Origin: Candidatus Hodarchaeota archaeon
Lineage (GTDB): Archaea > Asgardarchaeota > Heimdallarchaeia > Hodarchaeales > Hodarchaeaceae
Direction of reading: 5' to 3'
Length of the DNA stretch: 64,000 bases
Assembly: GCA_016840035.1 (NCBI GenBank)
Contig: JAEOTC010000086.1
Span: 1-64,000, forward strand
In this document: positions 1 through 64,000 of the stretch, piece after piece
Layout of the letters: every line of letters starts with the position of its first letter
Numbering within the stretch: position 1 is the stretch's first letter
The notes under the pieces: model-generated
What the model was told of the DNA's origin: nothing
Databases searched by the model: none
The model's input: the letters and a program-made list of their open reading frames with translations, nothing else
Program-made: the position numbers and the translations under genes

Positions 1-14
1 TCAAGTGGTTATCA

Positions 15-395
15 ATGAGTGGACTCGAAATCAGGGTGGAAAACCACCAGAAAATGTATTGTTGCCTTTGTACTGAAAAAATCGACAAAGTGGAAGTCGA
101 ATATCAATGTACGATGTGTTTACGTTTCATTTGTAAAAATTGCTTTACCGATCTTAAAAGTGTAAATCTAACTAAGTGTCCCTATTGCACCGCCTTAATT
201 GAAGGATTAGAACAAGGAAAAGAAGATTTAAAATCCATTAGTTCACTACGTTCCCTCGTCTTTTTCTATTATGAAAGAAAAAATTGGGAATTAACATGTT
301 TTTTTTCCTTAAAAGTTTTGAAAATCAATCCTGATGATAGTGAAATTAAGAGTATATATACTGAAGCAGATTATATGAATCGAAGTTATTTTTGA
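15..395 (+). CDS. C4C4 RING-like zinc finger protein with C-terminal TPR-like helices
   Basis: CCLC-x12-CTMC-x4-CKNC-x11-CPYC spacing fits a C4C4 (NOT4-type) RING; C-terminal LKINPDD resembles a TPR end. Confidence 0.6.
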   Translation: MSGLEIRVENHQKMYCCLCTEKIDKVEVEYQCTMCLRFICKNCFTDLKSVNLTKCPYCTALIEGLEQGKEDLKSISSLRSLVFFYYERKNWELTCFFSLKVLKINPDDSEIKSIYTEADYMNRSYF

Positions 396-460
396 CTGGA
401 TTTTTCACCCGATAAGTGATGAAGGCTTTCTTCCAAAAGAGGCCCGATTAGGAAGAATGC

Positions 461-1123
461 TCAATATTCTTCTGATGTGTGTTTATTTTTTTTATTTTCT
501 TGAAAAGTGGAATATGAAACAATTTCCTTCGCTAAGAGTTTGAATCCTTCATCAACATTTATTCTGTCTTTCGCAGAGGTTTCTAGGTACTGAACAGAAA
601 AACCTAGTTTTTCTTTAAGGAGTTTGGACAATTCTACTGCATATTCTTTCCCATAATGAGTAGGAACTTGATTTGGAAACCCTGGATTATCTCGTAGATC
701 ACATTTGGAACCGATAATTATTAAGGGACTCTTGCCAATTCCGTTTAAAGACCAATAGCTTTGAATCCACTCAACGAGATTCTTGTATGATTCCTGATTA
801 GTCACATCAAAAAAGCATAATGCTCCAACAGCACCATGGTAATAGAGTTTGCGTACCGCTTTAAATCTCGGTTGACCTGCCAAATCCCACACTTTAAATT
901 TTATAGCATAGGTGGTTTTTGTAGGAGGATGATAGTAAGGAACCTCTTGAAGTGCAAAATCAGCGCCAATAGTCATAAGATATTCAGTTTTAAATTCTTC
1001 TCCTAACCATGTACGTCGAAAGGCAGTTTTTCCCACTCCTCCATCACCAATCAGAACAATTTTAGCATGTATTTTCGTTCCTGAGAGAGATCGCGTTCGA
1101 CGTGTTCCTGCTTCTGGACCCAT
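461..1123 (-). CDS. Rab-like small GTPase
   Basis: G1 GDGGVGKT, TIGADF, G3 WDLAGQPRF, YYHGA, variant G4 SKCD, G5 ETSAK. Confidence 0.92.
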   Translation of the reverse strand: MGPEAGTRRTRSLSGTKIHAKIVLIGDGGVGKTAFRRTWLGEEFKTEYLMTIGADFALQEVPYYHPPTKTTYAIKFKVWDLAGQPRFKAVRKLYYHGAVGALCFFDVTNQESYKNLVEWIQSYWSLNGIGKSPLIIIGSKCDLRDNPGFPNQVPTHYGKEYAVELSKLLKEKLGFSVQYLETSAKDRINVDEGFKLLAKEIVSYSTFQENKKNKHTSEEY

Positions 1124-1362
1124 TTTCGTTTTTTTCCCGAACTATTGTTGTATCCCCACCTCTTCAAATACTTCATTTCGTTTTCTTTCAATACGCATAG
1201 CCGTCAGTCGATATGTTCAATGTTTTCTAAGACACTTCCATTCCTCGCCCGCGGGTTACTAATTGAGATTTCAGTGTGGAAATTGTCATTCCTCTCGTTT
1301 ACTAATAGTAATAGCCTTCAAGAGTCTAATAATGTTTGTTAATGAGATTTATACTCCTATAT

Positions 1363-2019
1363 CTAGTGGTCATTGCTTTTCTCACTACTTAGATTCCTAC
1401 GTTTCTTCTGGCCAAGAAGAGTCAAAATTACGAGGCTTCCTAAGCCTAATATTCCCATGGAAAGTGAAGGACTTAGAGTAGTTGTTACATCAGTGTAGAA
1501 TTGGTAGTTTGTCCACTCCTCCCATACCTTATAGGAATTATTTACCCCTGAATATGATGTTACCTCACCATAGTGTATAACTATGCTATCGACTTTGATT
1601 TGTATTTTCACCTTGATTGTTGAACCATAGGGGCAACTAATGTTCTGTAACCAATAAGATTGAGGAAAGAGAGTTATCGGCAATCCTTCTTCTGAATCTA
1701 TTTTTTGTCTACTTTCAAATTCTTTACACTCATCGCCTAATTCTACAAATACAATTTCAACTTCTTCTAATAAGACAGAAGTTTTTCCATTATTAGCTAC
1801 TCCCATGGTGAATTTGTACGGAGAATAAAAATCTCCATGAGTATCTCCCGTATCACAGGAGCCCCATGAATAGACAAAATTAAAAATTGCCAAGGCTATC
1901 GTGGGAGTTGTTTCATCACTTGTTGACTCTGCTGGTTTAATAGTTGTGATACATAGTAAAAATAAAACAAGGAAAACTCTTTTTGAATAAATGTCCCCAC
2001 ATACCAAGTATCCATTCAC
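1363..2019 (-). CDS. Secreted protein with C-terminal membrane anchor
   Basis: N-terminal hydrophobic signal; C-terminal Thr/Ser linker, TM helix and KKRR. Confidence 0.7.
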   Translation of the reverse strand: MNGYLVCGDIYSKRVFLVLFLLCITTIKPAESTSDETTPTIALAIFNFVYSWGSCDTGDTHGDFYSPYKFTMGVANNGKTSVLLEEVEIVFVELGDECKEFESRQKIDSEEGLPITLFPQSYWLQNISCPYGSTIKVKIQIKVDSIVIHYGEVTSYSGVNNSYKVWEEWTNYQFYTDVTTTLSPSLSMGILGLGSLVILTLLGQKKRRNLSSEKSNDH

Positions 2020-2296
2020 CCTTATGTTGGTGTGTTTGGTTATTCTATAATTATTCTATAAAGACCTATTGATTATTGCAATCTGACTCCTCATCAAGTG
2101 TTAGCTATAATTACCATTAACAGTGGAAATTGTTAATCCTCTCGTTTTTTTCCAGAAATAGTTTCAATAGGTTGTCAAGGGGTATTCCTGAGTGGACTGT
2201 TCTTTGAGAATCTTGGTGGTATTTATCGCGGTCTAAAGCTATAAAGCTGTTCGACTAAAAAATTAAAATATTCAATCGTGTTTTAGTTAGGATCAT

Positions 2297-4267
2297 ATGG
2301 TGAGGCATCAAGAAATTAAAAAGATGATTTCACAGAATCTCTTCAAAGAGGCATTAATACTTATTAATACTGTAGAAAGCTCTCAAAACATTGATTTAGA
2401 AGAATCAATAGTATATCGTTTTCTTAAGACACAGATACTGGTTAATTGTGGTAAGACCGAAGAAGGATTAGTGTTAGCAGATAAAGCATTAGTTATGGTT
2501 CGAACTCAAACTCCTGTAAACCAGTTATTGCTGCTTAATGCCATTATTACGAAAATTGAAGCTTTACGATGTGCTAAACAATTTGTTCCTACCTATTCTA
2601 GAGGAAACCTGTCACAGCATCTTCTCCTCCTTGAGGAGGGAGAAAGCCTCCTCGAATCCACTTCCGATCTTAAGTCACTGGAGAGAACAGAACGAGTCGC
2701 TATTTTGTTTAGAAATAAAGGGCTAATATTTCGAGCATTAGGAGAGTACGATCGTGCCATAAACACCCTTCAAAAGAGTAAAGCTCTTTATCAGATACTT
2801 GATAAAAAGGGGGAGTTGATTCAAGTACTTCTTGATCTAGCTGAAATCTTTGGATTAATGACTGATTGTAATCGTCAATTAGATATTTTACAAGAGTGTT
2901 TGAATCTTAATCATACTATTAACGATCAAGAAGGGTTTGTTGAAACCTTCCTAAATTTTGCTTCAGTCTATCTGACCCTTGGAGACCTGGAAACTGCTTT
3001 TAGTTATATTCAGAAAACTCACGAATTAATTGAGGGAATTCCAAGTTCCCGACGAATTGCACATTTGTATTTTAATCTCGGACTTTTTTATTACAACGCG
3101 AAAGATCAAACCACTGGTTCTTTTTCTTCTTTTCAACGGAGTTTATCTCTTATGCAGGAATTGGATGATAAGGATGGTATTCAATTATGCAGTCATTTAC
3201 TTGGAGATCTACACCAATATGTCAAAGGGGATTTCAACGAAGCTCTAGAGTATTATGAAAATAGTGAAGCAATTTATCAAGAAAATGGAACCATACTTGT
3301 TCATTGTTGGAACCTTCTTGACATGGGTAATCTCTATCATCTCAAAGGGGATTTAGATGCCGCACTTCTCAATTTTGAGAAAGCTCTTCCACTATTAGAA
3401 GATATCAAAAACGATTTTTATTTCTGTCAAACATTTCTTCATATTGGGCGTGTTTATCGATCGAAAGGAGACAATTCTACTGCATTAGGTTATTATAAGC
3501 AATGTCTAAAAGAATTAGATGAACGACGAGTATATCTTCGTCAAGAAACAGAAGGATTAGCCTTTTATGAGTCAATCGCCGTTATGCTTGACAGTAACGA
3601 TATAAAAGAAGCAAAGAAGTATTTTGAGCGATTTACTCAATTTTATCTCGCGAATTCTCAGAGAAAACAATTCCTTAAACAGTGGTATAACCTTGCCGAA
3701 GCATTAATTCTGAAAAATAGTGTTAGGATCAAGGATAAAGCGCGAGCTCAACAACTCTTTCAAGAGATAATTGACGATCCAAACGTGCAATTCAAGTTGC
3801 TAAATTATTTAGCAGATTCAAAGAGAACAGCCGTACTAAACCTTTGTGAACTCCTTCTTTTTGAGCTTAAATCTTCCTCGGATGAAATTACGGAAAAGAA
3901 CGAAATATTTCAAGAAGTGAAGCAGATTTTGTCCAATCTTGCATTATTAGCTCAAGAACAACATTCTTTCCCTTTACTTGTGGATGTTATAATCCTTCAA
4001 GCTAAATTGGCGTTAATTGAGGGGTTTCCTACAAAATCAATGCAATTCTTATCTCAGGCAAAGATTACTGCAGAGGAGAAAAATCTTCAATTATTATTTC
4101 GAAGAGTTGTTAATGAAGAGGCTATTTTGAAGACTCAATTAAGCATCTGGCAACGATTAATTGAAGAAAATGCTCCACTTCAAGAACGTCTTGCCCAGGC
4201 TCAGGTTGAGGAATATCTTTTGAAAGCAAAAAAAATAGTTAATCTCTCACCTCAAAGTCCTTCTTAA
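2297..4267 (+). CDS. Tetratricopeptide repeat protein
   Basis: Repeated LG.lY...GdydeAl..y.ksl motifs. Confidence 0.9.
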   Translation: MVRHQEIKKMISQNLFKEALILINTVESSQNIDLEESIVYRFLKTQILVNCGKTEEGLVLADKALVMVRTQTPVNQLLLLNAIITKIEALRCAKQFVPTYSRGNLSQHLLLLEEGESLLESTSDLKSLERTERVAILFRNKGLIFRALGEYDRAINTLQKSKALYQILDKKGELIQVLLDLAEIFGLMTDCNRQLDILQECLNLNHTINDQEGFVETFLNFASVYLTLGDLETAFSYIQKTHELIEGIPSSRRIAHLYFNLGLFYYNAKDQTTGSFSSFQRSLSLMQELDDKDGIQLCSHLLGDLHQYVKGDFNEALEYYENSEAIYQENGTILVHCWNLLDMGNLYHLKGDLDAALLNFEKALPLLEDIKNDFYFCQTFLHIGRVYRSKGDNSTALGYYKQCLKELDERRVYLRQETEGLAFYESIAVMLDSNDIKEAKKYFERFTQFYLANSQRKQFLKQWYNLAEALILKNSVRIKDKARAQQLFQEIIDDPNVQFKLLNYLADSKRTAVLNLCELLLFELKSSSDEITEKNEIFQEVKQILSNLALLAQEQHSFPLLVDVIILQAKLALIEGFPTKSMQFLSQAKITAEEKNLQLLFRRVVNEEAILKTQLSIWQRLIEENAPLQERLAQAQVEEYLLKAKKIVNLSPQSPS

Positions 4268-4283
4268 ATTAAAAAACTCATTT

Positions 4284-4324
4284 AAAAAAAGAGGGTGATC
4301 CAGACTTTAAGTCTGAATCCTCTC
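4284..4324 (-). terminator. Hairpin plus T-tract between convergent genes
   Basis: CAGACT/AGTCTG inner stem with flanking GAGGG/CCTCTC pairing; A7 run on + strand is T7 on - strand. Confidence 0.45.
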
Positions 4325-4432
4325 GGCGAGATAATTTAAAGTGTTGAGGGCTCTTTTGGGATTGACTTTAAACGATCCCACCTGGATAATGGGGGGTGAA
4401 TTCCAATGTGTAACCAAATCAAAAGTTATCAT
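4307..4432 (-). CDS. Putative 41-aa small protein (MITFDLVTHWNSPPIIQVGSFKVNPKRALNTLNYLAERIQT)
   Basis: Manually translated ATG..TAA ORF below the track cutoff; AT-rich upstream region; ends in a hairpin plus T-run. Confidence 0.4.
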   Translation of the reverse strand: MITFDLVTHWNSPPIIQVGSFKVNPKRALNTLNYLAERIQT

Positions 4433-4755
4433 TTTATCTAGTATGAATTTTCAATACTTTTTTATGTTTATCAACAATCTCTTCTTTTTAAACTTCAATT
4501 AAATAGATAAATTAAATTAAATTAACATTTACTTTTATTCTTACTAATTTTTATCTAAATGTTTTAACACAATATAGATTTAATCTCTTTAATTTATCTA
4601 AATATTAACAATAATAGGTTAACTTGATGAATATTCCTTTTTTTAAAAAATTTCTTTTTTAATCGATTCTTGAATTATAATTTATGATAGAAAAGTTTTT
4701 ATAATATAAGAATTTCATAAATATCTGTAGTTTTCTTCGTTCACATCCGAAGAAA

Positions 4756-7700
4756 ATGAACTATTCCAAAGAGGACGTGGGAAAAATGGTTTCAATAACT
4801 CGTTCAACGGTGAGTTGGTTATGTGTTGTTTGTATTTTGCTACCATTGTTCCCCTCCTCAATTTCCCCACCCTCATCTTCGAACAGTATTCATCTTTCCT
4901 CTTTAAATACTCCCAATGAAAATGGTGGGTATAACCGCTCATTAAGTGAGTATGAAATCCGGAGAAGCGTTCAAGATTCTTTCTTTAATGCAACAGAGGG
5001 TCTAGTTAATTGGTGGCGTGGAGAAGGTACTGCTACCGATACAGTTGGGAATGCCCCTGGTGAATTTATGGGAGAAGTTGCTTATGGACCTGGAATTGCG
5101 GGGCAGGCGTTTCGATTAAATGGGATTGATAGTTTCATTAATATTCCTGATACTCCCTTCTTTAATTTTGAGTTTACCGATTTTACTCTTTCTTTCTGGG
5201 TGAATTTTGCCTCTATAGAGGGGGAGATGATTCTGATTGAAAAGTGGATTGAAAAGCATGGCCCCTTATCTGAAGGTTGGACACTCACTAAATTAGTTGA
5301 TAACACTCTCCTTTTTGCTGCTAATCCCGGTGGTTGCTCCACTCCTCTCTCTTTTATTCCTCTCAATAACTGGATTAATATTGTTGTTACTCGTTCGAGT
5401 GGTAATTTTGAAATTTACTGGAATGCTACATCCCTCGTATCAGCTAGCATCCCTTATATTGTTCCCTCGACATCCTCTATGAAATTTGGTCATCGTGGGA
5501 ATCCGAGTGACACTCCTGGCTCTCTTGGGAATAGTGGGGGGTTTTTCCTTGATGGGTTACTGGATGAAGTACGCATTTACAATCGAGGGATGACTGCAGA
5601 TGAAATCACCTATCATTTTGAGAATTTGATGTCCCCTTTCACATCTTCTCTGGAAGCCTCAAGCAATGAAGATCTGGCTGCTTTGGCAGTTAGTGGGGCA
5701 GGTACTTTTCAAGAACCGTATATTTTAGACAACTGGACTGTTAAAACTCTTGGAGGATCAGGGATTTACATTCATGACACCACGGCCCATTTTATTATTC
5801 AAAATTGTCGGATTGAAACGAATTCTGCGGGAAATGGCATTTTACTTGAAAATGTTGCCCCTGGTACGGCTATTCTAACAAATAATAGCTGTAAGTTCAA
5901 TATACAAGGAATTGAAATAAAAAATTCTCCCAGTACTACACTCCTCAATAATTGGTGTGTCCAGAATATGGATTGTGGAATTTGGCTTCTGCAATCTGGA
6001 GGGTGTACCCTCACGAAGAATACGGCTACTCGTAACTACCGTGGTATTGAAGTAACTAATTCTCTTAATACAATCTTACTTAACAACACCTGTAATCAGA
6101 ATAGTATTGGAGGTATCTGGCTTTGGGCTGGCAGTTCAAATTCCAGGGTTGAATCTAATAGGTGTCAGAATAATACCTATGGTATTCATTTCAATGATGT
6201 AAACAATTGTACTATTCTTGGAAACTACTTATTTAACAATGTTCAGGGATTTTTAGTTCAATCCTGTTCTGAAACAACGTTTTTATCAAATTATATTGCG
6301 TTTAATACCGTGTGTGGAACTTTAGTACGCAATTCTGTCCAGATTACTCTTTCCAATAATTCATTTATCTTTAACGGAGCAAATGCTTCTATTAGTGATG
6401 ACTGGGGTGGTTCTGGGTTAAGTGTAATAGACTCCATAAATGGTTTGATTTCTAACAATCTCTTTTATAATAATACTTTTACAGCCCTGAAATTTTACTT
6501 TTCAGAAGGTTTTTTTATCACTAGTAATAGTTTCATTAAGAATATGCATGGTATCCCCCCAGAAAATGTCTCCCAAGTTTATGAATTTACTTCTCCTTTG
6601 AAAGAGGCAAATATTTTTTCGTATAATTTCTGGGATGATTGGATTCAACCTGATGAGGATAATGATAGCATTGTAGATTATCCGTATCTACTTGGGGGAA
6701 ATGCTGTCAATATGGATTTCTTTCCTCTAACGACCCCAAATCAGTTGGTCGCAAATCAAAATCATCTGTTTTTCCTTCCAGAGGTATGCTCTTCATATAA
6801 AAATAAAATTTTTGATCAAGAGGTGCATATAAGCTGGATAGAGGCTATTGATAGTTATGGCCATTCGATAACCTATACTCTTTATTATTCACTTGATAAT
6901 GGGAGAGAATGGAAGATTATTCAGTCAAATCTTACCTCTCCCGTCTATCTTTGGGACCTTGCCAACATAACTGAAAGTTATGAATGTTTCATTAAAGTCA
7001 TGGCGGTTTGCTCTGAAGAGCAAATTGAGAATACTATTGTTTTTGGGGTTTTCACTATTGATAAATTTGCCCCCCAAGTAGTTTTAGATTGTAAGTCAGT
7101 AATACATGCAGATGATCCAATCCACCTCTCCGTGAGGGATATGTCGTTGGTTTCATTGTCCTGTCTTTGGGATTCTTCTATTATAGCCAACACTCTCTCT
7201 GAATCCTCTCATAATTCCTCCTGGAAATCTTTTCAGGTAGCTCCTCTTTCTACGGAAGGGAATCATACATTGACTATAACTGCAATTGATGCACTGGGAC
7301 GGCAGACAACTCAACTTTTTCGCTTGTACATCAATTCTCCGCCAGTCATTGAGCTTTTGTCCCATCAAAATAATTCGATCCTCCTTATGAATTCTCAAAT
7401 CTCTCTTGATATTTTGGACGAGACATTGATTGATGTTTGGTTCTTCTGGGACTTTCAGATAAGGAAATCTCTTCAACATCCATTTAAAGTTCCATCCTTT
7501 CCCTCTCGCGGTTTTCATACTCTCACTATTGAGGCTCAAGATAGCTGGATGTTTAATTCGACTAGAAAGTATTATTTCTATACCCTCGGGCCAATATTCT
7601 TTGAGCTTACTAAACCTCCTCCTTCAATGGCTTATGCCCGAGAGAGTTTTATTACTTCACTAAGAGTGAGAAATGTTGAATTAATCGACCTTATCTTGAT

Positions 7701-8292
7701 CTTAACAATTTTTGGGACCATAGATGAGGTATTAGAGGGAAATAACTCGTTCCTTATCATTCCTTCACAGGGGGAAGAGATTATTGACATAAAAATCCGG
7801 CCAAAACATGCTAGTCATCATTCACTCACTTTTATTTTGTTCCACGAGGGTTTATCTTATCAAGAGTATGAACTTTCGTTTCATGTTTCCCCCCATTGGA
7901 TGTCTCCCTCCTTTCTTCTCCTGTTGCTCAATATATTGACGATGCTTTTCATTGTAGTAGCTAGCAATCTCTTGATTCTAAGATACTACCTTAGGAGTAG
8001 ATTTTACTGGTCTTCTCATGCAAGATTGAACCAATTGATTGATCAAATTACCCTGTCAAATTTAGAATTGAGGGAGATAGAAGATCTTGCTAACGGCTCC
8101 ACCGCTCCTTCAAATTACCCTCTTGGTTCCCCCCAACGTCTATATCAAAGAAATTGGCAACCTCCTAATCGGGAAATACTTGAAAGACGTTTTCATGTAC
8201 TTCATGATGAAATTAAACAAAGGAATCCGATTAACAAAGAAAAATTGTCAAAATTGCTCAATGAATGTGAAGAATTACTTTGTATGCATTAG
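4756..8292 (+). CDS. Large surface protein: LamG/concanavalin-like domain, NosD-type right-handed beta-helix, Ig/Fn3-like domains, C-terminal TM and cytoplasmic tail
   Basis: FTLSFWV and GLLDEVRIYNR (LamG); many N..GI.l..s.n repeats and NFWDDW..PD.D.D.IVD.PY (NosD); hydrophobic helix near aa 1055-1080. Confidence 0.85.
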   Translation: MNYSKEDVGKMVSITRSTVSWLCVVCILLPLFPSSISPPSSSNSIHLSSLNTPNENGGYNRSLSEYEIRRSVQDSFFNATEGLVNWWRGEGTATDTVGNAPGEFMGEVAYGPGIAGQAFRLNGIDSFINIPDTPFFNFEFTDFTLSFWVNFASIEGEMILIEKWIEKHGPLSEGWTLTKLVDNTLLFAANPGGCSTPLSFIPLNNWINIVVTRSSGNFEIYWNATSLVSASIPYIVPSTSSMKFGHRGNPSDTPGSLGNSGGFFLDGLLDEVRIYNRGMTADEITYHFENLMSPFTSSLEASSNEDLAALAVSGAGTFQEPYILDNWTVKTLGGSGIYIHDTTAHFIIQNCRIETNSAGNGILLENVAPGTAILTNNSCKFNIQGIEIKNSPSTTLLNNWCVQNMDCGIWLLQSGGCTLTKNTATRNYRGIEVTNSLNTILLNNTCNQNSIGGIWLWAGSSNSRVESNRCQNNTYGIHFNDVNNCTILGNYLFNNVQGFLVQSCSETTFLSNYIAFNTVCGTLVRNSVQITLSNNSFIFNGANASISDDWGGSGLSVIDSINGLISNNLFYNNTFTALKFYFSEGFFITSNSFIKNMHGIPPENVSQVYEFTSPLKEANIFSYNFWDDWIQPDEDNDSIVDYPYLLGGNAVNMDFFPLTTPNQLVANQNHLFFLPEVCSSYKNKIFDQEVHISWIEAIDSYGHSITYTLYYSLDNGREWKIIQSNLTSPVYLWDLANITESYECFIKVMAVCSEEQIENTIVFGVFTIDKFAPQVVLDCKSVIHADDPIHLSVRDMSLVSLSCLWDSSIIANTLSESSHNSSWKSFQVAPLSTEGNHTLTITAIDALGRQTTQLFRLYINSPPVIELLSHQNNSILLMNSQISLDILDETLIDVWFFWDFQIRKSLQHPFKVPSFPSRGFHTLTIEAQDSWMFNSTRKYYFYTLGPIFFELTKPPPSMAYARESFITSLRVRNVELIDLILILTIFGTIDEVLEGNNSFLIIPSQGEEIIDIKIRPKHASHHSLTFILFHEGLSYQEYELSFHVSPHWMSPSFLLLLLNILTMLFIVVASNLLILRYYLRSRFYWSSHARLNQLIDQITLSNLELREIEDLANGSTAPSNYPLGSPQRLYQRNWQPPNREILERRFHVLHDEIKQRNPINKEKLSKLLNECEELLCMH

Positions 8293-8472
8293 TCCTTTTT
8301 TTTATCCGATTTCCAATGGATTGAGATAATCCAAAAAGTGTCAATCCTCTCGTGTTTATCGAAAAATAGCCTTTAAAAGGATTGTACTCGAAAAACGATC
8401 TTTGAGTCCTAAAATTGCTGAATTTTAATACTTCAGATAGTTATCAGATGTGATGATAATTTCGAGAGTTTT

Positions 8473-9807
8473 TCAGGGTTGAGCTGACAGATCGGCTTGT
8501 TTTTGCATAAATAACTTATCTCGGTTCCTTACCCAGCTAATAAGTAACAAGGAAAGAATAACAATATTTATTCCCATTGCGATGATCAGTAACCATCCTC
8601 CTCCATCCTGTTCATAAATAAATCCAGCTATCGGACTTAAAAACACTCCAAATGCCTGTATAGACATTCCTAGAATTGCTACTACTTTTCCTGTATGTTC
8701 ACGAGGAAGTCTTCTTCCGATAGCTCCCCAAGCTATTGTTCTCCAGATTACATCATTACCTGCCTTAATAATAACCGCAATAAATGCCGTACTGGATATA
8801 AGTGTTAAAACTAATTCACTTGATTGAAAATCAATCCAAGTGGGAAGCATCGGAGAATTGAATAATACGAATATGGATAAAGGTAAGAATAAATAAGCTA
8901 AGAACATGATTTTCGCATCATTAGTTGTTCGATCCAGGAGGGCTCCCGCAGCTAATCCCCCAATAACACCTACGATTGTTGACCCTATCATTGTATAGTT
9001 TAAGGTGTTATAATTCATTCCTACTTCTTCATTTAGAAAGAAGTTTTGTGCGAATTGGTAATTTATATCACTGCTTACATCCAAAAGAAATACGACGAAA
9101 AATAGCGGAATAGTTGCTAACATTACTTTAAGACCAGTAGAATACTGTATCACCAAATCTTGAGCAAAACCATTTTGTTCTTTTGTTTTTTCTGCAATTT
9201 CTACATTTGTTTGCTCCAAGAAGAATAACCGAATAAAGAAATCTATCATATTCGCCGTACCTGCTAGGAGAAAGAATTGTCGAAGGCCTTCCACAAAACT
9301 ATCCGTAATTAGGACTCCAACTAGGAGTAGGCCTAGGACTCCAAAAACCCCAGTTAATGTAAAAAGGCTGGTACCAGTTCCCATTCGTTCCTTCGGTAGA
9401 GATTCAAACAAGATTGGATCAATGGATGCCTGACAAAATTGTGCTAGCGAGAAAACTGTCCACACAATTACTAAACTAATGAATGTATCAACAAAAGGCA
9501 TGAGAAACATTGCCATAGCAATGAAAAATTTATTGAACGTCGCCATATACCGTCTATGATGAATGTACTTATCTGCCCAATACCCCCCGAGCATAGTGAA
9601 GAATAGACCAATAAGCATGGCCCAACCATTTGCAATTCCTAATTCTAGATAGTTTATTCCAACATCTCGAAAATATAAATTCAAATATACCCAGGCTGCA
9701 AGAAAAAGCGATCCAGTATAATTTGTAAGCAGAATCACAACGTAATTTCGTGACTGGAAAACTTCTTTCAAGTCTTGAATATACGACGAAGGTTTTATCT
9801 CATTCAT
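8473..9807 (-). CDS. MFS transporter
   Basis: About 12 TM helices; GGYWADKY motif A; ESLPKERMG and LPREHTGK loops. Confidence 0.88.
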   Translation of the reverse strand: MNEIKPSSYIQDLKEVFQSRNYVVILLTNYTGSLFLAAWVYLNLYFRDVGINYLELGIANGWAMLIGLFFTMLGGYWADKYIHHRRYMATFNKFFIAMAMFLMPFVDTFISLVIVWTVFSLAQFCQASIDPILFESLPKERMGTGTSLFTLTGVFGVLGLLLVGVLITDSFVEGLRQFFLLAGTANMIDFFIRLFFLEQTNVEIAEKTKEQNGFAQDLVIQYSTGLKVMLATIPLFFVVFLLDVSSDINYQFAQNFFLNEEVGMNYNTLNYTMIGSTIVGVIGGLAAGALLDRTTNDAKIMFLAYLFLPLSIFVLFNSPMLPTWIDFQSSELVLTLISSTAFIAVIIKAGNDVIWRTIAWGAIGRRLPREHTGKVVAILGMSIQAFGVFLSPIAGFIYEQDGGGWLLIIAMGINIVILSLLLISWVRNRDKLFMQKQADLSAQP

Positions 9808-9858
9808 GATTGAATTTCCCTTCCTCTCCGCTTATTATAAAACGGTTTTATTGTGGTA

Positions 9859-9913
9859 ATTCGCTAATTTCTTTGGTGCAACACCAATCTGATATTAAGA
9901 TTTTAGCTGATTT
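9859..9913 (-). promoter_or_regulatory. Upstream element copy 1 (before MFS gene)
   Basis: ATTCGCTAATTTCTTT...ATTTTAGCTGATTT, near-identical to 11425-11478. Confidence 0.6.
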
Positions 9914-9997
9914 GGAATTAGTTTTCCTATCTATTAAGAGACTAGTGTCTTAGAAGTATTAAGTTTAATAACAGAGCAGTGTACGCGTGGAGGTCCG

Positions 9998-10152
9998 CCG
10001 ACAGACTCAGTGTTTCTACCACACTCCCACTCCTCGCGCAAGGGCTATTACTCTTAGATTAGGTGGAAATGGTCAATCTTCTCGTTTTCTCCAAGAAATA
10101 GCCGCAAGGAGTTGTCAAAGTGGGTTTCTTGTGTCTAATGCTCTTATGTCGG
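9998..10152 (-). ncRNA. Candidate structured RNA or palindromic element
   Basis: Nested stems CCGACA/TGTCGG, ACTCCT.GCG/CGC.AGGAGT, GGCTATT/AATAGCC, AGATT/AATCT; GC-richer than flanks. Confidence 0.4.
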
Positions 10153-10181
10153 ATGGTCTTTTATTTATTCTTTTTATTTTC

Positions 10182-11390
10182 TCACTTATTTTGCTTATCT
10201 CTTTTCCTTTTGATATGAATCCAAGTAAGACCAATTAATATTCCTACAGAGGAGTATGATGATATTTCAGGGGCAGTAGGAGAATCTGAAAGACTAGTGA
10301 TATCTGATCCTCCTGGTGATTTCCACAAATTCACATTCGTGCCTTGTTCTGTAAAGTATGTTGTTTGTGCGATACTCTTGATATATATTTGCTCACTGGG
10401 ATTTGTTGGATCACTCACATCAAAAACAGCTATTCCTTCACTCCCAGTAGCGACATACGCATAATCTCCATCGACATATACATCTTTCCAATTATTTTCA
10501 TAATATTCCGATATTGGATCTCCTGGATTTGTGGGATCTGTAACGTCGATAATCACGAGCCCAGAATTTCCATCTATCAGATAAGCAAACCCATTCGCAA
10601 CACAAATGCTTCTTGTTTGTCCTCCCGTTTCCTTTTCTACTAGTTCTCCTGGATTAGATGGATCACTTATATCAACGATTGCTAATCCCCAGTAGAAATC
10701 GGCTATGTAAGCATAATTATCAACAACCCATATATCCATTGTTTCACTATCTGTATCCACATAGATTGGATTTCCTGGATCCATTGGACTACTAATATCC
10801 ATTATTATCAATTTCATCCTTTCTGCTAAGAATACGTGATTTCCTGACACATATACATTAAATACTTCTTTTGATTCATATTCGACAATCGGTTCCTCAG
10901 GATCCATTAAATCAGCCATATTAACTATTGCTAATCCCATTCCTTCATATCCTAAGAATGCAATTTTTTCTTTGATAAATATCATTGGTCGTGCATTTAA
11001 TTGTACATTCAAAATATCTGGAGGGAAATTTTTTGTCAGATTCAAGTAAATGGGTGAATTCAATGTACCATCAGTATTTATTTCAAGTATACAAAGTCCA
11101 GTATTTTTCACTCCAGCATATATTTTATTCCCTTGTTTCATTACTGATCCTAAATCTCCCGTGAGTGGTATTACTGTTGCGGTCCAAGGACCTACGTTAT
11201 TTGCAGGACTGATCATTACCAAATCTTCACCACTTGAACAATATATGACATCTTCAGACACATATACGTTTGAAGCATCAAGATATATCGTTTCATTGGT
11301 TTTTCCAGTTGATAGCTGAACGGATCCCCATAATATTATAACCAAGCTTAGTATTACTATTTTTATTAATCGCTTATCCAAGTAATTCAT
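10182..11390 (-). CDS. LVIVD-repeat beta-propeller surface protein with C-terminal anchor
   Basis: Repeated YAY(V/I)A....GL.I(V/I)D(I/V)SDP.NP; signal peptide; C-terminal hydrophobic segment plus KRKR. Confidence 0.9.
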   Translation of the reverse strand: MNYLDKRLIKIVILSLVIILWGSVQLSTGKTNETIYLDASNVYVSEDVIYCSSGEDLVMISPANNVGPWTATVIPLTGDLGSVMKQGNKIYAGVKNTGLCILEINTDGTLNSPIYLNLTKNFPPDILNVQLNARPMIFIKEKIAFLGYEGMGLAIVNMADLMDPEEPIVEYESKEVFNVYVSGNHVFLAERMKLIIMDISSPMDPGNPIYVDTDSETMDIWVVDNYAYIADFYWGLAIVDISDPSNPGELVEKETGGQTRSICVANGFAYLIDGNSGLVIIDVTDPTNPGDPISEYYENNWKDVYVDGDYAYVATGSEGIAVFDVSDPTNPSEQIYIKSIAQTTYFTEQGTNVNLWKSPGGSDITSLSDSPTAPEISSYSSVGILIGLTWIHIKRKRDKQNK

Positions 11391-11424
11391 CGTTTATCAT
11401 CCAAGAACGAGTTTTTTTTTGACT

Positions 11425-11478
11425 ATTCGCTAATTTCTTTTATAATACTAATATGATATATAAAATTTTAGCTGATTT
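11425..11478 (-). promoter_or_regulatory. Upstream element copy 2 (before LVIVD gene), includes TATA-like TTTATATA
   Basis: Near-identical to 9859-9913. Confidence 0.6.
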
Positions 11479-11649
11479 AGATAGAAAGAACGGTGAGAAT
11501 GTCGAAAATGACGACGATTGATTGGTTTTTCGAAAATGAGTGTGCGAGAAATTTTATATTGTTGTCAGACAAATTCGTCCATGTCCAGTAATTCAGGGAG
11601 TATAATTGATAGAAAAAATGGTGTAGAATCAATTCTTATTAATTGCCTA

Positions 11650-14600
11650 TCAAACTTCTTCAATTAGGTCAGTGGTTTTGTATATCTCCTTATATGATAA
11701 AACAATGTACGAAACAAGATTTCGCAGTTCAATGACTGATTCTAAAATTCCTTCTTTGTTATCTGGTTCATTAGTCATCAACATGTGAATTTTGTGTACA
11801 GCTGATTGCAGCTCCTCTTTAAATTGACTGATCAATGGAAAGATTTCAGGGATAATGAGGATATTTGCAGTGTAATTGTCCGCTCCTCCCCTTGCTTCAG
11901 GATTCTCAATAGAATAGCTATATGACATTGAATTAATACGAATTAGAGATTCTAAGGAGTAATCGAAGCTTGAATACAATTTCGAAGTAAAATCATCTAC
12001 AAAACCGCAACTATTAAACGATCGATCTGATAAGGAAATCAATGGAGGGATATTATCCTGTAAGAGATCAGGGATAACGATCAATGGTAGTGGTCCAGAC
12101 CGCTGATCAAAATAGGAGATTACGATTCCGAGAGAATGGAGATCCAGAGAATTAATTATTTCTTCTTCAGTTATTTTATTGATACCCTTCATAACGAGTC
12201 CTTTATCTAATCCAACGAGTTCAGGTTTACGGATAAACTTAATGTAACTGATAGATCCAATCAATACACAAAGAACGGTAAGTATTGACAACGGGACGAT
12301 CCATTCTGGCAGACCTTGGGGACTAAAGATGAATCGATTTTCGGAGATTCGTTGAGGGAAATTTCTGATATCAAATGCTGTTGGGTTCTCATTTCCATGG
12401 CTATCAGATGTACTAATGTAATAAATTATTTCAAGATCTGACTTATTATGGAGAAATTCTATCGTTGAAACCCAGATTTCATTTCCATTAATTTCGCTCT
12501 GATTTTGATAAATCATGAATGAAGCTTTCCATTCCGATATCCTAGCCCCACTGCCTTCATTCACTGGTTTGAAATAATAATATAAGATAACATCATTAAT
12601 GGTTGAACCATATTCCTCAATTTCCGCATAAAAGGTTAAGGTTTGGGGGTTTATTTCATCGTCTTTTTCAAAGTATGCATTGACCACCCTAGGAGCAACT
12701 TTGTCCTCCGTTGTAAATTCAATATATTTTTGTACAGTTATTTCAAACTCTGTGGAATAATCCACTTTAGATATCACTGTGACATCTATTCGCATTAATT
12801 TTCCTAGATTAGTATAATTTGTGAGTTCATAATCAAGTGTCCATAAAGAACCATTCATTTCAGCCCATTTTGTTGGTTCAATAGTTATGTTTTCAATACT
12901 AAACTGAAATTGTACCTCTGTTATTGGATTTCGAGGATCTGTTACATTTACCCAGAAGGTATAATGACCTTCTCTGTCTGATATAATTTCTATTCCAATT
13001 TCCTCTATTGTGGGTTGGCTTTCTATGATTATAGTTAGATTCATCTGAGTACCAAAGATTTCGTTATCATAAGGTTGAACTTCTACATACCAAGTGTCTC
13101 CATAGGATGTAGCATTCGCTGGAATTCTGCTTAAATTATCATATTGGGAAAGATGGATTTGATTCTGATACCATCGAACTACTGAGCTATCTATATCACC
13201 ATCCACGTCTTGGAAAGCATAACTTAATTGGATTGCTTCGCTTTCAAGTAAAAATTCGGAAAAAATCGTGTCTGTAAATTGCAGATTCGAAATTTCGGGA
13301 GCTTTGTTAATAACCATTATTTCTTGCGATGATTGATTCGCAGACCAGTCTTTTCCATCATAAACTCGCACAATCACAAACCAAATATCCCCCTTAGATA
13401 ATTCTGATTGAGGTATTGTTTCAGAATTGATAAAAGTTTCTTCAGATTCATAATTTCTTATCCAAAGGATGGAATAGCTAACTATTGGGTCTTGATCAGG
13501 GTCATAAATTATTATATCATCATTTAGGTTCAAGGTTAAACTTGAATCTGCGTATGTGACGTTTAAACCGTTGATCAGTGAAATATCTAAAGTAATTGGT
13601 GCGGTATTTAAAATAATGGCTGGGGGTAAAATATATTCTTGACTGTAATCGATAGAATCAAATACTTTCAGATATACTATCCATACCTCATCAGCTGATG
13701 TAGAAGAAGAGTTTACTTCTGTTTTATTTGTTAATTCATCAACAAGAAGACCATTTCGATACCATTTAATCATCCAGGCATTACTTTGATTATCATTATC
13801 ATAATCAACAAATTCCCAGGAAATTTGGAGCTTATCATCAGTATATGGGTCATTTGGGAGAACAACAATATTTTGAGCCTCTGGAATTGCGTTAACTATT
13901 GTAATTGATGTTGAATATTGAATAAGACTGTAATTAGTTCCATCAAAAACGCTTAGAGAAAAATTGATAATATCTCCCCTACTGAGGAGTTCTTTAGATA
14001 AGAAAGTCTGATTTCTTGCCTCAATTACTTCTGTTCCATTTTTATACCAGAAGATCCTTGTAGAATTTAACCATTCAGTATCGGCATCATGATCAGTATA
14101 TGAATAGGCGAAACTTAGATCATTTTGAACAGTTGGAGAACCCTGAGACCATTCTAGAGTGAGAATATTTGGGGGGGTATTTCCGATAATAATTTGAGAC
14201 GAATTGACCCAATATCCATAATCACCGTACCTGTCTCTTGGTCTTACACTGACTATCCAATAATCACCTTTCACCAAATAATCAACTGAGACTGTTGATC
14301 CAGTTAACTCCTCAACAATTATACCATTTCGATACCAGCGGTAGCTAGAACCCACAACTAAACCATTACCATCTACTTCAATATCATAGATGAAAAGCGG
14401 ATGATCCCTATCCTCAGCAGTATAATTTACTGATAGAGGAGTAGATGCGATATATATGCTACTCTCATTGACTCCAAGAATTCTGGGGACTCCTATAATT
14501 TCTGGAATCGCGTTTCCTATTTGGAAATAATCTGTTTGATACATACTCCCCGGTTCTTCACCATCATTTGGAGTGATTTGTGCGTATAGAATATCTCCTG

Positions 14601-17600
14601 CTTTAAAAGATATATATGATAGGTTTTCAGTATTCTGGCCTGATATTACACTCCCATTGATATAATACCAATTAATAATGAATTTCGGTTTATCTTCAGA
14701 ATCGTCATCGACATCTATGAAGGTGTATATTAGTGAAATATTTTGACTTGTATTTTCCCCACCTTGTATGCCTAAATCTTGGATAGAAGGAGGAGTATTG
14801 AGTATATAGGTACTTGATGTAAAATACCATGAAGAGTAGTTCTCACCATCAAAAAGTTGAATAGAACAATTCCACTGTTCTCCTTTTGTGGTAAATTGTG
14901 AGGAGATTTCTGTTAAATTAGCAAACGACGTATTCAATGTACCATTAATATACCAATTAATGGTGAAGTCTTCCTGAATGTCTCCATCGAGGTCATTGAA
15001 GTCCCAATCAACAGTCAGATTATAAATAGTCGTGGTATTCGAAGTATATACTAAATTATCCAATTCTGGACTCGAATTTTGGATTTCTATCTGGGGGGAA
15101 TTATAAATGACCGACCAATTTAATCCATCATACACACTAAGAGTATAGTTCCATATCTGATTTTTCCCTGTAAAACTAGAATCTACTATGAGTGAATTAT
15201 TGAGATTTGGTTGTAATATGCCATTTTTATACCAAAGAACGTTTTTCTGTACCTCTTGGTGGCCATCAGCATCGAAATAACTATAACTAGCAATTAGATC
15301 TTCAATTGTAGTATTGGTGTCTCCTATAAGTTCAAGATTTTGTGCTTCGGGAAGTGTGTTCACATAAGCTCCTATTGAAAGGATCCCAGAGGTATAATTT
15401 GAACTATAATTATACCCATCATACACTCTAATAACATATTGCCATGTTTCTCCAGAAGTTGTTTCCAAACTTAATAAAACTGTATCATTCGTTTTTGATG
15501 AATTCAATATTCCATTCAGATACCAATATACGATTCTCTCAGTTGTATGTTCTGAATCTCCATCACGATCGTCATAATTGTATGTGATATTTATGAAGTC
15601 ACTTGTTGTAACATCCTCGGTCTTGTTAAATGAGGGAACATTGGCTAAGACTGGTATGGAATTGAGAATTGTTGTATTCAAGGAGATATAAGGATTCGAA
15701 TACTCTTCTCCGTCAAATAATTGGACTTCAAACCGATATATTTCCCCTCGTGTTAAGTTCCCTGGTGTGACATAGGTAGCGTTTTCTAACTCGGGGATCT
15801 GCGTCCAAGTGCCAGTCCATCGATACCATCTTATTATAGTTACATCGATAAAATCATCTGGAAAATCCCCATCTATGTCAATAGAAATCCACTCCGCCCG
15901 TAATTCATCACTACTTGTTGGAAATGGAGTAATATTTATATCAGTTACTTCTGCAGGGGTGTTCTGAATGGTTGTTATAGAAGATTTATACTGCTGCGAA
16001 TAATCTATCCCATCTGAAACTTGAAGTGTGTAGTTCCAGCTCTGACCCTTTAAGGTAGCTGTTGATGGAATAACCTTTGCATTCTCAAACATTGGTTGAA
16101 GAATTCCATTTTTATACCAGTGTATAATCCAATTGGAAGATTCATTGTTCCCGTCGATATCATAAAATGTCCAATTCGCAGAAAGAGTTTCATTACTTCT
16201 TGGGTTCATCGTTAATATTAAATTGGATGCCTCTGGTGGATGATTAGGTCCTGTTCCTGTATGCTCTAAAGATGTAAACGTATTCCCCGAAGTATCATTT
16301 ACTATGACGGTAAATTTTAAGAAAAGGTTTTGACCAATAAAAATTGTATCGTTGATATATTCTGAAGCTGTTGGACTCATAACCGCCCATAAGTTGTTTT
16401 TTGGAATCCCATCCACCTCTGTCACATTGACTATAACAACATCAATTTCTCCCCAGCTATCGGAAACATTTGCCTTAAATGTACCATTGTAAGCTAAATT
16501 AGAATAATATTCCCAATCATCTACGTTAGGAATGGTAGAGTCATATGAAAATGTATGATTCTTAATCTCAGAAGGAGAGGTAATGTAGTTATCAGCAGTA
16601 TCTGACGTATTTTCGATGGAAAATGTATAAGTCTGGTTGAATTCCACTATTAACTGCTTAGTCCAAAAGCCTGATCCGTTGTAAGTCATAGTATATTGAG
16701 ATGTATTCACCTCTAATGTAACTTCATTAACATTAGATTGAGAGTCAGTGATATTTGCCCAAAAAATTCCCACTCCTGTTCCTAAATCATCGATACCAAA
16801 ATTGTTAATTTCTGGAGGAGTTTCATCATTATCCCATGAATTCAATAAAGTAATATCTATATTCCATTGGTCTTGAGAGAGATCTGAGCTCTCATTACTG
16901 CCTTTAAAACGAATAGTAAATGTAGATGAGGTTAAGTAATTCTGAACACTGATATTATTCCACGAATTTGCAATTAGATTGGGAATTACAGTTATCCATG
17001 AATCATTCCATACTTCAACTTTGAGGGATTCCGTACCACAGCTACCAGTATAAATTGCTAATTCTGCATAAGGCTTCGTAAATTCTGCTGAGGTCCACTG
17101 TGCTTCAAGATCCAGTTCATATTTTGGCGTGGGAATAATATCGATTTGTAATACTGCCATATTACATTGGTGCTCTCCATATTTATTTGCTGTAGGATCT
17201 TCAGTTCTTAAGAAAATCTTGGTTTGATTAATTTTAAGTTCAGTATCGATAATTGCACTTATGTCAATTTCTTTCCAGGTGAGATTTGCTTCCCCTGAGA
17301 AATCCATTACTTCGCTCCATATACTTCCATTCCATAAATGAACTGAAAAGTACCCATCCATGGGGTAATCCGAATTGGCCTTGCCATAAACACGTAATTT
17401 GACTGAAGTAATTGTCCCGTGTATGTTAATATCTTGGAATCCAAAATCTCCCATTTCATCCCCATTTTTACTACCCACTGCGTTTCCCACAGCATGGACT
17501 TCATTCACAGATGGGGTTGTTTGATTATCCAAATAGGGAGAAGCTCCAGTTTTTGCCCATTTATTTCGATTAATGTCCCATGAGTCAACTGTCAGCTCTA

Positions 17601-18012
17601 TCTGGGTTATTGTATTTGTATCTTCTTCTTTCAACGTATCATAAAGAGAATCAGGCCCATTTTTCTGATTGGTAAAATCTGAATGACTTCCAAAGTCATC
17701 CATATTGTCAATATTTGATACATTGTTGTCCACAGAGTCTTCTTCTGAGTCAATAATTTTTGCGTTTATTCCTCTTAATACCGTATTATTATCATTTCTT
17801 TCATTTTGAGTCATTAAACGAGGGATATTTCCTGGTTCTTTCTCCGTTACCTTTGAATTTTCATGTAATACCCCAAATTCATGCATTAACCTACTGAGAA
17901 TACTCGTTGATTCATGAGAGTTTTCATCCTGAATTGGTAATTCCGTTACTAGGAAATTCATTGAAAGAAATATCATTAGGAGAAGAATTTTGTATTTATA
18001 GAGAGCTTTCAA
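11650..18012 (-). CDS. Giant single-pass receptor-like protein: tandem Ig/cadherin-like repeats, TM, cytoplasmic FLCN/SMCR8-like longin (uDENN) domain
   Basis: Signal peptide; 11 repeats of about 98 aa; TM WIVPLSILTVLCVLIGSISYI followed by KFIRK; tail motifs ISYFDQRSGPLPL and SYSIENPEARGG. Confidence 0.8.
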   Translation of the reverse strand: MKALYKYKILLLMIFLSMNFLVTELPIQDENSHESTSILSRLMHEFGVLHENSKVTEKEPGNIPRLMTQNERNDNNTVLRGINAKIIDSEEDSVDNNVSNIDNMDDFGSHSDFTNQKNGPDSLYDTLKEEDTNTITQIELTVDSWDINRNKWAKTGASPYLDNQTTPSVNEVHAVGNAVGSKNGDEMGDFGFQDINIHGTITSVKLRVYGKANSDYPMDGYFSVHLWNGSIWSEVMDFSGEANLTWKEIDISAIIDTELKINQTKIFLRTEDPTANKYGEHQCNMAVLQIDIIPTPKYELDLEAQWTSAEFTKPYAELAIYTGSCGTESLKVEVWNDSWITVIPNLIANSWNNISVQNYLTSSTFTIRFKGSNESSDLSQDQWNIDITLLNSWDNDETPPEINNFGIDDLGTGVGIFWANITDSQSNVNEVTLEVNTSQYTMTYNGSGFWTKQLIVEFNQTYTFSIENTSDTADNYITSPSEIKNHTFSYDSTIPNVDDWEYYSNLAYNGTFKANVSDSWGEIDVVIVNVTEVDGIPKNNLWAVMSPTASEYINDTIFIGQNLFLKFTVIVNDTSGNTFTSLEHTGTGPNHPPEASNLILTMNPRSNETLSANWTFYDIDGNNESSNWIIHWYKNGILQPMFENAKVIPSTATLKGQSWNYTLQVSDGIDYSQQYKSSITTIQNTPAEVTDINITPFPTSSDELRAEWISIDIDGDFPDDFIDVTIIRWYRWTGTWTQIPELENATYVTPGNLTRGEIYRFEVQLFDGEEYSNPYISLNTTILNSIPVLANVPSFNKTEDVTTSDFINITYNYDDRDGDSEHTTERIVYWYLNGILNSSKTNDTVLLSLETTSGETWQYVIRVYDGYNYSSNYTSGILSIGAYVNTLPEAQNLELIGDTNTTIEDLIASYSYFDADGHQEVQKNVLWYKNGILQPNLNNSLIVDSSFTGKNQIWNYTLSVYDGLNWSVIYNSPQIEIQNSSPELDNLVYTSNTTTIYNLTVDWDFNDLDGDIQEDFTINWYINGTLNTSFANLTEISSQFTTKGEQWNCSIQLFDGENYSSWYFTSSTYILNTPPSIQDLGIQGGENTSQNISLIYTFIDVDDDSEDKPKFIINWYYINGSVISGQNTENLSYISFKAGDILYAQITPNDGEEPGSMYQTDYFQIGNAIPEIIGVPRILGVNESSIYIASTPLSVNYTAEDRDHPLFIYDIEVDGNGLVVGSSYRWYRNGIIVEELTGSTVSVDYLVKGDYWIVSVRPRDRYGDYGYWVNSSQIIIGNTPPNILTLEWSQGSPTVQNDLSFAYSYTDHDADTEWLNSTRIFWYKNGTEVIEARNQTFLSKELLSRGDIINFSLSVFDGTNYSLIQYSTSITIVNAIPEAQNIVVLPNDPYTDDKLQISWEFVDYDNDNQSNAWMIKWYRNGLLVDELTNKTEVNSSSTSADEVWIVYLKVFDSIDYSQEYILPPAIILNTAPITLDISLINGLNVTYADSSLTLNLNDDIIIYDPDQDPIVSYSILWIRNYESEETFINSETIPQSELSKGDIWFVIVRVYDGKDWSANQSSQEIMVINKAPEISNLQFTDTIFSEFLLESEAIQLSYAFQDVDGDIDSSVVRWYQNQIHLSQYDNLSRIPANATSYGDTWYVEVQPYDNEIFGTQMNLTIIIESQPTIEEIGIEIISDREGHYTFWVNVTDPRNPITEVQFQFSIENITIEPTKWAEMNGSLWTLDYELTNYTNLGKLMRIDVTVISKVDYSTEFEITVQKYIEFTTEDKVAPRVVNAYFEKDDEINPQTLTFYAEIEEYGSTINDVILYYYFKPVNEGSGARISEWKASFMIYQNQSEINGNEIWVSTIEFLHNKSDLEIIYYISTSDSHGNENPTAFDIRNFPQRISENRFIFSPQGLPEWIVPLSILTVLCVLIGSISYIKFIRKPELVGLDKGLVMKGINKITEEEIINSLDLHSLGIVISYFDQRSGPLPLIVIPDLLQDNIPPLISLSDRSFNSCGFVDDFTSKLYSSFDYSLESLIRINSMSYSYSIENPEARGGADNYTANILIIPEIFPLISQFKEELQSAVHKIHMLMTNEPDNKEGILESVIELRNLVSYIVLSYKEIYKTTDLIEEV
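13015..16246 (-). repeat. 11 tandem ~98-aa Ig/cadherin-like repeats (coding)
   Basis: Consensus N.pP...(l)...y.y.D.DGD....i.WY.NG......W...v.v.DG.dyS. Confidence 0.85.
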
Positions 18013-18082
18013 TTGTTCCTTCCTCTATACATTATCTCATAGAAGTACTTTTGAATTAAGACACTAACTATCCTATTGTTAA

Positions 18083-18985
18083 TCATACTAGATCTTTCAA
18101 GGCATTAGCTACCTCATCCATTTTAATAAGAATATATTGGAGGGGTGCAACCTTTTTTGCAATTCCTGTCAAAATTATTTCAGATTTTAACCGTTCACAC
18201 ACGAAAATTAGATTATCCGTTTCTAGGTAAGTCTTATAGGTGCTTGAAGTTTTGAATTCGTCTTGAATTCGATCCAAATTACTTAACCACAGGTTTGCGG
18301 GAATTAAAATGGAATCTGCAAGATCACCCTCCTCAAAGACAGGTAATCCTTCTTCGGTATACAAAGCTATTCCTGCTAGTTCTTCAGTGCTTTCAATAAA
18401 TCTCTGTAATACTTCAGAGATGGTTTTAGCTTCAGAGCTTTGAATTATCATTGCTTGAACGATTTCTGCTGTCACCTTATAGATAGTTTTCTCATAAATT
18501 GAAGTCCCACGATAATGGATTTCCATCTGCTCTGGAGGAGTGAAAAACTCAACCAATGTTTCAATAATCTGTGCTCTAGTACCTGGTAAAACAAGGTCCA
18601 TTTTATGAAACAAACAATATATGATCGCATTAGGAGAATATTTCTTCAGTTTATTTACCGCGTTCTTAAAGTAAAATTTACTTGTTGATACTTGATCAAA
18701 ATCTGAAAGATCCACTACCCAAACTAAAATTGCTACGTTATTAAAAATTAATTCTGCTTGTTCTCCGATAAATACGGATATAAAACTCTTTTGTCCCCCA
18801 CAATCGAAGATTTCGAAAGGACTACGAATGATGGTTTTCATAGAACGAGTGTAATTTATTGTCGCTTTGTAATCTTTTACTTCTTCAGGAGATTTACCCT
18901 CAAATGCTACAGATCGAATACTACTTTTTCCACTTGCTCCAAGTCCCATCAATAATAGTTTTTTCGGTTGATCGGCTGTATCCAA
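18083..18985 (-). CDS. RagA/Gtr1-like GTPase with C-terminal roadblock/longin-like domain
   Basis: KLLLMGLGASGKSSIRSVAF (cf. Gtr1 KLLLMGRSGSGKSSMRSIIF), DCGGQ, HKMD, TSIY; tail GIALYTEEGLPV is roadblock-like. Confidence 0.88.
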   Translation of the reverse strand: MDTADQPKKLLLMGLGASGKSSIRSVAFEGKSPEEVKDYKATINYTRSMKTIIRSPFEIFDCGGQKSFISVFIGEQAELIFNNVAILVWVVDLSDFDQVSTSKFYFKNAVNKLKKYSPNAIIYCLFHKMDLVLPGTRAQIIETLVEFFTPPEQMEIHYRGTSIYEKTIYKVTAEIVQAMIIQSSEAKTISEVLQRFIESTEELAGIALYTEEGLPVFEEGDLADSILIPANLWLSNLDRIQDEFKTSSTYKTYLETDNLIFVCERLKSEIILTGIAKKVAPLQYILIKMDEVANALKDLV

Positions 18986-19417
18986 ATGTAACCACCTAAA
19001 CTATTTTTGTTTGAAAAGTTCCAAGGAATTATTATCCATGCATTAATATTGCTCTTCTTTTTTATTAGTATCTTAATAACAAATTTTTGAGACAAAGAAT
19101 TCTACCTTCAAAGTAGAAAGAAAAATCAGATTTGGACGAATATCAAGATCAAAGGAGATTTCCTAGATATAATTCTAAAAGAGCTTAACTAAGGCATTTT
19201 TAGGTAAAAATCTACTGTAGAGAGAACAAAAATCGAAGTAAGATTCTCTACAAAATATATCAAGAATTCATAAGGTTTAACTGGATTTACTTCACATTAC
19301 TATCTAGCTCTAGCCTTAAACTGGTCTCTTTTGAAAAATGACCTTATTTACAAATATTAAAAATATGGTCTCTGTAGGAATTAGATATGGAATGTGGACT
19401 GAGAAAAAAGTGGACGG

Positions 19418-21100
19418 ATGATGACAGTTAAAGGATGGGTCGATCGCTCGCGAATAGATGCGCGACTTGGATACAAGATTCTCATTGCAGGTTTAGCTGA
19501 AGCCGGAAAAACGGCCGTTAAACGGCAATTCTTCCTGAAACATAAAACCGAGGAAGTAGATGGTCTTTCAGCAACTTTAAGCTATGAGAGATTATCTGTT
19601 ACAATAGATAAGACCCCTATTACAATCCTTGATCTAGGTGGACAGAAAATTTTTCTCAAGCGATTTCTAACCACTTTTTCTCCTTTCATCTTTAGCTCCG
19701 TTGTTGCACTTATCTTTCTTATTGATGTTTCCCACAGAACTTCAAGAGACAATGCCGTTCAGTATTTTAAAGCCTGTATTGAAAAGCTTCAGACATACTC
19801 AAAAGAAGCCCAGATCTATGTTTTTTTGCATAAGAATGATCTCGTTGAAAATTGGCCAAACTATGAGACCATTCATGATCTTTTAAAAGAAGAATTCCAA
19901 ATTGAATGCAATAAACAGGTAAAATTCTTTAGAACAACAATATTCAACCCGCAGTCAATTGTAGAGAGTTTTGGAAGAGTAATTGAATTATCGATGCCGG
20001 AGTTAAGTCAAAGTGAGTTTGTAGAAGGCCAAGTTATTGGTGAAATTGAAGAATACAGTTCTAAGGAAAAAGTGGTCATATCCTCCTCTTCCCAGACCAA
20101 GAGCGATGAAGAAATATCAGAGCAATTAGAATTTGACGAAGATGAAGATCCAGCTTATTTGGAGAGAATTCAAAGCTTAATGAAGGGATCAATGGTCGAT
20201 GAGTCCATAAAACCAAAAACTTCACATTCTGCTGTGGGAGAGGCAATCACAGAAGAAATGTTAAATGAATCTGAATTAATTCCTCCAGCTTTGAATCAGA
20301 CAGATGAAATATCCACCGAGAAAACACAAGATATTGCAGTGAATCGTGAAATAAGTTCATTAATTGACTATTATGGAATCGATATTGAGATTGCTTCTGC
20401 AGTTGTAAATTCTGGCTTTAAGAGTCTCTTTCAGATGGCTACAACTGCTGGTGTTCCATTACATCTTGTAAGTGATGTTATTACCAAATATATTCCATTC
20501 CTAAAATCACAAGGTCTTGATCTCAATCTTTTAACTCTTGAAAGGCTATTAGATATCTTTTCATCATATTTACGTAAAGATTTTGATGAGAACGGTCTGT
20601 TTTCATGTCTTATTTTTGCAGTAAAAAAGCCAGATTTAACGATTGACCAAATAACCAAGAATTATTTAGTAAAGCCTCAGAGAAAGCCTAAAGGAGTCGG
20701 AGAGCGAGTAAAAACTAGTTCTACGCCTCAAGTTCAACAAGAAATATCTGTTGAATCTGTGAAAGGAATAATTCCTATTCCCAATTCTCAAGGTTTGGGA
20801 TTCAAAGCTAATTTAACAAAGCATCTATTATATCTCACAATATATTGTGAAAATAGAATAGTTAATAGAATTAAACTATCCCCCACAATCTCAATAAAGG
20901 AATTAGTATATCTCTTGACTTTTCAAATGAACTTAGATTCCTTGGGATTTATATATGGTGGTGAGAGATCAATTAATCTATCAGCCCTTATTATTCATGA
21001 TGCATTGTCTCAAATGCGTGAGGCTGGTTTAACATCAACCTGTGATATTAAAGGAGTCAATATTCCAAAGATTATGAAGAGTTATTCTGAGTCTGAATAA
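19418..21100 (+). CDS. Rag/Arf-like GTPase with acidic linker and unknown C-terminal domain
   Basis: GLAEAGKT, DLGGQ, HKND, TTIF within first ~190 aa. Confidence 0.8.
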   Translation: MMTVKGWVDRSRIDARLGYKILIAGLAEAGKTAVKRQFFLKHKTEEVDGLSATLSYERLSVTIDKTPITILDLGGQKIFLKRFLTTFSPFIFSSVVALIFLIDVSHRTSRDNAVQYFKACIEKLQTYSKEAQIYVFLHKNDLVENWPNYETIHDLLKEEFQIECNKQVKFFRTTIFNPQSIVESFGRVIELSMPELSQSEFVEGQVIGEIEEYSSKEKVVISSSSQTKSDEEISEQLEFDEDEDPAYLERIQSLMKGSMVDESIKPKTSHSAVGEAITEEMLNESELIPPALNQTDEISTEKTQDIAVNREISSLIDYYGIDIEIASAVVNSGFKSLFQMATTAGVPLHLVSDVITKYIPFLKSQGLDLNLLTLERLLDIFSSYLRKDFDENGLFSCLIFAVKKPDLTIDQITKNYLVKPQRKPKGVGERVKTSSTPQVQQEISVESVKGIIPIPNSQGLGFKANLTKHLLYLTIYCENRIVNRIKLSPTISIKELVYLLTFQMNLDSLGFIYGGERSINLSALIIHDALSQMREAGLTSTCDIKGVNIPKIMKSYSESE

Positions 21101-21497
21101 CAAACATTCTTAATTTCTTAAAGTTCTCCTACAACAGGAGAAAGAATTTCTAGTTTATTGACTTGTATTAACCTGTCTGACATCCTTCTCTCATATTATT
21201 CCAACGAAATTCATTTGATCAGACCAAACCAGAAGCTCGAATGAGCACTGGGATACTTTTTCGGGTGTATAAAATCAATTGTGAGTATTTTAGTTTAAAG
21301 TATACATAAGATTATTTAGAGGAGATATTCTCACCAAAAGTGTAATTGACTTTTCTAGGGTGCTTAAAAGGCGTTTATCAAAGGTTCAGGTGAGGTCGAA
21401 TGAAATGATGCCCCCTGGCGATCGCGGTAATGGCGGTAAATAAGAATTTTTCCGGAAATCAAATTTCCTCCCTCTCTTTCTTTTTTTGGGGAGGTAA

Positions 21498-23036
21498 TTA
21501 TTCATCACAAAAAGGCTGCAATAAAATGGGCATATCCCAATGATAACGGTTTTTGTCAAACCATTCTTCTTTTAACGATTGTCTAACATGGATTCGACTT
21601 ACTGGAGTTACTAGCCAATTTAATGAGGATTTAATCCAGTCAAACATTTTTGGTGTCAATACTGTCCATATATAGTAAGCTTCCACAGAAAAATAAACTT
21701 CTGCATATGGAAGTATATCCAAAAAGAGTTTTAACTGCAACATTGAAATATTTGGAATTTTTATGAAGAACATATTAATAGAGTAGTCGTCTATCAGTCG
21801 CCAAGGAATGAAACCTATAGATAATACTTTTTTTGCATAAAATTCCTGTAGAAGCTCTATCTCATCTCTTGAAAAGGCTTCTAAATGCCTTTTATTTGTT
21901 TTCACAGAATAAGGTAATTCATCATAAGAAAATTCTGAGGGAGATTTAATATATAATTCGATACTCTTTAGAAATTTATTGTCCTTTAGAAAATCTTGTG
22001 ATTGTCTTGTATATGGTGTAAAATGAAGAGATATGGGGTCGTAATTGTCTACTTCACTCTCTGATACTCTCAATAGTCGTTTCAGCTGATTCTTTTTGCT
22101 TTGTGATGGCTCGACCCAACCGATATTTTCTTTGTAATACTTAAAAGAGGTGCTTCTCCATCTATTCTGAATTGGTTGTAGTTCGTGTAAGGTTAGCACA
22201 GTTTGATCTTCATATTGTTGAAAAAAAGCTTCTACGAGATCAACATTCTTATTGGGAACTAGGAGTAGTCCAAAGTACTCCTTTTCTGATCCTTGAACCT
22301 GAAAAATGCTGCTATAGCAGAGCGTGGTATTCTTCGGTTCGTTTAAGTTGAAAACTCCCTCAAGTGATAAAGGCCTCTTACTTGTGATATGAAAAAAGAC
22401 ATGCGTAAGTCCAAATGCTCGTGAATGAAAATGGATCCACCATCTTCCCTCAATTAACGTATAGAATCGTGATAGTTCCGATCTTTTCTTTAATCGACTG
22501 GAAAGGCCTTCTTTATTCATCAATTCCATTTTAATAAAGTTTGAATTTAGAGATTCTAGTTCTCCTATTTCCAGTATAGCATAAGTGAGATCTAGTAGGC
22601 GTAATTCTTCCGATGTGAGGGCGGAATAGAGAATTTTTATATGCTGTAGAGCTTTTTCAAAATACTTACTCTTTAAAGGTTCTTCTGATCTGATCAAGTG
22701 AAATAGAGGTCGCAGCTGTTGTAATAGAAATCCATAGAATTCATGAGGATAAAATCGGGCAATACTCAAATGGTACAATGCATTTTCTGCAAGGATGACA
22801 GTTAATCCTAAAAAGTACGTTTCTAAAAAACGATCGCTCTTTCTTATCTTATTTGTATATGTTATGAACTGGGTTCTAAGTTTTTCTCGTTGATTATCCG
22901 CCTCTTCAAAATGTTTCACTAATTCTAGAAATTCATAAATTAATTGTTGATCTTCAAGGGGATATTTTTCGATGAGAGGAGGGAATTGGTGACATATCGT
23001 CTTGATACTCTTCTTCAAAGTTTCAAGTTTACTCAT
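21498..23036 (-). CDS. Putative large regulator with degenerate tandem Lrp/AsnC-like modules
   Basis: LTSEELRLL...RAFGL and FSRDEIELL segments; same size and layout as 26115..27659. Confidence 0.45.
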   Translation of the reverse strand: MSKLETLKKSIKTICHQFPPLIEKYPLEDQQLIYEFLELVKHFEEADNQREKLRTQFITYTNKIRKSDRFLETYFLGLTVILAENALYHLSIARFYPHEFYGFLLQQLRPLFHLIRSEEPLKSKYFEKALQHIKILYSALTSEELRLLDLTYAILEIGELESLNSNFIKMELMNKEGLSSRLKKRSELSRFYTLIEGRWWIHFHSRAFGLTHVFFHITSKRPLSLEGVFNLNEPKNTTLCYSSIFQVQGSEKEYFGLLLVPNKNVDLVEAFFQQYEDQTVLTLHELQPIQNRWRSTSFKYYKENIGWVEPSQSKKNQLKRLLRVSESEVDNYDPISLHFTPYTRQSQDFLKDNKFLKSIELYIKSPSEFSYDELPYSVKTNKRHLEAFSRDEIELLQEFYAKKVLSIGFIPWRLIDDYSINMFFIKIPNISMLQLKLFLDILPYAEVYFSVEAYYIWTVLTPKMFDWIKSSLNWLVTPVSRIHVRQSLKEEWFDKNRYHWDMPILLQPFCDE

Positions 23037-23334
23037 TCATATCCCTTGAATTTTCTCTGGAAAGGATTAAGTCTTGTTTCACTTAGTACTATTTGTTTAT
23101 TAAGTATACTCCTAGCTTGATCAAGAAATAAAAGGATTTCAGTAAATTAGAGAGAATTCTTGGCTAAGAAAGACTTTTTCATTGTTTTAATCATTTAATT
23201 TTTCAAGTGAATTTAAATTCCCAGTGGAAAGGGGTTGGTTTATCCAATTTCTTAGAAAAAGTCTTCTGCTGTTGAAAATTATGTTAATCTGAATTAATTC
23301 TTAAGAAGTATTCCCATTTCCACAATAAAGAATT

Positions 23335-24306
23335 TTAATTATTCAATTTCTCGTTTTTATATTTTAAGCATAAATAAGCATAAAATGTTACCCACTTATT
23401 TTCAGTTTGTTTTGGACCTGGGTAAAAATGTCGATTGGTAGTTTTTCCAGGTGTCCAGTCTAAGATATATCTGTCTGTAGAAGTTCTATGCTCTTGTAGT
23501 ATTTCCCATGCCTTTTGAACTCGTAAGTCATCTCCATATCCCATTTTCGCAAGAGCATACAGAGTTTCGAGAAGGCCTGCTCGATAGGAAAAGGGGAAGA
23601 TGGTCTTTCCTGTTTCCCGTGTTACGAATTCCACCGGCTTTTTTGTCTTGAATAATACATTTCTGTCAAGAAAATAGTCAACTACCCGTTTAGTATTTGC
23701 ATCTGTCCACAGCTTCGGGAGTTCACTGATTGCGAACAGCACTTTTACTGTTCCGCGGTAACAGCTTTTCGTTAGTCGTGTTTTCCTTTTTCCTTCATGC
23801 ATGTCACATAAATATCCTTGATCCTCACGAATCATCGTCTTGAGTAAATTTATCGTCTTTAATACCCGTGGATCCTCTTCAAATCCCAGTTTTACAAATG
23901 TTCGAATATTTAAACCGTATAAACATGAAAAATGATCCCAAAAATCCCCATCTGGCTGTTGGAGTGATAAGTAGCGATTGATTGCTTTCTTAATCTGAGG
24001 ATTGTCTTTCTTCACTCCCAATTCTGCTAAATAACTCAGAATATAGTGTGTGGTACTCCAATCTGCGTATTCTACCCCTGCTCCAATTACTCGGCCATTT
24101 CGTTTCTTTACCTCCCAATATCCTTCAGGATGCATCCGCTTCAAAATATTCTGGACCACAGGATACTCACTTATCGCTTTTTGTGCATTTTTTGCCTCTT
24201 CACTCGTACTTGGGATATCCTGTAACTCTACCATGGTTCGATATCGTATGGAGGGATTTTCTTCTTCCAACAACCATTTTCTTACATTTTTTGGAACTAT
24301 TTCCAT
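23335..24306 (-). CDS. Prenyltransferase/squalene-cyclase repeat (alpha/alpha barrel) protein
   Basis: WLLEEENPSIRY, HPEGYW, LQQPDGDF, ENKWVT. Confidence 0.75.
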   Translation of the reverse strand: MEIVPKNVRKWLLEEENPSIRYRTMVELQDIPSTSEEAKNAQKAISEYPVVQNILKRMHPEGYWEVKKRNGRVIGAGVEYADWSTTHYILSYLAELGVKKDNPQIKKAINRYLSLQQPDGDFWDHFSCLYGLNIRTFVKLGFEEDPRVLKTINLLKTMIREDQGYLCDMHEGKRKTRLTKSCYRGTVKVLFAISELPKLWTDANTKRVVDYFLDRNVLFKTKKPVEFVTRETGKTIFPFSYRAGLLETLYALAKMGYGDDLRVQKAWEILQEHRTSTDRYILDWTPGKTTNRHFYPGPKQTENKWVTFYAYLCLKYKNEKLNN

Positions 24307-24370
24307 ATATTCATTTCCTAAAGTATTTAGAACAAAAGTAAGATTTTAATCCTTCTTCTCCTTAAATGAA

Positions 24371-25087
24371 TTAACTTCTTCTTTGTTTTCTTCTAAAATT
24401 AATGGTTAAGATAATTATTCCCACCAAGAGGGGGATGGTCTCAAACCCTATAATCACTTTTAGAGGAGTCATTGTCAGTTCGATTTCTGATAGAATGGTA
24501 GTTTTATTTGATATTCGATATCTTCTATATGTTAACCATCCAGTTTTCCAATTTCTTGTCCGATTAAACCACCATGTTTCTGTTCCACGCTGAGATTCTA
24601 CTGTTTCTGTATATTTATCCCCCTCTAGTGAATACTCATATTTTGTAATGTTTAAATCGCTGTAAGTTTGTAATCCATCATATACATTCTCCCAATAAGA
24701 TTTATTTAGATATGTTGGTCTAACATAATCTGTGTATCTGCCGTGGATTGATACTTCACCAAATGTAAGGTTTAATAGGGCTATTGGAGGACCTACGACT
24801 TGAGCTTCAAATTCTAGTATTTCTACTACTAACCTGGTTCCTTCCTTAACTGTATAATTAATCAATTCTCCGTTTTCAGCCCGATAAGTATTGAGGTAGG
24901 TTGATGGATTATTATCACCATCGAAATTATCAATCGTATATACTTCGGTGAAGACGTAAACCATCTTATCACCTGCATTAACCTGCCATACAAATTCCTC
25001 AGACTGAGTGATTACTGGATTTAATGGCATCGTTATGATTAATATGGCGCTTACTAAACTTAAGATCTGCCAATCTCGTATTTCCAT
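24371..25087 (-). CDS. Secreted protein with GF-type C-terminal sorting anchor
   Basis: Signal peptide; W.V..GD motif; tail GFETIPLLVGIIILTINFRRKQRR. Confidence 0.75.
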   Translation of the reverse strand: MEIRDWQILSLVSAILIITMPLNPVITQSEEFVWQVNAGDKMVYVFTEVYTIDNFDGDNNPSTYLNTYRAENGELINYTVKEGTRLVVEILEFEAQVVGPPIALLNLTFGEVSIHGRYTDYVRPTYLNKSYWENVYDGLQTYSDLNITKYEYSLEGDKYTETVESQRGTETWWFNRTRNWKTGWLTYRRYRISNKTTILSEIELTMTPLKVIIGFETIPLLVGIIILTINFRRKQRRS

Positions 25088-25224
25088 TCCGTTTCACCGG
25101 TATTGTAATCCATTATAAGAGATTCCTCTTTTATTTCTGGTTGGTTATCTCTTATTCTCGGTGTAGTGTTTACTATTCTCTCTCGGAAGACATCTCAATC
25201 TACCTTTTCAAAAAATCCTTCTCA

Positions 25225-25749
25225 TTAATCGTCAGTTGAGAACCATTCATGACTTCCGAATTGGTTTTTAGTAACAGGAGTGCCAGTGGATAAGTAAAAC
25301 TCGAAACCTTTGAGTACAGACTGTAAATATTTTCTTAACAAAGGTCTAACTTTGAAATAAAAGGGTATCACACCTCTAATCCAAGACCTCTCTTGTAGAA
25401 TATTGGGGAAGATCGTTATCAAAAGACTGCAGTCTTCTGGATTCTCTGATTGTATTACCCAAGAAACTTTGGACATACGTCCTCCCTCACGCCCAATTAA
25501 GAGATCATATCCTACCCCCTCATTCCATGAATAGAATTCTCTATGGAGTATTCTTCCATTATAGTATTCAATTGTATCTTTTGACCCTACTCCTTGCCAT
25601 TTTTGTACTGTATTTCTCTTGCAAAACGGATGAGTTTGTCCTAGAATTCCTGGGGTGGAGATTAACTCCCAAACTTCCTCTGCAGATGCTGAAAACTTCA
25701 GCTTTACACCAATTGGCCATTTAAACTGATGATTTGGATTTGTAATCAT
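25225..25749 (-). CDS. SRPBCC (START/polyketide cyclase-like) protein
   Basis: ASAEEVWELISTPG..HP pattern; C-terminal helix L..LK..LE.G. Confidence 0.7.
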   Translation of the reverse strand: MITNPNHQFKWPIGVKLKFSASAEEVWELISTPGILGQTHPFCKRNTVQKWQGVGSKDTIEYYNGRILHREFYSWNEGVGYDLLIGREGGRMSKVSWVIQSENPEDCSLLITIFPNILQERSWIRGVIPFYFKVRPLLRKYLQSVLKGFEFYLSTGTPVTKNQFGSHEWFSTDD

Positions 25750-25802
25750 GACATTGGTGGATTTTATCCATCTTTTTATAGCTAGAGAAACACTTCAAAG
25801 GT

Positions 25803-25834
25803 GAAAAAGAGGGATGAGGAGAAACTCCTCATCC
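25803..25834 (-). terminator. Perfect 10-bp hairpin plus T-tract
   Basis: GGATGAGGAG-3nt-CTCCTCATCC followed on - strand by CTCTTTTT. Confidence 0.55.
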
Positions 25835-26114
25835 AATACGCATTGGACACCCCTGACAACGCGAATCGTGGATAATAAGAGTCTGTGTGTATGGTTTTTG
25901 ATAATTCTTTGTATTGGTTGCAAAAAAACCGTTCTTTCAAATAATTATGAACCCCTAATCGGATAAAGAACAGCAATTACAACCAATACTATAACTTCCT
26001 ACCCTCCTTTAACCTCCAAGGGGTGGGTTTTTGGGTAAGTTCAGACTTTTTTTCGGTTCTTTGTAGCCGCATTGAGGATATTATTCTCAAGTTCAATTAA
26101 GGTTTGACAAGTTT

Positions 26115-27659
26115 TTAACGTATAACAGGAGAGTAAATATCTTTTAGAGAGAGATTACGTTGTACTAGGGTGGGAGGTTCAAATGTATATTGAATGGTTA
26201 CTTCAGGGAATACATTTCTTAAATGACGAATCCTGGTAACAAAATCTCGTGCCCAGATTTGGGGAAGATCTAAGCGACCGAAATACACGATTTTATCTGC
26301 CATGATGGAACTAAAAAAATCCATTCTGGGAAGGGTTTGGCAGTAATCGAGAAATGGATAATGATTGCCATTTTCTGGCATCGAGAGAAAGAGATGAATA
26401 GGTAAATTTAATCCTAGATTGTAATAATGGACCACCTGTTTGAGTAGCTCTGCAGAATGATACTCCGCTAATAATCTACCCACTGTATTAGGATGGAGCT
26501 GAACTTGGGCTGCTAGATCTTTGAGTCTGAGAATTTTCCCTACAGATACTAGGAAGGATAATAATGCAATATCCGCAGGTGTGAGAGTCCGAAATGGTTG
26601 GAAAACTGGATCCAAGGAAACGTCCATTATAGGTGGAGGTGCGTCTGGAATACTTGTTGGTTCTCCATAGAAAAATGGATAAGGCTGCGTCCAATTATTT
26701 TTTCCAATCATTAAACTTGAAAGATTCCACGAGTGTACACGTCTGGTCATTGGAAGAATCCAAGAAGAATTATTTGATTCTTCTCCCAAAGAAGCTTTTG
26801 CAACGGTTAGGAGTTCGTGATTTTGATAAGGTAGCTGTATAAGACTGAAACACTTTTCCCCTAGTTGCAATGATAATAAGCAATACTTGATTAGCGGGTC
26901 AGATAACTGATTAGAATTGCTAACTAAGTAGGTTTCAAACCCTAATTTTCCCATATCTAGAAAATGCATTGGAATGGCTAGTTGAAAAAAACGGAAATAT
27001 TCCAACTTATTTCGGATTGTTTCTGGACTTAATTCTGAATGCTGGGTAACAAATGTCTGTGTAGAGGGACCAGTTCGTCGATACTGGCTTTGGGTATAAG
27101 CGGATTGAAACCCATTTAACAAAATTAGATCTGACCGTGATAAGGGTAAAGCCATATCAAGTAACTTGGGAAAGAGAACTCGAAATAGTGTTTCTTCCGT
27201 CCCCAGTATCCTTCCATTATGGATATTCACCAGAAAGTTATTTAGTAGTCTATCCTGAGAATAAGCTAACTCGTAAGTTACCAGACGAAGCGGGAGTAAT
27301 ACACGTCCACCAAACCAAAGAACGGAAAATGAACCTAGAGATTTCATCCATGCTTCTGAATACTCGATTAATGGATGGTCCTTATATTTTTCACAGAAAG
27401 GGATTGTTAATTTTTCTTTAAGACCTTGGGTTATTTCAACGGTCTTTGAAATTCTTCGTACTCGTCGTTTGGTTACTTCAGTATGGATTATTGTCCATAA
27501 ATCACAAAAATCTTGCACAAAAGGAGTAATTGAACTTGGGGACTCGGATGGCCGTTGAACACCCTGACTCTTTTGCATTGACTGTCCCCATATGATAAAA
27601 CCGATTTCTAAATTTAAGCTCCCAAATATCACTTTCGAATATAAAAGTGAAAATAACAA
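26115..27659 (-). CDS. Tandem Lrp/AsnC-like HTH regulator
   Basis: Two HTH-like modules: LSRSDLILL...SPETIRNKL...DMGKLGF and LTPADIALL...LKDLAAQVQLHPNTVGRLL...NLGL; true start may be ~27578. Confidence 0.6.
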   Translation of the reverse strand: MLFSLLYSKVIFGSLNLEIGFIIWGQSMQKSQGVQRPSESPSSITPFVQDFCDLWTIIHTEVTKRRVRRISKTVEITQGLKEKLTIPFCEKYKDHPLIEYSEAWMKSLGSFSVLWFGGRVLLPLRLVTYELAYSQDRLLNNFLVNIHNGRILGTEETLFRVLFPKLLDMALPLSRSDLILLNGFQSAYTQSQYRRTGPSTQTFVTQHSELSPETIRNKLEYFRFFQLAIPMHFLDMGKLGFETYLVSNSNQLSDPLIKYCLLSLQLGEKCFSLIQLPYQNHELLTVAKASLGEESNNSSWILPMTRRVHSWNLSSLMIGKNNWTQPYPFFYGEPTSIPDAPPPIMDVSLDPVFQPFRTLTPADIALLSFLVSVGKILRLKDLAAQVQLHPNTVGRLLAEYHSAELLKQVVHYYNLGLNLPIHLFLSMPENGNHYPFLDYCQTLPRMDFFSSIMADKIVYFGRLDLPQIWARDFVTRIRHLRNVFPEVTIQYTFEPPTLVQRNLSLKDIYSPVIR

Positions 27660-27906
27660 TCTAGGATGAACATACTCTTGTTCTCATTGATCGCTATCAA
27701 CTAATACAACGAGGTTATTTTCAATGATTAAACGTGTCTGTAATAACAAAAACCGGACTAAAATATTCTGGATTACTCTTTGGCTTGTTATGATATTTAT
27801 TACCTTAACTCAAGGCGTAGCAGATCCATTAGAAGGGCCTTATCCACCTATTGGATATTAACCTTCCTCCTTTCTTTTTTCCTCCGTTTAACACCTATTT
27901 ATGGTC

Positions 27907-28860
27907 TTAAATTGTCTTTAGAACTCGGTCGATGGTTACTTTCTGTTCGAATATCCAGAAATAAGTCTGTTCCATTTGCTTTGCCTTCGATCTTTCTCCT
28001 GAATTATGAAAAAAATGTAAGAAGAGTAGTTGAAGTTGCATCAAAACGGCCCATAACCCATCTTTTTCCTGATGGTTAAGAGAATTTGATTGAAAGTATC
28101 CCTTAAGAATTGCTTGGAACATTTGATACCATTTATTCGTTATTTGTTTATCTCTAATCGTAAAAAGGGAACTTAATATTCCAGAAGCTAGATAACAGAG
28201 ATCAAAGATCTTAATTCCAAAAGTGACAAGTTCAAAGTCGAGAACGGCAACCAAGCGAGACGTTTTTTGTGTTCCTGTAAACAGAACGTTTTCAGGATGA
28301 AAGTCACGATGAATGATCTGCTGAGAGAAGCGTTCTTCAATCGGAAGCAGGTTTGTTTCAATCAAATCTAGCCTTTCGAATATTTCTGACTGGTTATATG
28401 CTTTAGGTTCATTTTGAAAACACTCACCTAACTTTTCTCTTAACCCTTCAAAAATCGGACTAGTTTTGCTAAAATCTCCTCCTTGAGAAGAGTAGTTACT
28501 TAAAGAATTGTGTAAATCTCCCAGAATTTTACCTATTCTTTTTGACCACCTTATATAATCTGGAGTTCTAGCTAAATCAATTGTTGTACCTTTAATGTAT
28601 CGATAAAGACAATAAATAGTGTTGTCGTTGAGGAAATAAGGAGATTCTTCAGTAGTAGTTAATGGAGGGTTAACAGGAAATCCTAGATTCGACAAATAGG
28701 ATATTATATTATTTTCTCTTATAAGTAGAGGTAAAGTTCTTTTTTCTTTTAATAAGAACTTCTTTTTTGGTGTGATGATCAGTTTCCTGTCTGGATATTT
28801 ATCTAAACTTTCGATCTTATAAGAGCGATCGATTTTCCATGCGGAGAGGATGTGATGCAT
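27907..28860 (-). CDS. APH/homoserine kinase type II-like phosphotransferase
   Basis: HRDFHPENVL and LDFE motifs. Confidence 0.85.
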   Translation of the reverse strand: MHHILSAWKIDRSYKIESLDKYPDRKLIITPKKKFLLKEKRTLPLLIRENNIISYLSNLGFPVNPPLTTTEESPYFLNDNTIYCLYRYIKGTTIDLARTPDYIRWSKRIGKILGDLHNSLSNYSSQGGDFSKTSPIFEGLREKLGECFQNEPKAYNQSEIFERLDLIETNLLPIEERFSQQIIHRDFHPENVLFTGTQKTSRLVAVLDFELVTFGIKIFDLCYLASGILSSLFTIRDKQITNKWYQMFQAILKGYFQSNSLNHQEKDGLWAVLMQLQLLFLHFFHNSGERSKAKQMEQTYFWIFEQKVTIDRVLKTI

Positions 28861-28882
28861 GCTTTAGCTCTCTTTTGGGGAT

Positions 28883-29818
28883 TTAGGATTGAAGTATAAA
28901 CTTCCCCTCAGCTGTCAATTTAACCGTACCGCTCACGAGGGCATTTATGATCTCATTTTCGTGGAAGACACATTCAACGAAAAGTCTGCTTGGTCTATTT
29001 ATCTCATATCCTTGTTCTAATACGATTTTTGATCCTCTGAGATGATTATCGATGACATTATTAACTTCGAGGTACCCTCCTATAGGTCCTGCTGCGCTTC
29101 CAGTGGCGGGATCTTCAGGAACACCTGCTGAAGGAGCAAACATTCGTACATGAGCATGTGAGTTGGAATGAATGGTTTCTGGGGTAAGTATTACCAATGC
29201 TTGGGACGAAAAATCCTTTAAAGTTTCCATTAGCAATGTAGGATTTAATTGAACCTTCTTTATTGCTTTCATGGAAGTAATGGGCACAATTAAGAAAGGA
29301 AATCCTGTTGAAACAAATTGCATTGGAAATTTGTCAATAATTACGTCTGGGGATACTCCTAAAATTTCGGCCATTGATTTTTTATCTTTAAAAACCTCAA
29401 GAAATTGTGGAGGAGCTTGGGACATTTGAATATGATTCTCATCTATTACACTCACCTCAATTGGCCCAATCCCCAATTCTAAGAAAAAAGATTTTTGATT
29501 TTTCTCTGTAATTTTTTGCCTTTTTAAAACAAATGCCGTTCCTAGAGTTGGATGCCCTGCAAATGGAATTTCACTAGCTGGAGTAAAGATTCGAACATTT
29601 CTGATACATTTTTCTATAGAGGAAGGGAATACAAACGTGGTTTCAGAGAAATTCATCTCTCGTGTAATACCTTGCATTTCTTCCTGTGATAAATCATTCT
29701 TCTTGAGATTACAAAATGTAGCTAATTGGTTTCCTGAAAATAAGTATCTATCATCTGTAAATACACTAGTTTGTATGAAATCGAATAAACGAATAATGAG
29801 ACCTCCTTTCTCTGTCAA
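28883..29818 (-). CDS. PhzF family isomerase
   Basis: GNQLA, NFSETTF, RIFTP..EIPFAGHPTLG, EDPATGSA. Confidence 0.93.
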   Translation of the reverse strand: MTEKGGLIIRLFDFIQTSVFTDDRYLFSGNQLATFCNLKKNDLSQEEMQGITREMNFSETTFVFPSSIEKCIRNVRIFTPASEIPFAGHPTLGTAFVLKRQKITEKNQKSFFLELGIGPIEVSVIDENHIQMSQAPPQFLEVFKDKKSMAEILGVSPDVIIDKFPMQFVSTGFPFLIVPITSMKAIKKVQLNPTLLMETLKDFSSQALVILTPETIHSNSHAHVRMFAPSAGVPEDPATGSAAGPIGGYLEVNNVIDNHLRGSKIVLEQGYEINRPSRLFVECVFHENEIINALVSGTVKLTAEGKFILQS

Positions 29819-29891
29819 TCATTCTTCTATAAGTACTCTAGAATATGAATTTTTATTTTGTGACAACAGAACTCAACGCTAAAAAACATCC

Positions 29892-31349
29892 TTATTTCCA
29901 ATTTCTTGTTCGGACAGTTCTCCAGAATATAGCAAGGGTAATAAGAATAGGAAAGAGGGTTAATGATGTAACTGAAGATGTTGGAGGGTTGGATGTAGTC
30001 TGATCAGAATGTCCGATTGTGGTTGTTGGAGAATTTATCGAAGTCTCTGGATTATCTAGTTTAATATATTCAATTTTCCCATCAATCATAGTTAATACAA
30101 CTTCTATGTTCCGGATCTCAGTTTCAGCTATATCTAAAGGATTTTCTGATAATATTACGAGATCAGCCAACTTTCCAAAGCGAATACTTCCTTTAATATT
30201 TTCTTGAAATGTTCCATAGGCTCCATCAATAGTCAAGGAACGAAGTGCCTGTTCAGGTGAAATTGTTTGATTGTACATGAAATCTACAGGAGTCTGATTT
30301 AATGTTCCTATTCGTGTAATAGCCGAAGCCATTATCCCAATAGGAGTTCGAATATCTCCCAGAACATAAGGGTAATCAGTGCTTCCCATGAGATGTACAC
30401 CCTTAGTAAGTAGATCTCTCCACCTTCCAACTAACACTGCCCAATCTCGACCTATTACGGGTTCAATTCGGTCATTCCAATCAGAGTTGAACCATGGGAG
30501 CTGAATACAGCCTAATATTCCTAGGTCCGCTAATCTTTGAATTTGATCATTTCTGAGTAGAACTAAGTGCTCGATACGGTGGCGAGAGGAGTTTGTATTA
30601 TTGCCAATTACAGCACTGTATGCATTTAGGACAATATCTGTAGCATTGGGAATTACACTATGTATTGCTATTTGAAATCCCAAGTCATGCGTTTCTTGTA
30701 CAAGCTGATACATTTCAGATTGATTGATAAAAATTACTGGTTCACGATACCATCCATCCGCGAATAGTTTCACACCAGCAATCCGTAACCGTGGACTATA
30801 TTCATAACCAGGAGTGTAAGCTTGATACCAGTCACCAAATCTATCAAACCCGTATCCTAGGGGAAGATAGCAATTTACTCGAACCTTTAATAAATTCTCA
30901 TTATCAACTGCTTGAAGCTCATTCAAGCGATCCTGATTTACAAATAGCTCTGAAATACTAGTCCACCCATAGGAAACTAAGGATTGCATTACATCATTGA
31001 AATCGGTTATATTGGTTAATCCTCGATCTCCTATCCAGTGTGAATGAGAATCTATAAACCCTGGTACTAAAGTTTGGCCTTTTAAGTCAATTAATTTGGT
31101 TTCAGAATTTGAATATTGAAATGCTTCTACCTCACTTCCAACTGCACTGATTATGTTTCCCATTACAGCCACTGCATCTGCATAAGGTTGATTTGCTTCC
31201 ATTGTTATCACCGTACCATTATAAAATATATAATCTAGGACTGGATCTTGTAAAGGTAGGCCTTCTTCCGATGAGAGTTCTATTGGGGAGAGAGATATTG
31301 TTAGAAAGCTCAGAAAAATCAGGAAATGTAATAAATTTCTAGTTGTCAC
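29892..31349 (-). CDS. Secreted, membrane-anchored YtcJ-like amidohydrolase
   Basis: PGFIDSHSH, KLFADG, RHRIEH, GSTDYP, GKLADLVILS; signal peptide and Thr/Ser linker-TM-basic tail. Confidence 0.88.
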   Translation of the reverse strand: MTTRNLLHFLIFLSFLTISLSPIELSSEEGLPLQDPVLDYIFYNGTVITMEANQPYADAVAVMGNIISAVGSEVEAFQYSNSETKLIDLKGQTLVPGFIDSHSHWIGDRGLTNITDFNDVMQSLVSYGWTSISELFVNQDRLNELQAVDNENLLKVRVNCYLPLGYGFDRFGDWYQAYTPGYEYSPRLRIAGVKLFADGWYREPVIFINQSEMYQLVQETHDLGFQIAIHSVIPNATDIVLNAYSAVIGNNTNSSRHRIEHLVLLRNDQIQRLADLGILGCIQLPWFNSDWNDRIEPVIGRDWAVLVGRWRDLLTKGVHLMGSTDYPYVLGDIRTPIGIMASAITRIGTLNQTPVDFMYNQTISPEQALRSLTIDGAYGTFQENIKGSIRFGKLADLVILSENPLDIAETEIRNIEVVLTMIDGKIEYIKLDNPETSINSPTTTIGHSDQTTSNPPTSSVTSLTLFPILITLAIFWRTVRTRNWK

Positions 31350-31456
31350 AACTTAGAATAGGAAGCTGCATACCTCATAAAGGTAACTTCTATCAACACT
31401 TTGCTTGAATCTCTTAATGATTTTTGTTATTAGATAAAGGATACCAATAGACAATA

Positions 31457-32071
31457 TTAATTGTCATATTCGAGTCTTTTAGTATAAACTGCTTTTAAAT
31501 CCTTTTGTAATAAGTCAGATGCATATTCTGAATACAATCTCATCGCATCTGCTTCTAATCGCAACCCATAGCAAATTTTATTCTCTTGATAGTCCGGGCA
31601 GGATTGACATCTGTTTTCTCTTTGTATTGTTCGTCGAATGAATTTGAATGCATAAAAACCCAGAATCGATATCAAAAGTCCACTTATCTTGATAATGAGA
31701 TCTGTTTGTATTAAAAATGCAGAAAAAGAAACAGCTATTCCTATACCGGTACCTGATCTTGCAAACCGTTTGATGAACCGCTTATTTAACTTTAATTTTT
31801 CAATCAGTAGAATTGGAACGAGTAGAACTATTCCTATCAATATATATTGAATAGGGAGAAATGTTAGCTGAAAAATGATTAGGATTAGGAGGGTTAATAG
31901 AAATGAGAAATAAACCAAGCTACATCCTTGGCAAATGTAGAGACCTCCAATTTTCCAAATATGTGCCTGGTAGTTCGAGCATATAGGATGATGTGCAAAC
32001 CTGAAACGCCAAGATAATTCCCATCGTTTAATAAACAATTTTATTGCGATTGGAAAATTTATCATATTCAC
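31457..32071 (-). CDS. DUF2085-like membrane protein
   Basis: HHP.C...ICQGC motif, 4 TM, C-terminal C..CP. Confidence 0.55.
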   Translation of the reverse strand: MNMINFPIAIKLFIKRWELSWRFRFAHHPICSNYQAHIWKIGGLYICQGCSLVYFSFLLTLLILIIFQLTFLPIQYILIGIVLLVPILLIEKLKLNKRFIKRFARSGTGIGIAVSFSAFLIQTDLIIKISGLLISILGFYAFKFIRRTIQRENRCQSCPDYQENKICYGLRLEADAMRLYSEYASDLLQKDLKAVYTKRLEYDN

Positions 32072-32073
32072 CG

Positions 32074-32424
32074 TTATCTGACAGGTGACACTCTAACAGC
32101 TGTACCATATGCAATAGTTGCTGTATTTCCACCTTGACCGATTTGATCGCTATCAAACTTTAATCCAATAATTGCATTTGCACCCATGCGATTGGCATCG
32201 CTGAACATACGATTTATTGCTTGATTTCTCGCTTCGAGAGCCATTTCCGTAAAAGCAGTTACTTCTCCACCACAGGAGGACTGACAACCCGCTAAACAGT
32301 CTCCTCCCATTCCACGACTTCTCACTGTTGCACCAAATGCTAATCCTAAATATTGATCGATTTTATATCCTGGAATCTCATCAGTTGTACTGACTAGAAT
32401 CCTTTCTTGCTGTTGATATGCCAT
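32074..32424 (-). CDS. YbjQ/UPF0145 family protein
   Basis: STTDEIPGY.I..YLG, GANAIIG, AYGTAV. Confidence 0.92.
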   Translation of the reverse strand: MAYQQQERILVSTTDEIPGYKIDQYLGLAFGATVRSRGMGGDCLAGCQSSCGGEVTAFTEMALEARNQAINRMFSDANRMGANAIIGLKFDSDQIGQGGNTATIAYGTAVRVSPVR

Positions 32425-32603
32425 TGGAGTTCACAAAGGTCACAATTTTTGAAATTATAAATAATTTCGGATTCCAGATCCTAGAAGTACAGCTTTTTCG
32501 GGGATATCTGAAAGGAAAAAGATCTTCATGAATTTCGATAAACATTTGAATCATGAGTTATTTCATTGAGGCTAGTTCACTAGAAGAAATCTAGTTTTGT
32601 GAT

Positions 32604-33218
32604 GTGACCAAAATGAATATTAAGTATAATACACGAATGGTTGTCCTTTTAGCTTTTCTTATTGGAGTAACCATTTCATCTATGGTTCTTATTGGGTTTG
32701 GACAATATGTTAATGCCTCTACAACCAAAACTCAATATCCCAGCTATAGTTCAGTTTCTATGAATCTGTTTGTTGAAGGGATTGATGGTGAGTCAATTAT
32801 TGCGGGTCGAGAAAAGTCAATAACTGTTCTAGGTTATTCTCATAGTATTAGTAATCCATATGATTTGTTTACTGGAGATCTTACAAGCAAACAACATTCC
32901 CCTCTCCGCGTAATGAAGCTAATTGACAAATCAACTCCAAAACTTCAAGAAAAATGTGTTAAAAATGCCGTTATCCCTACTGTAACTTTACGGTTTTATT
33001 TTGAACCTGCTGGATTAAATTTCTACACGATTGAATTAACTAATGCCAAAGTAACATCCTTCCAGGGATTTGGTACGATATCTGCTGATGAAATACCGAG
33101 AGAAACTGTTTCTTTCACCTATGAATCCATTAAATGGACTTATACCGAATATGATGATGCAGGGAATCCCAAAGGAAATGTTGAAGCTGAAGACAATTGG
33201 ACTGATCAGCCAAATTAG
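32604..33218 (+). CDS. hcp: Hcp/TssD (T6SS tube) family protein with N-terminal signal peptide
   Basis: GIDGES...REKSI.VLGYSH; KLIDKSTPKL; FYTIELTNAKVTS; ETVSFTYESIKWTY. Confidence 0.88.
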   Translation: MTKMNIKYNTRMVVLLAFLIGVTISSMVLIGFGQYVNASTTKTQYPSYSSVSMNLFVEGIDGESIIAGREKSITVLGYSHSISNPYDLFTGDLTSKQHSPLRVMKLIDKSTPKLQEKCVKNAVIPTVTLRFYFEPAGLNFYTIELTNAKVTSFQGFGTISADEIPRETVSFTYESIKWTYTEYDDAGNPKGNVEAEDNWTDQPN

Positions 33219-33229
33219 GTTGAGTAATC

Positions 33230-33892
33230 ATGAAAATGAAGAATAAGCAGGTATTAACACTCACTTGCCTTCTTTTTGTCTCATCTTCCCTTTTGACTCT
33301 TACAAATGCCCATATAGTTTCATCTGCTGTTTCTATCCTAGAAGTAACTCAGAATGGTTCAAATATCATTATCACTCTTGATTTTAATCTTTCTATTCCA
33401 CCAGATAGAGGAGAAACAAAATCTTTAGTGGTTTTAATACTGTGTCCTCTTATTCCAGAAGAAACAAATAGTTATAGTGGAGCTATGTTGTTTTTTCGTT
33501 CTCCAGATGGAGATAATCGATTATTTTGGATGTTAGGAGACCCTTTTTCCTTTGAAACCATATGGAATTCGGGGAGTAATCCAGAACACTTCAGAATCGA
33601 TCAGAATCAACTTCTATTGGTATTTATAGAAAATATGCAAACCTCACATTCCAACCTTGAGGTTCAAGTTTTTGCTAAATATCAAGAAATTGAACCAATT
33701 TCTGATTATTCAAGCGATTTTCAACCAATTTTAACGTTGTTTCAACCTGATCTAGAATTCCAAAGATTAGAAGTTGAATTTACAAGTTTGGATCAAACCA
33801 CAACTACTACGAGTGATAAAGGATTCCCAGGCCTATTACTTCCTATAAGCATAGGAATCATCGCACTCTTAGGGATAATACGACGAAAGTAG
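33230..33892 (+). CDS. Secreted protein with C-terminal sorting anchor
   Basis: Signal peptide; TTTTT linker, GFPG, TM, RRK; 11 bp downstream of hcp. Confidence 0.75.
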   Translation: MKMKNKQVLTLTCLLFVSSSLLTLTNAHIVSSAVSILEVTQNGSNIIITLDFNLSIPPDRGETKSLVVLILCPLIPEETNSYSGAMLFFRSPDGDNRLFWMLGDPFSFETIWNSGSNPEHFRIDQNQLLLVFIENMQTSHSNLEVQVFAKYQEIEPISDYSSDFQPILTLFQPDLEFQRLEVEFTSLDQTTTTTSDKGFPGLLLPISIGIIALLGIIRRK

Positions 33893-33908
33893 TTTATAAT
33901 GAAAGTGG

Positions 33909-33934
33909 AAAGGAGTAAGCTACCTTATTCCTTT
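33909..33934. terminator. Hairpin between convergent genes
   Basis: AAAGGAGTAAG/CTTATTCCTTT stem followed by T-run. Confidence 0.55.
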
Positions 33935-33940
33935 ATTTTT

Positions 33941-36616
33941 TTACCCAATAAATTCTTTAGAGATCAACGACAATTCTAATTTAAACAGTGATCTTAATGC
34001 TGGAAATTGAGTAACCAAACTAGTAAATAATATCATCAGGAAGATGAATATGAGTGAATTCAATTCAAAAACGGTTTGAAAATAGACCATTATCGGAAAC
34101 ATCGTATTTACAATGACTTCTGTTAGTTGAAATCCAAAGGGAATTCCTAGGATCAACCCAAACAGAGTCAGAATGAGGTATTCTGATGAAAATAAGATGA
34201 TGATTTCTCTATCGGAGGATCCAAGTATCTGCATGGTAAGTAATTCTTTCTTTCTTTCGTGGATATTAAGGAAAACCGTTGTCGATATCGATAAGATCGA
34301 GATAATAATTGCTACAATTATCAGAAGCAGTATTAAAACATTAAATATTTGTAAATAAGCTTTTATTCCTTCTTGAACATTTTCTATGGTTAAAATTGAT
34401 TGAACATCATTCAAAGTATGTAGAAGATCATTAACGACCTGTGATTGGATACTTTTACCATGTGAACTAAGTTTGATGAAGATCTTAGATACCGGTGTTA
34501 GATCGATCCCTAGTTCTGTGAAAAGACTCAATCCTAATAAAGTGCTCATTTTTTCCAAGGAAACATAATTTACGGTTCCCCAAAGCTCTTTTGAGACTCC
34601 ACCTATAGAAATACGGCTATTCTTACTAAGTAATTGTGTACTTGAATTGTAATTAAAGAGATATGAGCTCTCATTAAATTGCTCTTTTAACAAGTTCAGA
34701 GTGAGGTTTTTTCCGTTCTGGAGATAAAACAAACGCAGCCAGAGCTCCTCCTCAAGACTAATAATCCTGGGGTGATTAACCACAATTTCATTTACCTCCT
34801 TCCCTTCGATACCAAGATAATTTACCAATCCTGAAGTAAGTACAATGCTCGATTCTGGATTTTCCCAACGGTCAGAAAATTTCTTATTCCAATTGAAATT
34901 ATGAGTATTAGGGGTTGTGGAATTAAATCCTATTAATACTCCTTCATTTGATTTCTTCATATCTCCAGAAAAGTATTTTACAGGAATTTCCAAAACACAG
35001 TCATAAGTTTCTATCCCATAGGTATCTTTAATTTCCTCTAACTTCCCTATCTCTTGATAGAGAGTAAGATCACCTAATTTTGGTCTTGTAAATGAGACTT
35101 CTAAATCGTAATCTCTTATTTGGCTAAATTCAGTCTCTATCGTGGAAGATGCAGAAATAATCAAGGTAAAGGATAAAAAGAGGATAATCATTGTACTGGC
35201 TGCTCCAATGATATTTGTCAAACTTCTCCAGCCATTTCTGATTGAATTTCGAATTAATAATTTCCAAACAATGTTTAAATGCAATCTATCCAATGAACTG
35301 AATTTTGCGTACTTTCCAATATTTACCATTTTATTACTGTTACTTATGGCTTCTTTTGGGTTTAATCGACTTCCAACCCAAGCAGGATAGAATCCTCCTA
35401 TAATTGAAGCAAAATAACCTAATAAACATGAGTAAATAATAGTAATCTCATCCATTTTTACAGATATATCTGGAATGGAAGAAATAGCACCGAAGAAGCT
35501 AGCTACTACTTGTGTGAATAGCACCCCTACTACAATTCCTAATAATCCTCCAATGGTTGCAATAGATAACATATAAACTGAATAATGGAACAGAATATCG
35601 TTAGGTGTGTACCCCAAGGACAAGAAAACTCCGATTTCATTTTTCTGATGGTAAATGAGTCGATTAAATGTAATAAAAATGGTAAGAATGGCTACTAGAA
35701 GCACAAGAAAGGGTAAAAACTGAGCTATTTCCTTAAATCCATTAATATTGAGTCTTATAAACCAATTAGAGATCTGATATTTTGAGGATACTGGATCAAG
35801 AAGACTAACATTCAATGATTCTGAAATCAACTCAAAATAATCTTCAATTATTTGGTTCTGCTTTTGTTCTGTTGTTTCTGACTTGAATTTCAAGAGAATA
35901 TTATTTACTTTCCCAGTTAGGTTAAACACCGTCTGGATATTGGATAGAGGCATGAAGAAGATCCCATATTGGTTTATTGGGAATATTGAGCCCCACTTAG
36001 AAGGAATAACAACCACATATTCTGGTGAAAAAGCAATTCCTCGCACACTTAGCTCTGTTCTGTCCAAAAAATTGAGATATACTGTATCATTTATTTCCAG
36101 ATTTACTCGTTTAGCAAATTGATTATTCACTATGACTTTGTTTGTATATTCATCCGTAATATTAGGATAACCGTCCGATGTACTAAACGCCTTCCCTTTT
36201 TTCAGAGATAACTGATTAATCTGTTGATCGACTGGCACACTAATATTATATCCAATAACCCTCCCTGGACCCGTAATAGGATTACTCCCCTTGGAGATGT
36301 TATAACTACTTCCCATTATCAACCGAAAATTAAACAACTGGATGGCTGGGTATTCGCTGTGAAAGTCCTCACTGAGTCGTCTCAGAAGACTTTGATTAAT
36401 CCATTGTCCCTCACTGGCTTGAATCTCAAAATCATGAAAATTTTGCTCCTTATAAAATTCCTCGTATGAGTACTCAAGAGACTGGTAACCCATCACCAGA
36501 GCGATGTACGATGCTACTCCGATAATGGTTAAAAGAAGGAGAGAAGTTACTAGTAACTTATTTTTCTTTGAATCTCGAAGGAGGATTCGGAAGAGATGTC
36601 GTGTTATAATTGGCAA
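33941..36616 (-). CDS. MacB/FtsX-family ABC permease (duplicated)
   Basis: Two FtsX segments (QKNEIGVFLSLGY, ERKKELLTMQILG) with large extracellular loops. Confidence 0.9.
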   Translation of the reverse strand: MPIITRHLFRILLRDSKKNKLLVTSLLLLTIIGVASYIALVMGYQSLEYSYEEFYKEQNFHDFEIQASEGQWINQSLLRRLSEDFHSEYPAIQLFNFRLIMGSSYNISKGSNPITGPGRVIGYNISVPVDQQINQLSLKKGKAFSTSDGYPNITDEYTNKVIVNNQFAKRVNLEINDTVYLNFLDRTELSVRGIAFSPEYVVVIPSKWGSIFPINQYGIFFMPLSNIQTVFNLTGKVNNILLKFKSETTEQKQNQIIEDYFELISESLNVSLLDPVSSKYQISNWFIRLNINGFKEIAQFLPFLVLLVAILTIFITFNRLIYHQKNEIGVFLSLGYTPNDILFHYSVYMLSIATIGGLLGIVVGVLFTQVVASFFGAISSIPDISVKMDEITIIYSCLLGYFASIIGGFYPAWVGSRLNPKEAISNSNKMVNIGKYAKFSSLDRLHLNIVWKLLIRNSIRNGWRSLTNIIGAASTMIILFLSFTLIISASSTIETEFSQIRDYDLEVSFTRPKLGDLTLYQEIGKLEEIKDTYGIETYDCVLEIPVKYFSGDMKKSNEGVLIGFNSTTPNTHNFNWNKKFSDRWENPESSIVLTSGLVNYLGIEGKEVNEIVVNHPRIISLEEELWLRLFYLQNGKNLTLNLLKEQFNESSYLFNYNSSTQLLSKNSRISIGGVSKELWGTVNYVSLEKMSTLLGLSLFTELGIDLTPVSKIFIKLSSHGKSIQSQVVNDLLHTLNDVQSILTIENVQEGIKAYLQIFNVLILLLIIVAIIISILSISTTVFLNIHERKKELLTMQILGSSDREIIILFSSEYLILTLFGLILGIPFGFQLTEVIVNTMFPIMVYFQTVFELNSLIFIFLMILFTSLVTQFPALRSLFKLELSLISKEFIG

Positions 36617-36751
36617 GCTCTCACCAAGATTTTCTTTGAGGAAAAACCATATAGTCTTTTTGCAGGATCTAAATTCTTACTTTAATGTATGTGTTCTTCG
36701 GAATTATCGTACTGGGATTAACATAAAAGCTGACCATTAAAGGAGAATTCG

Positions 36752-37537
36752 ATGTTAATGGAAATTTCATTGAAACTTGCGGAGAAAGGGGATGCTAATA
36801 TATTAGCATTAATTTCAAAGAAAGCTTTTGATAGTGATGCCGAAGTTGACGCTCCTGGACCGGGAGGCCCTCCAGGTTATGACTCTAGTTCCTTTCAAGA
36901 AAAAGTAATGAACTTTATGGACTACTACAATATCCTTCTAAATGATACTATTGTTGGGGGGGTTATTGTTGCTGCTAAGAATAGATTTCACCTGATACTT
37001 GAGAGAATTTTTGTTGATCCAGCTTACCATAATAGGGGAATTGCCTCTTGCGCAATGATCGAATTATGGAAAAAGTATCCCAAAGCTCAACTTTGGACAT
37101 TGGGTACCCCAGAATGGAATATTAGAACTCAACATTTTTACGAAAAGCTGGGGTTTAAACAAGTGGGTTGGGAGGTAGGTCCTTTCGATTGGCGAGGAAT
37201 ATGGTTTCAAAAGGAAATGGATCCCTCTTCTCCGTTTATTTTGCAGAAAATCAAAGAATTAAAGAATGGAATGAAAAATATTTCCGTTGAAGGTTTGGTG
37301 AAATCAATTTCTACCACTCGTGATGTAGTTTCTCGTACTACAGGAGAATCCCTTAAGGTAGCTAACGCCAAATTAATGGATAATAGTGGTGAAATTGAAT
37401 TAATTTTGTGGAATGAACAGATCTCTCAATTGAAGGTTGGTGATCGCATAAGAATTGAATTCGGATACATAAAAGATTACCAGGGGGTTAACCAGATAAA
37501 TATCGGATGGTCAGGTAAACTTATTTTGCTGGAATAA
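36752..37537 (+). CDS. GNAT acetyltransferase fused to SSB/RPA-like OB fold
   Basis: FVDPAYHNRGIA and FYEKLGF; C-terminal KIKELK.GMKNISVEG...D.SGEI.L.LW..GY...YQG..QINIG. Confidence 0.85.
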   Translation: MLMEISLKLAEKGDANILALISKKAFDSDAEVDAPGPGGPPGYDSSSFQEKVMNFMDYYNILLNDTIVGGVIVAAKNRFHLILERIFVDPAYHNRGIASCAMIELWKKYPKAQLWTLGTPEWNIRTQHFYEKLGFKQVGWEVGPFDWRGIWFQKEMDPSSPFILQKIKELKNGMKNISVEGLVKSISTTRDVVSRTTGESLKVANAKLMDNSGEIELILWNEQISQLKVGDRIRIEFGYIKDYQGVNQINIGWSGKLILLE

Positions 37538-37624
37538 GATCGACTCCAGATAATAAGACTTAATAGGACTCGAAATCGGTGCTCTGATGAATCTTTATTG
37601 GGTGTGAATTCTCCTTAGTTAATT

Positions 37625-38134
37625 TTGAATTATCTATCACATCTCTACATATCGAATCATTCATTTAAACTATTGAAATTAGGTCTTCCTATGGATGAAA
37701 AAATCAAGCTTCGACCTGGAACATCAGAGGATCAAGAATTTCTTTACAACCTGAAGAAAATAACCCTCAAAGAATATGTATTGCAGGTATGGGGTTGGGA
37801 TGAGGATTTTCAACGTTCTCGCCATAATGAAACGGTGGATCCTAATACTCATGAAATAATTCAATTTTCGGAGGAAGATATTGGTTGTATAAAGATTGAA
37901 GTTCGGCCAGAAACATTATTTTTAAGCGTAATAGGGATCTTACCATCTCATCAGAACCAGGGGATTGGAACAAAACTCATTTCAGATTTAATTACTCGAG
38001 GCCAGCAAGAGGAAAAAAATATTGAACTTCAAGTTTTGAAAGTGAATCGAAAGGCTCATCGACTTTATCAAAACCTAGGGTTTGTTGATTCTGGTGAGAC
38101 TGATACCCATTTTCTGATGGAATATCTTGTTTAA
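37625..38134 (+). CDS. GNAT acetyltransferase
   Basis: ILPSHQNQGIGT, N.KA.RLYQNLGF; likely start ATG 37691. Confidence 0.88.
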   Translation: MNYLSHLYISNHSFKLLKLGLPMDEKIKLRPGTSEDQEFLYNLKKITLKEYVLQVWGWDEDFQRSRHNETVDPNTHEIIQFSEEDIGCIKIEVRPETLFLSVIGILPSHQNQGIGTKLISDLITRGQQEEKNIELQVLKVNRKAHRLYQNLGFVDSGETDTHFLMEYLV

Positions 38135-38153
38135 AAGATCCTGAGGACTCCTC

Positions 38154-38942
38154 ATGAAAATACAGCAGATTTCCAACAAGAATATGAATATGATAGGGGA
38201 ATGCTATAATCTTACTACTTTTGATAAACTGGGTAATCTTGTGCTTACTGGAGATTTATTCCCCCCATGTCTTCCACTTACCGAAATCTACTGTGTTTTC
38301 GATAAAAATGAACTTGTCTCCTTCTTTACAGTATTCAATGGATTTGAAATTCCTTCTGTAGTTATATTGAACTCTTCAGAGAGAATTTATGATTTTATTC
38401 TGCGGAACATCTCTACTTTCCTTCCTAAGTGGTTTGTACTTGTATCTTCCACGTTATCAGAAGGAATCCTGAATAAATACCTTACGATCACTGAAAAAAG
38501 TTCTGAAATATGTATGACAACGGATCTAGATGGAGCAAGGTTTTTAGTGTCAGATCCAACGCTCATTCACGGCACTTCCAGAGAATTAAATCGGATTAAT
38601 AACTTTTATAAAGAGAATGATACCTTTCCTTGGAATCCGATACAATTGGAGAGTCAATTCTATTTTTTTAAGGAGGATAACAACCACATTATTGCCTGTG
38701 GAGGAACTCATTTTGAAACTCCAGAGGTGGCACATCTAGGAAACATTCTTGTCCTTCCAGAGTATCGTCGTAAATCGATAGGTACAAATCTTGTATCTAC
38801 TATTGGTAACAAAATTTTAAAAACTAAGAAAAGAATTTCCCTGTTTGTTGAGAGAGAAAACACTCCTGCTATTTCATTATATCAAAAATTAGGATTCTCT
38901 TCCCAAAAGGATTTCACAATCTTCTCTTGTGCCTTGGATTGA
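38154..38942 (+). CDS. GNAT acetyltransferase (C-terminal FR47-like)
   Basis: VLPEYRRKSIGT, NTPAISLYQKLGF. Confidence 0.85.
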   Translation: MKIQQISNKNMNMIGECYNLTTFDKLGNLVLTGDLFPPCLPLTEIYCVFDKNELVSFFTVFNGFEIPSVVILNSSERIYDFILRNISTFLPKWFVLVSSTLSEGILNKYLTITEKSSEICMTTDLDGARFLVSDPTLIHGTSRELNRINNFYKENDTFPWNPIQLESQFYFFKEDNNHIIACGGTHFETPEVAHLGNILVLPEYRRKSIGTNLVSTIGNKILKTKKRISLFVERENTPAISLYQKLGFSSQKDFTIFSCALD

Positions 38943-39773
38943 GCTGTGATAAATTGATTTTTTCTAACTCTTTGGATAGAGATGGGATAAATGTATTTTT
39001 CCTTTGTTTCTTGGTAAAACGAATAATTTCGATCCGTGTTTCACCGATGAAAATTGGTGCTTGAGGTGCACAATAATTTTCAGATTAATGAGATCAAGAT
39101 TTTACGGGCCCATTGATTTTTCACCCCACCATGTCCATTGGAAGACTGCATTGCCCAGTTTTCTCAACAGAGGTGAGTGAAAATGACAACAATGGTATCT
39201 AGGCCATTTTTCTTCTGACTACAGTGCCTTTTGCTCCGTGTTACATGGATAATTTCTGATAATCTCAAAGAAATTAGTTCTCTTATCTGCAGGCTTGGGG
39301 CAATGTGAAAGTCTACAGAGAGATCAGGGACAAAATAAATTCGAGAGGATACTCTGTATGTCGTGATCCAAGTTATTCATTTTTGGATTTTCCCTAAAAG
39401 CTACGGAGAAGTGAGATAATTCGAGTTAGATTTATATCGTTGCATAAAAGGGTATGAATATAGAAATATATTGATAGATTGTAGATTTTTTCCCTTTGAA
39501 AAGGACTTAGAAGCAGGTTTATTAAATAGTCTGGTGGTAGTTTTGGATTTAAGGAATACTTTGTCAGTTTTTCGTTTTTTCTCTTTTGTTCTTCTTATTC
39601 TTATGTTGGCTTTCTTTACCTCCACGTAGTTATGGTCCAAAGCTGTATATATACTTATCCTTCTTGGTTTCCTGATTCGGAATCTCATCTCTGAATGTAT
39701 AGAAAAATCCACTTGAATCGTTCTTCCTAACTGTCATAATATTTTTATCAATAGACTATTCTGCTGGATTAAG

Positions 39774-40796
39774 ATGGAAATCGAGAAGGATTTTGAACAA
39801 GAAATTATTGATTGCCTAGACTCTGTTTTTTCTCCCTCCTATAGTGCCAAGGTTGGTGACTTCCAAAAACTTGAGGGTGCAGATACAGAAACGTTCAGTT
39901 TTACTTACTTTGTGAGGGATAAAACAACTCCTCTAATTCTTCGTCTCTACAGGAAGATCTCCAATCGTTCTGAAAGAGAATTTCGGACACTAGAAATGCT
40001 TTCAAAAGTAGGTTTATCTGTTCCAAAGCCTTATCTTTGGAAAAAACAATCACGTGTTATCTCTCGCAGTTTCTTAATAATGGAGAAAATCCCGGGGGAG
40101 TTACTTGCAGATTACATCTTTAGATCAATTTCCACTTTTCAGAGAATGCATGGTTTTCACCAATTCATTCAGCAACTGGTAGATATACATTCTTTTGATT
40201 GGAAACTAAACTTAGATAGTGGATTCCATATAAACAAGCCAGATATTGAATCTAATCCATATATTTATACAGAAAATCTCATCCGATTCCCTAAAGAGAT
40301 GATATTTCAACATAATATCAATGATTTAAAGCCTCTTGTAAAGTGGTGTGAAGCTAACAAAGTTAAAACTGAGAATTTGTCTCTTTTACATGGTGATTAT
40401 CACATGAATAACATCATAATTACACCCAAGAAGAAACTTGTGGTGATTGACTGGGCTGATATTAAACTAGGTGATTTTCGTCACGATCTTGCTTTCGCTA
40501 TTGTGGCTACTTCATCTGCGGGAGAAGATGTTCTAGATACATTTACAAGCCTATATCAAGAATTTTCAAGATTACAAGTTACAGATATTGAGTTTTTTAT
40601 GGTTTTATCCGTTTTGCATAACCTTTTACGTTGTTATAGTGCCTTGGTCCATCCCCATATCACTGGTGAGACCGAACTTACAAAAAAGATGTTTTTTGAC
40701 ACTTATCATACATATACAACCTATTTAACAACCATAGTTAAACAAATTACTGGCATTCAGTTGTCAGTGCTTGAGAAAGCACTTAAAAAAAGGTGA
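39774..40796 (+). CDS. APH-family phosphotransferase
   Basis: LLHGDYHMNN, IDWAD...GD...DLA. Confidence 0.88.
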   Translation: MEIEKDFEQEIIDCLDSVFSPSYSAKVGDFQKLEGADTETFSFTYFVRDKTTPLILRLYRKISNRSEREFRTLEMLSKVGLSVPKPYLWKKQSRVISRSFLIMEKIPGELLADYIFRSISTFQRMHGFHQFIQQLVDIHSFDWKLNLDSGFHINKPDIESNPYIYTENLIRFPKEMIFQHNINDLKPLVKWCEANKVKTENLSLLHGDYHMNNIIITPKKKLVVIDWADIKLGDFRHDLAFAIVATSSAGEDVLDTFTSLYQEFSRLQVTDIEFFMVLSVLHNLLRCYSALVHPHITGETELTKKMFFDTYHTYTTYLTTIVKQITGIQLSVLEKALKKR

Positions 40797-41824
40797 TAAA
40801 AGAAAAATCAATTCACTATAATAATTGGAATAATACTTGGAGTGATTATGTGACAAAGTTCGAACCAGAAATGCTTCTCAAATCTTCTGCATACAATCAT
40901 TCCGCAGAAACCATCAAATTGAGAGATACACCCTTCTCATGGGTGTTTCTTTGTGGGGATTTTGCATATAAGGTCAAGAAACCAGTCAAATTCGGTGATA
41001 TATTAGATTTCTCTTCTCTTGAGTTACGAAGGGAGTTCTGTGAACAAGAAATTATATTAAATTCAAGATTTTCTCCAGATTTATATATTGATACGTTTAC
41101 CATAAACAAGAAAGGTAAAATCAATGGGGAAGGGGCAATCATTGAATATGGAGTGAAAATGAAGCGTTTACCAGAGGATTATCTGTTAGTAAATCTTATC
41201 AAAAGCAAGAGAGTAAGTTCTGAATCAATAAAAGCGATCGCGAAATTTCTTGCTGATTTTCATGACAGAACACAAAAAATTCCTGAATATGGTGATTTGA
41301 AATATATTGGAGAGAAATGGGATGAAAATTTTCGTACTTCGGTTACTTTTCATACCATTGATGATTCATTTCGTGAGAAAATCACCTGCTTTCTTCGAGG
41401 GAATCGGGGTTTATTCCGGGAGCGAATTAATGAGAATCGGATAACTGATAATCATGGAGATTTCCAAGCTCGAAATATTTTTGTTTGTCCTAATCATAAG
41501 GTAGTGACCTTCGATTGTATCGAATTTAACCCCTTACTTCGTTATGGTGATGTAGCTGAGGATGTTGGTTTTTTAGCGATGGATCTAGATTTTTTAGGGG
41601 CAAAAGATCTCTCGGAATATTTCGTTGAGATGTATATTGACTTTAGCGATGATTTTCTACTACAAGAAAATATAGATTTCTTTAAATGCTACCGAGCCTT
41701 TGTCCGTGGTAAAGTATACGGTTTTCAAGCAAAAATTGAAGCAGATCTTGGAAAGAAAGAGCTCAACACAACTCTTTCGAAAAAGTACTTTGAACTCGCT
41801 ACAGAATACTCAAATAATTGGTAA
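40793..41824 (+). CDS. COG2187-type phosphotransferase lacking the usual C-terminal P-loop kinase
   Basis: AYKVKKPV.FG..LDFSSLE.R, HGD, FDCIEFN, DV..DV.FLAMDLD, YRAFVRGKV. Confidence 0.88.
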   Translation: MIKEKSIHYNNWNNTWSDYVTKFEPEMLLKSSAYNHSAETIKLRDTPFSWVFLCGDFAYKVKKPVKFGDILDFSSLELRREFCEQEIILNSRFSPDLYIDTFTINKKGKINGEGAIIEYGVKMKRLPEDYLLVNLIKSKRVSSESIKAIAKFLADFHDRTQKIPEYGDLKYIGEKWDENFRTSVTFHTIDDSFREKITCFLRGNRGLFRERINENRITDNHGDFQARNIFVCPNHKVVTFDCIEFNPLLRYGDVAEDVGFLAMDLDFLGAKDLSEYFVEMYIDFSDDFLLQENIDFFKCYRAFVRGKVYGFQAKIEADLGKKELNTTLSKKYFELATEYSNNW

Positions 41825-41877
41825 ACTGTTGAAGAGAATCTTGTATTGGAAAAAAGAAAGGAGGAGAGTCGGATTTT

Positions 41878-42387
41878 CTAATGAATAATACACTGAGCAA
41901 AATATTCTGATCCAATAAATCCCTCGGTATAACCCTTGATTTGCATTCCCTGGAATCCATCACCGCCCTTGCAGACAAACATTCCTGTTACATAGGATTC
42001 TTTGATTTTTATTACTAATAAACCTTCAAAGCTTACATATTCTCCATTATACCAGCCTTTGAAGCTAAAAGCACCCCAACCCACGCTATTCATTGTTGTG
42101 GAAGCCCAAAGATCATCAAAAAGATTTAGATTTCCTACATAGGAGATAGACCCGTAAAAATCTGCCGAATCACTCCAAGCGTCACCAACATGCCCAACAT
42201 TTCGGAGATGCCAAACGTTTCCTGAATTCCATGGTTCGGGATTACCCAAATCTGTCGGAACATTCGTGTACATGAATGTAATTGTTGTACGTGATGATTT
42301 TCCTTGCACAATCATCGTCCCTATGAAGAAAGTACTTATTAAAAGAGATAGACTTGCGATAGTGATTAGTTTTTCCATTTTTTTCAT
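41878..42387 (-). CDS. Secreted beta-rich hypothetical protein
   Basis: Signal peptide MKKMEKLITIASLSLLIS; Gly/aromatic beta-strand pattern. Confidence 0.7.
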   Translation of the reverse strand: MKKMEKLITIASLSLLISTFFIGTMIVQGKSSRTTITFMYTNVPTDLGNPEPWNSGNVWHLRNVGHVGDAWSDSADFYGSISYVGNLNLFDDLWASTTMNSVGWGAFSFKGWYNGEYVSFEGLLVIKIKESYVTGMFVCKGGDGFQGMQIKGYTEGFIGSEYFAQCIIH

Positions 42388-42486
42388 TTTTATTTCCTCT
42401 GTACGTATAGTTCTTCTTTTTAAACCCTATACATATTCATATAGATGAAATAAAGCCCGATATAAACGTTCCTATGATTTTTTGCT

Positions 42487-42535
42487 GTTCTAACGTTAAT
42501 ACATGAAGAATCTAACCGTTCTAAGGTTAGTACAT
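42487..42535. promoter_or_regulatory. Tandem palindromic operator pair (GTWCTAAS-GTTARTAC-like), 31-bp period
   Basis: GTTCTAACGTTAATACAT at 42487 and GTTCTAAGGTTAGTACAT at 42518. Confidence 0.6.
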
Positions 42536-42632
42536 CTCGTGAATCGGACTTTTATTTTGTACTCAACATCTTTAATTGAAATTTTGAGCTCTCTCTTTCT
42601 CTCAAATGATAAAAAACAGATAGATTGAATAT

Positions 42633-43208
42633 TTATTTCATATTTAAGGCTCTAATTCTTCTTGATTCCAATACAAAAATAATTATTCCAAGAACCATTG
42701 AGGTAAAAAACAAAATACTTCCTGGATGTTTGATAAAGTCATCTCCCATAAATAGTGCGAGTAAGAAGAACAGCATTAACCCTAAAATACATAAACACAG
42801 GTAGATCGTAAAACGAGGGATAATTCGATAACCAAATCGAATATAAAAGCCTAGAATTCCCGTTCTGACTTCTTCTGTAATGAAATATTTTTCCTCGGCC
42901 TCATTTTTCGCAACAATTCCTGCGTTAATTAATTTGTTCAGTTGATATGATACAATACCTGGAGAAGAAAATTCGAGTAATCTTTGTATTTCTCGTACAC
43001 CAGTCATTCCATTTGTAAGAAGACACCAGTAAACTTGAAGAGTTTTTCCTTTTAATAAATCATCATGTACTGGTTTTTTATTATCAATAGACATTGCTGC
43101 TGAACCTGAGTCCAAAATATTCTGAAGAAAGGTCGCGGATCCATACTTTGTTGTTAGAGAAAACTCCTCTGAACTCTTTCCTAAAAATCCTTCATTTGAC
43201 GATTTCAT
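42633..43208 (-). CDS. Membrane-anchored winged-HTH regulator (2 C-terminal TM)
   Basis: LKGKTLQVY..L...GVREIQR.L.FSSP....YQL.KL...G.V, then two hydrophobic helices. Confidence 0.85.
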   Translation of the reverse strand: MKSSNEGFLGKSSEEFSLTTKYGSATFLQNILDSGSAAMSIDNKKPVHDDLLKGKTLQVYWCLLTNGMTGVREIQRLLEFSSPGIVSYQLNKLINAGIVAKNEAEEKYFITEEVRTGILGFYIRFGYRIIPRFTIYLCLCILGLMLFFLLALFMGDDFIKHPGSILFFTSMVLGIIIFVLESRRIRALNMK

Positions 43209-45373
43209 TTTAGGTCGAACTCCTCCTTAAAATACTTTGTGAACTTGTTATTGGACAGAATACTAGCAGTAGCTATGATCACGAGTATACCTATTATCAA
43301 TGTAACCCCTGGAAGAAGATAATGGGTTATAATATAGATTGATTCCTCCATTTCTTCCCCTAAACGTATTATTATATTGCCATGTAACTTTGCTTCAACA
43401 TACTGAAGTTCAATATTGCTTTCTACTAATTCTATTCCTTTCCATGAATTTCTGTTTTCATCCCATTGGTTCAATGTTAGGTTTTCTGGATGTAAGGCTT
43501 CAAGTTCTTCGTAATCGTAATAACAACGTAATGTGTACTCAGAAGTTGAATTGGAAACAGAGATCCTATAGAATTTACCTGTTTCGTTTTTATTAGGAAG
43601 AAAAGCACTTAATTCCCGAGAAAGTTCAACGGTTACAGTCAATTTATCTTCTGTAGAAATTAATCCATCAGCTGATGGAAAATAGATAGATTCTCTATCA
43701 ATTTCTATATTTTCAAATCGTGATTGGAAATGTGTCTGGGGAGTGGAGTAGTTGAAGTATATTCCATCGTATGGAACTGGATCAAACCAGACATACGAAG
43801 AAACAGCATTCGTTTTTAAACAACCATGTGTGGACTCAGTTAAAAGTATTAATGGGGTATAACTGAATAAAAGATGAGCAACTACTTCAGCGTAGTGCTG
43901 CTTTTCTTGTTTTACAGGTGTTGTAAGACCTTTGGTTATATAATAATCAATAATATCATCAGAAGTTCCAGCTGTATTAGAAAGCCCATCTGAATGGAAT
44001 AGGTCATATGCGCTGAATATCCAATCCCAATAAAAATAGAAACCGACGAAAAATATATCGAAATCACCACTATAAAATACTCCCCACCAGTCATGCTCTG
44101 TTGTAGGAACATATGTACAATTTATACCGATAGCATCTAAATAAGGGAGGATTAATAAAATATACCTCTCCATCCAATAAACTCCTCTAACTGTCAGAGA
44201 AAACCGATATCCATCTGGATTTCGGAGATAGCCGGCCTCATCCAACAATTTATTGGCCTCCTCAGGATTATATGGAAATGCTGAGTTTGTGTGATTGTTT
44301 TTTAAGGTGTTATCGAGAATAAAGTCTTTTGCGTAAAAAAATTCTGTGAATTTATCTGTATCAAGCTGTTCAATAATTGATTCTTTATCAATGGCATAAT
44401 TGAGCGCTTTCCTCACTTTGTGATTGGATAATTCGACAAAGTTATGGTTTAAAAATCCATAATGCAAACTTCTTGGATATGAATAGTATTGCCAGTAATT
44501 TTCATTGATATCTGAAGAATTTAAAACGCTAGAAAGATAGGGGGCTGTATCTCCTTTTTCTGCTATTATTGCTTCAGCTGCATTGGTTTGGTTCGTATAT
44601 AAAAGATACTGTAGATGCTTGAAAGGGGGTAAACCACGAAAATAATTAGTAAAACGTTTGAAAGTGTAATTAAAAAACGTTCCCTCATCTGTAACACTTT
44701 GAAGTTCATAAGGCCCGCTCCCAACTGGCCAATAATATGAAAACTCACTTATTTGACTTTCATTGAGAGTCCTGGTGATTGCCTCAATTCTTACGTGTGA
44801 AGCAATCACTTTGAAAAAAGCTGAATAGGGTGTTTCAAAGTTAAATTTTATGATGTAATCATCCAATATCTCAATCGATTCGAGAGGAATAAAATTAAAT
44901 TGCCCATTAGCTCTATAACGCTCATTGCTCTCGTTAATAATTGCATCATATGTAGCTTTTACAGCATGTGCATTCAGAATTGAGCCATCATGGCACATAA
45001 TGTTCTCGTGAAGGTAAAATACATAGTGTTTACTATTATTTGAAACAATCCATTGCTTAGCAATTGAGGGGCGTATTTCACCGGTCATTGGATGTATTTC
45101 AATAAGTGTATCAAAAGGAAGAGAGAGCACTGCAATCACATCAGTCATAGGATTAAACCTAGGAGCGAATCTTCCAGCAACAACATATATCATTTTTAAC
45201 GTATCAGGAATTTCCTGGTTTGAATCTTCCGAATCGTCCATATCATTGGCCTTTTGACTTAAAAGGATATTCTCTATAGATAAAATTGGGATAGCGTTCT
45301 GAATAATAAAAGAAAATAGGAATAAGGATATTAATATTAAGGAGAACTGTTTTCGCCGCATACTGTATAACAA
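43205..45373 (-). CDS. Family 5 (peptide/nickel) solute-binding protein with extra C-terminal domain and TM anchor
   Basis: P.IA..W.VS, HDGS.LNA..VK, PVGSGPY, VRKALNYAIDKE.I, YNPEEANKLLDEAG. Confidence 0.88.
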   Translation of the reverse strand: MLYSMRRKQFSLILISLFLFSFIIQNAIPILSIENILLSQKANDMDDSEDSNQEIPDTLKMIYVVAGRFAPRFNPMTDVIAVLSLPFDTLIEIHPMTGEIRPSIAKQWIVSNNSKHYVFYLHENIMCHDGSILNAHAVKATYDAIINESNERYRANGQFNFIPLESIEILDDYIIKFNFETPYSAFFKVIASHVRIEAITRTLNESQISEFSYYWPVGSGPYELQSVTDEGTFFNYTFKRFTNYFRGLPPFKHLQYLLYTNQTNAAEAIIAEKGDTAPYLSSVLNSSDINENYWQYYSYPRSLHYGFLNHNFVELSNHKVRKALNYAIDKESIIEQLDTDKFTEFFYAKDFILDNTLKNNHTNSAFPYNPEEANKLLDEAGYLRNPDGYRFSLTVRGVYWMERYILLILPYLDAIGINCTYVPTTEHDWWGVFYSGDFDIFFVGFYFYWDWIFSAYDLFHSDGLSNTAGTSDDIIDYYITKGLTTPVKQEKQHYAEVVAHLLFSYTPLILLTESTHGCLKTNAVSSYVWFDPVPYDGIYFNYSTPQTHFQSRFENIEIDRESIYFPSADGLISTEDKLTVTVELSRELSAFLPNKNETGKFYRISVSNSTSEYTLRCYYDYEELEALHPENLTLNQWDENRNSWKGIELVESNIELQYVEAKLHGNIIIRLGEEMEESIYIITHYLLPGVTLIIGILVIIATASILSNNKFTKYFKEEFDLK

Positions 45374-45480
45374 ATCCCAAGAACTTTCTTGTATTAATCG
45401 CTAATATGATTTATTTTATTGAAAAACACCCGATTTAAACCTTTCTACACCACGGAGGTGTTCTAACACAATAATCTTAC

Positions 45481-45496
45481 GTACTAACTTTGGAAC
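45481..45496. promoter_or_regulatory. Third copy of the operator palindrome, upstream of the SBP-wHTH operon
   Basis: GTACTAACTTTGGAAC, 2 mismatches to reverse complement of the 42518 site. Confidence 0.5.
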
Positions 45497-45832
45497 AGTA
45501 TTTTTTGATGTATGAAACCTTAACACAGATTCTCTCCTAGTATAATGAATCTCAATATTTTGATGAAAATTTCGTGATGAGCACTTTTTAGGGTGTATTT
45601 CTATCAAAGAGGTGAAAAAGCTCTCAATCTGTATCGACAGGGTACTACTCGCAAAGTAGATGGATGTATTTTTAATAATAAGGAGAATTTAATTCTTATT
45701 CACCCGTATACGAAAATCTATAACTATTGAAGAATATTCATATTGGAATTGAGCTCTCCCTTGTCATCTGAAGGTTTGGTTCCAGTTCCAAACCTGAAAG
45801 ATAAAATTTAATGTAAAAAATAATAATATCTG

Positions 45833-46516
45833 GTGCTTTTATTCATGGAAACTCAGTTAGATAAGCTTTTTGAAGCGACACCAAAACCTGTTGTCTGGAT
45901 TGAAGGTATAATTGGATGTGGTAAAACCACACTAACAAAAACGATTTCAAGAAAGCTTGATTTTCGAGCTATATATGAACCTGTAAATTTAGAATTATTA
46001 GAGATGTTCTACAAGGATCAGGATCGTTGGGCTTTTGCAATGCAGATTGACTTACTCCATCGTCGCTACGCGTTACAAAAACTCGGTTCATTTGAATCTA
46101 TAACAGGTAAGGGTGTGGTAATTGATCGTGGACTGCCTGGGGATCGTGTTTTTGCGAAAATGCTGTATAAAGCTGGAAAAATGGATCGAATTGAGTGGGC
46201 AATTTATGAGCGTGCGTATCAAGTTATGACGAATTCTCTAATCCCTCCAAGTGTCATAATCTTTATGGAGGTTTCCCCTGAGATTGCACAACAGAGGATT
46301 CAAAATAGAGATCGAAAAGCAGAACGTGGGGATCTGGTACCTCTTGCCTACCTCCAAGAATTAGAGCAAGGATATTTGGAACTTTTATCAGAGATTGAAT
46401 CTGCTTATCCTGCATGGAGTCGTGGAATGAAAGTAATTCGACTTCCCTTTAATAGTACGGAGGAATCCGAGGAGTCTATCCAGAACGTACTTGGAATAAT
46501 TCGGGAATTATTGTAG
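45833..46516 (+). CDS. Deoxynucleoside kinase
   Basis: IEGIIGCGKTT, EPV, FYKD..RWAF.MQ, DR...D..FA, RI..R.R..E. Confidence 0.92.
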   Translation: MLLFMETQLDKLFEATPKPVVWIEGIIGCGKTTLTKTISRKLDFRAIYEPVNLELLEMFYKDQDRWAFAMQIDLLHRRYALQKLGSFESITGKGVVIDRGLPGDRVFAKMLYKAGKMDRIEWAIYERAYQVMTNSLIPPSVIIFMEVSPEIAQQRIQNRDRKAERGDLVPLAYLQELEQGYLELLSEIESAYPAWSRGMKVIRLPFNSTEESEESIQNVLGIIRELL

Positions 46517-47038
46517 ATGGTTCACATTAATATTGAGTTTAAAGCGAAATGTGAAAATCCTGCTTCTCTTCGTAAAATTTTATTATCTTTAGATCCAGTG
46601 TATAAAGGGAAGGATCATCAAATCGATACATACTTCAAAGTTGAGTCTGGACGTTTAAAACTTCGGGAAGGAAATATTGAAAATGCATTAATCCATTACG
46701 AAAGACCAGACATCGCGGATGTTAAACAATCTACAATACTTCTTCATCATCCCAGACCAGATAACACTTCTTCCCTAAAAGATATCCTGATAAAAACTCT
46801 AGGAGTATTGACTATCGTAGACAAAGAACGTGAAATTTACTTTATTGATAATGTTAAGTTTCATATTGATAGTGTTAAGTCTTTAGGCTATTTTGTAGAG
46901 GTGGAAGCAATTGATTCTGATGGCTCTATTGGTATTCAAAAATTACAAAAGCAATGTGATTATTATCGTAAGTTATTCCAAATTTCTTCCAAGGATCTAA
47001 TTGATTTTTCTTATTCTGATCTGATTATGAGAGAATAA
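46517..47038 (+). CDS. CYTH/class IV adenylate cyclase-like triphosphate tunnel enzyme
   Basis: IEFKA, QIDTYF, RLKLRE, LG.FVEVE, SYSDL. Confidence 0.9.
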   Translation: MVHINIEFKAKCENPASLRKILLSLDPVYKGKDHQIDTYFKVESGRLKLREGNIENALIHYERPDIADVKQSTILLHHPRPDNTSSLKDILIKTLGVLTIVDKEREIYFIDNVKFHIDSVKSLGYFVEVEAIDSDGSIGIQKLQKQCDYYRKLFQISSKDLIDFSYSDLIMRE

Positions 47039-47089
47039 ATGACTTAAATTACTTCAAAAGACATTTTCAAACCAGGAGAAATTCTTACT

Positions 47090-47410
47090 ATGCCCACTTT
47101 GAAAGAAAATCCAAGTTTAGCCAATTATCAACAATATGTTGCCGAGCTAGAACAGGAAAGAGATTTTAAAGATCAAACAGTTCTTGACAAATGTTTATTG
47201 CTTGGAGAAGAGGTAGGAGAGCTTTTTAAAGCCGTTCGGAAGAAAGAGGGATTGAATATTGATCCAAATTCGGACACTACTTTGATTTCTCACGAATTAG
47301 TGGATATTTTTATTTTCTTGTGTGCAATCGCGAATCGTTATGATATTAATTTGGACGATGCATTCCTGAATAAAGAAGAAATTAATAAAAACCGCTCTTG
47401 GGTTAAATAA
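47090..47410 (+). CDS. MazG-like nucleotide pyrophosphohydrolase (DCTPP1/RS21-C6-like)
   Basis: LLLGEEVGELFKAVRK, ELVD, KEEINK.R.W. Confidence 0.9.
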   Translation: MPTLKENPSLANYQQYVAELEQERDFKDQTVLDKCLLLGEEVGELFKAVRKKEGLNIDPNSDTTLISHELVDIFIFLCAIANRYDINLDDAFLNKEEINKNRSWVK

Positions 47411-47571
47411 ATGGAGGTTTCTAACTATAAAGTTTGAGTTGGAGTCGGTACTGAAGTCCAAAATATTTTTGGGTGTTTATTAATCGAAAATTCCGTAATA
47501 TGGTATGATGCCACCACGTACAGAACCCTCGAACAAATAGATTTCAGCGAATCCTTTACGAGATACATCCA

Positions 47572-49707
47572 TTGTATACATATCCAACATCATACCATTT
47601 TGAGTTTATTCCTGAAAGAACTGATCAATCAAGTATAAAGTTACTGAGAAATATTCCACATACTTTTACGTTAGAATATGCTATTTTTGAACCAAAAACG
47701 GTTCATATTAGCTTACATGTTGAACCTAAACGACGGATCATAATTCCTACAAAGCCCCATTCTGCTGTTGCAACTCTTCATCAGTTTATAACTTCTCTCG
47801 GCCTTCATGTGGATTTAATTAAGCCAGGTAGAGATCCCATACCGAAACTCCTGAGTATGATCAAACCAAAGTTTTTTCTTGATCCAGATGAACCTTGTCT
47901 ACATAGTGGGGGGATTCTCGGAATAGAACTCGAATCTATTTCTTCCATTACAAATGAGGGGTTTATCAATGGTCTTCTTGAACTAATCACGGAAAATCCC
48001 ACCTTTACACTGTTTCAAATATGTTTTCAAGCTCGTAAAATTCCCAAGGAATTTCGATCTTCTGAATCTCCTGATGATCACAACCAAATTAGGTTTAATA
48101 TTCATCAAGGTAGAGTTGAACGAAGTGCACAACAATTCAACATGAATATTATGGAGGAAGCAGGATGCTTTCAATTTTCAGTTCGGTTATTAGTTGTCGA
48201 AAGAACTGAGGAACAGCTGAAAACGAAGCTGGAAAGAGCTTCTGTCTTTCTTAAAGCTCATGGGGTGAAGACACGGAAATATCCGTCTTTCCTCCGTTCA
48301 TTCAAACGTTTTAAATTTCATCTTAGAAATCGGAAAATCCAACCTGCACTCCTGACGGATGGTTTTACACTCATGAAATTTTTAACTTTTCCAACAAACC
48401 AATACTCCCTGCTTGGATACCAAATTGTCCCTCATAAGGAAAAATATGGGATTTCGTCCACAGGACCGCATCTTAGCACAAGTGACATGATTCGAATTGG
48501 AGTTCCCATTCTAAGTGGAAAAACGGCAACGTCTCCAATGGGCCTTTCAGGAAAAGATTTATCACGTCATATGGCTGTGTTTGGAATGACTGGAGAGGGA
48601 AAAAGCAGGTTTATCTTTAATTTGATTCAGGAATTTCATCAAAACAAAGTAAAATTTTTGATAATTGATCCTAAAGGGGAGTATATTTATCCAGTTCAAC
48701 AATTCTGCAATGATTTCATATATATTAAACCTGGTTCTGACTTATTTCCATGGGGAATTAATATCTTTGAGATACCATTAGACCCCCAAGGGAAGCCACT
48801 AATATCTCGTGAGGATCATATTCAATTTGTTGTTTCATTATTAGATAATGTGCTTGATGAATCAGATTCTCTCTCCCCTCAAATGAGACGTTTAATCCAA
48901 TTAGCGACTATTCAGACTATCAATGAAGAAGGTGATTTTAAATTATTTCTGCAATGGTTAAATAAACCTAATGCCCTGGGTCTTAGAGGAGCCTATTTAG
49001 AAAATACATCTGCAGGAGCAATTAATCGTTTCACTAAATTACTCTTCGGAAATACTGGAAGGTGCTTCACAGTTACTTCCAGCTCGTTTAACATATCACA
49101 ATTTCTTGATCAAAACGTCATTTTAGATTTATCAGCATTTGAAGCCATGGAAGACATAAATGGGAGACAGTTATTACTAGAGGTCATATTTCAGTATCTC
49201 TATTACTTTATTCGGAAATTTCGTCCTCCATTTAAGGAGGAAAAGCTTCCCCAGAACGTAATAATCCTTGATGAAATCAATAAGCTTCTCCCTCCTACAA
49301 CTTACAAGCAATTGACACCAAAATCAATCATTGGTCGGGGTCCATGGACATTACGCGCATATGATGTGTCCATGGTATTCATTGGAACTGATCCAATAAT
49401 AGATCTTCCTATGTTGACGAATGCAGGTGTTTTCACCATGTTCTACTCGAAATTTGATCCATATAAAATTGCCAATTTATTGGGAGTTTCCAAAGATACT
49501 TACAACCAGATGCTTTCCCTTTTGAAAGCAAAACCTGACGAAAGACGTTGTTTAGTCTCAGTTAATAAGAACATTACGCTGATTAAGACTGATCCTATTG
49601 AAATTAAAGTTTCAGGACATTCAACCTTTGATATACTAAAAGATAAACCCGTACAGATTCAGCTACGAGAAAATTATAACCAAAATTCCTTTGAATTAAA
49701 ATTTTGA
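47572..49707 (+). CDS. HerA/VirB4-like (DUF87) ATPase with N-terminal extension
   Basis: RHMAVFGMTGEGKS Walker A, IIDPKGEY, IILDE Walker B. Confidence 0.85.
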   Translation: MYTYPTSYHFEFIPERTDQSSIKLLRNIPHTFTLEYAIFEPKTVHISLHVEPKRRIIIPTKPHSAVATLHQFITSLGLHVDLIKPGRDPIPKLLSMIKPKFFLDPDEPCLHSGGILGIELESISSITNEGFINGLLELITENPTFTLFQICFQARKIPKEFRSSESPDDHNQIRFNIHQGRVERSAQQFNMNIMEEAGCFQFSVRLLVVERTEEQLKTKLERASVFLKAHGVKTRKYPSFLRSFKRFKFHLRNRKIQPALLTDGFTLMKFLTFPTNQYSLLGYQIVPHKEKYGISSTGPHLSTSDMIRIGVPILSGKTATSPMGLSGKDLSRHMAVFGMTGEGKSRFIFNLIQEFHQNKVKFLIIDPKGEYIYPVQQFCNDFIYIKPGSDLFPWGINIFEIPLDPQGKPLISREDHIQFVVSLLDNVLDESDSLSPQMRRLIQLATIQTINEEGDFKLFLQWLNKPNALGLRGAYLENTSAGAINRFTKLLFGNTGRCFTVTSSSFNISQFLDQNVILDLSAFEAMEDINGRQLLLEVIFQYLYYFIRKFRPPFKEEKLPQNVIILDEINKLLPPTTYKQLTPKSIIGRGPWTLRAYDVSMVFIGTDPIIDLPMLTNAGVFTMFYSKFDPYKIANLLGVSKDTYNQMLSLLKAKPDERRCLVSVNKNITLIKTDPIEIKVSGHSTFDILKDKPVQIQLRENYNQNSFELKF

Positions 49708-49729
49708 TTGTTTAATCAGTTGAATCTCA

Positions 49730-50869
49730 TTATACCATAACTGCAGCTATTGTTGGTGGATCATCCTCTGATATTGTTATTAACCCTTTAGTTACTAGAT
49801 CACCAAGCATCTGTTTCAACTTTAATGGATGCGCGCCTACAGACATAGCTAGGGTAGGAAGATCTAATACGCCGCCTAAATTCAATAGGATGAGAATTGA
49901 TGCATACAGTGGATGAGTAGAGAGTAATCGCTGGGTATATTCTAAAAGAACATTTTTCTCAAGGCGTTCTGTTATTGCTTTTTCTAATGAAGATTTCGCA
50001 TCTGTTAATTCATCTTCAGTCAGAGTCAGAGCTTCTTCCAAGCGCTCTACTGAAATTTTATGTTGCCTTGACATATCATCTATTCTTTTATTCTGGGTTT
50101 CTAACTTCGTTTTCATTTCTTCCAGATCAATTTCCATCTCTTGCCGAATCTCTTTTGTACGAGATTGAATACCATCTTCGAGCATCCGTTGATAATAATT
50201 TTCTTGAATCTGGTAAGTTTCAGCCACTGAAGCTAGTGCTTCTTGAATATCTTTTTCATGGATCAAATCTTTTTCTTTTAACTTACCGATTAGAGCTTCT
50301 TTCATCTCAATTTCATTGATAAGTACTTTAGATTGAGTTTGATGCGTTATTAGCTCTTTTTGTTGATTTTCGAGTTGTGTTCGAACTCGCTTCACATCTG
50401 CCTCAAGTGCGGTCAGCTTATCAGTATTTTCAGCTAATTGAGCAAGTATATCGGTTTTTTCATCCTCTATTTGTTTAAGTTCAGCATTCTTCTCTTTTAT
50501 CTGAGATTTGAACTCAATATTACTCTCCCGTAATTGCTCTAATTCTTTTTCCTGTTCAACAGAAGCCTCGTCTTGTACTATAAACCCACCTTCAGATAAT
50601 CCCTCTTTTATTCGACCTAAGGATTTGATCGTTATGCGAGTTAATTCACTATCTACAATACGAGCGGTCTCTTTCCGTATACTTTTCACTAATGTGTCAA
50701 TATCTTGATAACTGAAGTTCGGAAGTCCTTGAGAAAGTAATGTACTTTTTGTACCTGAAACTACTACGCCAATCTCTTGCTGGGAAACTTTTCGATCTTT
50801 AGCCATCTCATTAATAAATTCTAAACCAAATTCTTTCAGAGAAAATTGTGTCATTTCTTGTTCCCTCAA
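49730..50869 (-). CDS. Long coiled-coil protein with C-terminal winged helix
   Basis: E/K/Q-rich heptads aa ~100-310; LPTLAMSVG..P......L.DLV.KGLI tail. Confidence 0.7.
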   Translation of the reverse strand: MREQEMTQFSLKEFGLEFINEMAKDRKVSQQEIGVVVSGTKSTLLSQGLPNFSYQDIDTLVKSIRKETARIVDSELTRITIKSLGRIKEGLSEGGFIVQDEASVEQEKELEQLRESNIEFKSQIKEKNAELKQIEDEKTDILAQLAENTDKLTALEADVKRVRTQLENQQKELITHQTQSKVLINEIEMKEALIGKLKEKDLIHEKDIQEALASVAETYQIQENYYQRMLEDGIQSRTKEIRQEMEIDLEEMKTKLETQNKRIDDMSRQHKISVERLEEALTLTEDELTDAKSSLEKAITERLEKNVLLEYTQRLLSTHPLYASILILLNLGGVLDLPTLAMSVGAHPLKLKQMLGDLVTKGLITISEDDPPTIAAVMV

Positions 50870-50992
50870 ATGACCTGCTGGTTTTAATGATAACGTCAGG
50901 TAAGTTTTATCTTTGATTGATTATTTAAATCTGTAGGAGGAACTCACATTATCGAGCTTCGATGTTAACAGTGAAGGAGTTGCACATTATTA

Positions 50993-51409
50993 CTACGAGT
51001 TCCATAGATTTTGCAGATCTGGAATTAATGTTGCCGTAAGTATTGTAATTACTCCTTGAATTAAGATCGCCGTAATTAATGCAAATAATATGCTTAGTAA
51101 TGTACCTAACAAATAATATTCAGCAAAATGACGTTCTTTCAGCTGTTCAAATCGTGCCATCGACTTAGCAACGAATACAAACGATATTGTACCAAATTCT
51201 CCCATTAATGCTAGAGTCAGTATTATTGCCCGTTCTACCTGTCCAATTTTTTTTCCCGCGCCTAAAAGACCCATTGATTTCTTTGTTGAATCTGGATCTT
51301 TATAGGGAGATAGGAATCGACCCACGAACCATGCCCCTACGAATATTGCCCATAAATATGCGAACAGATATAGAAACACAAGTATTAGAAATAAATCTAG
51401 CTGAAACAC
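50993..51409 (-). CDS. DUF3307-like membrane protein (short form)
   Basis: GAGK.IG..ER, AKS..RF..L....FAEYYL.GTL.S motifs; lies just downstream of satD. Confidence 0.8.
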   Translation of the reverse strand: MFQLDLFLILVFLYLFAYLWAIFVGAWFVGRFLSPYKDPDSTKKSMGLLGAGKKIGQVERAIILTLALMGEFGTISFVFVAKSMARFEQLKERHFAEYYLLGTLLSILFALITAILIQGVITILTATLIPDLQNLWNS

Positions 51410-51426
51410 TTAGTATCCTCCTAGGT

Positions 51427-52059
51427 TTAACATACTGGAAAAGTTAAATTATTTAATGTTTCGATAGCAATTCTGATTTCCTCCCAATGAGCGCTTTTAA
51501 GAATATTTGAAACAGCCTGTTTAGTAATGTTGTTACTATTTTTCGTTTTAATCCTTTTTCCAATCTTCTCATATGTCAATCCTTGTCTTCGGTAGTGAAT
51601 CACTTCTTTTTGTCTATCTGTCCATGGTTCCTTCAAGATATTCAATAAAGTAAGTAAAGAATTTGTCAATTGATCGAATGATTTATTCTTTGATTGTATC
51701 CAGACCGATCGTTGGTTCTTATGTGCAATCTCTAGCGCTCCTCTTGATCGATAAAACGCCGGCCCATCCATTTCCATGGAATTTTTCGATATGGTAGTGC
51801 TTATTGTTCCTATCCCTATTCCACAACGGAAATTAAAGGGTAATTCTTCTTCTAATCTCTCAAAAATCGAATAAAAATTCTTTAACTCTTTTAAAACTCC
51901 TTGAAATGAATCTCCCCAGACAATAACGAAGGGAGAAATAATTCTTTCCGAGTAATCAAGGTTTATTTGATTAATTACAGATTTTAATGTTTCCTGTACC
52001 TCTAATCTATTGGTGATTTCTCTTGAATGTACAATATCACAAGTTAAAACAACGTACAT
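51427..52059 (-). CDS. satD: SatD family protein (nucleotide-cyclase-like domain plus C-terminal HTH)
   Basis: LTCDIVHSR, GDSFQG, R.GIG.G, DGPAFYRSR, WT..Q, TYEKIG...TKQAVS..LK. Confidence 0.9.
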   Translation of the reverse strand: MYVVLTCDIVHSREITNRLEVQETLKSVINQINLDYSERIISPFVIVWGDSFQGVLKELKNFYSIFERLEEELPFNFRCGIGIGTISTTISKNSMEMDGPAFYRSRGALEIAHKNQRSVWIQSKNKSFDQLTNSLLTLLNILKEPWTDRQKEVIHYRRQGLTYEKIGKRIKTKNSNNITKQAVSNILKSAHWEEIRIAIETLNNLTFPVC

Positions 52060-52118
52060 CTGTTTGGATTCACCTCTTTTACTGCATTTTGTTTTGGTTG
52101 TTTTCCTCTAACAATTGC

Positions 52119-52226
52119 ATCAATCTTTTTTCAATTGACTTCTTAGTTGTCAACTTAAAAAGCTTGTTATTTCAAAAGTCAATAAAATATAGTTGACGGA
52201 CATAAAGTCAATATGATTCACCTGGC
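52119..52226. promoter_or_regulatory. Four-unit 29-bp-periodic array of GTCAA-N10-TTGAC-like palindromes upstream of satD
   Basis: GTCAA at 52149, 52178, 52207; TTGAC/TTGTT/TTGAC/CTGGC at 52135, 52164, 52193, 52222. Confidence 0.7.
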
Positions 52227-53300
52227 ACTCAGGGAGGAATTGCAAACTTCACAGACGGCCTCACTTCCCTCGATAATTTGATTCGTATTATTACAGTGAT
52301 GACAGTACACAAATACCTTTTTTTCAGCAAAAAAACCAAAAGTACCTTTACCAGCTAATATAGTTTTATCTGCTTGTTCTTTCATCTTTTTGAACAAAGG
52401 ATTAGATAAATCCTCTAGACTAGAGATGACACTTTGTCGATCAGTATGTTGTTTTCTGGTAGTTTCTTTTTCTTGAAGATATGCTTCACGTTCAGCAGGC
52501 GACATATTTTCAAGCAGTTGTAGTTCTTTCAATCGAAGAGTATATTTGTTTCGTTGATCTAATGACATAGAATTGAGTATTTGCGGAGAAAAAGATGTTA
52601 GTTCATCTAAACTCGATTCTGCGAAATTAATATGCGAGATATTCGTTGAAGATGTGGGATTGTGTGTAGAAACACTTATTGCACCAGGAGGAGGTGGAGG
52701 AGGTGGATTACTTGTTATAGAATTTGAGTGAGATGAAGCTGGGGGTTTTACATCATTGAGTTGAGCAAGATTCGTAGAGATACTATCTCGGACTGAATCA
52801 CTTATATTTTCAATTACTGTCGATAGGTAGTCTTTCGAGGATAGTTCTTGTTGTTTATTTTCGAGAGACTTCATCTGTGTCTCTAATTCCCCAAGACGGG
52901 TTATCAATTCAACTAATTGTTTGTCGGTCTTAGATTCTTTTAACTCCTTCTCAACAAATTTTAGCTCTTTCTGGTTGTGACAAATATAACAGACATCGTT
53001 TATTAATTCATCATTTAAGGTTCTTCGACCACAATTTTGACAAATAGTAAATATTCTTCCAAGTTCAGAAAGCGCGATTTGAATTCTTTTCTCGTTTGAA
53101 CTCAATTTTAACTTGTTAGAATTAGGGCCACGAGAAATTTTGGGTTTATGAACAAAAATCGAATCCTTAGGGTTCCAATCTTTGGCATTAATCGATCCCA
53201 ATTGCTGAAGAGCTTTCTCAATGTTATAAAAGGGCTTCTTCCTGATATGTGATGAAGAGTTAGGATCAAAAGAAGAAGATAATCTTAATTGTTTTGTCAT
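52218..53300 (-). CDS. Zn finger, coiled coil, polyproline and Zn ribbon protein
   Basis: CQNC..CYIC, coiled coil, P7 tract, CHHC..CEVC. Confidence 0.7.
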   Translation of the reverse strand: MTKQLRLSSSFDPNSSSHIRKKPFYNIEKALQQLGSINAKDWNPKDSIFVHKPKISRGPNSNKLKLSSNEKRIQIALSELGRIFTICQNCGRRTLNDELINDVCYICHNQKELKFVEKELKESKTDKQLVELITRLGELETQMKSLENKQQELSSKDYLSTVIENISDSVRDSISTNLAQLNDVKPPASSHSNSITSNPPPPPPPGAISVSTHNPTSSTNISHINFAESSLDELTSFSPQILNSMSLDQRNKYTLRLKELQLLENMSPAEREAYLQEKETTRKQHTDRQSVISSLEDLSNPLFKKMKEQADKTILAGKGTFGFFAEKKVFVYCHHCNNTNQIIEGSEAVCEVCNSSLSAR

Positions 53301-53316
53301 AATGGGATTCCATACC

Positions 53317-53931
53317 TTAATCTAGAGAACTCGCCTGTTCAAGAAACAACTGAGCAACGGCCCGTGTATCTGGATTTATATCCGATTGACTCTCATTAAT
53401 AACGACTAGTGCAATTCTAGCTAAAAAATCGAAGTTTGGATCAAGAATTTGCTGTAATCCAGTTTTCAGAAACTGTGCAGAGGAAATTTCACGCTCTTCG
53501 GCGATTTTTGTGATTCGAATTAATTCTGATTTGATTACATCTGCTACTTGAGGGTCAATTCCTTCTGAAAAATCTTGTGTCTTTGAACGAGTGTGGTTAA
53601 TAGAAACCGTATCTTCTGTTATAAAAGGCCGAACCACATCCAGAGTATCATAAATTAAAATTGCTCGTTGGTCGATAATATACTGCTCATAGAACGATGC
53701 CCAATATGCTCTTTCTGGGAGTCCGATAAATCTTTGCCGTTGTCCTTTTGGTTTCGAAATATTGACAACTGCAATTGCTTTTTTTTCCACTAGTCGTGTG
53801 ACTGAACCGTCAATTTTTCCCCTACTCCAATTTAAGCGCTCAACCAAATCGTTTATCGTGACTGGCCGTTCGAATTTTGAGAGTTTATGAATCAATTCTT
53901 GGTCAGTTTCATCAGCATTGCCTCGTGGCAC
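53317..53931 (-). CDS. Winged-HTH protein
   Basis: VTINDLVERLNWSRGKIDGSVTRLVEK. Confidence 0.7.
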   Translation of the reverse strand: MPRGNADETDQELIHKLSKFERPVTINDLVERLNWSRGKIDGSVTRLVEKKAIAVVNISKPKGQRQRFIGLPERAYWASFYEQYIIDQRAILIYDTLDVVRPFITEDTVSINHTRSKTQDFSEGIDPQVADVIKSELIRITKIAEEREISSAQFLKTGLQQILDPNFDFLARIALVVINESQSDINPDTRAVAQLFLEQASSLD

Positions 53932-54438
53932 TGTGTTAATTCACCCCATTATATTAGGTTGGCTTAAATTAAGTTTACTTTAGGATCAACTGTATTTCTT
54001 AACAGGATACTACTCAGACATGACTATTTTTTCATATTTTTAGGACCCTAATTTTCTACATGTGTTCTTTATGATATCATTTAGAATTGATATCTACATG
54101 ACTATATAACTTTATTTCTAGATTGAGGATTTAAGTCGGATAATTTTGTTAAAATATTGATATTATGCACGTCTATATAGGCACTGAAAGACGATGAAAT
54201 GAATCTTTTCTAATTTATTTCGTTAACAATAAATAAAACTTGTGATAGCCGTGTCTATGACGTTTTAAAGACTATTGTCCTTAATTTCTATGGTGAACAG
54301 ATTCAGAAGGGTCAAAGATTATTTTAGGCCTGATTATGAAGGATATTGTTTAAGAAGAGAAATCTTTAGAATACTCAAAGCTTTTGTTGATGTAAAATAT
54401 TAAGATCTTTGAGAATTCATAATGTACTGGACTGATTA

Positions 54439-56298
54439 ATGATGGAAATGGATATAAATGACTGTAAGATTGTACTTTTCGATTTTTTTCAGAAAAAAAA
54501 GGCTATTCTTCTTGAAGCTCTCAAATCTGATGAAGTACAAACATTTCTTGAACCCTTAAGCGACATGACAATAATTTTTTCTGATATAAACAATATTGAC
54601 GAGCTTAAGAGTTATCTCAAAACCTTACAGATTCCAAAGGAAAATTTAAAAGATATTTTGATAGTCTTTGATCGTCCATTTCAATCTTCGTTTTCGTGGG
54701 GTTTCCAGGATAAAGAATTTGTTTTCATTCGTCTGGAGAAAGGGACAAAATTATTTCAGAAAAAGAACAGGAAAGGATTGATTGGATTAGTCATCCATGA
54801 AGTTTTACATGGTGTACAGCGTCAAAGAGGATTAGAGATCCGTTTACGAGACTCATTAGATTTTAGCTTAGATTTTTTTACTCAATTAGCAGAGGTCATT
54901 CCTCCTGAGAAATATAAACGTGAAGAAATAATATCATTTCTGAAACAAATATCTCAAGTCGCCTTGTTTGCATTGAAAGATATATTTGTTAATGTAGAAA
55001 TGATAAAAAGAGGTCTTGCTGAATGGTTGGTTATTTTCTACCAGGATGAAGTAGGATTTGGGGAAGAGATTAATATTTCTCCTCCTCAATATGAAACGGA
55101 GTTTGAAAAAGGAATCATTAAAGTAATGGATCTGAATGCATTTGCTAATGCATTCACCTATACTCTTTCATTAATCCCTATTTGGTTGCCATTCATGGTT
55201 CTGGAAACTGACTCCAAAGATTATGAATCTTCACGGAAATTAAAACACTTTATCTTTGAAGAATACTACATTAATCCTTCCTTCATAACTCGAGAAATGT
55301 GGCATATTGAAAATATCTTTCTCGCCAGCTTCTCCTTTTCTAAAAGCTTTCATCGAAAATGGTACGGTGCCATCTTCAACCTTGCACTAGAGTATTTACT
55401 TGGAGAAGATTTTCTATTCTATCATTTATTTAAGGCCACTGAACTTCTAGAAGAACTTTACATTACCGAAGAATCGGAAGAAAGAAAATCAATGGCCATG
55501 ATCCCAATTTTAAAAGCTACTTACATTTATAGACGGGAACACCTAGTTGGAATTCAAAAAAGAAATATCGAAGAATTAAATTCGAAATTGGAGCAATATT
55601 CGATCAGTAAAGACGAACTTTTAGAATTAGAGGAAGCTATTGACAGTTCAGCAGAACATTCTACCTCTCCAGCTCATATGTTTGAAAATCTTATGAAGTT
55701 ATCAATCATGATCATTTCTCGAGATCTGCGTGAAAATGTTTTTTCTGGAGAGAATTTGAAGTTCAAAGTATTCAGTCGAACGATCCTTTCTCTCTTACAG
55801 GCAATTAACTATCTGGGAGACGAATGCGATGATCAATATTACCATACCGTCCGTCTAGGGGTAAAAAGACTTTTACGATCCGATGATTTGTTTAAACGGA
55901 AAAGATGGGTTCTGTTACTAGAGAATTTCGCACAAAATACGATTTTCCAGGGAGAGACCGAACCTACTCAGAATGAAATTGAAGAGTTGATGTACAATTT
56001 TGATTTCTTTGAGATTCCTTTGACTAATTTCTTCATTGATCTTGGAATATCCTTCATTCAGAATATAAAGACCGTAATGAAAACTGTACCTGTCGATGAT
56101 GAGGAATTTCCATTTTTAACCGCCCAACTTATCAATATTCAACTTGGTGGACTCCAGCTTCCAATAGAAGATGATGAACATCTAAACTTGTTGTATGTTA
56201 GTAGTTTAATTGCGACTCGAGGAATTCCTTATCTCCTGATTCAAGTAATGCTTACAGCTTTTCTTCAAGCAAGAGTCCCCCCAGAGGAAGCAGAATGA
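54439..56298 (+). CDS. Hypothetical protein with HExxH (zincin-like) motif
   Basis: GLVIHEVLHG; otherwise helical and unassigned. Confidence 0.55.
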   Translation: MMEMDINDCKIVLFDFFQKKKAILLEALKSDEVQTFLEPLSDMTIIFSDINNIDELKSYLKTLQIPKENLKDILIVFDRPFQSSFSWGFQDKEFVFIRLEKGTKLFQKKNRKGLIGLVIHEVLHGVQRQRGLEIRLRDSLDFSLDFFTQLAEVIPPEKYKREEIISFLKQISQVALFALKDIFVNVEMIKRGLAEWLVIFYQDEVGFGEEINISPPQYETEFEKGIIKVMDLNAFANAFTYTLSLIPIWLPFMVLETDSKDYESSRKLKHFIFEEYYINPSFITREMWHIENIFLASFSFSKSFHRKWYGAIFNLALEYLLGEDFLFYHLFKATELLEELYITEESEERKSMAMIPILKATYIYRREHLVGIQKRNIEELNSKLEQYSISKDELLELEEAIDSSAEHSTSPAHMFENLMKLSIMIISRDLRENVFSGENLKFKVFSRTILSLLQAINYLGDECDDQYYHTVRLGVKRLLRSDDLFKRKRWVLLLENFAQNTIFQGETEPTQNEIEELMYNFDFFEIPLTNFFIDLGISFIQNIKTVMKTVPVDDEEFPFLTAQLINIQLGGLQLPIEDDEHLNLLYVSSLIATRGIPYLLIQVMLTAFLQARVPPEEAE

Positions 56299-56410
56299 TC
56301 CAAAACTCATATTAAAAGGAAATTCTCCCCCTCCTCACAATTAAGGAGGAGATCTCAGAGTATTTGCGCGTAAACGGTCAAGTAACTCTTAACAAAAGAA
56401 AAGGAGGAAG

Positions 56411-56577
56411 CGGCACCAGCAGGAATTTCAGTTAAAAACTGAGTGTTTTTAATTTTTGAACCTGCGACCACTCGGTGTCTGTGTTTCTTTCTTACCGAAA
56501 GATGCCAATTAACAGCCGAACGCTCTACCTCTTCAGAGATAAAGAATAATTCCTTATCCTAACTGAGCTATGATGCC
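56411..56577 (-). tRNA. tRNA-Asn(GTT) with three BHB introns
   Basis: Acceptor GGCATCA/TGGTGCC, discriminator G; introns 56531-56560 (D-loop), 56477-56509 (37/38), 56425-56454 (T-loop 59/60); removal gives a canonical cloverleaf. Confidence 0.9.
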
Positions 56578-56593
56578 TTTTCTACCAAGAATT

Positions 56594-56699
56594 TGGGCCT
56601 GGGGGGATTTGAACCCACGAACCATCCGGTTATGAGCCGGACGCTCTAACCATTTCAGAGGGGGATATCGTTAAACTCCCTAGACTGAGCTACAGGCCC
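56594..56699 (-). tRNA. tRNA with CAT anticodon (probably Ile2), one D-loop BHB intron
   Basis: GGGCCTG/CAGGCCC acceptor typical of archaeal Ile2; loop CTCATAA; intron 56653-56682 with TCAG/CTGA helix and 3-nt bulges. Confidence 0.88.
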
Positions 56700-56757
56700 A
56701 ATAGATGTTATTTTGTGGTGTTACCACATTATTTAAGTGATTTCAGCTATTTGATAT

Positions 56758-57309
56758 TTATGTGTTTACCACATAAAGTCCATCTTGAAAGACTGTTGGA
56801 TCTTTGCTTCGTCGTCCTCGCAGTCTTGAGGATTCAGCTAAACGTGCTGCAACTTGGGAAACTATTTCCTTGTCAATACCAGTTAGAGTAACCATTTCCC
56901 CCTTAACTTTGATATTAACCGAGGGATCGTAAGGAACTTTAATGGGATCCCTTCTTCCGTATAGATTCTTAATAAGAATTGTAGACTTTTGGACTTCTAC
57001 CGTGGCGGGAAAGTGAGAAGTTATAATTTGAACCTGATAAGTGTATAATTCTTGAACTCCCTTGATCATGTTGTTTAAATGACCTCTGATTGTCCCTACC
57101 ATTGCAGCATCGGTTTTTTTACCAAAGTGACTAGCAATTGTAAATTTATTATCATCAAGAGTGATTTGAACATTTAAGCGAGTGAAGGATTTTACAATTT
57201 TTCCTTTAGGACCTTCTATTTCGACTGTATAACCCCCACGGATCTGTTTCATGTTAACTTTTATATCCTTAGGGATTTCAACTGTTTTTTCTACAATAAA
57301 ATGAGTCAT
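56758..57309 (-). CDS. rpl6: 50S ribosomal protein uL6
   Basis: GPKG, GHLNNMIKGV, SHFP, GIDKE.V.Q.AA, D..VFQDGLY; ATG 57309 preferred (GGAG SD, no overlap with rps8). Confidence 0.95.
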   Translation of the reverse strand: MTHFIVEKTVEIPKDIKVNMKQIRGGYTVEIEGPKGKIVKSFTRLNVQITLDDNKFTIASHFGKKTDAAMVGTIRGHLNNMIKGVQELYTYQVQIITSHFPATVEVQKSTILIKNLYGRRDPIKVPYDPSVNIKVKGEMVTLTGIDKEIVSQVAARLAESSRLRGRRSKDPTVFQDGLYVVNT

Positions 57310-57328
57310 TGGTTTTTCCACTCCATTT

Positions 57329-57715
57329 TTAATATACATAAGCTAATAAACGTCCGCCGAGATTTTTATCTGCAGCTTCGTGATGAGACATGACACCTTC
57401 TGAAGTTGAAACAACAAGTATTCCCATATCTCTAGCTGGAAGGAATCTTTTTTCCCATTCAACATAATCTATAACTTTAACTGGATATCTCGGTTTGATA
57501 ACTCCAATTTTTGTGATTCGGCCTAAAAGCTGTACAGAGATTATCCAAAGATCTTCCATAACTTCAAATTCGCCAATGGTTCCATATTTTTGGATCACAC
57601 GCAAAACATTTGCAATAATTCTACTCGCTGGTCTAATCGTAACTTCTTTACGACCAAGAATTTCCGCATTTGCTATTGTGGACATCGCATTAGCTAGGGG
57701 GTCATGCATAACCAT
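57329..57715 (-). CDS. rps8: 30S ribosomal protein uS8
   Basis: DPLANA, GVIKPR, FLPA...G.LVVSTS.GVMSH.EA...[10 protein letters not shown]. Confidence 0.96.
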
Positions 57716-57933
57716 ATTTTTCTTCTCTTTTTGGTTTGTTTCATATGAAAATGGCTAGTTAAGCCGAATGATTGGGGTAGAAAGACCTACTTTGCCTTAC
57801 CATCCATCTATACCGTCCATGAACGCACTAGTTAAAGGTTATCGTGAAGGGAGGAGGAGATTTTTTGATCTTTAGAAAAATCTGAGGTTTGCTGCCTCCA
57901 ATAGGGAAGAATTTACTGTTCTAAGAATAACCC

Positions 57934-58449
57934 CTACTTTTGCTTTCTTTTGATCTTAGCAATTGAGCCGATAGTTGTTGCTCGGGGGATAATATCATCA
58001 ACAGTGGAACTTTCGTCAGAGATTTCAGTTTTAAGTTCGATATCTAGTTCTCGCTCTATCTTAGCTACAACTCTGTCAGTAGGTATTACTTTTTCTGATT
58101 CAATTCGTGCCAATAGCGTCTCTTTTTCTTTGATTAATCCAGCAAACTGAGCACGTCCATACCCACGCTTTTTCCGAGCTTCTTGGATTAGAAATCCATA
58201 CCCATCGATAAGTATCTTATCATGAAGAAAGTCCTTCTTCGGTGGTTTCCTAGGAGCAGGTTTTGCTTTAGTTCGAGGCTTAGCCTGATGTTTGCTATAT
58301 CTTGCTCGTTGATCAGGTTTTGGTCGTTTTACTACTGGCTTCCCAAACTTTGCACATTTAGGACAAGCATAAAGTTCTACATGGTCAATTTCAACAAGTG
58401 AAATAAAACCTTCAGATCCGCACATTTCACATTGCTGTATTTTACTCAA
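57934..58449 (-). CDS. mbf1: Archaeal multiprotein bridging factor aMBF1 (Zn ribbon plus HTH)
   Basis: CEMCG...CPKCAKFG; I.EAR...G....FA..I.EKE....RIES; TTIG. Confidence 0.92.
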   Translation of the reverse strand: MSKIQQCEMCGSEGFISLVEIDHVELYACPKCAKFGKPVVKRPKPDQRARYSKHQAKPRTKAKPAPRKPPKKDFLHDKILIDGYGFLIQEARKKRGYGRAQFAGLIKEKETLLARIESEKVIPTDRVVAKIERELDIELKTEISDESSTVDDIIPRATTIGSIAKIKRKQK

Positions 58450-58790
58450 AAATAAGACTTCCTCAACAGATAATATGAATTCCTGAATTCTATATAACCT
58501 CTTAGTTCAAACCATTAATATTCAGCTAAGATGAAAAATCGTTATTGAAGAATGTATAATATTTTTCCTGCAGCTAAGGAGAAAATTGTATTACTTTTTA
58601 ATCCATTCAACCAACAAAGAAAATTCCTATATACGGTAACCCGTATGAAAAGAAAAATAAAGGATCATTCAGTCTGTAGCTATCAGTGGAAAAAACCTCT
58701 TTCGTTCCTAAAGTTCGTTCAATCAAACACTTTGAAACTTTAGGGAGGAATTAATGGAGATTACTTTCAATCACTAGAGTAGGTATTAAT

Positions 58791-59984
58791 ATGCCAGAAA
58801 GTGTGGATGATAAAAAAACCACGTTCGATGAGTTCACTGATTCTTATACTCGTACAATGGAACGTCGGATACGTACACTGGAAACAGAGAAACAATTATT
58901 AGAAGTCCAGCGAAATAAGCTAGAAGAGGATAGAGATAATCTAAGACTCGAATTACAAAAGCTAAAACAACCTCCTCTCTTCACAGGTACACTTTTAGAA
59001 GTTTTGGAAAATGGAAAAGCGATTGTGAAGAGTTCTACTGGGCCTTCATTTGTTGTTGTAATAGATTCAACAATTCCCAAAGATATTCTTGTTCCAAACA
59101 GCCGAGTTGCGCTTCATCAAAGAAACTTTGCAATTCTGGAAATCCTCCCTCAGAGTACAGATCCCCTTGTTCGAAGCATGGAGATTGATACAAAACCATC
59201 AGAAACATATGGTGATATTGGTGGATTGCGAGATCAATTATTAGATCTTCGTGAAACTGTTGAGCTCCCCCTTTTACAGCCTGAATTATTTGAAAAAGTT
59301 GGGATTGAACCTCCCAAAGGAGTTTTACTTCATGGCCCTCCTGGTTCAGGAAAAACGCTCATGGTGAAAGCAGTCGCCCACGAAACACAAGCTACGTTTA
59401 TTCGAGTAATTGGATCTGAACTCGTTCAGAAATATATCGGAGAAGGAGCTAGATTGGTTCGTGAAGTGTTTGCGTATGCTCGTGATAACTCCCCAAGCAT
59501 TCTCTTTATTGATGAACTGGATGCTATTGGAAGTAAAAGACTTGATATCGCTACAAGCGGAGATAGAGAGGTTCAACGAACATTAATGCAATTGCTAAGT
59601 GAATTAGATGGATTTTCTCCCCGAGGGGATGTGAAGATTATTGGCGCTACAAATCGGGTTGATATTCTTGATCCTGCTTTGATGCGACCTGGAAGATTTG
59701 ATCGGCATATTGAAGTTCCATTACCAGATCTTGAAGAAAGATTAGAAATTCTTAAAATTCATACAAGACACATGAATATCGACAATAAAGTGGATTTGGA
59801 ATCAATTGCAACCCAAATGGTAGAAGCATCTGGTGCGGATATCCGTGCCATAACCCAAGAGGCTGGCATGTTTGCTATCAGAGAAAGGGTCACTATGGTA
59901 AAGTCTGATCACTTTATCTCCGCAATTGGAAAGGTAATTTCTAAGAAAAAAGACATTCTTACCAGTCAAAATGAATATACCTAA
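58791..59984 (+). CDS. pan: Proteasome-activating nucleotidase
   Basis: N-terminal coiled coil and OB; PPKGVLLHGPPGSGKT, KYIGEGARLVRE, DREVQRTLMQLL, RPGRFDR. Confidence 0.97.
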   Translation: MPESVDDKKTTFDEFTDSYTRTMERRIRTLETEKQLLEVQRNKLEEDRDNLRLELQKLKQPPLFTGTLLEVLENGKAIVKSSTGPSFVVVIDSTIPKDILVPNSRVALHQRNFAILEILPQSTDPLVRSMEIDTKPSETYGDIGGLRDQLLDLRETVELPLLQPELFEKVGIEPPKGVLLHGPPGSGKTLMVKAVAHETQATFIRVIGSELVQKYIGEGARLVREVFAYARDNSPSILFIDELDAIGSKRLDIATSGDREVQRTLMQLLSELDGFSPRGDVKIIGATNRVDILDPALMRPGRFDRHIEVPLPDLEERLEILKIHTRHMNIDNKVDLESIATQMVEASGADIRAITQEAGMFAIRERVTMVKSDHFISAIGKVISKKKDILTSQNEYT

Positions 59985-60016
59985 TTTTCACTCGATCTAT
60001 GGTTGAGGGGCAGTCC

Positions 60017-60490
60017 TCATCCATTTTTTACGGAATCCCATTTTGAGTAGCATAGATTCAATACTGCTGTAAATGCAGCAATTGCAGTTTCTTCTTCCTC
60101 TCGTGGGTGATGGAGTTTTTTTGCTGTTAAGTTTTCTATTAGACATTTTGCGAAGTCATTCAATGATACTATACTTTGTATCCAAAAAAATAGGATTAGG
60201 GCTTCAACCTGATCAGCTAATTGCCCTTTTTTCCCCTTGATTCTTAAATATTCGGCCTTAGGCCATAGAGATGATCTGTAAGCGTTAGCTAAAACATGAT
60301 CTGAGACCTTGGTGCCAGTTGTGGCTTCAGTAACTCCGCTTTTAGCCAAAGAATATATGAAATTTACAAAGGAGTCGCCTAGTTTTGCATTTCCTTTGTT
60401 AAAAGTGAAATCACGAATGACCTGTTGAGTATCCTTTCCCTCTAAGGTAGTTTTATACTGATCTTGAATAAAAGACACACTTAAACCCAA
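60017..60490 (-). CDS. Archaeal RNase III-like protein
   Basis: AKLGDSFVNFIYSLA, KVSD.VLA.A, AD.VEAL. Confidence 0.8.
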   Translation of the reverse strand: MGLSVSFIQDQYKTTLEGKDTQQVIRDFTFNKGNAKLGDSFVNFIYSLAKSGVTEATTGTKVSDHVLANAYRSSLWPKAEYLRIKGKKGQLADQVEALILFFWIQSIVSLNDFAKCLIENLTAKKLHHPREEEETAIAAFTAVLNLCYSKWDSVKNG

Positions 60491-60514
60491 AATTCAAGGG
60501 CTATAACTAATTAC

Positions 60515-60826
60515 TCATTCTATGCTCGATTCGACAATCTTGGTTAATTCATCACATTGTTTATTAATGGTTTCTGCAGCAATCGCTAGTGCTTCAATTG
60601 GGTTTATCCCTTCAGTGCGAAGATAGAATATCGGATTTTCAAGGAGGGGATGTGGAAATCGATATGCTGCGAATAATACACCATCTTGATCCTTTAAAGC
60701 CTCTCTTAGTAGATTTAGAAAAGTATGATTTTCTCCTGCGACTTCAAATTCTAGTAATGATTCTTCTTTTCGAACGACTTTAGCCTGCAATTGAATTTTT
60801 CGCTCCAGAAGTGATTGTTTTAACAA
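60515..60826 (-). CDS. rpoL: RNA polymerase subunit Rpo11 (L)
   Basis: GENHTFLNLLR..L....GV.FAAY..PHPL. Confidence 0.95.
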   Translation of the reverse strand: MLKQSLLERKIQLQAKVVRKEESLLEFEVAGENHTFLNLLREALKDQDGVLFAAYRFPHPLLENPIFYLRTEGINPIEALAIAAETINKQCDELTKIVESSIE

Positions 60827-60866
60827 CGAATCCTTTCTACCATAGGTTCAAATACTTTCTTTTATA

Positions 60867-61838
60867 CTAATGAGTTTTTTTAGTTAGGTAATTCGCAATC
60901 CATTTGCTTAATTGTGGGGGAACACTTTCTCCAACTTGATTAAATTGGCTGACAATAGGACCAGCAAACGAAAATGAGTCTGGAAAAGACATTAAGCGTG
61001 CATGCTCTCTAACCGTACACAATCGATGGAGAAATGGATGAATGAAACGACTTTTCCCCATAACTGTAGGTGCGTTGGTTTGAGAGTCCAGTCGAATATA
61101 ATTTCTGAAAGTTCTTCTTCCACTACCTGGAAAATAGATAAGAGCTCCGTTTGGAGGTGTTCTTGGAATTTTCTTAGCGAGCTTATGTGGAAGAGGAACT
61201 TCTTCGTGGTTTAAACAATTAAATGAGCTTTGAGATTCTGAGAGTCCACTCAGTACATGCTGAACAGTAGTAATTTCCTTTTCTTCCTGTATAGGAGGAA
61301 ATTCAACATTTGAAATAAAAACTCTCCTTCTAGCACTAGCCACCCCCACGTTTAACGCCTCTAACATATTGAAATGAATTTTAGAATAGCCAGATTTTGA
61401 AAATTCCCTGCGAATATACGTCTGCATGTTTTTACTAGCTACTTGTTGAACATTTTCAATGATAAAGTAACTTGGATTCAGGTCACTAATTAAACGAATG
61501 GTATGAAGCATATTTCTTCCCGTGGCATCTGAATATAGACGATCATAATCAGTCCTTTTTCTATTTACATTTGCGGACGAAAAAGCTTCACAAGGAGGAC
61601 CTGCAAGGATTATATCCACTTGTTTTCCATTTAACTCTTTTAATATCTCCATTGAGTGAAGATAGGTAACATCGCGATTGAGGGTAATTGCAGAGGGGAA
61701 ATTTGTTTCATAGGTTCTGAGAGCCCAATTATTATTGTCTATTGCTAATGATAATTGGTGATGAGGGGAAGCTAAATGAAAACCTAGAGAGAATCCTCCA
61801 GCTCCACAATAAAGGTCAACGATAGTTAGAGGTTTCAA
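60867..61838 (-). CDS. C5 cytosine methyltransferase
   Basis: DLYCGAGG, GPPCEAFS, ENV, R.R, RLMSFP, Q.GESVPP. Confidence 0.93.
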   Translation of the reverse strand: MKPLTIVDLYCGAGGFSLGFHLASPHHQLSLAIDNNNWALRTYETNFPSAITLNRDVTYLHSMEILKELNGKQVDIILAGPPCEAFSSANVNRKRTDYDRLYSDATGRNMLHTIRLISDLNPSYFIIENVQQVASKNMQTYIRREFSKSGYSKIHFNMLEALNVGVASARRRVFISNVEFPPIQEEKEITTVQHVLSGLSESQSSFNCLNHEEVPLPHKLAKKIPRTPPNGALIYFPGSGRRTFRNYIRLDSQTNAPTVMGKSRFIHPFLHRLCTVREHARLMSFPDSFSFAGPIVSQFNQVGESVPPQLSKWIANYLTKKTH

Positions 61839-61840
61839 CG

Positions 61841-62326
61841 TTATTCAGAAATTTGCTTTGAAAGCCCATAAAGAAAAATAGCAGTTGAAGCGACGGGATT
61901 GAGGTCTTTAATGGATTCTTCCAGGAATATACACTCACCTAAATCCAGTTCTTTGCGTGTTAATCCAGAAGGTGAACCTCCGACGACAACTAAAACCTTT
62001 TGCTCCTTAATCTCTTGTATTATGTCCGAAAAAAGAACTAGCTTTTGACCAAATCGTTTAGGAGCAAGTAAATATATCTTATCGGGGTTAAGAGCTTCAA
62101 TAATGTCCTGAATATCTGAAAAGAAGAACAAACTCCCAGGGTTCTCTGAGCCAAGGATAATCTTCTGGGCATCAGGAATCCCCATTGATGCTGCAGATGA
62201 AGTAATTTTACTAAAAATTAAATTCTTGCATAAATGGGGAAAATTAACAACTGTATTTGCGAATAGTTTAACGGTATTAGAACTATGAGTATTATGGAGG
62301 GTAATGAGTAAATTCTGGGTAGACAT
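61841..62326 (-). CDS. DUF2122/SPOUT-like RNA methyltransferase-family protein
   Basis: LHN..S, AAS.GIPDAQK, D..E.L.PD, GG...GLT.KEL.LGE. Confidence 0.75.
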   Translation of the reverse strand: MSTQNLLITLHNTHSSNTVKLFANTVVNFPHLCKNLIFSKITSSAASMGIPDAQKIILGSENPGSLFFFSDIQDIIEALNPDKIYLLAPKRFGQKLVLFSDIIQEIKEQKVLVVVGGSPSGLTRKELDLGECIFLEESIKDLNPVASTAIFLYGLSKQISE

Positions 62327-62527
62327 GGTTATTTACTTCCATTTAAACTTTCTTTCTGAAAAGACGGTAAAGTAAACCGTCTCTATTAATATTACACAGG
62401 TCTGACTGACTAGAATAACCTTACTCTCATTAATCCTCGCAAAATTGAATTAAATTTCAATCCCCACTCCCATTAAAAGGATACGAAGGTTAATTAGAAA
62501 GGGATAAGATCGTAGAAAATACAACAA

Positions 62528-62645
62528 GTCGGGATATCCAAGCCTGGTAATCATCCATGATGACCATGCTTGACCAGAATGGAGCCAGCCTGCTAAGTTG
62601 GTGCTCTCCCGTAGCTCGGGGGTTCAAATCCCCCTCCCGACGCCA
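62528..62645 (+). tRNA. tRNA-Ser(GCT) with D-loop BHB intron and encoded CCA
   Basis: GTCGGGA/TCCCGAC acceptor, discriminator G, loop CTGCTAA, long variable arm; intron ~62551-62578 with TGGT/ACCA helix. Confidence 0.88.
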
Positions 62646-62776
62646 TTATTACTTTTATTATGCCATTACTGCTAATTCAGGACTATATTTTTAATTAACC
62701 AACAAATAAAGGTATAAACCTATAGATTCAGCACATTCAGTTAGAAATTTGATATTTCCTTAAATTAAATTTAAAA

Positions 62777-64000
62777 TCAATATATATCAGGTCGATTAAG
62801 ACATTTATAGTAGAGGTCATAAAGAAGCGTGATTAAATCATTTAGTAGATCATTATAGGTTTTAACCGAGCTTTTGATTTCCAGATAATGGCAAAGAAGA
62901 TTCCACTTTTTCCTATAATAATTCAAAAGTTCAAGTATATCTTCTTCTTCTAGGCTTACATATAATTCTTTGAAGTTATCAGTATTTAATACCCTATTTT
63001 CAATAGTGTGAATCACCCGTGAATCAATTTTTCCTGAAATTATCCGTTGTTTCGGTTTCAAGTAGTATCTAGTTTTTTTAGTTAGTAACCGAAATAATTT
63101 CATGATTGTACTAAGAGATCTGTCCTTTTGATCTATTAAATTAGTTAATTTGCCATTAACTTTGGTTGCAAACTCTTCACCTGAAAAAACAAGCATATAT
63201 AGACGAGTTATATTTTTCATTCGATCTATTTGGGACCAGTAAAACATTCTCATCTTATCTGGATGATCAAGAATAAGACAAGCCAGATCCAATATTACAC
63301 TGAAATAGATATTCTTGATGCTTGAAATTCCTTTTCCATGGCCTGAGAATGATCTAGGAGATTGGATTGTACTCCTTAAATCATAACCAAGGTTAGGAGA
63401 ATTCGCAGCAAATTCTCTAAATGGTCCTGAATCGTTTTTGGTTATCTGAATATCTTTAAAATAAGCAGATATTTTGAATTCTTCCCTTTTTATCTCATTA
63501 ATTAAATAAACAAGTGCATCTGCTTGAGTGAAAAGTTTTTTTGCGTGTTTTTTATGTTCATGCACTAGTGAATATTTCCCCCTCATTTTTTCCCAAATCT
63601 CCTTAAGTTTTATATTTGTGATTGTGTTAATTCTATGATTTGATTGATTTAGATCATGATAAATTACCTTTAACAACTGATCAATTACATTCTTATTCCC
63701 AGGTAGAATATTCTGTTTTTTCATCTGCTTTAGTCGTTTAACAACAAAGCCATTTTTATCATGTGCAAAAATAATCTCTAATTCCTTTGTCGAATTATGT
63801 TTTAGAGGTCCCTTGAGAACTTTCAACTTTGTGAGAGCTTCTTCATAGATTCTGAAATATGATGGAAAATTTGAAGGACTTCTTTCCCGAATTAGAGAAT
63901 ATAGTTTTATTATTGATTGTTTATAGTGCTCTAGGATATCAACATTGTCAAAAGAGAATTGAAAATCTGTTATTGTAAAACCAAGTCTTGACCCTCTATA
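62777..64000 (-). CDS. Hypothetical Lys-rich protein, 5' end outside the window
   Basis: Frame of ORF 62777..63826 stays open to position 64000 (read manually). Confidence 0.65.
   Translation of the reverse strand, partial: YRGSRLGFTITDFQFSFDNVDILEHYKQSIIKLYSLIRERSPSNFPSYFRIYEEALTKLKVLKGPLKHNSTKELEIIFAHDKNGFVVKRLKQMKKQNILPGNKNVIDQLLKVIYHDLNQSNHRINTITNIKLKEIWEKMRGKYSLVHEHKKHAKKLFTQADALVYLINEIKREEFKISAYFKDIQITKNDSGPFREFAANSPNLGYDLRSTIQSPRSFSGHGKGISSIKNIYFSVILDLACLILDHPDKMRMFYWSQIDRMKNITRLYMLVFSGEEFATKVNGKLTNLIDQKDRSLSTIMKLFRLLTKKTRYYLKPKQRIISGKIDSRVIHTIENRVLNTDNFKELYVSLEEEDILELLNYYRKKWNLLCHYLEIKSSVKTYNDLLNDLITLLYDLYYKCLNRPDIY

Follow-up and report, generated by a model that had tools for sequence, protein, structure and literature searches.

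Evidence for a folliculin-type longin domain with a candidate arginine finger in the cytoplasmic tail of a giant Asgard archaeal surface protein encoded beside Rag-like GTPases

In eukaryotic nutrient sensing, Rag and Arf GTPases are under the control of folliculin (FLCN), GATOR1 and C9orf72-SMCR8, whose mutation leads to tumour and neurodegenerative syndromes. The eukaryotic GAPs of this kind contain a second, non-catalytic longin subunit, namely FNIP with FLCN, C9orf72 with SMCR8 and NPRL3 with NPRL2. In NPRL2, the counterpart of the conserved arginine of the b4-b5 loop is R78. According to Tang et al., SMCR8 R147 lies in the bL4-bL5 loop and is equated with FLCN R164; in addition, the SMCR8 longin is inactive by itself, eukaryotic GAP longins depending on a second subunit of the longin type. 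In FLCN, residues 10–16 contact RagC, and the mutation F10D abolishes the GAP activity.

For the Asgard archaea, the available text of a recent article (Traffic 2025, PMC12290439) describes soluble folliculin/SMCR8-type longins, notably heimdallarchaeial ones, which carry a GP motif and an arginine finger. That text locates the GP motif in the loop ahead of strand b2 or at its start and reports that GP and Arg occur together only in GAP-type longins and not in GEF-type ones; a possible GAP activity is raised, and the choice between Arf-related and Rag/Gtr partners is left as a question. Tran et al. (PMC10933270) have reported longin-GTPase fusions in MK-D1, with GTPase genes generally located outside the longin/roadblock operons, and longin/roadblock dimers act chiefly as GEFs or scaffolds (PMC10933270).

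The window analysed here is the whole stretch of 64,000 nucleotides from Candidatus Hodarchaeota archaeon, with ~35% G+C across it. It encodes a giant single-pass surface protein, called the receptor below, in which a signal-like N-terminal segment is followed by extracellular repeats spanning ~1900 residues, a single TM helix and a cytoplasmic tail. The ectodomain (~1900 residues) has zero matches to Pfam families. Since the hydrophobic segment 1901–1926 is followed by the basic KFIRK (positive inside), residues 1925–2120 have been placed in the cytoplasm. The features of the receptor are the following.

11650..18012, minus strand: receptor gene, 2120 residues (ORF list and translation)
12235..12312, minus strand: TM helix, residues 1901–1926 (hydrophobic segment in the sequence, then the basic KFIRK)
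11653..12240, minus strand: cytoplasmic tail, residues 1925–2120, or 1–196 in tail numbering (family domain)
11680..12135, minus strand: longin core, residues 1960–2111, with the order b1-b2-a1-b3-b4-b5-a2-a3
12091..12096, minus strand: GP motif G1973-P1974 within F-D-Q-x-x-G-P-x-P, at the start of strand b2 (conservation, contacts in the complex model)
12016..12033, minus strand: helix a1 motif L-S-D-R-S-F, residues 1994–1999 (family-specific; predicted to lie on GTPase switch II)
11875..11895, minus strand: b4-b5 loop A-R-G-G-A-D-N, residues 2040–2046, candidate arginine finger (conservation, fold model)
11890..11892, minus strand: codon AGG of R2041 (tail R117), candidate catalytic arginine (conservation, complex model)

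An earlier note on this DNA had read two strings of the tail as a folliculin/SMCR8-type motif with an arginine finger, by comparison with human SMCR8 and FLCN sequences. Both strings and the Arg codon have been located: GIVISYFDQRSGPLPLIVIP covers receptor residues 1962–1981 (window 12070–12129, minus strand), and MSYSYSIENPEARGG covers residues 2029–2043 (window 11884–11928, minus strand) with AGG at 11890–11892. The human strings given there are exact: SMCR8 residues 57–76 are FILISEFSEQVGPQPLLTIP, and FLCN residues 152–178 include DSLARGF, in which the Arg is position 164. Within FLCN residues 1–26, F10 and G15-P16 are also present. Around the arginine, F-F-I-K-D-S-L-A-R-G-F-Q-R-W-Y-S of FLCN can be set against Y-S-I-E-N-P-E-A-R-G-G-A-D-N-Y-T of the tail; in both, a strand leads through a short polar turn to A-R-G, and four residues later Y-S/T starts the next strand.

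The fold of the tail was modelled with AF2 on a 67-sequence alignment (A2), and the model shows a longin topology with a pLDDT of 91.7 and a pTM of 0.88. A model made from the single tail sequence was unusable (pLDDT 41.9). In tail numbering, two juxtamembrane helices are followed by b1 (36–45), b2 (49–56), a1 (58–78), b3 (88–96), b4 (100–112), b5 (120–129), a2 (134–157) and a3 (162–187). G49-P50 (G1973-P1974) opens strand b2, and R117 (R2041) is situated in the loop between b4 and b5, which, comparing the model topology with the description of Tang et al., is the loop of SMCR8 R147 and FLCN R164.

When the model was compared by a structural aligner with 48,161 representative chains, longins filled the top of the search. 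The longins of GAP complexes lead with Z values of 11.6 (FLCN), 11.1 (7o2w_A), 10.9 (8fw5_B), 10.7 (Lst4), 10.2 (8adl_S) and 9.8 (SMCR8), while DENND1A (9.0), AP5 sigma (8.6), TRAPP (8.3) and VAMP7 (7.8) follow, and the Mon1-Ccz1 longins are outranked as well. That is, the tail is nearer to the GAP-complex longins than to the GEF, adaptor and SNARE longins, by modest margins of 1–3 Z units. Sequence identity to FLCN in this search is ~13%. Against FLCN, the structural alignment opens with model residue 36 opposite FLCN residue 2, and its ungapped extension would pair F44, G49 and P50 of the tail with F10, G15 and P16 of FLCN, the aligner giving the range ends only. By Foldseek E-value, LOV/PAS domains came first, with a TM of ~0.3 and an rmsd of 12–32 Å, which we regard as a generic alpha/beta resemblance; the geometrically better matches were 8yqg, the active FLCN complex 8dhb, and GATOR1. 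The nearest solved archaeal longin, 8yqg, has kept the GP but lacks an Arg where R2041 aligns, which indicates that the arginine is not required by the fold.

To see how widely the tail occurs, 1.84 billion representatives were searched exhaustively with HMMER, and 147 clusters match, 76 of them at E < 1e-30. The match is nearly always located at the extreme C-terminus, in proteins of 200–5800 residues. Among 400 Asgard genomes, 91 contain matches to the tail profile. Strong matches (~E 1e-28 or better) occur in 20 of 21 genomes of the window's genus, usually with at least 5 copies, as well as in two other families of the class (22/31 and 9/12 genomes) and a few further genomes; the matches in other Asgard classes are weak (E 1e-6 to 1e-10).

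We have evaluated conservation in an alignment of 146 sequences, i.e., 145 representative clusters at 50% identity and the window's tail. The residue at R2041 is Arg in 128 of the 132 sequences which have a residue there, and the family loop pattern A-R-G-G-x-E-N is found almost throughout. At the other motif, G1973 and P1976 are kept as Gly and Pro in all 124 sequences (124/124 each), and P1974 in 120/124. In helix a1, both D1996 and F1999 are retained in 121/129, and the a3 arginine R2097 in 132/132. Judged from these aligned sequences, both tail motifs exceed what chance would produce, and the observation made in the earlier note is confirmed.

In the PDB, the family profiles (A2 and A3) find 8yqg alone and miss FLCN, SMCR8 and NPRL2, and phmmer of the tail against PDB sequences gave zero matches. 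Searched against Pfam, the window's tail does not match Folliculin at E up to 1. Its sole Pfam match is GAT, which covers the a2-a3 helices at 17.3 bits versus a cut-off of 31 bits and was treated as spurious. Among the 67 members of the A2 alignment, 26 match Folliculin (PF11704; best E 5.2e-6), and any other Pfam family is matched by at most 2.

The weakly matching proteins of other Asgard classes are soluble, 470–485 residues long, and composed of an N-terminal longin followed by a Gtr1/RagA GTPase. These fusions score 25.5–25.7 bits with Folliculin (cut-off 23.3), and the F, the G-P and the R-G are invariant across the longin-GTPase fusions. In other variants, a Ras-type GTPase (L054), an Arf-type GTPase (L050) or a DENN-like region comes after the longin. 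The window's own genome encodes a soluble protein of 441 residues above the Folliculin cut-off too (with the fusion-type relatives, 25.5–26.9 versus 23.3 bits).

In the window itself, two Rag-like GTPase genes lie close to the receptor gene.

18013..18082, minus strand: spacer of 70 bp from the Rag1 gene to the receptor gene (sequence)
18083..18985, minus strand: Rag1, a 300-residue GTPase of Gtr1/RagA type with a C-terminal roadblock (Pfam Gtr1_RagA, E 8.4e-40)
19418..21100, plus strand: Rag2, a divergent 560-residue GTPase of Gtr1/RagA type with a long C-terminal extension (Gtr1_RagA, E 1.5e-28; alignment A5)

The Gtr1_RagA scores are 137 bits for Rag1 and 100 bits for Rag2, compared with a cut-off of 22 bits. 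In 61 homologues of Rag1, the P-loop, DxxGQ and the G4 motif HKxD (H127-K128-x-D130) are invariant. The source names of these homologues are Hodarchaeales, Heimdallarchaeota and Promethearchaeota, and one source calls a homologue 'Roadblock/LC7/MglB'. An SD-like GAGGAAGG is situated ~7 nt upstream of the TTG start of the receptor; together with the short spacer, this site is consistent with one transcript for Rag1 and the receptor. A promoter/terminator scan with bacterial models, which are inapplicable to an archaeon, did no better than on shuffles. Among the ORFs of the neighbourhood, Pfam revealed no second longin gene near the receptor. We propose Rag1 as the substrate of the tail, and Rag2 is a possible second partner or substrate.

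The adjacency of receptor and Rag-like genes recurs. The own genome contains a second complete receptor paralogue (C188, 3597 residues), which a Rag1-type gene adjoins, although Rag-like genes number only 12 in the whole genome. Synteny was further sampled in 40 stretches of other genomes. Fifteen of the receptor loci belong to other genera of the class, and 12 of these 15 have a Rag-like gene immediately beside the receptor. In most of those 12, a co-oriented long Rag-like gene starts 40–100 bp after the receptor, with a second one convergent. For the window's genus and one outlier genome, the Rag pair is present at 3 of 16 sampled loci and 13 have no Rag-like neighbour; at two of the three, L068 and L061, close homologues of both Rag1 and Rag2 stand beside the receptor. 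The receptor family is expanded in the window's genus, with most copies unlinked. Overall, the linkage is seen in at least 5 genera, where related genomes are non-independent samples.

We have further modelled a complex of Rag1 (alignment A4, 61 rows) and tail residues 30–190 (A2) with GTP and Mg. Its score is 0.64, compared with 0.01 for the best of 3 controls. Of the solved complexes, 58 of 80 attain this mark, as do 2 of 110 mismatched pairs; for the present model these counts are approximate, since it was built with our own alignments and a riding ligand. Between runs the contacts agree to at least 97%, and the pLDDT of the partner is at least 86. The predicted interface is formed on the Rag1 side by the P-loop (15–17), switch I (38–44) and switch II (65–68 and 71, including Q65), and on the tail side by the GP turn (44–51), helix a1 (within 68–80: residues 68, 71–72, 75–76 and 79–80) and the Arg loop (117–122). 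In the model, tail residues 44–51 of the GP turn contact Q65-F68 of Rag1, R117 (R2041) touches P-loop residue 17 with an expected error of 2.2 Å, and G118 is in contact with switch I residue 40. An arginine finger would be expected to sit as R2041 does in this model. As the FLCN-RagC (8dhb), GATOR1-Rag and C9orf72-SMCR8-ARF1 (7mge) complexes have been solved, the pass may reflect memory; what it shows is a predicted likeness to solved complexes, and not proof of binding by the Rag1-tail pair. The equivalence of R2041 with FLCN R164 rests on the topology, the motif similarity and this complex model.

Taken together, fold, topology, conservation, family signal, gene context, fusions and the modelled interface support the folliculin/SMCR8-type reading made in the earlier note, namely that the tail is a longin domain of the folliculin/SMCR8/NPRL2 type with a Gly-Pro turn and an Arg in the finger position. 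The best explanation of the locus, to which we assign a probability of about 0.6, is a membrane-held folliculin-type longin tail that acts as an arginine-finger GAP on the adjacent Rag-like GTPase. In such a mechanism, the last 196 residues would make up a longin domain kept at the cytoplasmic side of the membrane, and the tail would most likely bind the GTP-bound form of the neighbouring Rag-like GTPase. Switch I and switch II would be covered by the G1973-P1974 turn and helix a1, and from the b4-b5 loop R2041 would enter the nucleotide pocket, where as an arginine finger it would accelerate GTP hydrolysis. The giant ectodomain may decide where and when this happens, e.g., by clustering or dimerising the tails. 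The tail is probably catalytically competent; we infer the identity of the substrate, which may be Rag1, Rag2 or both, and likewise the control by the ectodomain. Against the explanation speak the window tail's lack of a Folliculin match, the inactivity of the SMCR8 longin by itself combined with the lack of a partner longin gene in the neighbourhood, the 13 of 16 sampled loci of the genus at which no Rag-like gene adjoins, and, for the choice of Rag1, the greater resemblance of the fused GTPases to Rag2.

An alternative that we consider rather unlikely is that the tail is a GAP for a GTPase other than Rag1. Rag2 could be the target, alone or as a heterodimer with Rag1, or else an Arf- or Ras-type GTPase whose gene lies outside this locus. 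In the longin-Rag fusions, the GTPase part matches Rag2 better than Rag1 (e.g. 55 versus 27 bits), the longin is also joined to Ras-type and Arf-type GTPases, and 13 of 16 paralogue loci sampled in the genus are without a Rag neighbour. CSW, moreover, acts on Arf and Rab GTPases. However, the Rag1 gene is located 70 bp upstream of the receptor gene on the same strand, the C188 paralogue is also adjoined by a Rag1-type gene, and the Rag1-tail model has beaten its controls.

It is improbable, in our estimation, that the tail serves as a non-catalytic GTPase platform, which would tether one or more Rag-like GTPases like Ragulator or act as an exchange factor, with the arginine used for binding. 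The longin and roadblock dimers are mainly GEFs or scaffolds (PMC10933270, introduction), FLCN-FNIP2 also forms an inactive Rag complex with the finger unengaged, a permanently membrane-anchored tail resembles a scaffold, and the complex model gives an interface rather than chemistry. Yet GP and Arg together are reported in the available text of PMC12290439 as GAP-type-specific and absent in GEF-type longins, the GAP-complex longins rank above DENND1A, TRAPP and Mon1-Ccz1 in the structure search, and the model puts R2041 against the P-loop and switch I rather than at the periphery of the interface.

Very improbable is a role in sorting or turnover of the surface protein, as for the longins in SNAREs and adaptor sigma subunits, in which Arg and GP would be structural and no GTPase would be switched: the very diverse ectodomains attached to the tail family would suit it, but 8yqg keeps the fold without the Arg, Rag-like synteny extends across several genera, longin-GTPase fusions exist in other Asgards, and Folliculin is the only recurring Pfam family.

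If the tail is an arginine-finger GAP on the adjacent Rag-like GTPase, a further and more tentative idea, which we hold as possible though doubtful, is that these proteins are true transmembrane receptor-GAPs. Binding to or clustering of the ectodomain would then control a folliculin-type finger that switches off a Rag-like pair at the plasma membrane, and the system would be an archaeal forerunner of FLCN/GATOR1-Rag predating lysosomes.

As the receptor gene stands directly behind a Rag-like gene, it provides a concrete regulator-GTPase pair to test. Such a pairing is rare in genome layout according to Tran et al. (PMC10933270), and here it is supported by the conserved Rag adjacency, the fusions in other Asgards and the predicted finger-in-pocket interface. 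The architecture is unexpected in that a giant surface protein would carry the regulator as its cytoplasmic tail. Whether Asgard longins are Rag GAPs could thereby be addressed directly, using three small recombinant proteins. The locus also suggests surface-to-GTPase signalling in the closest archaeal relatives of eukaryotes.

Among the closest known systems is FLCN (yeast Lst7), the catalytic subunit of the FLCN-FNIP GAP for RagC/D (PF11704; 6nzd, 8dhb). The tail has in common with FLCN the F-x4-G-P turn at b1-b2, the A-R-G in the b4-b5 loop and the association with Gtr1/RagA-type GTPases, and like yeast Lst7 it is a longin without a DENN domain. Unlike FLCN, it is covalently anchored in the membrane as the end of a 2120-residue surface protein, it does not have the insertion between FLCN residues 25 and ~85, no FNIP-like partner was found among the neighbourhood genes, and the window's tail is below Pfam detection. 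The other longin-type GAP subunits are SMCR8 (with C9orf72) and NPRL2 (with NPRL3) (6lt0, 7o2w, 8fw5). The b1-b2 region of SMCR8, FILISEFSEQVGPQPLLTIP, closely resembles GIVISYFDQRSGPLPLIVIP of the tail, and the arginine finger position in the bL4-bL5 loop is alike. Unlike the tail, SMCR8 and NPRL2 have DENN or other C-terminal domains, are obligate heterodimers, and are soluble proteins recruited to lysosomes. The archaeal 8yqg is the longin of a Lokiarchaeal Roadblock-Longin protein; it is without the Arg, and is a roadblock fusion, not a TM receptor.

The soluble Asgard longins of PMC12290439, as described in its available text, belong to the same class and have both signature motifs in common with the tail. 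In that text the word 'transmembrane' is absent, and no neighbouring GTPase gene is named as a partner. Unlike those longins, the present domain forms the cytoplasmic end of giant surface proteins, and Rag-type GTPases are either its genomic neighbours or its fusion partners. In the literature searched, neither the occurrence of this longin as the cytoplasmic tail of TM surface proteins nor its synteny with Rag-type genes is described, and these two features are what is new at the present locus.

Besides the candidate arginine finger, a second arginine of the receptor tail, R2097 (window 11722-11724; tail residue 173, in helix a3), is invariant in the family (132 of 132). It is absent from the residues listed for the interface predicted with Rag1, and it could serve the structure of the domain or belong to a dimer contact.

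Around the receptor, the window carries further genes. Those for a Ras-family GTPase and a TPR protein lie a few kilobases from it, and that for an LVIVD-repeat protein lies downstream of it.

Genes around the receptor in the window
461-1123 (-), Ras-family small GTPase with N-terminal extension (E 1.4e-38)
2297-4267 (+), TPR protein of 656 residues with a MalT-like TPR region
4756-8292 (+), second large surface protein, 1178 residues
10182-11390 (-), LVIVD-repeat (beta-propeller) protein of 402 residues with a C-terminal membrane anchor

The surface protein combines Laminin_G_3, NosD/right-handed beta-helix and PKD-like parts with a C-terminal TM helix, followed by a short cytoplasmic tail that is unlike the receptor's in kind. 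At another locus (L068, positions 11946-13154), an ORF of 402 residues likewise lies downstream of the receptor.

The receptor has further counterparts in the same genome, and in some genomes tail-bearing receptor genes are duplicated or triplicated in tandem, with a Rag-like pair after the last copy.

Further receptors and Rag genes of the window's genome, and tandem receptor genes elsewhere
C188:12120-24020 (L076), second giant receptor of 3597 residues, with an adjacent, divergent Rag1-type gene
C157:312-3581 (L077), further divergent Rag1/Rag2 pair, located where a short contig begins
C82:2486-4681 (L078), third receptor, incomplete at the contig end
L041:4027-13628, tandem receptor genes
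L042:3080-12634, tandem receptor genes
G022:C160, tandem receptor genes, three tail matches ~5 kb apart

For the C157 pair, a receptor gene may have been lost to the contig edge. Of the tail domain, only the C-terminal half is matched (E 4e-27) by a 75-residue ORF (L058:7167-7394, +) that lies downstream of a complete receptor gene, at a distance of ~1 kb; this ORF is probably a gene remnant. The tails at G397:C4:38014-38901 (L071), with Rag-like genes on either side, are just as similar as tails from the window's genus (E 4.5e-86). Their genome is placed in another family of the phylum, an observation that could stem from misbinning, misclassification or gene transfer.

Directly upstream of the receptor, the other genera of the class have a conserved gene that encodes ~240-255 residues.

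Upstream gene
L035:3259-3990 (+)
L036:3295-4014 (+)
L037:7879-8646 (-)
Equivalents in L038, L039, L041, L042, L072 and L074

Its matches to the Ras family are weak and partial: against a cut-off of 21.6 bits, two of three genes tested score ~27.7 and the remaining one 18.9. The gene could represent a degenerate small GTPase, in which case it would be a third GTPase-like gene of the cluster.

In other Asgard lineages, the GP/Arg longin of the tail occurs in soluble fusion proteins at seven loci.

Soluble longin proteins
L047:4451-5860, fusion
L048:1924-3366, fusion
L049:3145-4602 (-), fusion
L052:3761-5173, fusion
L054:1787-2854 (-), fusion with a Ras-type GTPase
L050:4377-5351, fusion with an Arf-type GTPase
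L053:2966-4135 (-), soluble longin protein

Four carry a Gtr1/RagA GTPase, one each a Ras-type and an Arf-type GTPase, and the remaining protein has a weak DENN-like region C-terminal to the longin, a layout that resembles the longin and DENN arrangement of folliculin.

What the first reader, a model, noticed from the sequence alone, without database searches (positions are those of the whole stretch)
32604..33892. Orphan T6SS tube protein Hcp with a signal peptide, paired with an anchored surface protein
Seen: clear Hcp motifs preceded by a hydrophobic leader ending VNA; no sheath, VgrG or baseplate genes in the window; next gene (11 bp away) has a signal peptide and C-terminal anchor, and a shared hairpin follows. 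Known: canonical Hcp assembles in the cytoplasm without a signal peptide. Inference: Hcp repurposed as a Sec-exported ring or tube, possibly tethered by its partner.
Basis: partly seen in the sequence, partly recalled or inferred. Interest (0 to 1): 0.78.

Follow-up and report, generated by a model that had tools for sequence, protein, structure and literature searches.

The report
Exported Hcp with anchored surface partner
An Asgard (Hodarchaeales-type) archaeon with no injection machinery encodes a genuine copy of the bacterial type VI "syringe tube" protein Hcp behind a conserved export leader, always followed by one surface-anchored partner gene, so the ring-forming fold seems to be reused outside the cell for an unknown job.

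Summary
ORF 32613-33218 (201 aa; GTG 32604 is the alternative start) is a true Hcp: PF05638 97.5 bits, TIGR03344 78.7 bits, and an AlphaFold model that matches solved Hcp1 structures. A basic N-terminus, a 22-residue hydrophobic helix and a V-N-A|S site precede it. This leader is present in all ~30 homologues and is under purifying selection, so it is translated.

Eleven bases downstream lies a 220-aa protein with a signal peptide, a beta-sandwich domain, a Thr stretch and a PG(L/F)+helix+RRK tail. That tail type ends 43 ORFs of this genome, which also encodes a heimdallarchaeosortase.

The partner follows all 23 Hcp genes found in 18 same-genus genomes (this one included). TssC, VgrG, gp25 and phage sheath are absent from this 87%-complete genome. 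TssC is absent from all 83 genomes of the class, and the other three from five high-quality relatives, including a single-contig genome (96% complete by marker genes).

New here: exported Hcp is not only archaeal. Of the 110 nearest single-domain clusters, 91 carry leaders. About 25 clusters are proteins with exactly six tandem Hcp domains, which argues for extracellular rings.

Cleavage versus membrane anchoring, ring formation and function remain inferred. This scan already found the same module in other genomes. I found no publication on it.

The parts
32613..33218 (+). Exported Hcp-fold protein, 201 aa from ATG 32613 (204 aa if GTG 32604 is used). Leader is residues 1-33, a conserved disordered linker 34-47, and the Hcp domain 48-201.
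   Evidence: PF05638 97.5 bits and TIGR03344 78.7 bits. AF2 mean pLDDT 83.5. Foldseek top hits are all Hcp (4W64, 1Y12, 3EAA; target TM 0.73-0.87). The start is aligned with the homologues.
32613..32711 (+). N-terminal leader: basic n-region (K, R), 22-residue hydrophobic helix, c-region G-Q-x-V-N-A followed by S-T. N-A-S is also an N-glycosylation sequon.
   Evidence: Conserved in about 30 homologues with no indels among close ones. dN/dS is 0.17-0.55 against 0.04-0.12 for the domain in nine of ten pairs. Charge distribution predicts N-in/C-out.
33230..33892 (+). Partner surface protein, 220 aa: signal peptide, ~140-aa beta-sandwich domain with N-x-S/T sequons, Thr run, G-F-P-G-L motif, hydrophobic helix, RRK.
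   Evidence: AF2 pLDDT 68 with 8 strands. No specific PDB relative (best Z 6.4). No Pfam family. Lies directly downstream of all 23 Hcp genes in the genus.
33821..33889 (+). C-terminal sorting or anchor signal of the partner (PGF-CTERM-like: PG[L/F], helix, basic tail).
   Evidence: The same tail type ends 43 ORFs of this genome and none of the control internal segments. A heimdallarchaeosortase is encoded at G000:C112 (NF045528, 278 bits, cut-off 130). No hit to any NCBIfam model, C-terminal sorting-signal models included.
33909..33944 (.). Hairpin (11-bp stem) plus T-run between the partner gene and the convergent FtsX-type permease gene. Probably a shared terminator.
   Evidence: dG -13.8 kcal/mol, z -3.1; 1 of 200 shuffles folds as well.

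Best explanation
This is a two-gene cell-surface module of Hodarchaeales-type Asgard archaea.

The first gene makes a genuine Hcp-fold protein. Its conserved N-terminal leader sends the Hcp domain through the Sec translocon to the outer face of the cytoplasmic membrane, in N-in/C-out orientation. The leader is most likely then cut after V-N-A by signal peptidase I. The alternative is that it stays as a membrane anchor.

The second gene is co-transcribed 11 bases downstream. It makes a glycoprotein-like beta-sandwich domain on a short Thr stalk. Its PG(L/F)-helix-basic tail is of the kind that an archaeosortase processes, here the genome's heimdallarchaeosortase, to leave a membrane or lipid anchor.

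I infer that the exported Hcp assembles into the six-fold ring typical of the fold. I also infer that it works at the surface together with the anchored partner, as a scaffold, a binding ring or a cell-contact structure, with no contractile sheath, spike or baseplate.

Shown:
- the Hcp fold;
- the translated, conserved leader;
- the conserved gene pair;
- no match to four contractile-system marker families (TssC, VgrG, gp25, phage sheath);
- the presence of the sortase and of the tail class.

Inferred:
- export itself and cleavage of the leader;
- ring formation;
- physical interaction with the partner;
- the biological role.
For: - Hcp identity and fold.
- Leader conserved in every homologue, with 2-3 K/R before the helix and few after it.
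- Leader under purifying selection and of constant length.
- Partner immediately downstream on the same strand in 8 of 8 archaeal loci and after all 23 Hcp genes in 18 same-genus genomes (this one included). The flanking genes differ between loci.
- Shared hairpin and T-run after the pair.
- No contractile machinery:
  - no TssC, VgrG, gp25 or phage sheath in this genome;
  - TssC absent from 83 of 83 genomes of the class;
  - the other three absent from five high-quality relatives, including single-contig genome G057 (96% complete).
- Heimdallarchaeosortase present, and 43 ORFs carry the same tail type.
- Support for extracellular rings from relatives:
  - 91 of the 110 nearest single-domain clusters carry leaders;
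  - about 25 clusters have exactly six tandem Hcp domains;
  - two of four six-domain proteins scanned against Pfam (P0036, P0048) also carry extracellular-type Big_13 domains, and one of them a dockerin.
- N-terminal fusions to Hcp1 still form hexamers in solved structures that appear among the fold hits (4KSR, 7O42). That these are N-terminal fusions rests on my own knowledge.
Against: - No signal-peptide predictor was available. The 22-residue hydrophobic core is long for a cleaved signal peptide and could be a signal anchor.
- The conserved N-A-S could be a glycosylation sequon rather than a cleavage site.
- Only monomers could be modelled, so ring formation is untested here.
- Nothing shows that the two proteins touch. 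Adjacency alone is the evidence.
- The partner tail does not hit any NCBIfam model.
- In the second Heimdallarchaeia family with this Hcp (f6), the same partner was not detected. One locus has a different 699-aa anchored protein instead.
- The genome is 87% complete.
- The profile used for the wide search included the leader. This may favour leader-bearing hits somewhat, although many matches start after profile position 40.
Confidence: 0.55

Rival explanations
1. Signal-anchor variant. The leader is not cleaved, and the Hcp domain stays tied to the outer face of the membrane by its N-terminal helix. If a ring forms, six helices would hold it flat on the membrane next to the anchored partner.
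For: - The hydrophobic core is 22 residues, long enough to span a membrane, and its length is constant.
- A Gly in the core is nearly invariant.
- The linker to the domain is only about 14 residues.
- N-A-S can be read as a glycosylation sequon, and one divergent homologue keeps N-T-T while losing the Ala.
- All N-termini of Hcp1 rings lie on one face, as in fusion structures 4KSR and 7O42 (plus my own knowledge).
Against: - A helix breaker (G/N-Q) followed by small residues at -3 and -1 (V-x-A) is conserved in most homologues, as in signal peptidase I sites.
- The leader is no more conserved relative to its domain (0.42 against 0.62) than the partner's ordinary signal peptide is (0.29 against 0.38).
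Confidence: 0.3
2. The exported Hcp domain does not form a ring scaffold. It acts as a monomeric or otherwise oligomeric secreted binding protein, adhesin or carrier, and the partner is merely a co-expressed surface protein.
For: No assembly data exist. The partner fold is a generic beta-sandwich with no specific relatives. The function of the whole exported-Hcp class is unknown, and no paper was found.
Against: The domain keeps the canonical Hcp sequence blocks and fold over its full length. The nearest relatives include many proteins with exactly six tandem domains, and others with two or three, which fits a six-fold ring.
Confidence: 0.12
3. It is the tube of an unrecognised or unassembled contractile or phage-tail-like system encoded elsewhere, or a cytoplasmic Hcp translated from the internal Met after the leader.
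For: The genome is only 87% complete. A nearly invariant Met lies at the start of the Hcp domain (residue 50).
Against: - No TssC in 83 genomes of the class.
- No VgrG, gp25 or phage sheath in this genome or in five high-quality relatives, including a single-contig genome (96% complete).
- The 49 upstream codons are under purifying selection and keep signal-like features in every homologue.
- That Met is also an internal residue in canonical Hcps such as those of 7FCF and 3EAA.
Confidence: 0.04

Closest known systems
Hcp / TssD, inner tube protein of bacterial type VI secretion (PF05638, TIGR03344; solved examples A. baumannii Hcp1 4W64, P. aeruginosa Hcp1 1Y12, E. tarda EvpC 3EAA, 7FCF)
   Same: Full-length sequence homology (E 6e-13 to 7FCF) and the same beta-barrel fold (target TM 0.73-0.87). 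The conserved blocks G-I-x-G-E-S, Q-H-x-P-h-x-h-x-K-x-x-D-K-[AS]-[ST]-P-K-L and K-W-T-Y are kept.
   Different: - It carries a conserved N-terminal export leader and a 14-residue linker.
- It is archaeal.
- No TssB/C sheath, VgrG, gp25 or other contractile genes occur in the genome or the class.
- It is always paired with an anchored surface protein.

Canonical Hcp has no signal peptide, assembles in the cytoplasm and leaves only by sheath contraction (established knowledge of T6SS).
Leader-bearing and six-tandem-domain Hcp-like proteins of bacteria (uncharacterised; Verrucomicrobiota and Dehalococcoidia examples L010 and L011; clusters P0036-P0048)
   Same: The Hcp domain is 30-40% identical and sits behind a signal peptide or lipobox. 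The archaeal clade nests among such proteins in the tree.
   Different: The bacterial forms lack the partner gene. Many are fused into chains of six domains, and two of four examples scanned also carry Big_13 or dockerin modules. None seems to be described in the literature I could search.
PGF-CTERM / archaeosortase A (ArtA) surface-protein anchoring of Haloferax and other Euryarchaeota
   Same: The partner ends with a Thr-rich stretch, a PG[F/L] motif, a hydrophobic helix and basic residues. The genome encodes a family-specific archaeosortase (NF045528 heimdallarchaeosortase, 278 bits), and 43 ORFs share this tail.
   Different: The sortase scores only 24 bits against ArtA (TIGR04125, cut-off 75). 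The tail hits no NCBIfam model. Processing is untested.

Membership tests
Hcp/TssD (PF05638, TIGR03344) | Sequence match above the curated cut-offs | tested here: met
   PF05638 97.5 bits (cut-off 23.5); TIGR03344 78.7 bits (cut-off 58.9).
Hcp/TssD (PF05638, TIGR03344) | Hcp beta-barrel fold | tested here: met
   AF2 pLDDT 83.5. The top Foldseek hits are all Hcp, with probability 1.00, rmsd 1.9-3.3 A and target TM 0.73-0.87.
Hcp/TssD (PF05638, TIGR03344) | No signal peptide; assembled in the cytoplasm | tested here: not met
   A conserved, translated basic-hydrophobic-VNA leader precedes the domain in all homologues. No SignalP run was possible.
Hcp/TssD (PF05638, TIGR03344) | Encoded in a genome with T6SS core genes (TssB/C sheath, VgrG, TssE/gp25) | tested here: not met
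   - None in this genome, which is 87% complete.
- TssC in 0 of 83 genomes of the class.
- VgrG, gp25 and phage sheath in 0 of 5 relatives, including a single-contig genome (96% complete).
Hcp/TssD (PF05638, TIGR03344) | Hexameric ring that stacks into a tube inside a sheath | not testable with these tools
   Only monomers can be modelled. The indirect support is relatives with exactly six tandem domains. There is no sheath for a tube.
Sec-type (class I) signal peptide | Basic n-region, hydrophobic h-region, small residues at -3 and -1 | tested here: met
   K4 and R8, then 22 hydrophobic residues, then V-N-A|S, conserved across the family. The h-region is long, so a signal anchor is not excluded. 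Cleavage is not testable here.
Class III (type IV pilin-like) signal peptide | K/R followed by G/A/S at -1 directly before the hydrophobic stretch | tested here: not met
   The residues before the helix are N-T-R-M/L, with no G, A or S at -1 in the homologues.
Archaeosortase substrate (PGF-CTERM-like), for the partner | C-terminal PGF-type motif, transmembrane helix and basic tail after a Thr-rich linker | tested here: met
   T-T-T-T-T-S-D-K-G-F-P-G-L, then a helix, then RRK. Close homologues have G-F-P-G-F. The same tail ends 43 ORFs of the genome and 0 controls.
Archaeosortase substrate (PGF-CTERM-like), for the partner | Cognate sortase in the genome | tested here: met
   NF045528 heimdallarchaeosortase, 278 bits (cut-off 130), at G000:C112, with C-T-G and N-x-x-R motifs.
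Archaeosortase substrate (PGF-CTERM-like), for the partner | Match to a curated CTERM signal model | tested here: inconclusive
   No NCBIfam hit for three partner tails and one neighbouring protein's tail at E <= 10. Such short models are easily missed.

The most novel reading that the evidence does not exclude
Sec-exported Hcp rings are a large, unrecognised class of extracellular ring proteins, found from Asgard archaea to Planctomycetes-like, Verrucomicrobiota and Chloroflexota bacteria. They include single-chain 'hexamers' of six fused domains. In Hodarchaeales the ring forms a dedicated surface device together with a sortase-anchored partner, for example a docking or conduit structure for cell-cell contact. 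It works without any contractile machine.
Probability: 0.4. Interest if true: 0.78.

Novelty: new variant of a known kind. Interest (0 to 1): 0.62.

Why it matters
Hcp is treated as a hallmark of type VI secretion. It is taken to be cytoplasmic, without a signal peptide, and useful only with a sheath and baseplate. Here the same fold is sent out by the general secretion route, in an archaeal lineage close to the origin of eukaryotes, and it is locked to one surface-anchored partner.

The wider search suggests this is one tip of a large exported-Hcp class that includes covalent six-domain chains. Three consequences follow if this is confirmed:

- A T6SS_HCP hit alone would no longer imply a T6SS in genome annotation.
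- A new family of extracellular ring scaffolds would be open to study.
- Asgard archaea would gain a defined surface component, at a time when their surface biology and partner contacts are of great interest and poorly known.

Tried and rejected
Synteny came from the search for related loci and the genome search instead.
- Literature searches found nothing on exported, archaeal or tandem Hcp, or on the heimdallarchaeosortase. The terms covered Hcp with signal peptide and archaea, Hcp-like with Sec, Hcp with Planctomycetes, tandem and hexamer, Asgard with Hcp, PF05638 with signal peptide, and heimdallarchaeosortase.
- Partner function gave no lead:
  - no Pfam or NCBIfam family;
  - only 3 sequence relatives in 5.8 billion proteins;
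  - Foldseek found no match at E <= 0.001;
  - VIA-align gave only generic Ig or CBM-like sandwiches at Z <= 6.4;
  - the ESM Atlas gave no usable hit.
- PF09721 (exosortase) found nothing in the genome, but the NCBIfam model did find the sortase.
- No NCBIfam model (C-terminal sorting-signal models would be among them) hit the partner tails.
- 'Unusually conserved leader' is not supported. Leader-to-domain identity ratios are similar for Hcp and for the partner's signal peptide.
- A pilin-type (class III) signal was rejected by motif.
- A partner homologue next to the bacterial exported Hcps was not found.
- The taxonomy of the six-domain proteins could not be established, because the sources give no names. 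Their N-terminal R-R-L-x-x-E-x-L-E-x-R-x-L-L motif recalls Planctomycetes, but that rests on my memory only.

Full report
**What is there**

The window is contig C28 of a 4.3-Mb, 293-contig, 87%-complete genome. Two ORFs on the + strand fill the stated interval:
- 32604-33218 (204 aa from GTG);
- 33230-33892 (220 aa), 11 bases further on.

Homologues and the identical database protein P0001 start at the ATG at 32613, giving 201 aa. An 11-bp hairpin with a T-run (33909-33934; dG -13.8 kcal/mol, z -3.1) follows the second gene. It faces a convergent FtsX-type permease gene. Upstream, a YbjQ-family gene and a membrane-protein gene run divergently. Other neighbours are an anchored amidohydrolase, a PhzF-like protein, APH-type kinases and GNAT acetyltransferases. 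None is related to secretion machines.

**The first protein is a real Hcp**

- It scores 97.5 bits on PF05638 (cut-off 23.5) and 78.7 bits on TIGR03344 (cut-off 58.9).
- It aligns over the whole domain with solved Hcps (7FCF at E 6e-13, EvpC 3EAA, 4W64).
- An AlphaFold2 model built from 22 homologues has mean pLDDT 83.5. It shows an N-terminal helix (residues 7-29), a disordered stretch (30-41) and a beta-barrel.
- Foldseek returns only Hcp structures at the top: 4W64, 4TV4, 3EAA and 1Y12, with probability 1.00, target-normalised TM 0.73-0.87 and rmsd 1.9-3.3 A.

**The leader is real and translated**

All ~30 homologues of about 200 aa share the same N-terminal layout:
- two to three K/R residues;
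- a hydrophobic stretch of about 22 residues with a nearly invariant Gly;
- a helix breaker (G/N-Q);
- V-N-A followed by S-T;
- a conserved linker of about 14 residues before the first Hcp strand.

Among five close homologues the gene has identical length. The first 33 codons show dN/dS 0.17-0.55, against 0.04-0.12 for the domain in nine of the ten pairs (the very close L003-L004 pair gives 0.78 on few changes). So the leader is coding sequence under weaker but real constraint, as signal sequences are. The charge bias, basic before the helix and nearly none after it, predicts N-in/C-out by the positive-inside rule. The Hcp domain should therefore face outwards.

The leader is not more conserved than expected. 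Leader and domain identities are 0.42 and 0.62 for Hcp, against 0.29 and 0.38 for the partner's signal peptide and domain.

I could not run a signal-peptide predictor. The -3/-1 pattern favours cleavage. The long hydrophobic core, and the fact that N-A-S is also a glycosylation sequon, keep an uncleaved signal anchor open. A pilin-type signal is excluded by motif. The internal Met at residue 50 corresponds to an internal residue of canonical Hcps, and nothing supports it as the start.

**The partner**

ORF B has these parts:
- a signal-like N-terminus;
- a domain of about 140 residues with invariant aromatic residues (F88, W100, P105, W112) and N-x-S/T sequons;
- a Thr run;
- the tail K-G-F-P-G-L, a helix and RRK.

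The AF2 model (pLDDT 68) is an eight-stranded beta-sandwich. Foldseek and VIA-align give only generic sandwich matches, with best Z 6.4. It has no Pfam family and only three relatives in 5.8 billion proteins.

The tail type is common in this genome. Forty-three ORFs end with PG[FYLW], a hydrophobic stretch and a basic tail, mostly T/S-P-G-F-E after Thr-rich linkers, while control internal segments gave none. The genome also encodes a heimdallarchaeosortase (NF045528, 278 bits, cut-off 130) with the Cys and Arg motifs of the exosortase/archaeosortase family. The partner is therefore a plausible sortase substrate. However, no NCBIfam model matched its tail, and processing is untested.

**The pair is conserved and the machine is absent**

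- In 8 of 8 archaeal loci from named Hodarchaeota/Heimdallarchaeota MAGs, the partner lies directly downstream of Hcp. The flanks differ between loci.
- Across 83 genomes of the class, Hcp occurs in 17 of 21 other species of the same genus and in 3 of 12 species of one other family, and nowhere else.
- Comparing coordinates, all 23 Hcp genes in the 18 Hcp-bearing genomes of the genus (this one included) are followed by the partner on the same strand.
- In the other family the partner was not detected. One locus has a different 699-aa anchored protein in that position.
- TssC is absent from all 83 genomes.
- This genome lacks TssC, VgrG, gp25 and phage-sheath matches.
- Five high-quality relatives, including single-contig genome G057 (4.9 Mb, 96% complete by marker genes), lack VgrG, gp25 and sheath.

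A profile search of 1.84 billion representatives found 12,421 Hcp-like proteins.
- Among the best 150, 110 are single-domain proteins. Of these, 91 have an N-terminal hydrophobic leader or lipobox and only 17 have the canonical leaderless form.
- Named examples are a Verrucomicrobiota protein, a Dehalococcoidia lipoprotein with a Pro/Thr linker, and a Promethearchaeota protein.
- About 25 clusters are proteins of 1000-2200 aa with exactly six tandem Hcp domains. Others have two or three.
- Of four of these long proteins scanned against Pfam, two (P0036 and P0048) also carry Big_13 Ig-like domains, and one of those a dockerin.
- Their domains are 30-37% identical to the window protein.
- In a FastTree of the domains, the Asgard family is one clade (support 99), nested among leader-bearing proteins. 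Deeper branches are poorly resolved.

One caveat applies. The profile contained the leader, which may favour such hits, although many alignments begin after profile position 40.

Six fused domains match the six-fold ring of Hcp. This argues that exported members also form rings.

**Mechanism proposed**

Sec export places the Hcp domain outside the membrane, either cleaved or anchored. It assembles into a six-fold ring. The co-expressed partner, anchored by its C-terminus after sortase processing, sits beside or under the ring on a short stalk. A stacked tube is unlikely without a baseplate and sheath. The role (scaffold, binding ring or contact structure) is unknown.

**Prior notes and literature**

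The scan's earlier notes describe the same module in other genomes with the same reading. I re-tested the claims here on this window. I found no paper on it.

Noticed in passing
Proteins P0036-P0048, P0050, P0062, P0063, P0090, P0099, P0101, P0135, P0175; not in the window: About 25 clusters of 1000-2200-aa proteins carry exactly six tandem Hcp domains, and others carry two or three. Of four scanned against Pfam, two (P0036, P0048) also carry Big_13 domains and one of them a dockerin. Many start with an R-R-L-x-x-E-x-L-E-x-R-x-L-L motif. They look like single-chain Hcp hexamers that are secreted. No paper was found.
   Followed up: partly
G000:C112:39948-40265 (L012:1426-2229, - strand): The genome encodes a heimdallarchaeosortase (NF045528, 278 bits). 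Forty-three ORFs genome-wide end with a Thr-rich linker, PG[FYLW], a helix and a basic tail, which is a likely substrate set.
   Followed up: partly
window 29892-31349 (-): An Amidohydro_3 enzyme has a signal-like N-terminus, a Ser/Thr-rich linker and a C-terminal helix with a basic tail, so it is a surface-anchored amidohydrolase. Its tail lacks the PGF motif.
   Followed up: no
window 32074-32424 (-) and 31457-32071 (-): A YbjQ-family gene and a 204-aa Cys-rich multi-pass membrane protein form a pair. The pair recurs at 94% and 68% identity beside the Hcp pair in one relative (L005) but not in the other loci.
   Followed up: partly
L014:819-2918 (+) (G042:C249): In a second Heimdallarchaeia family, the leader-bearing Hcp is followed by a 699-aa signal-bearing protein with a Gly-rich C-terminal anchor, not by the 220-aa partner.
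   Followed up: no
L017:2094-2573 (+) (G055:C1:1008587-1009063): A partner-like gene (E 5e-36) lies without an adjacent Hcp, directly after a masked (N) stretch. Its start and any upstream Hcp cannot be read.
   Followed up: no
L011:7109-7651 (+) and 7758-8504 (+): In a Dehalococcoidia MAG, a lipobox-bearing Hcp with a Pro/Thr linker sits next to another small lipoprotein. This is a bacterial exported-Hcp locus with a different neighbour.
   Followed up: no
window 36752-37537 (+): A GNAT acetyltransferase is fused to a C-terminal OB-fold (tRNA_anti-codon / RPA-like) domain, which is an unusual architecture.
   Followed up: no
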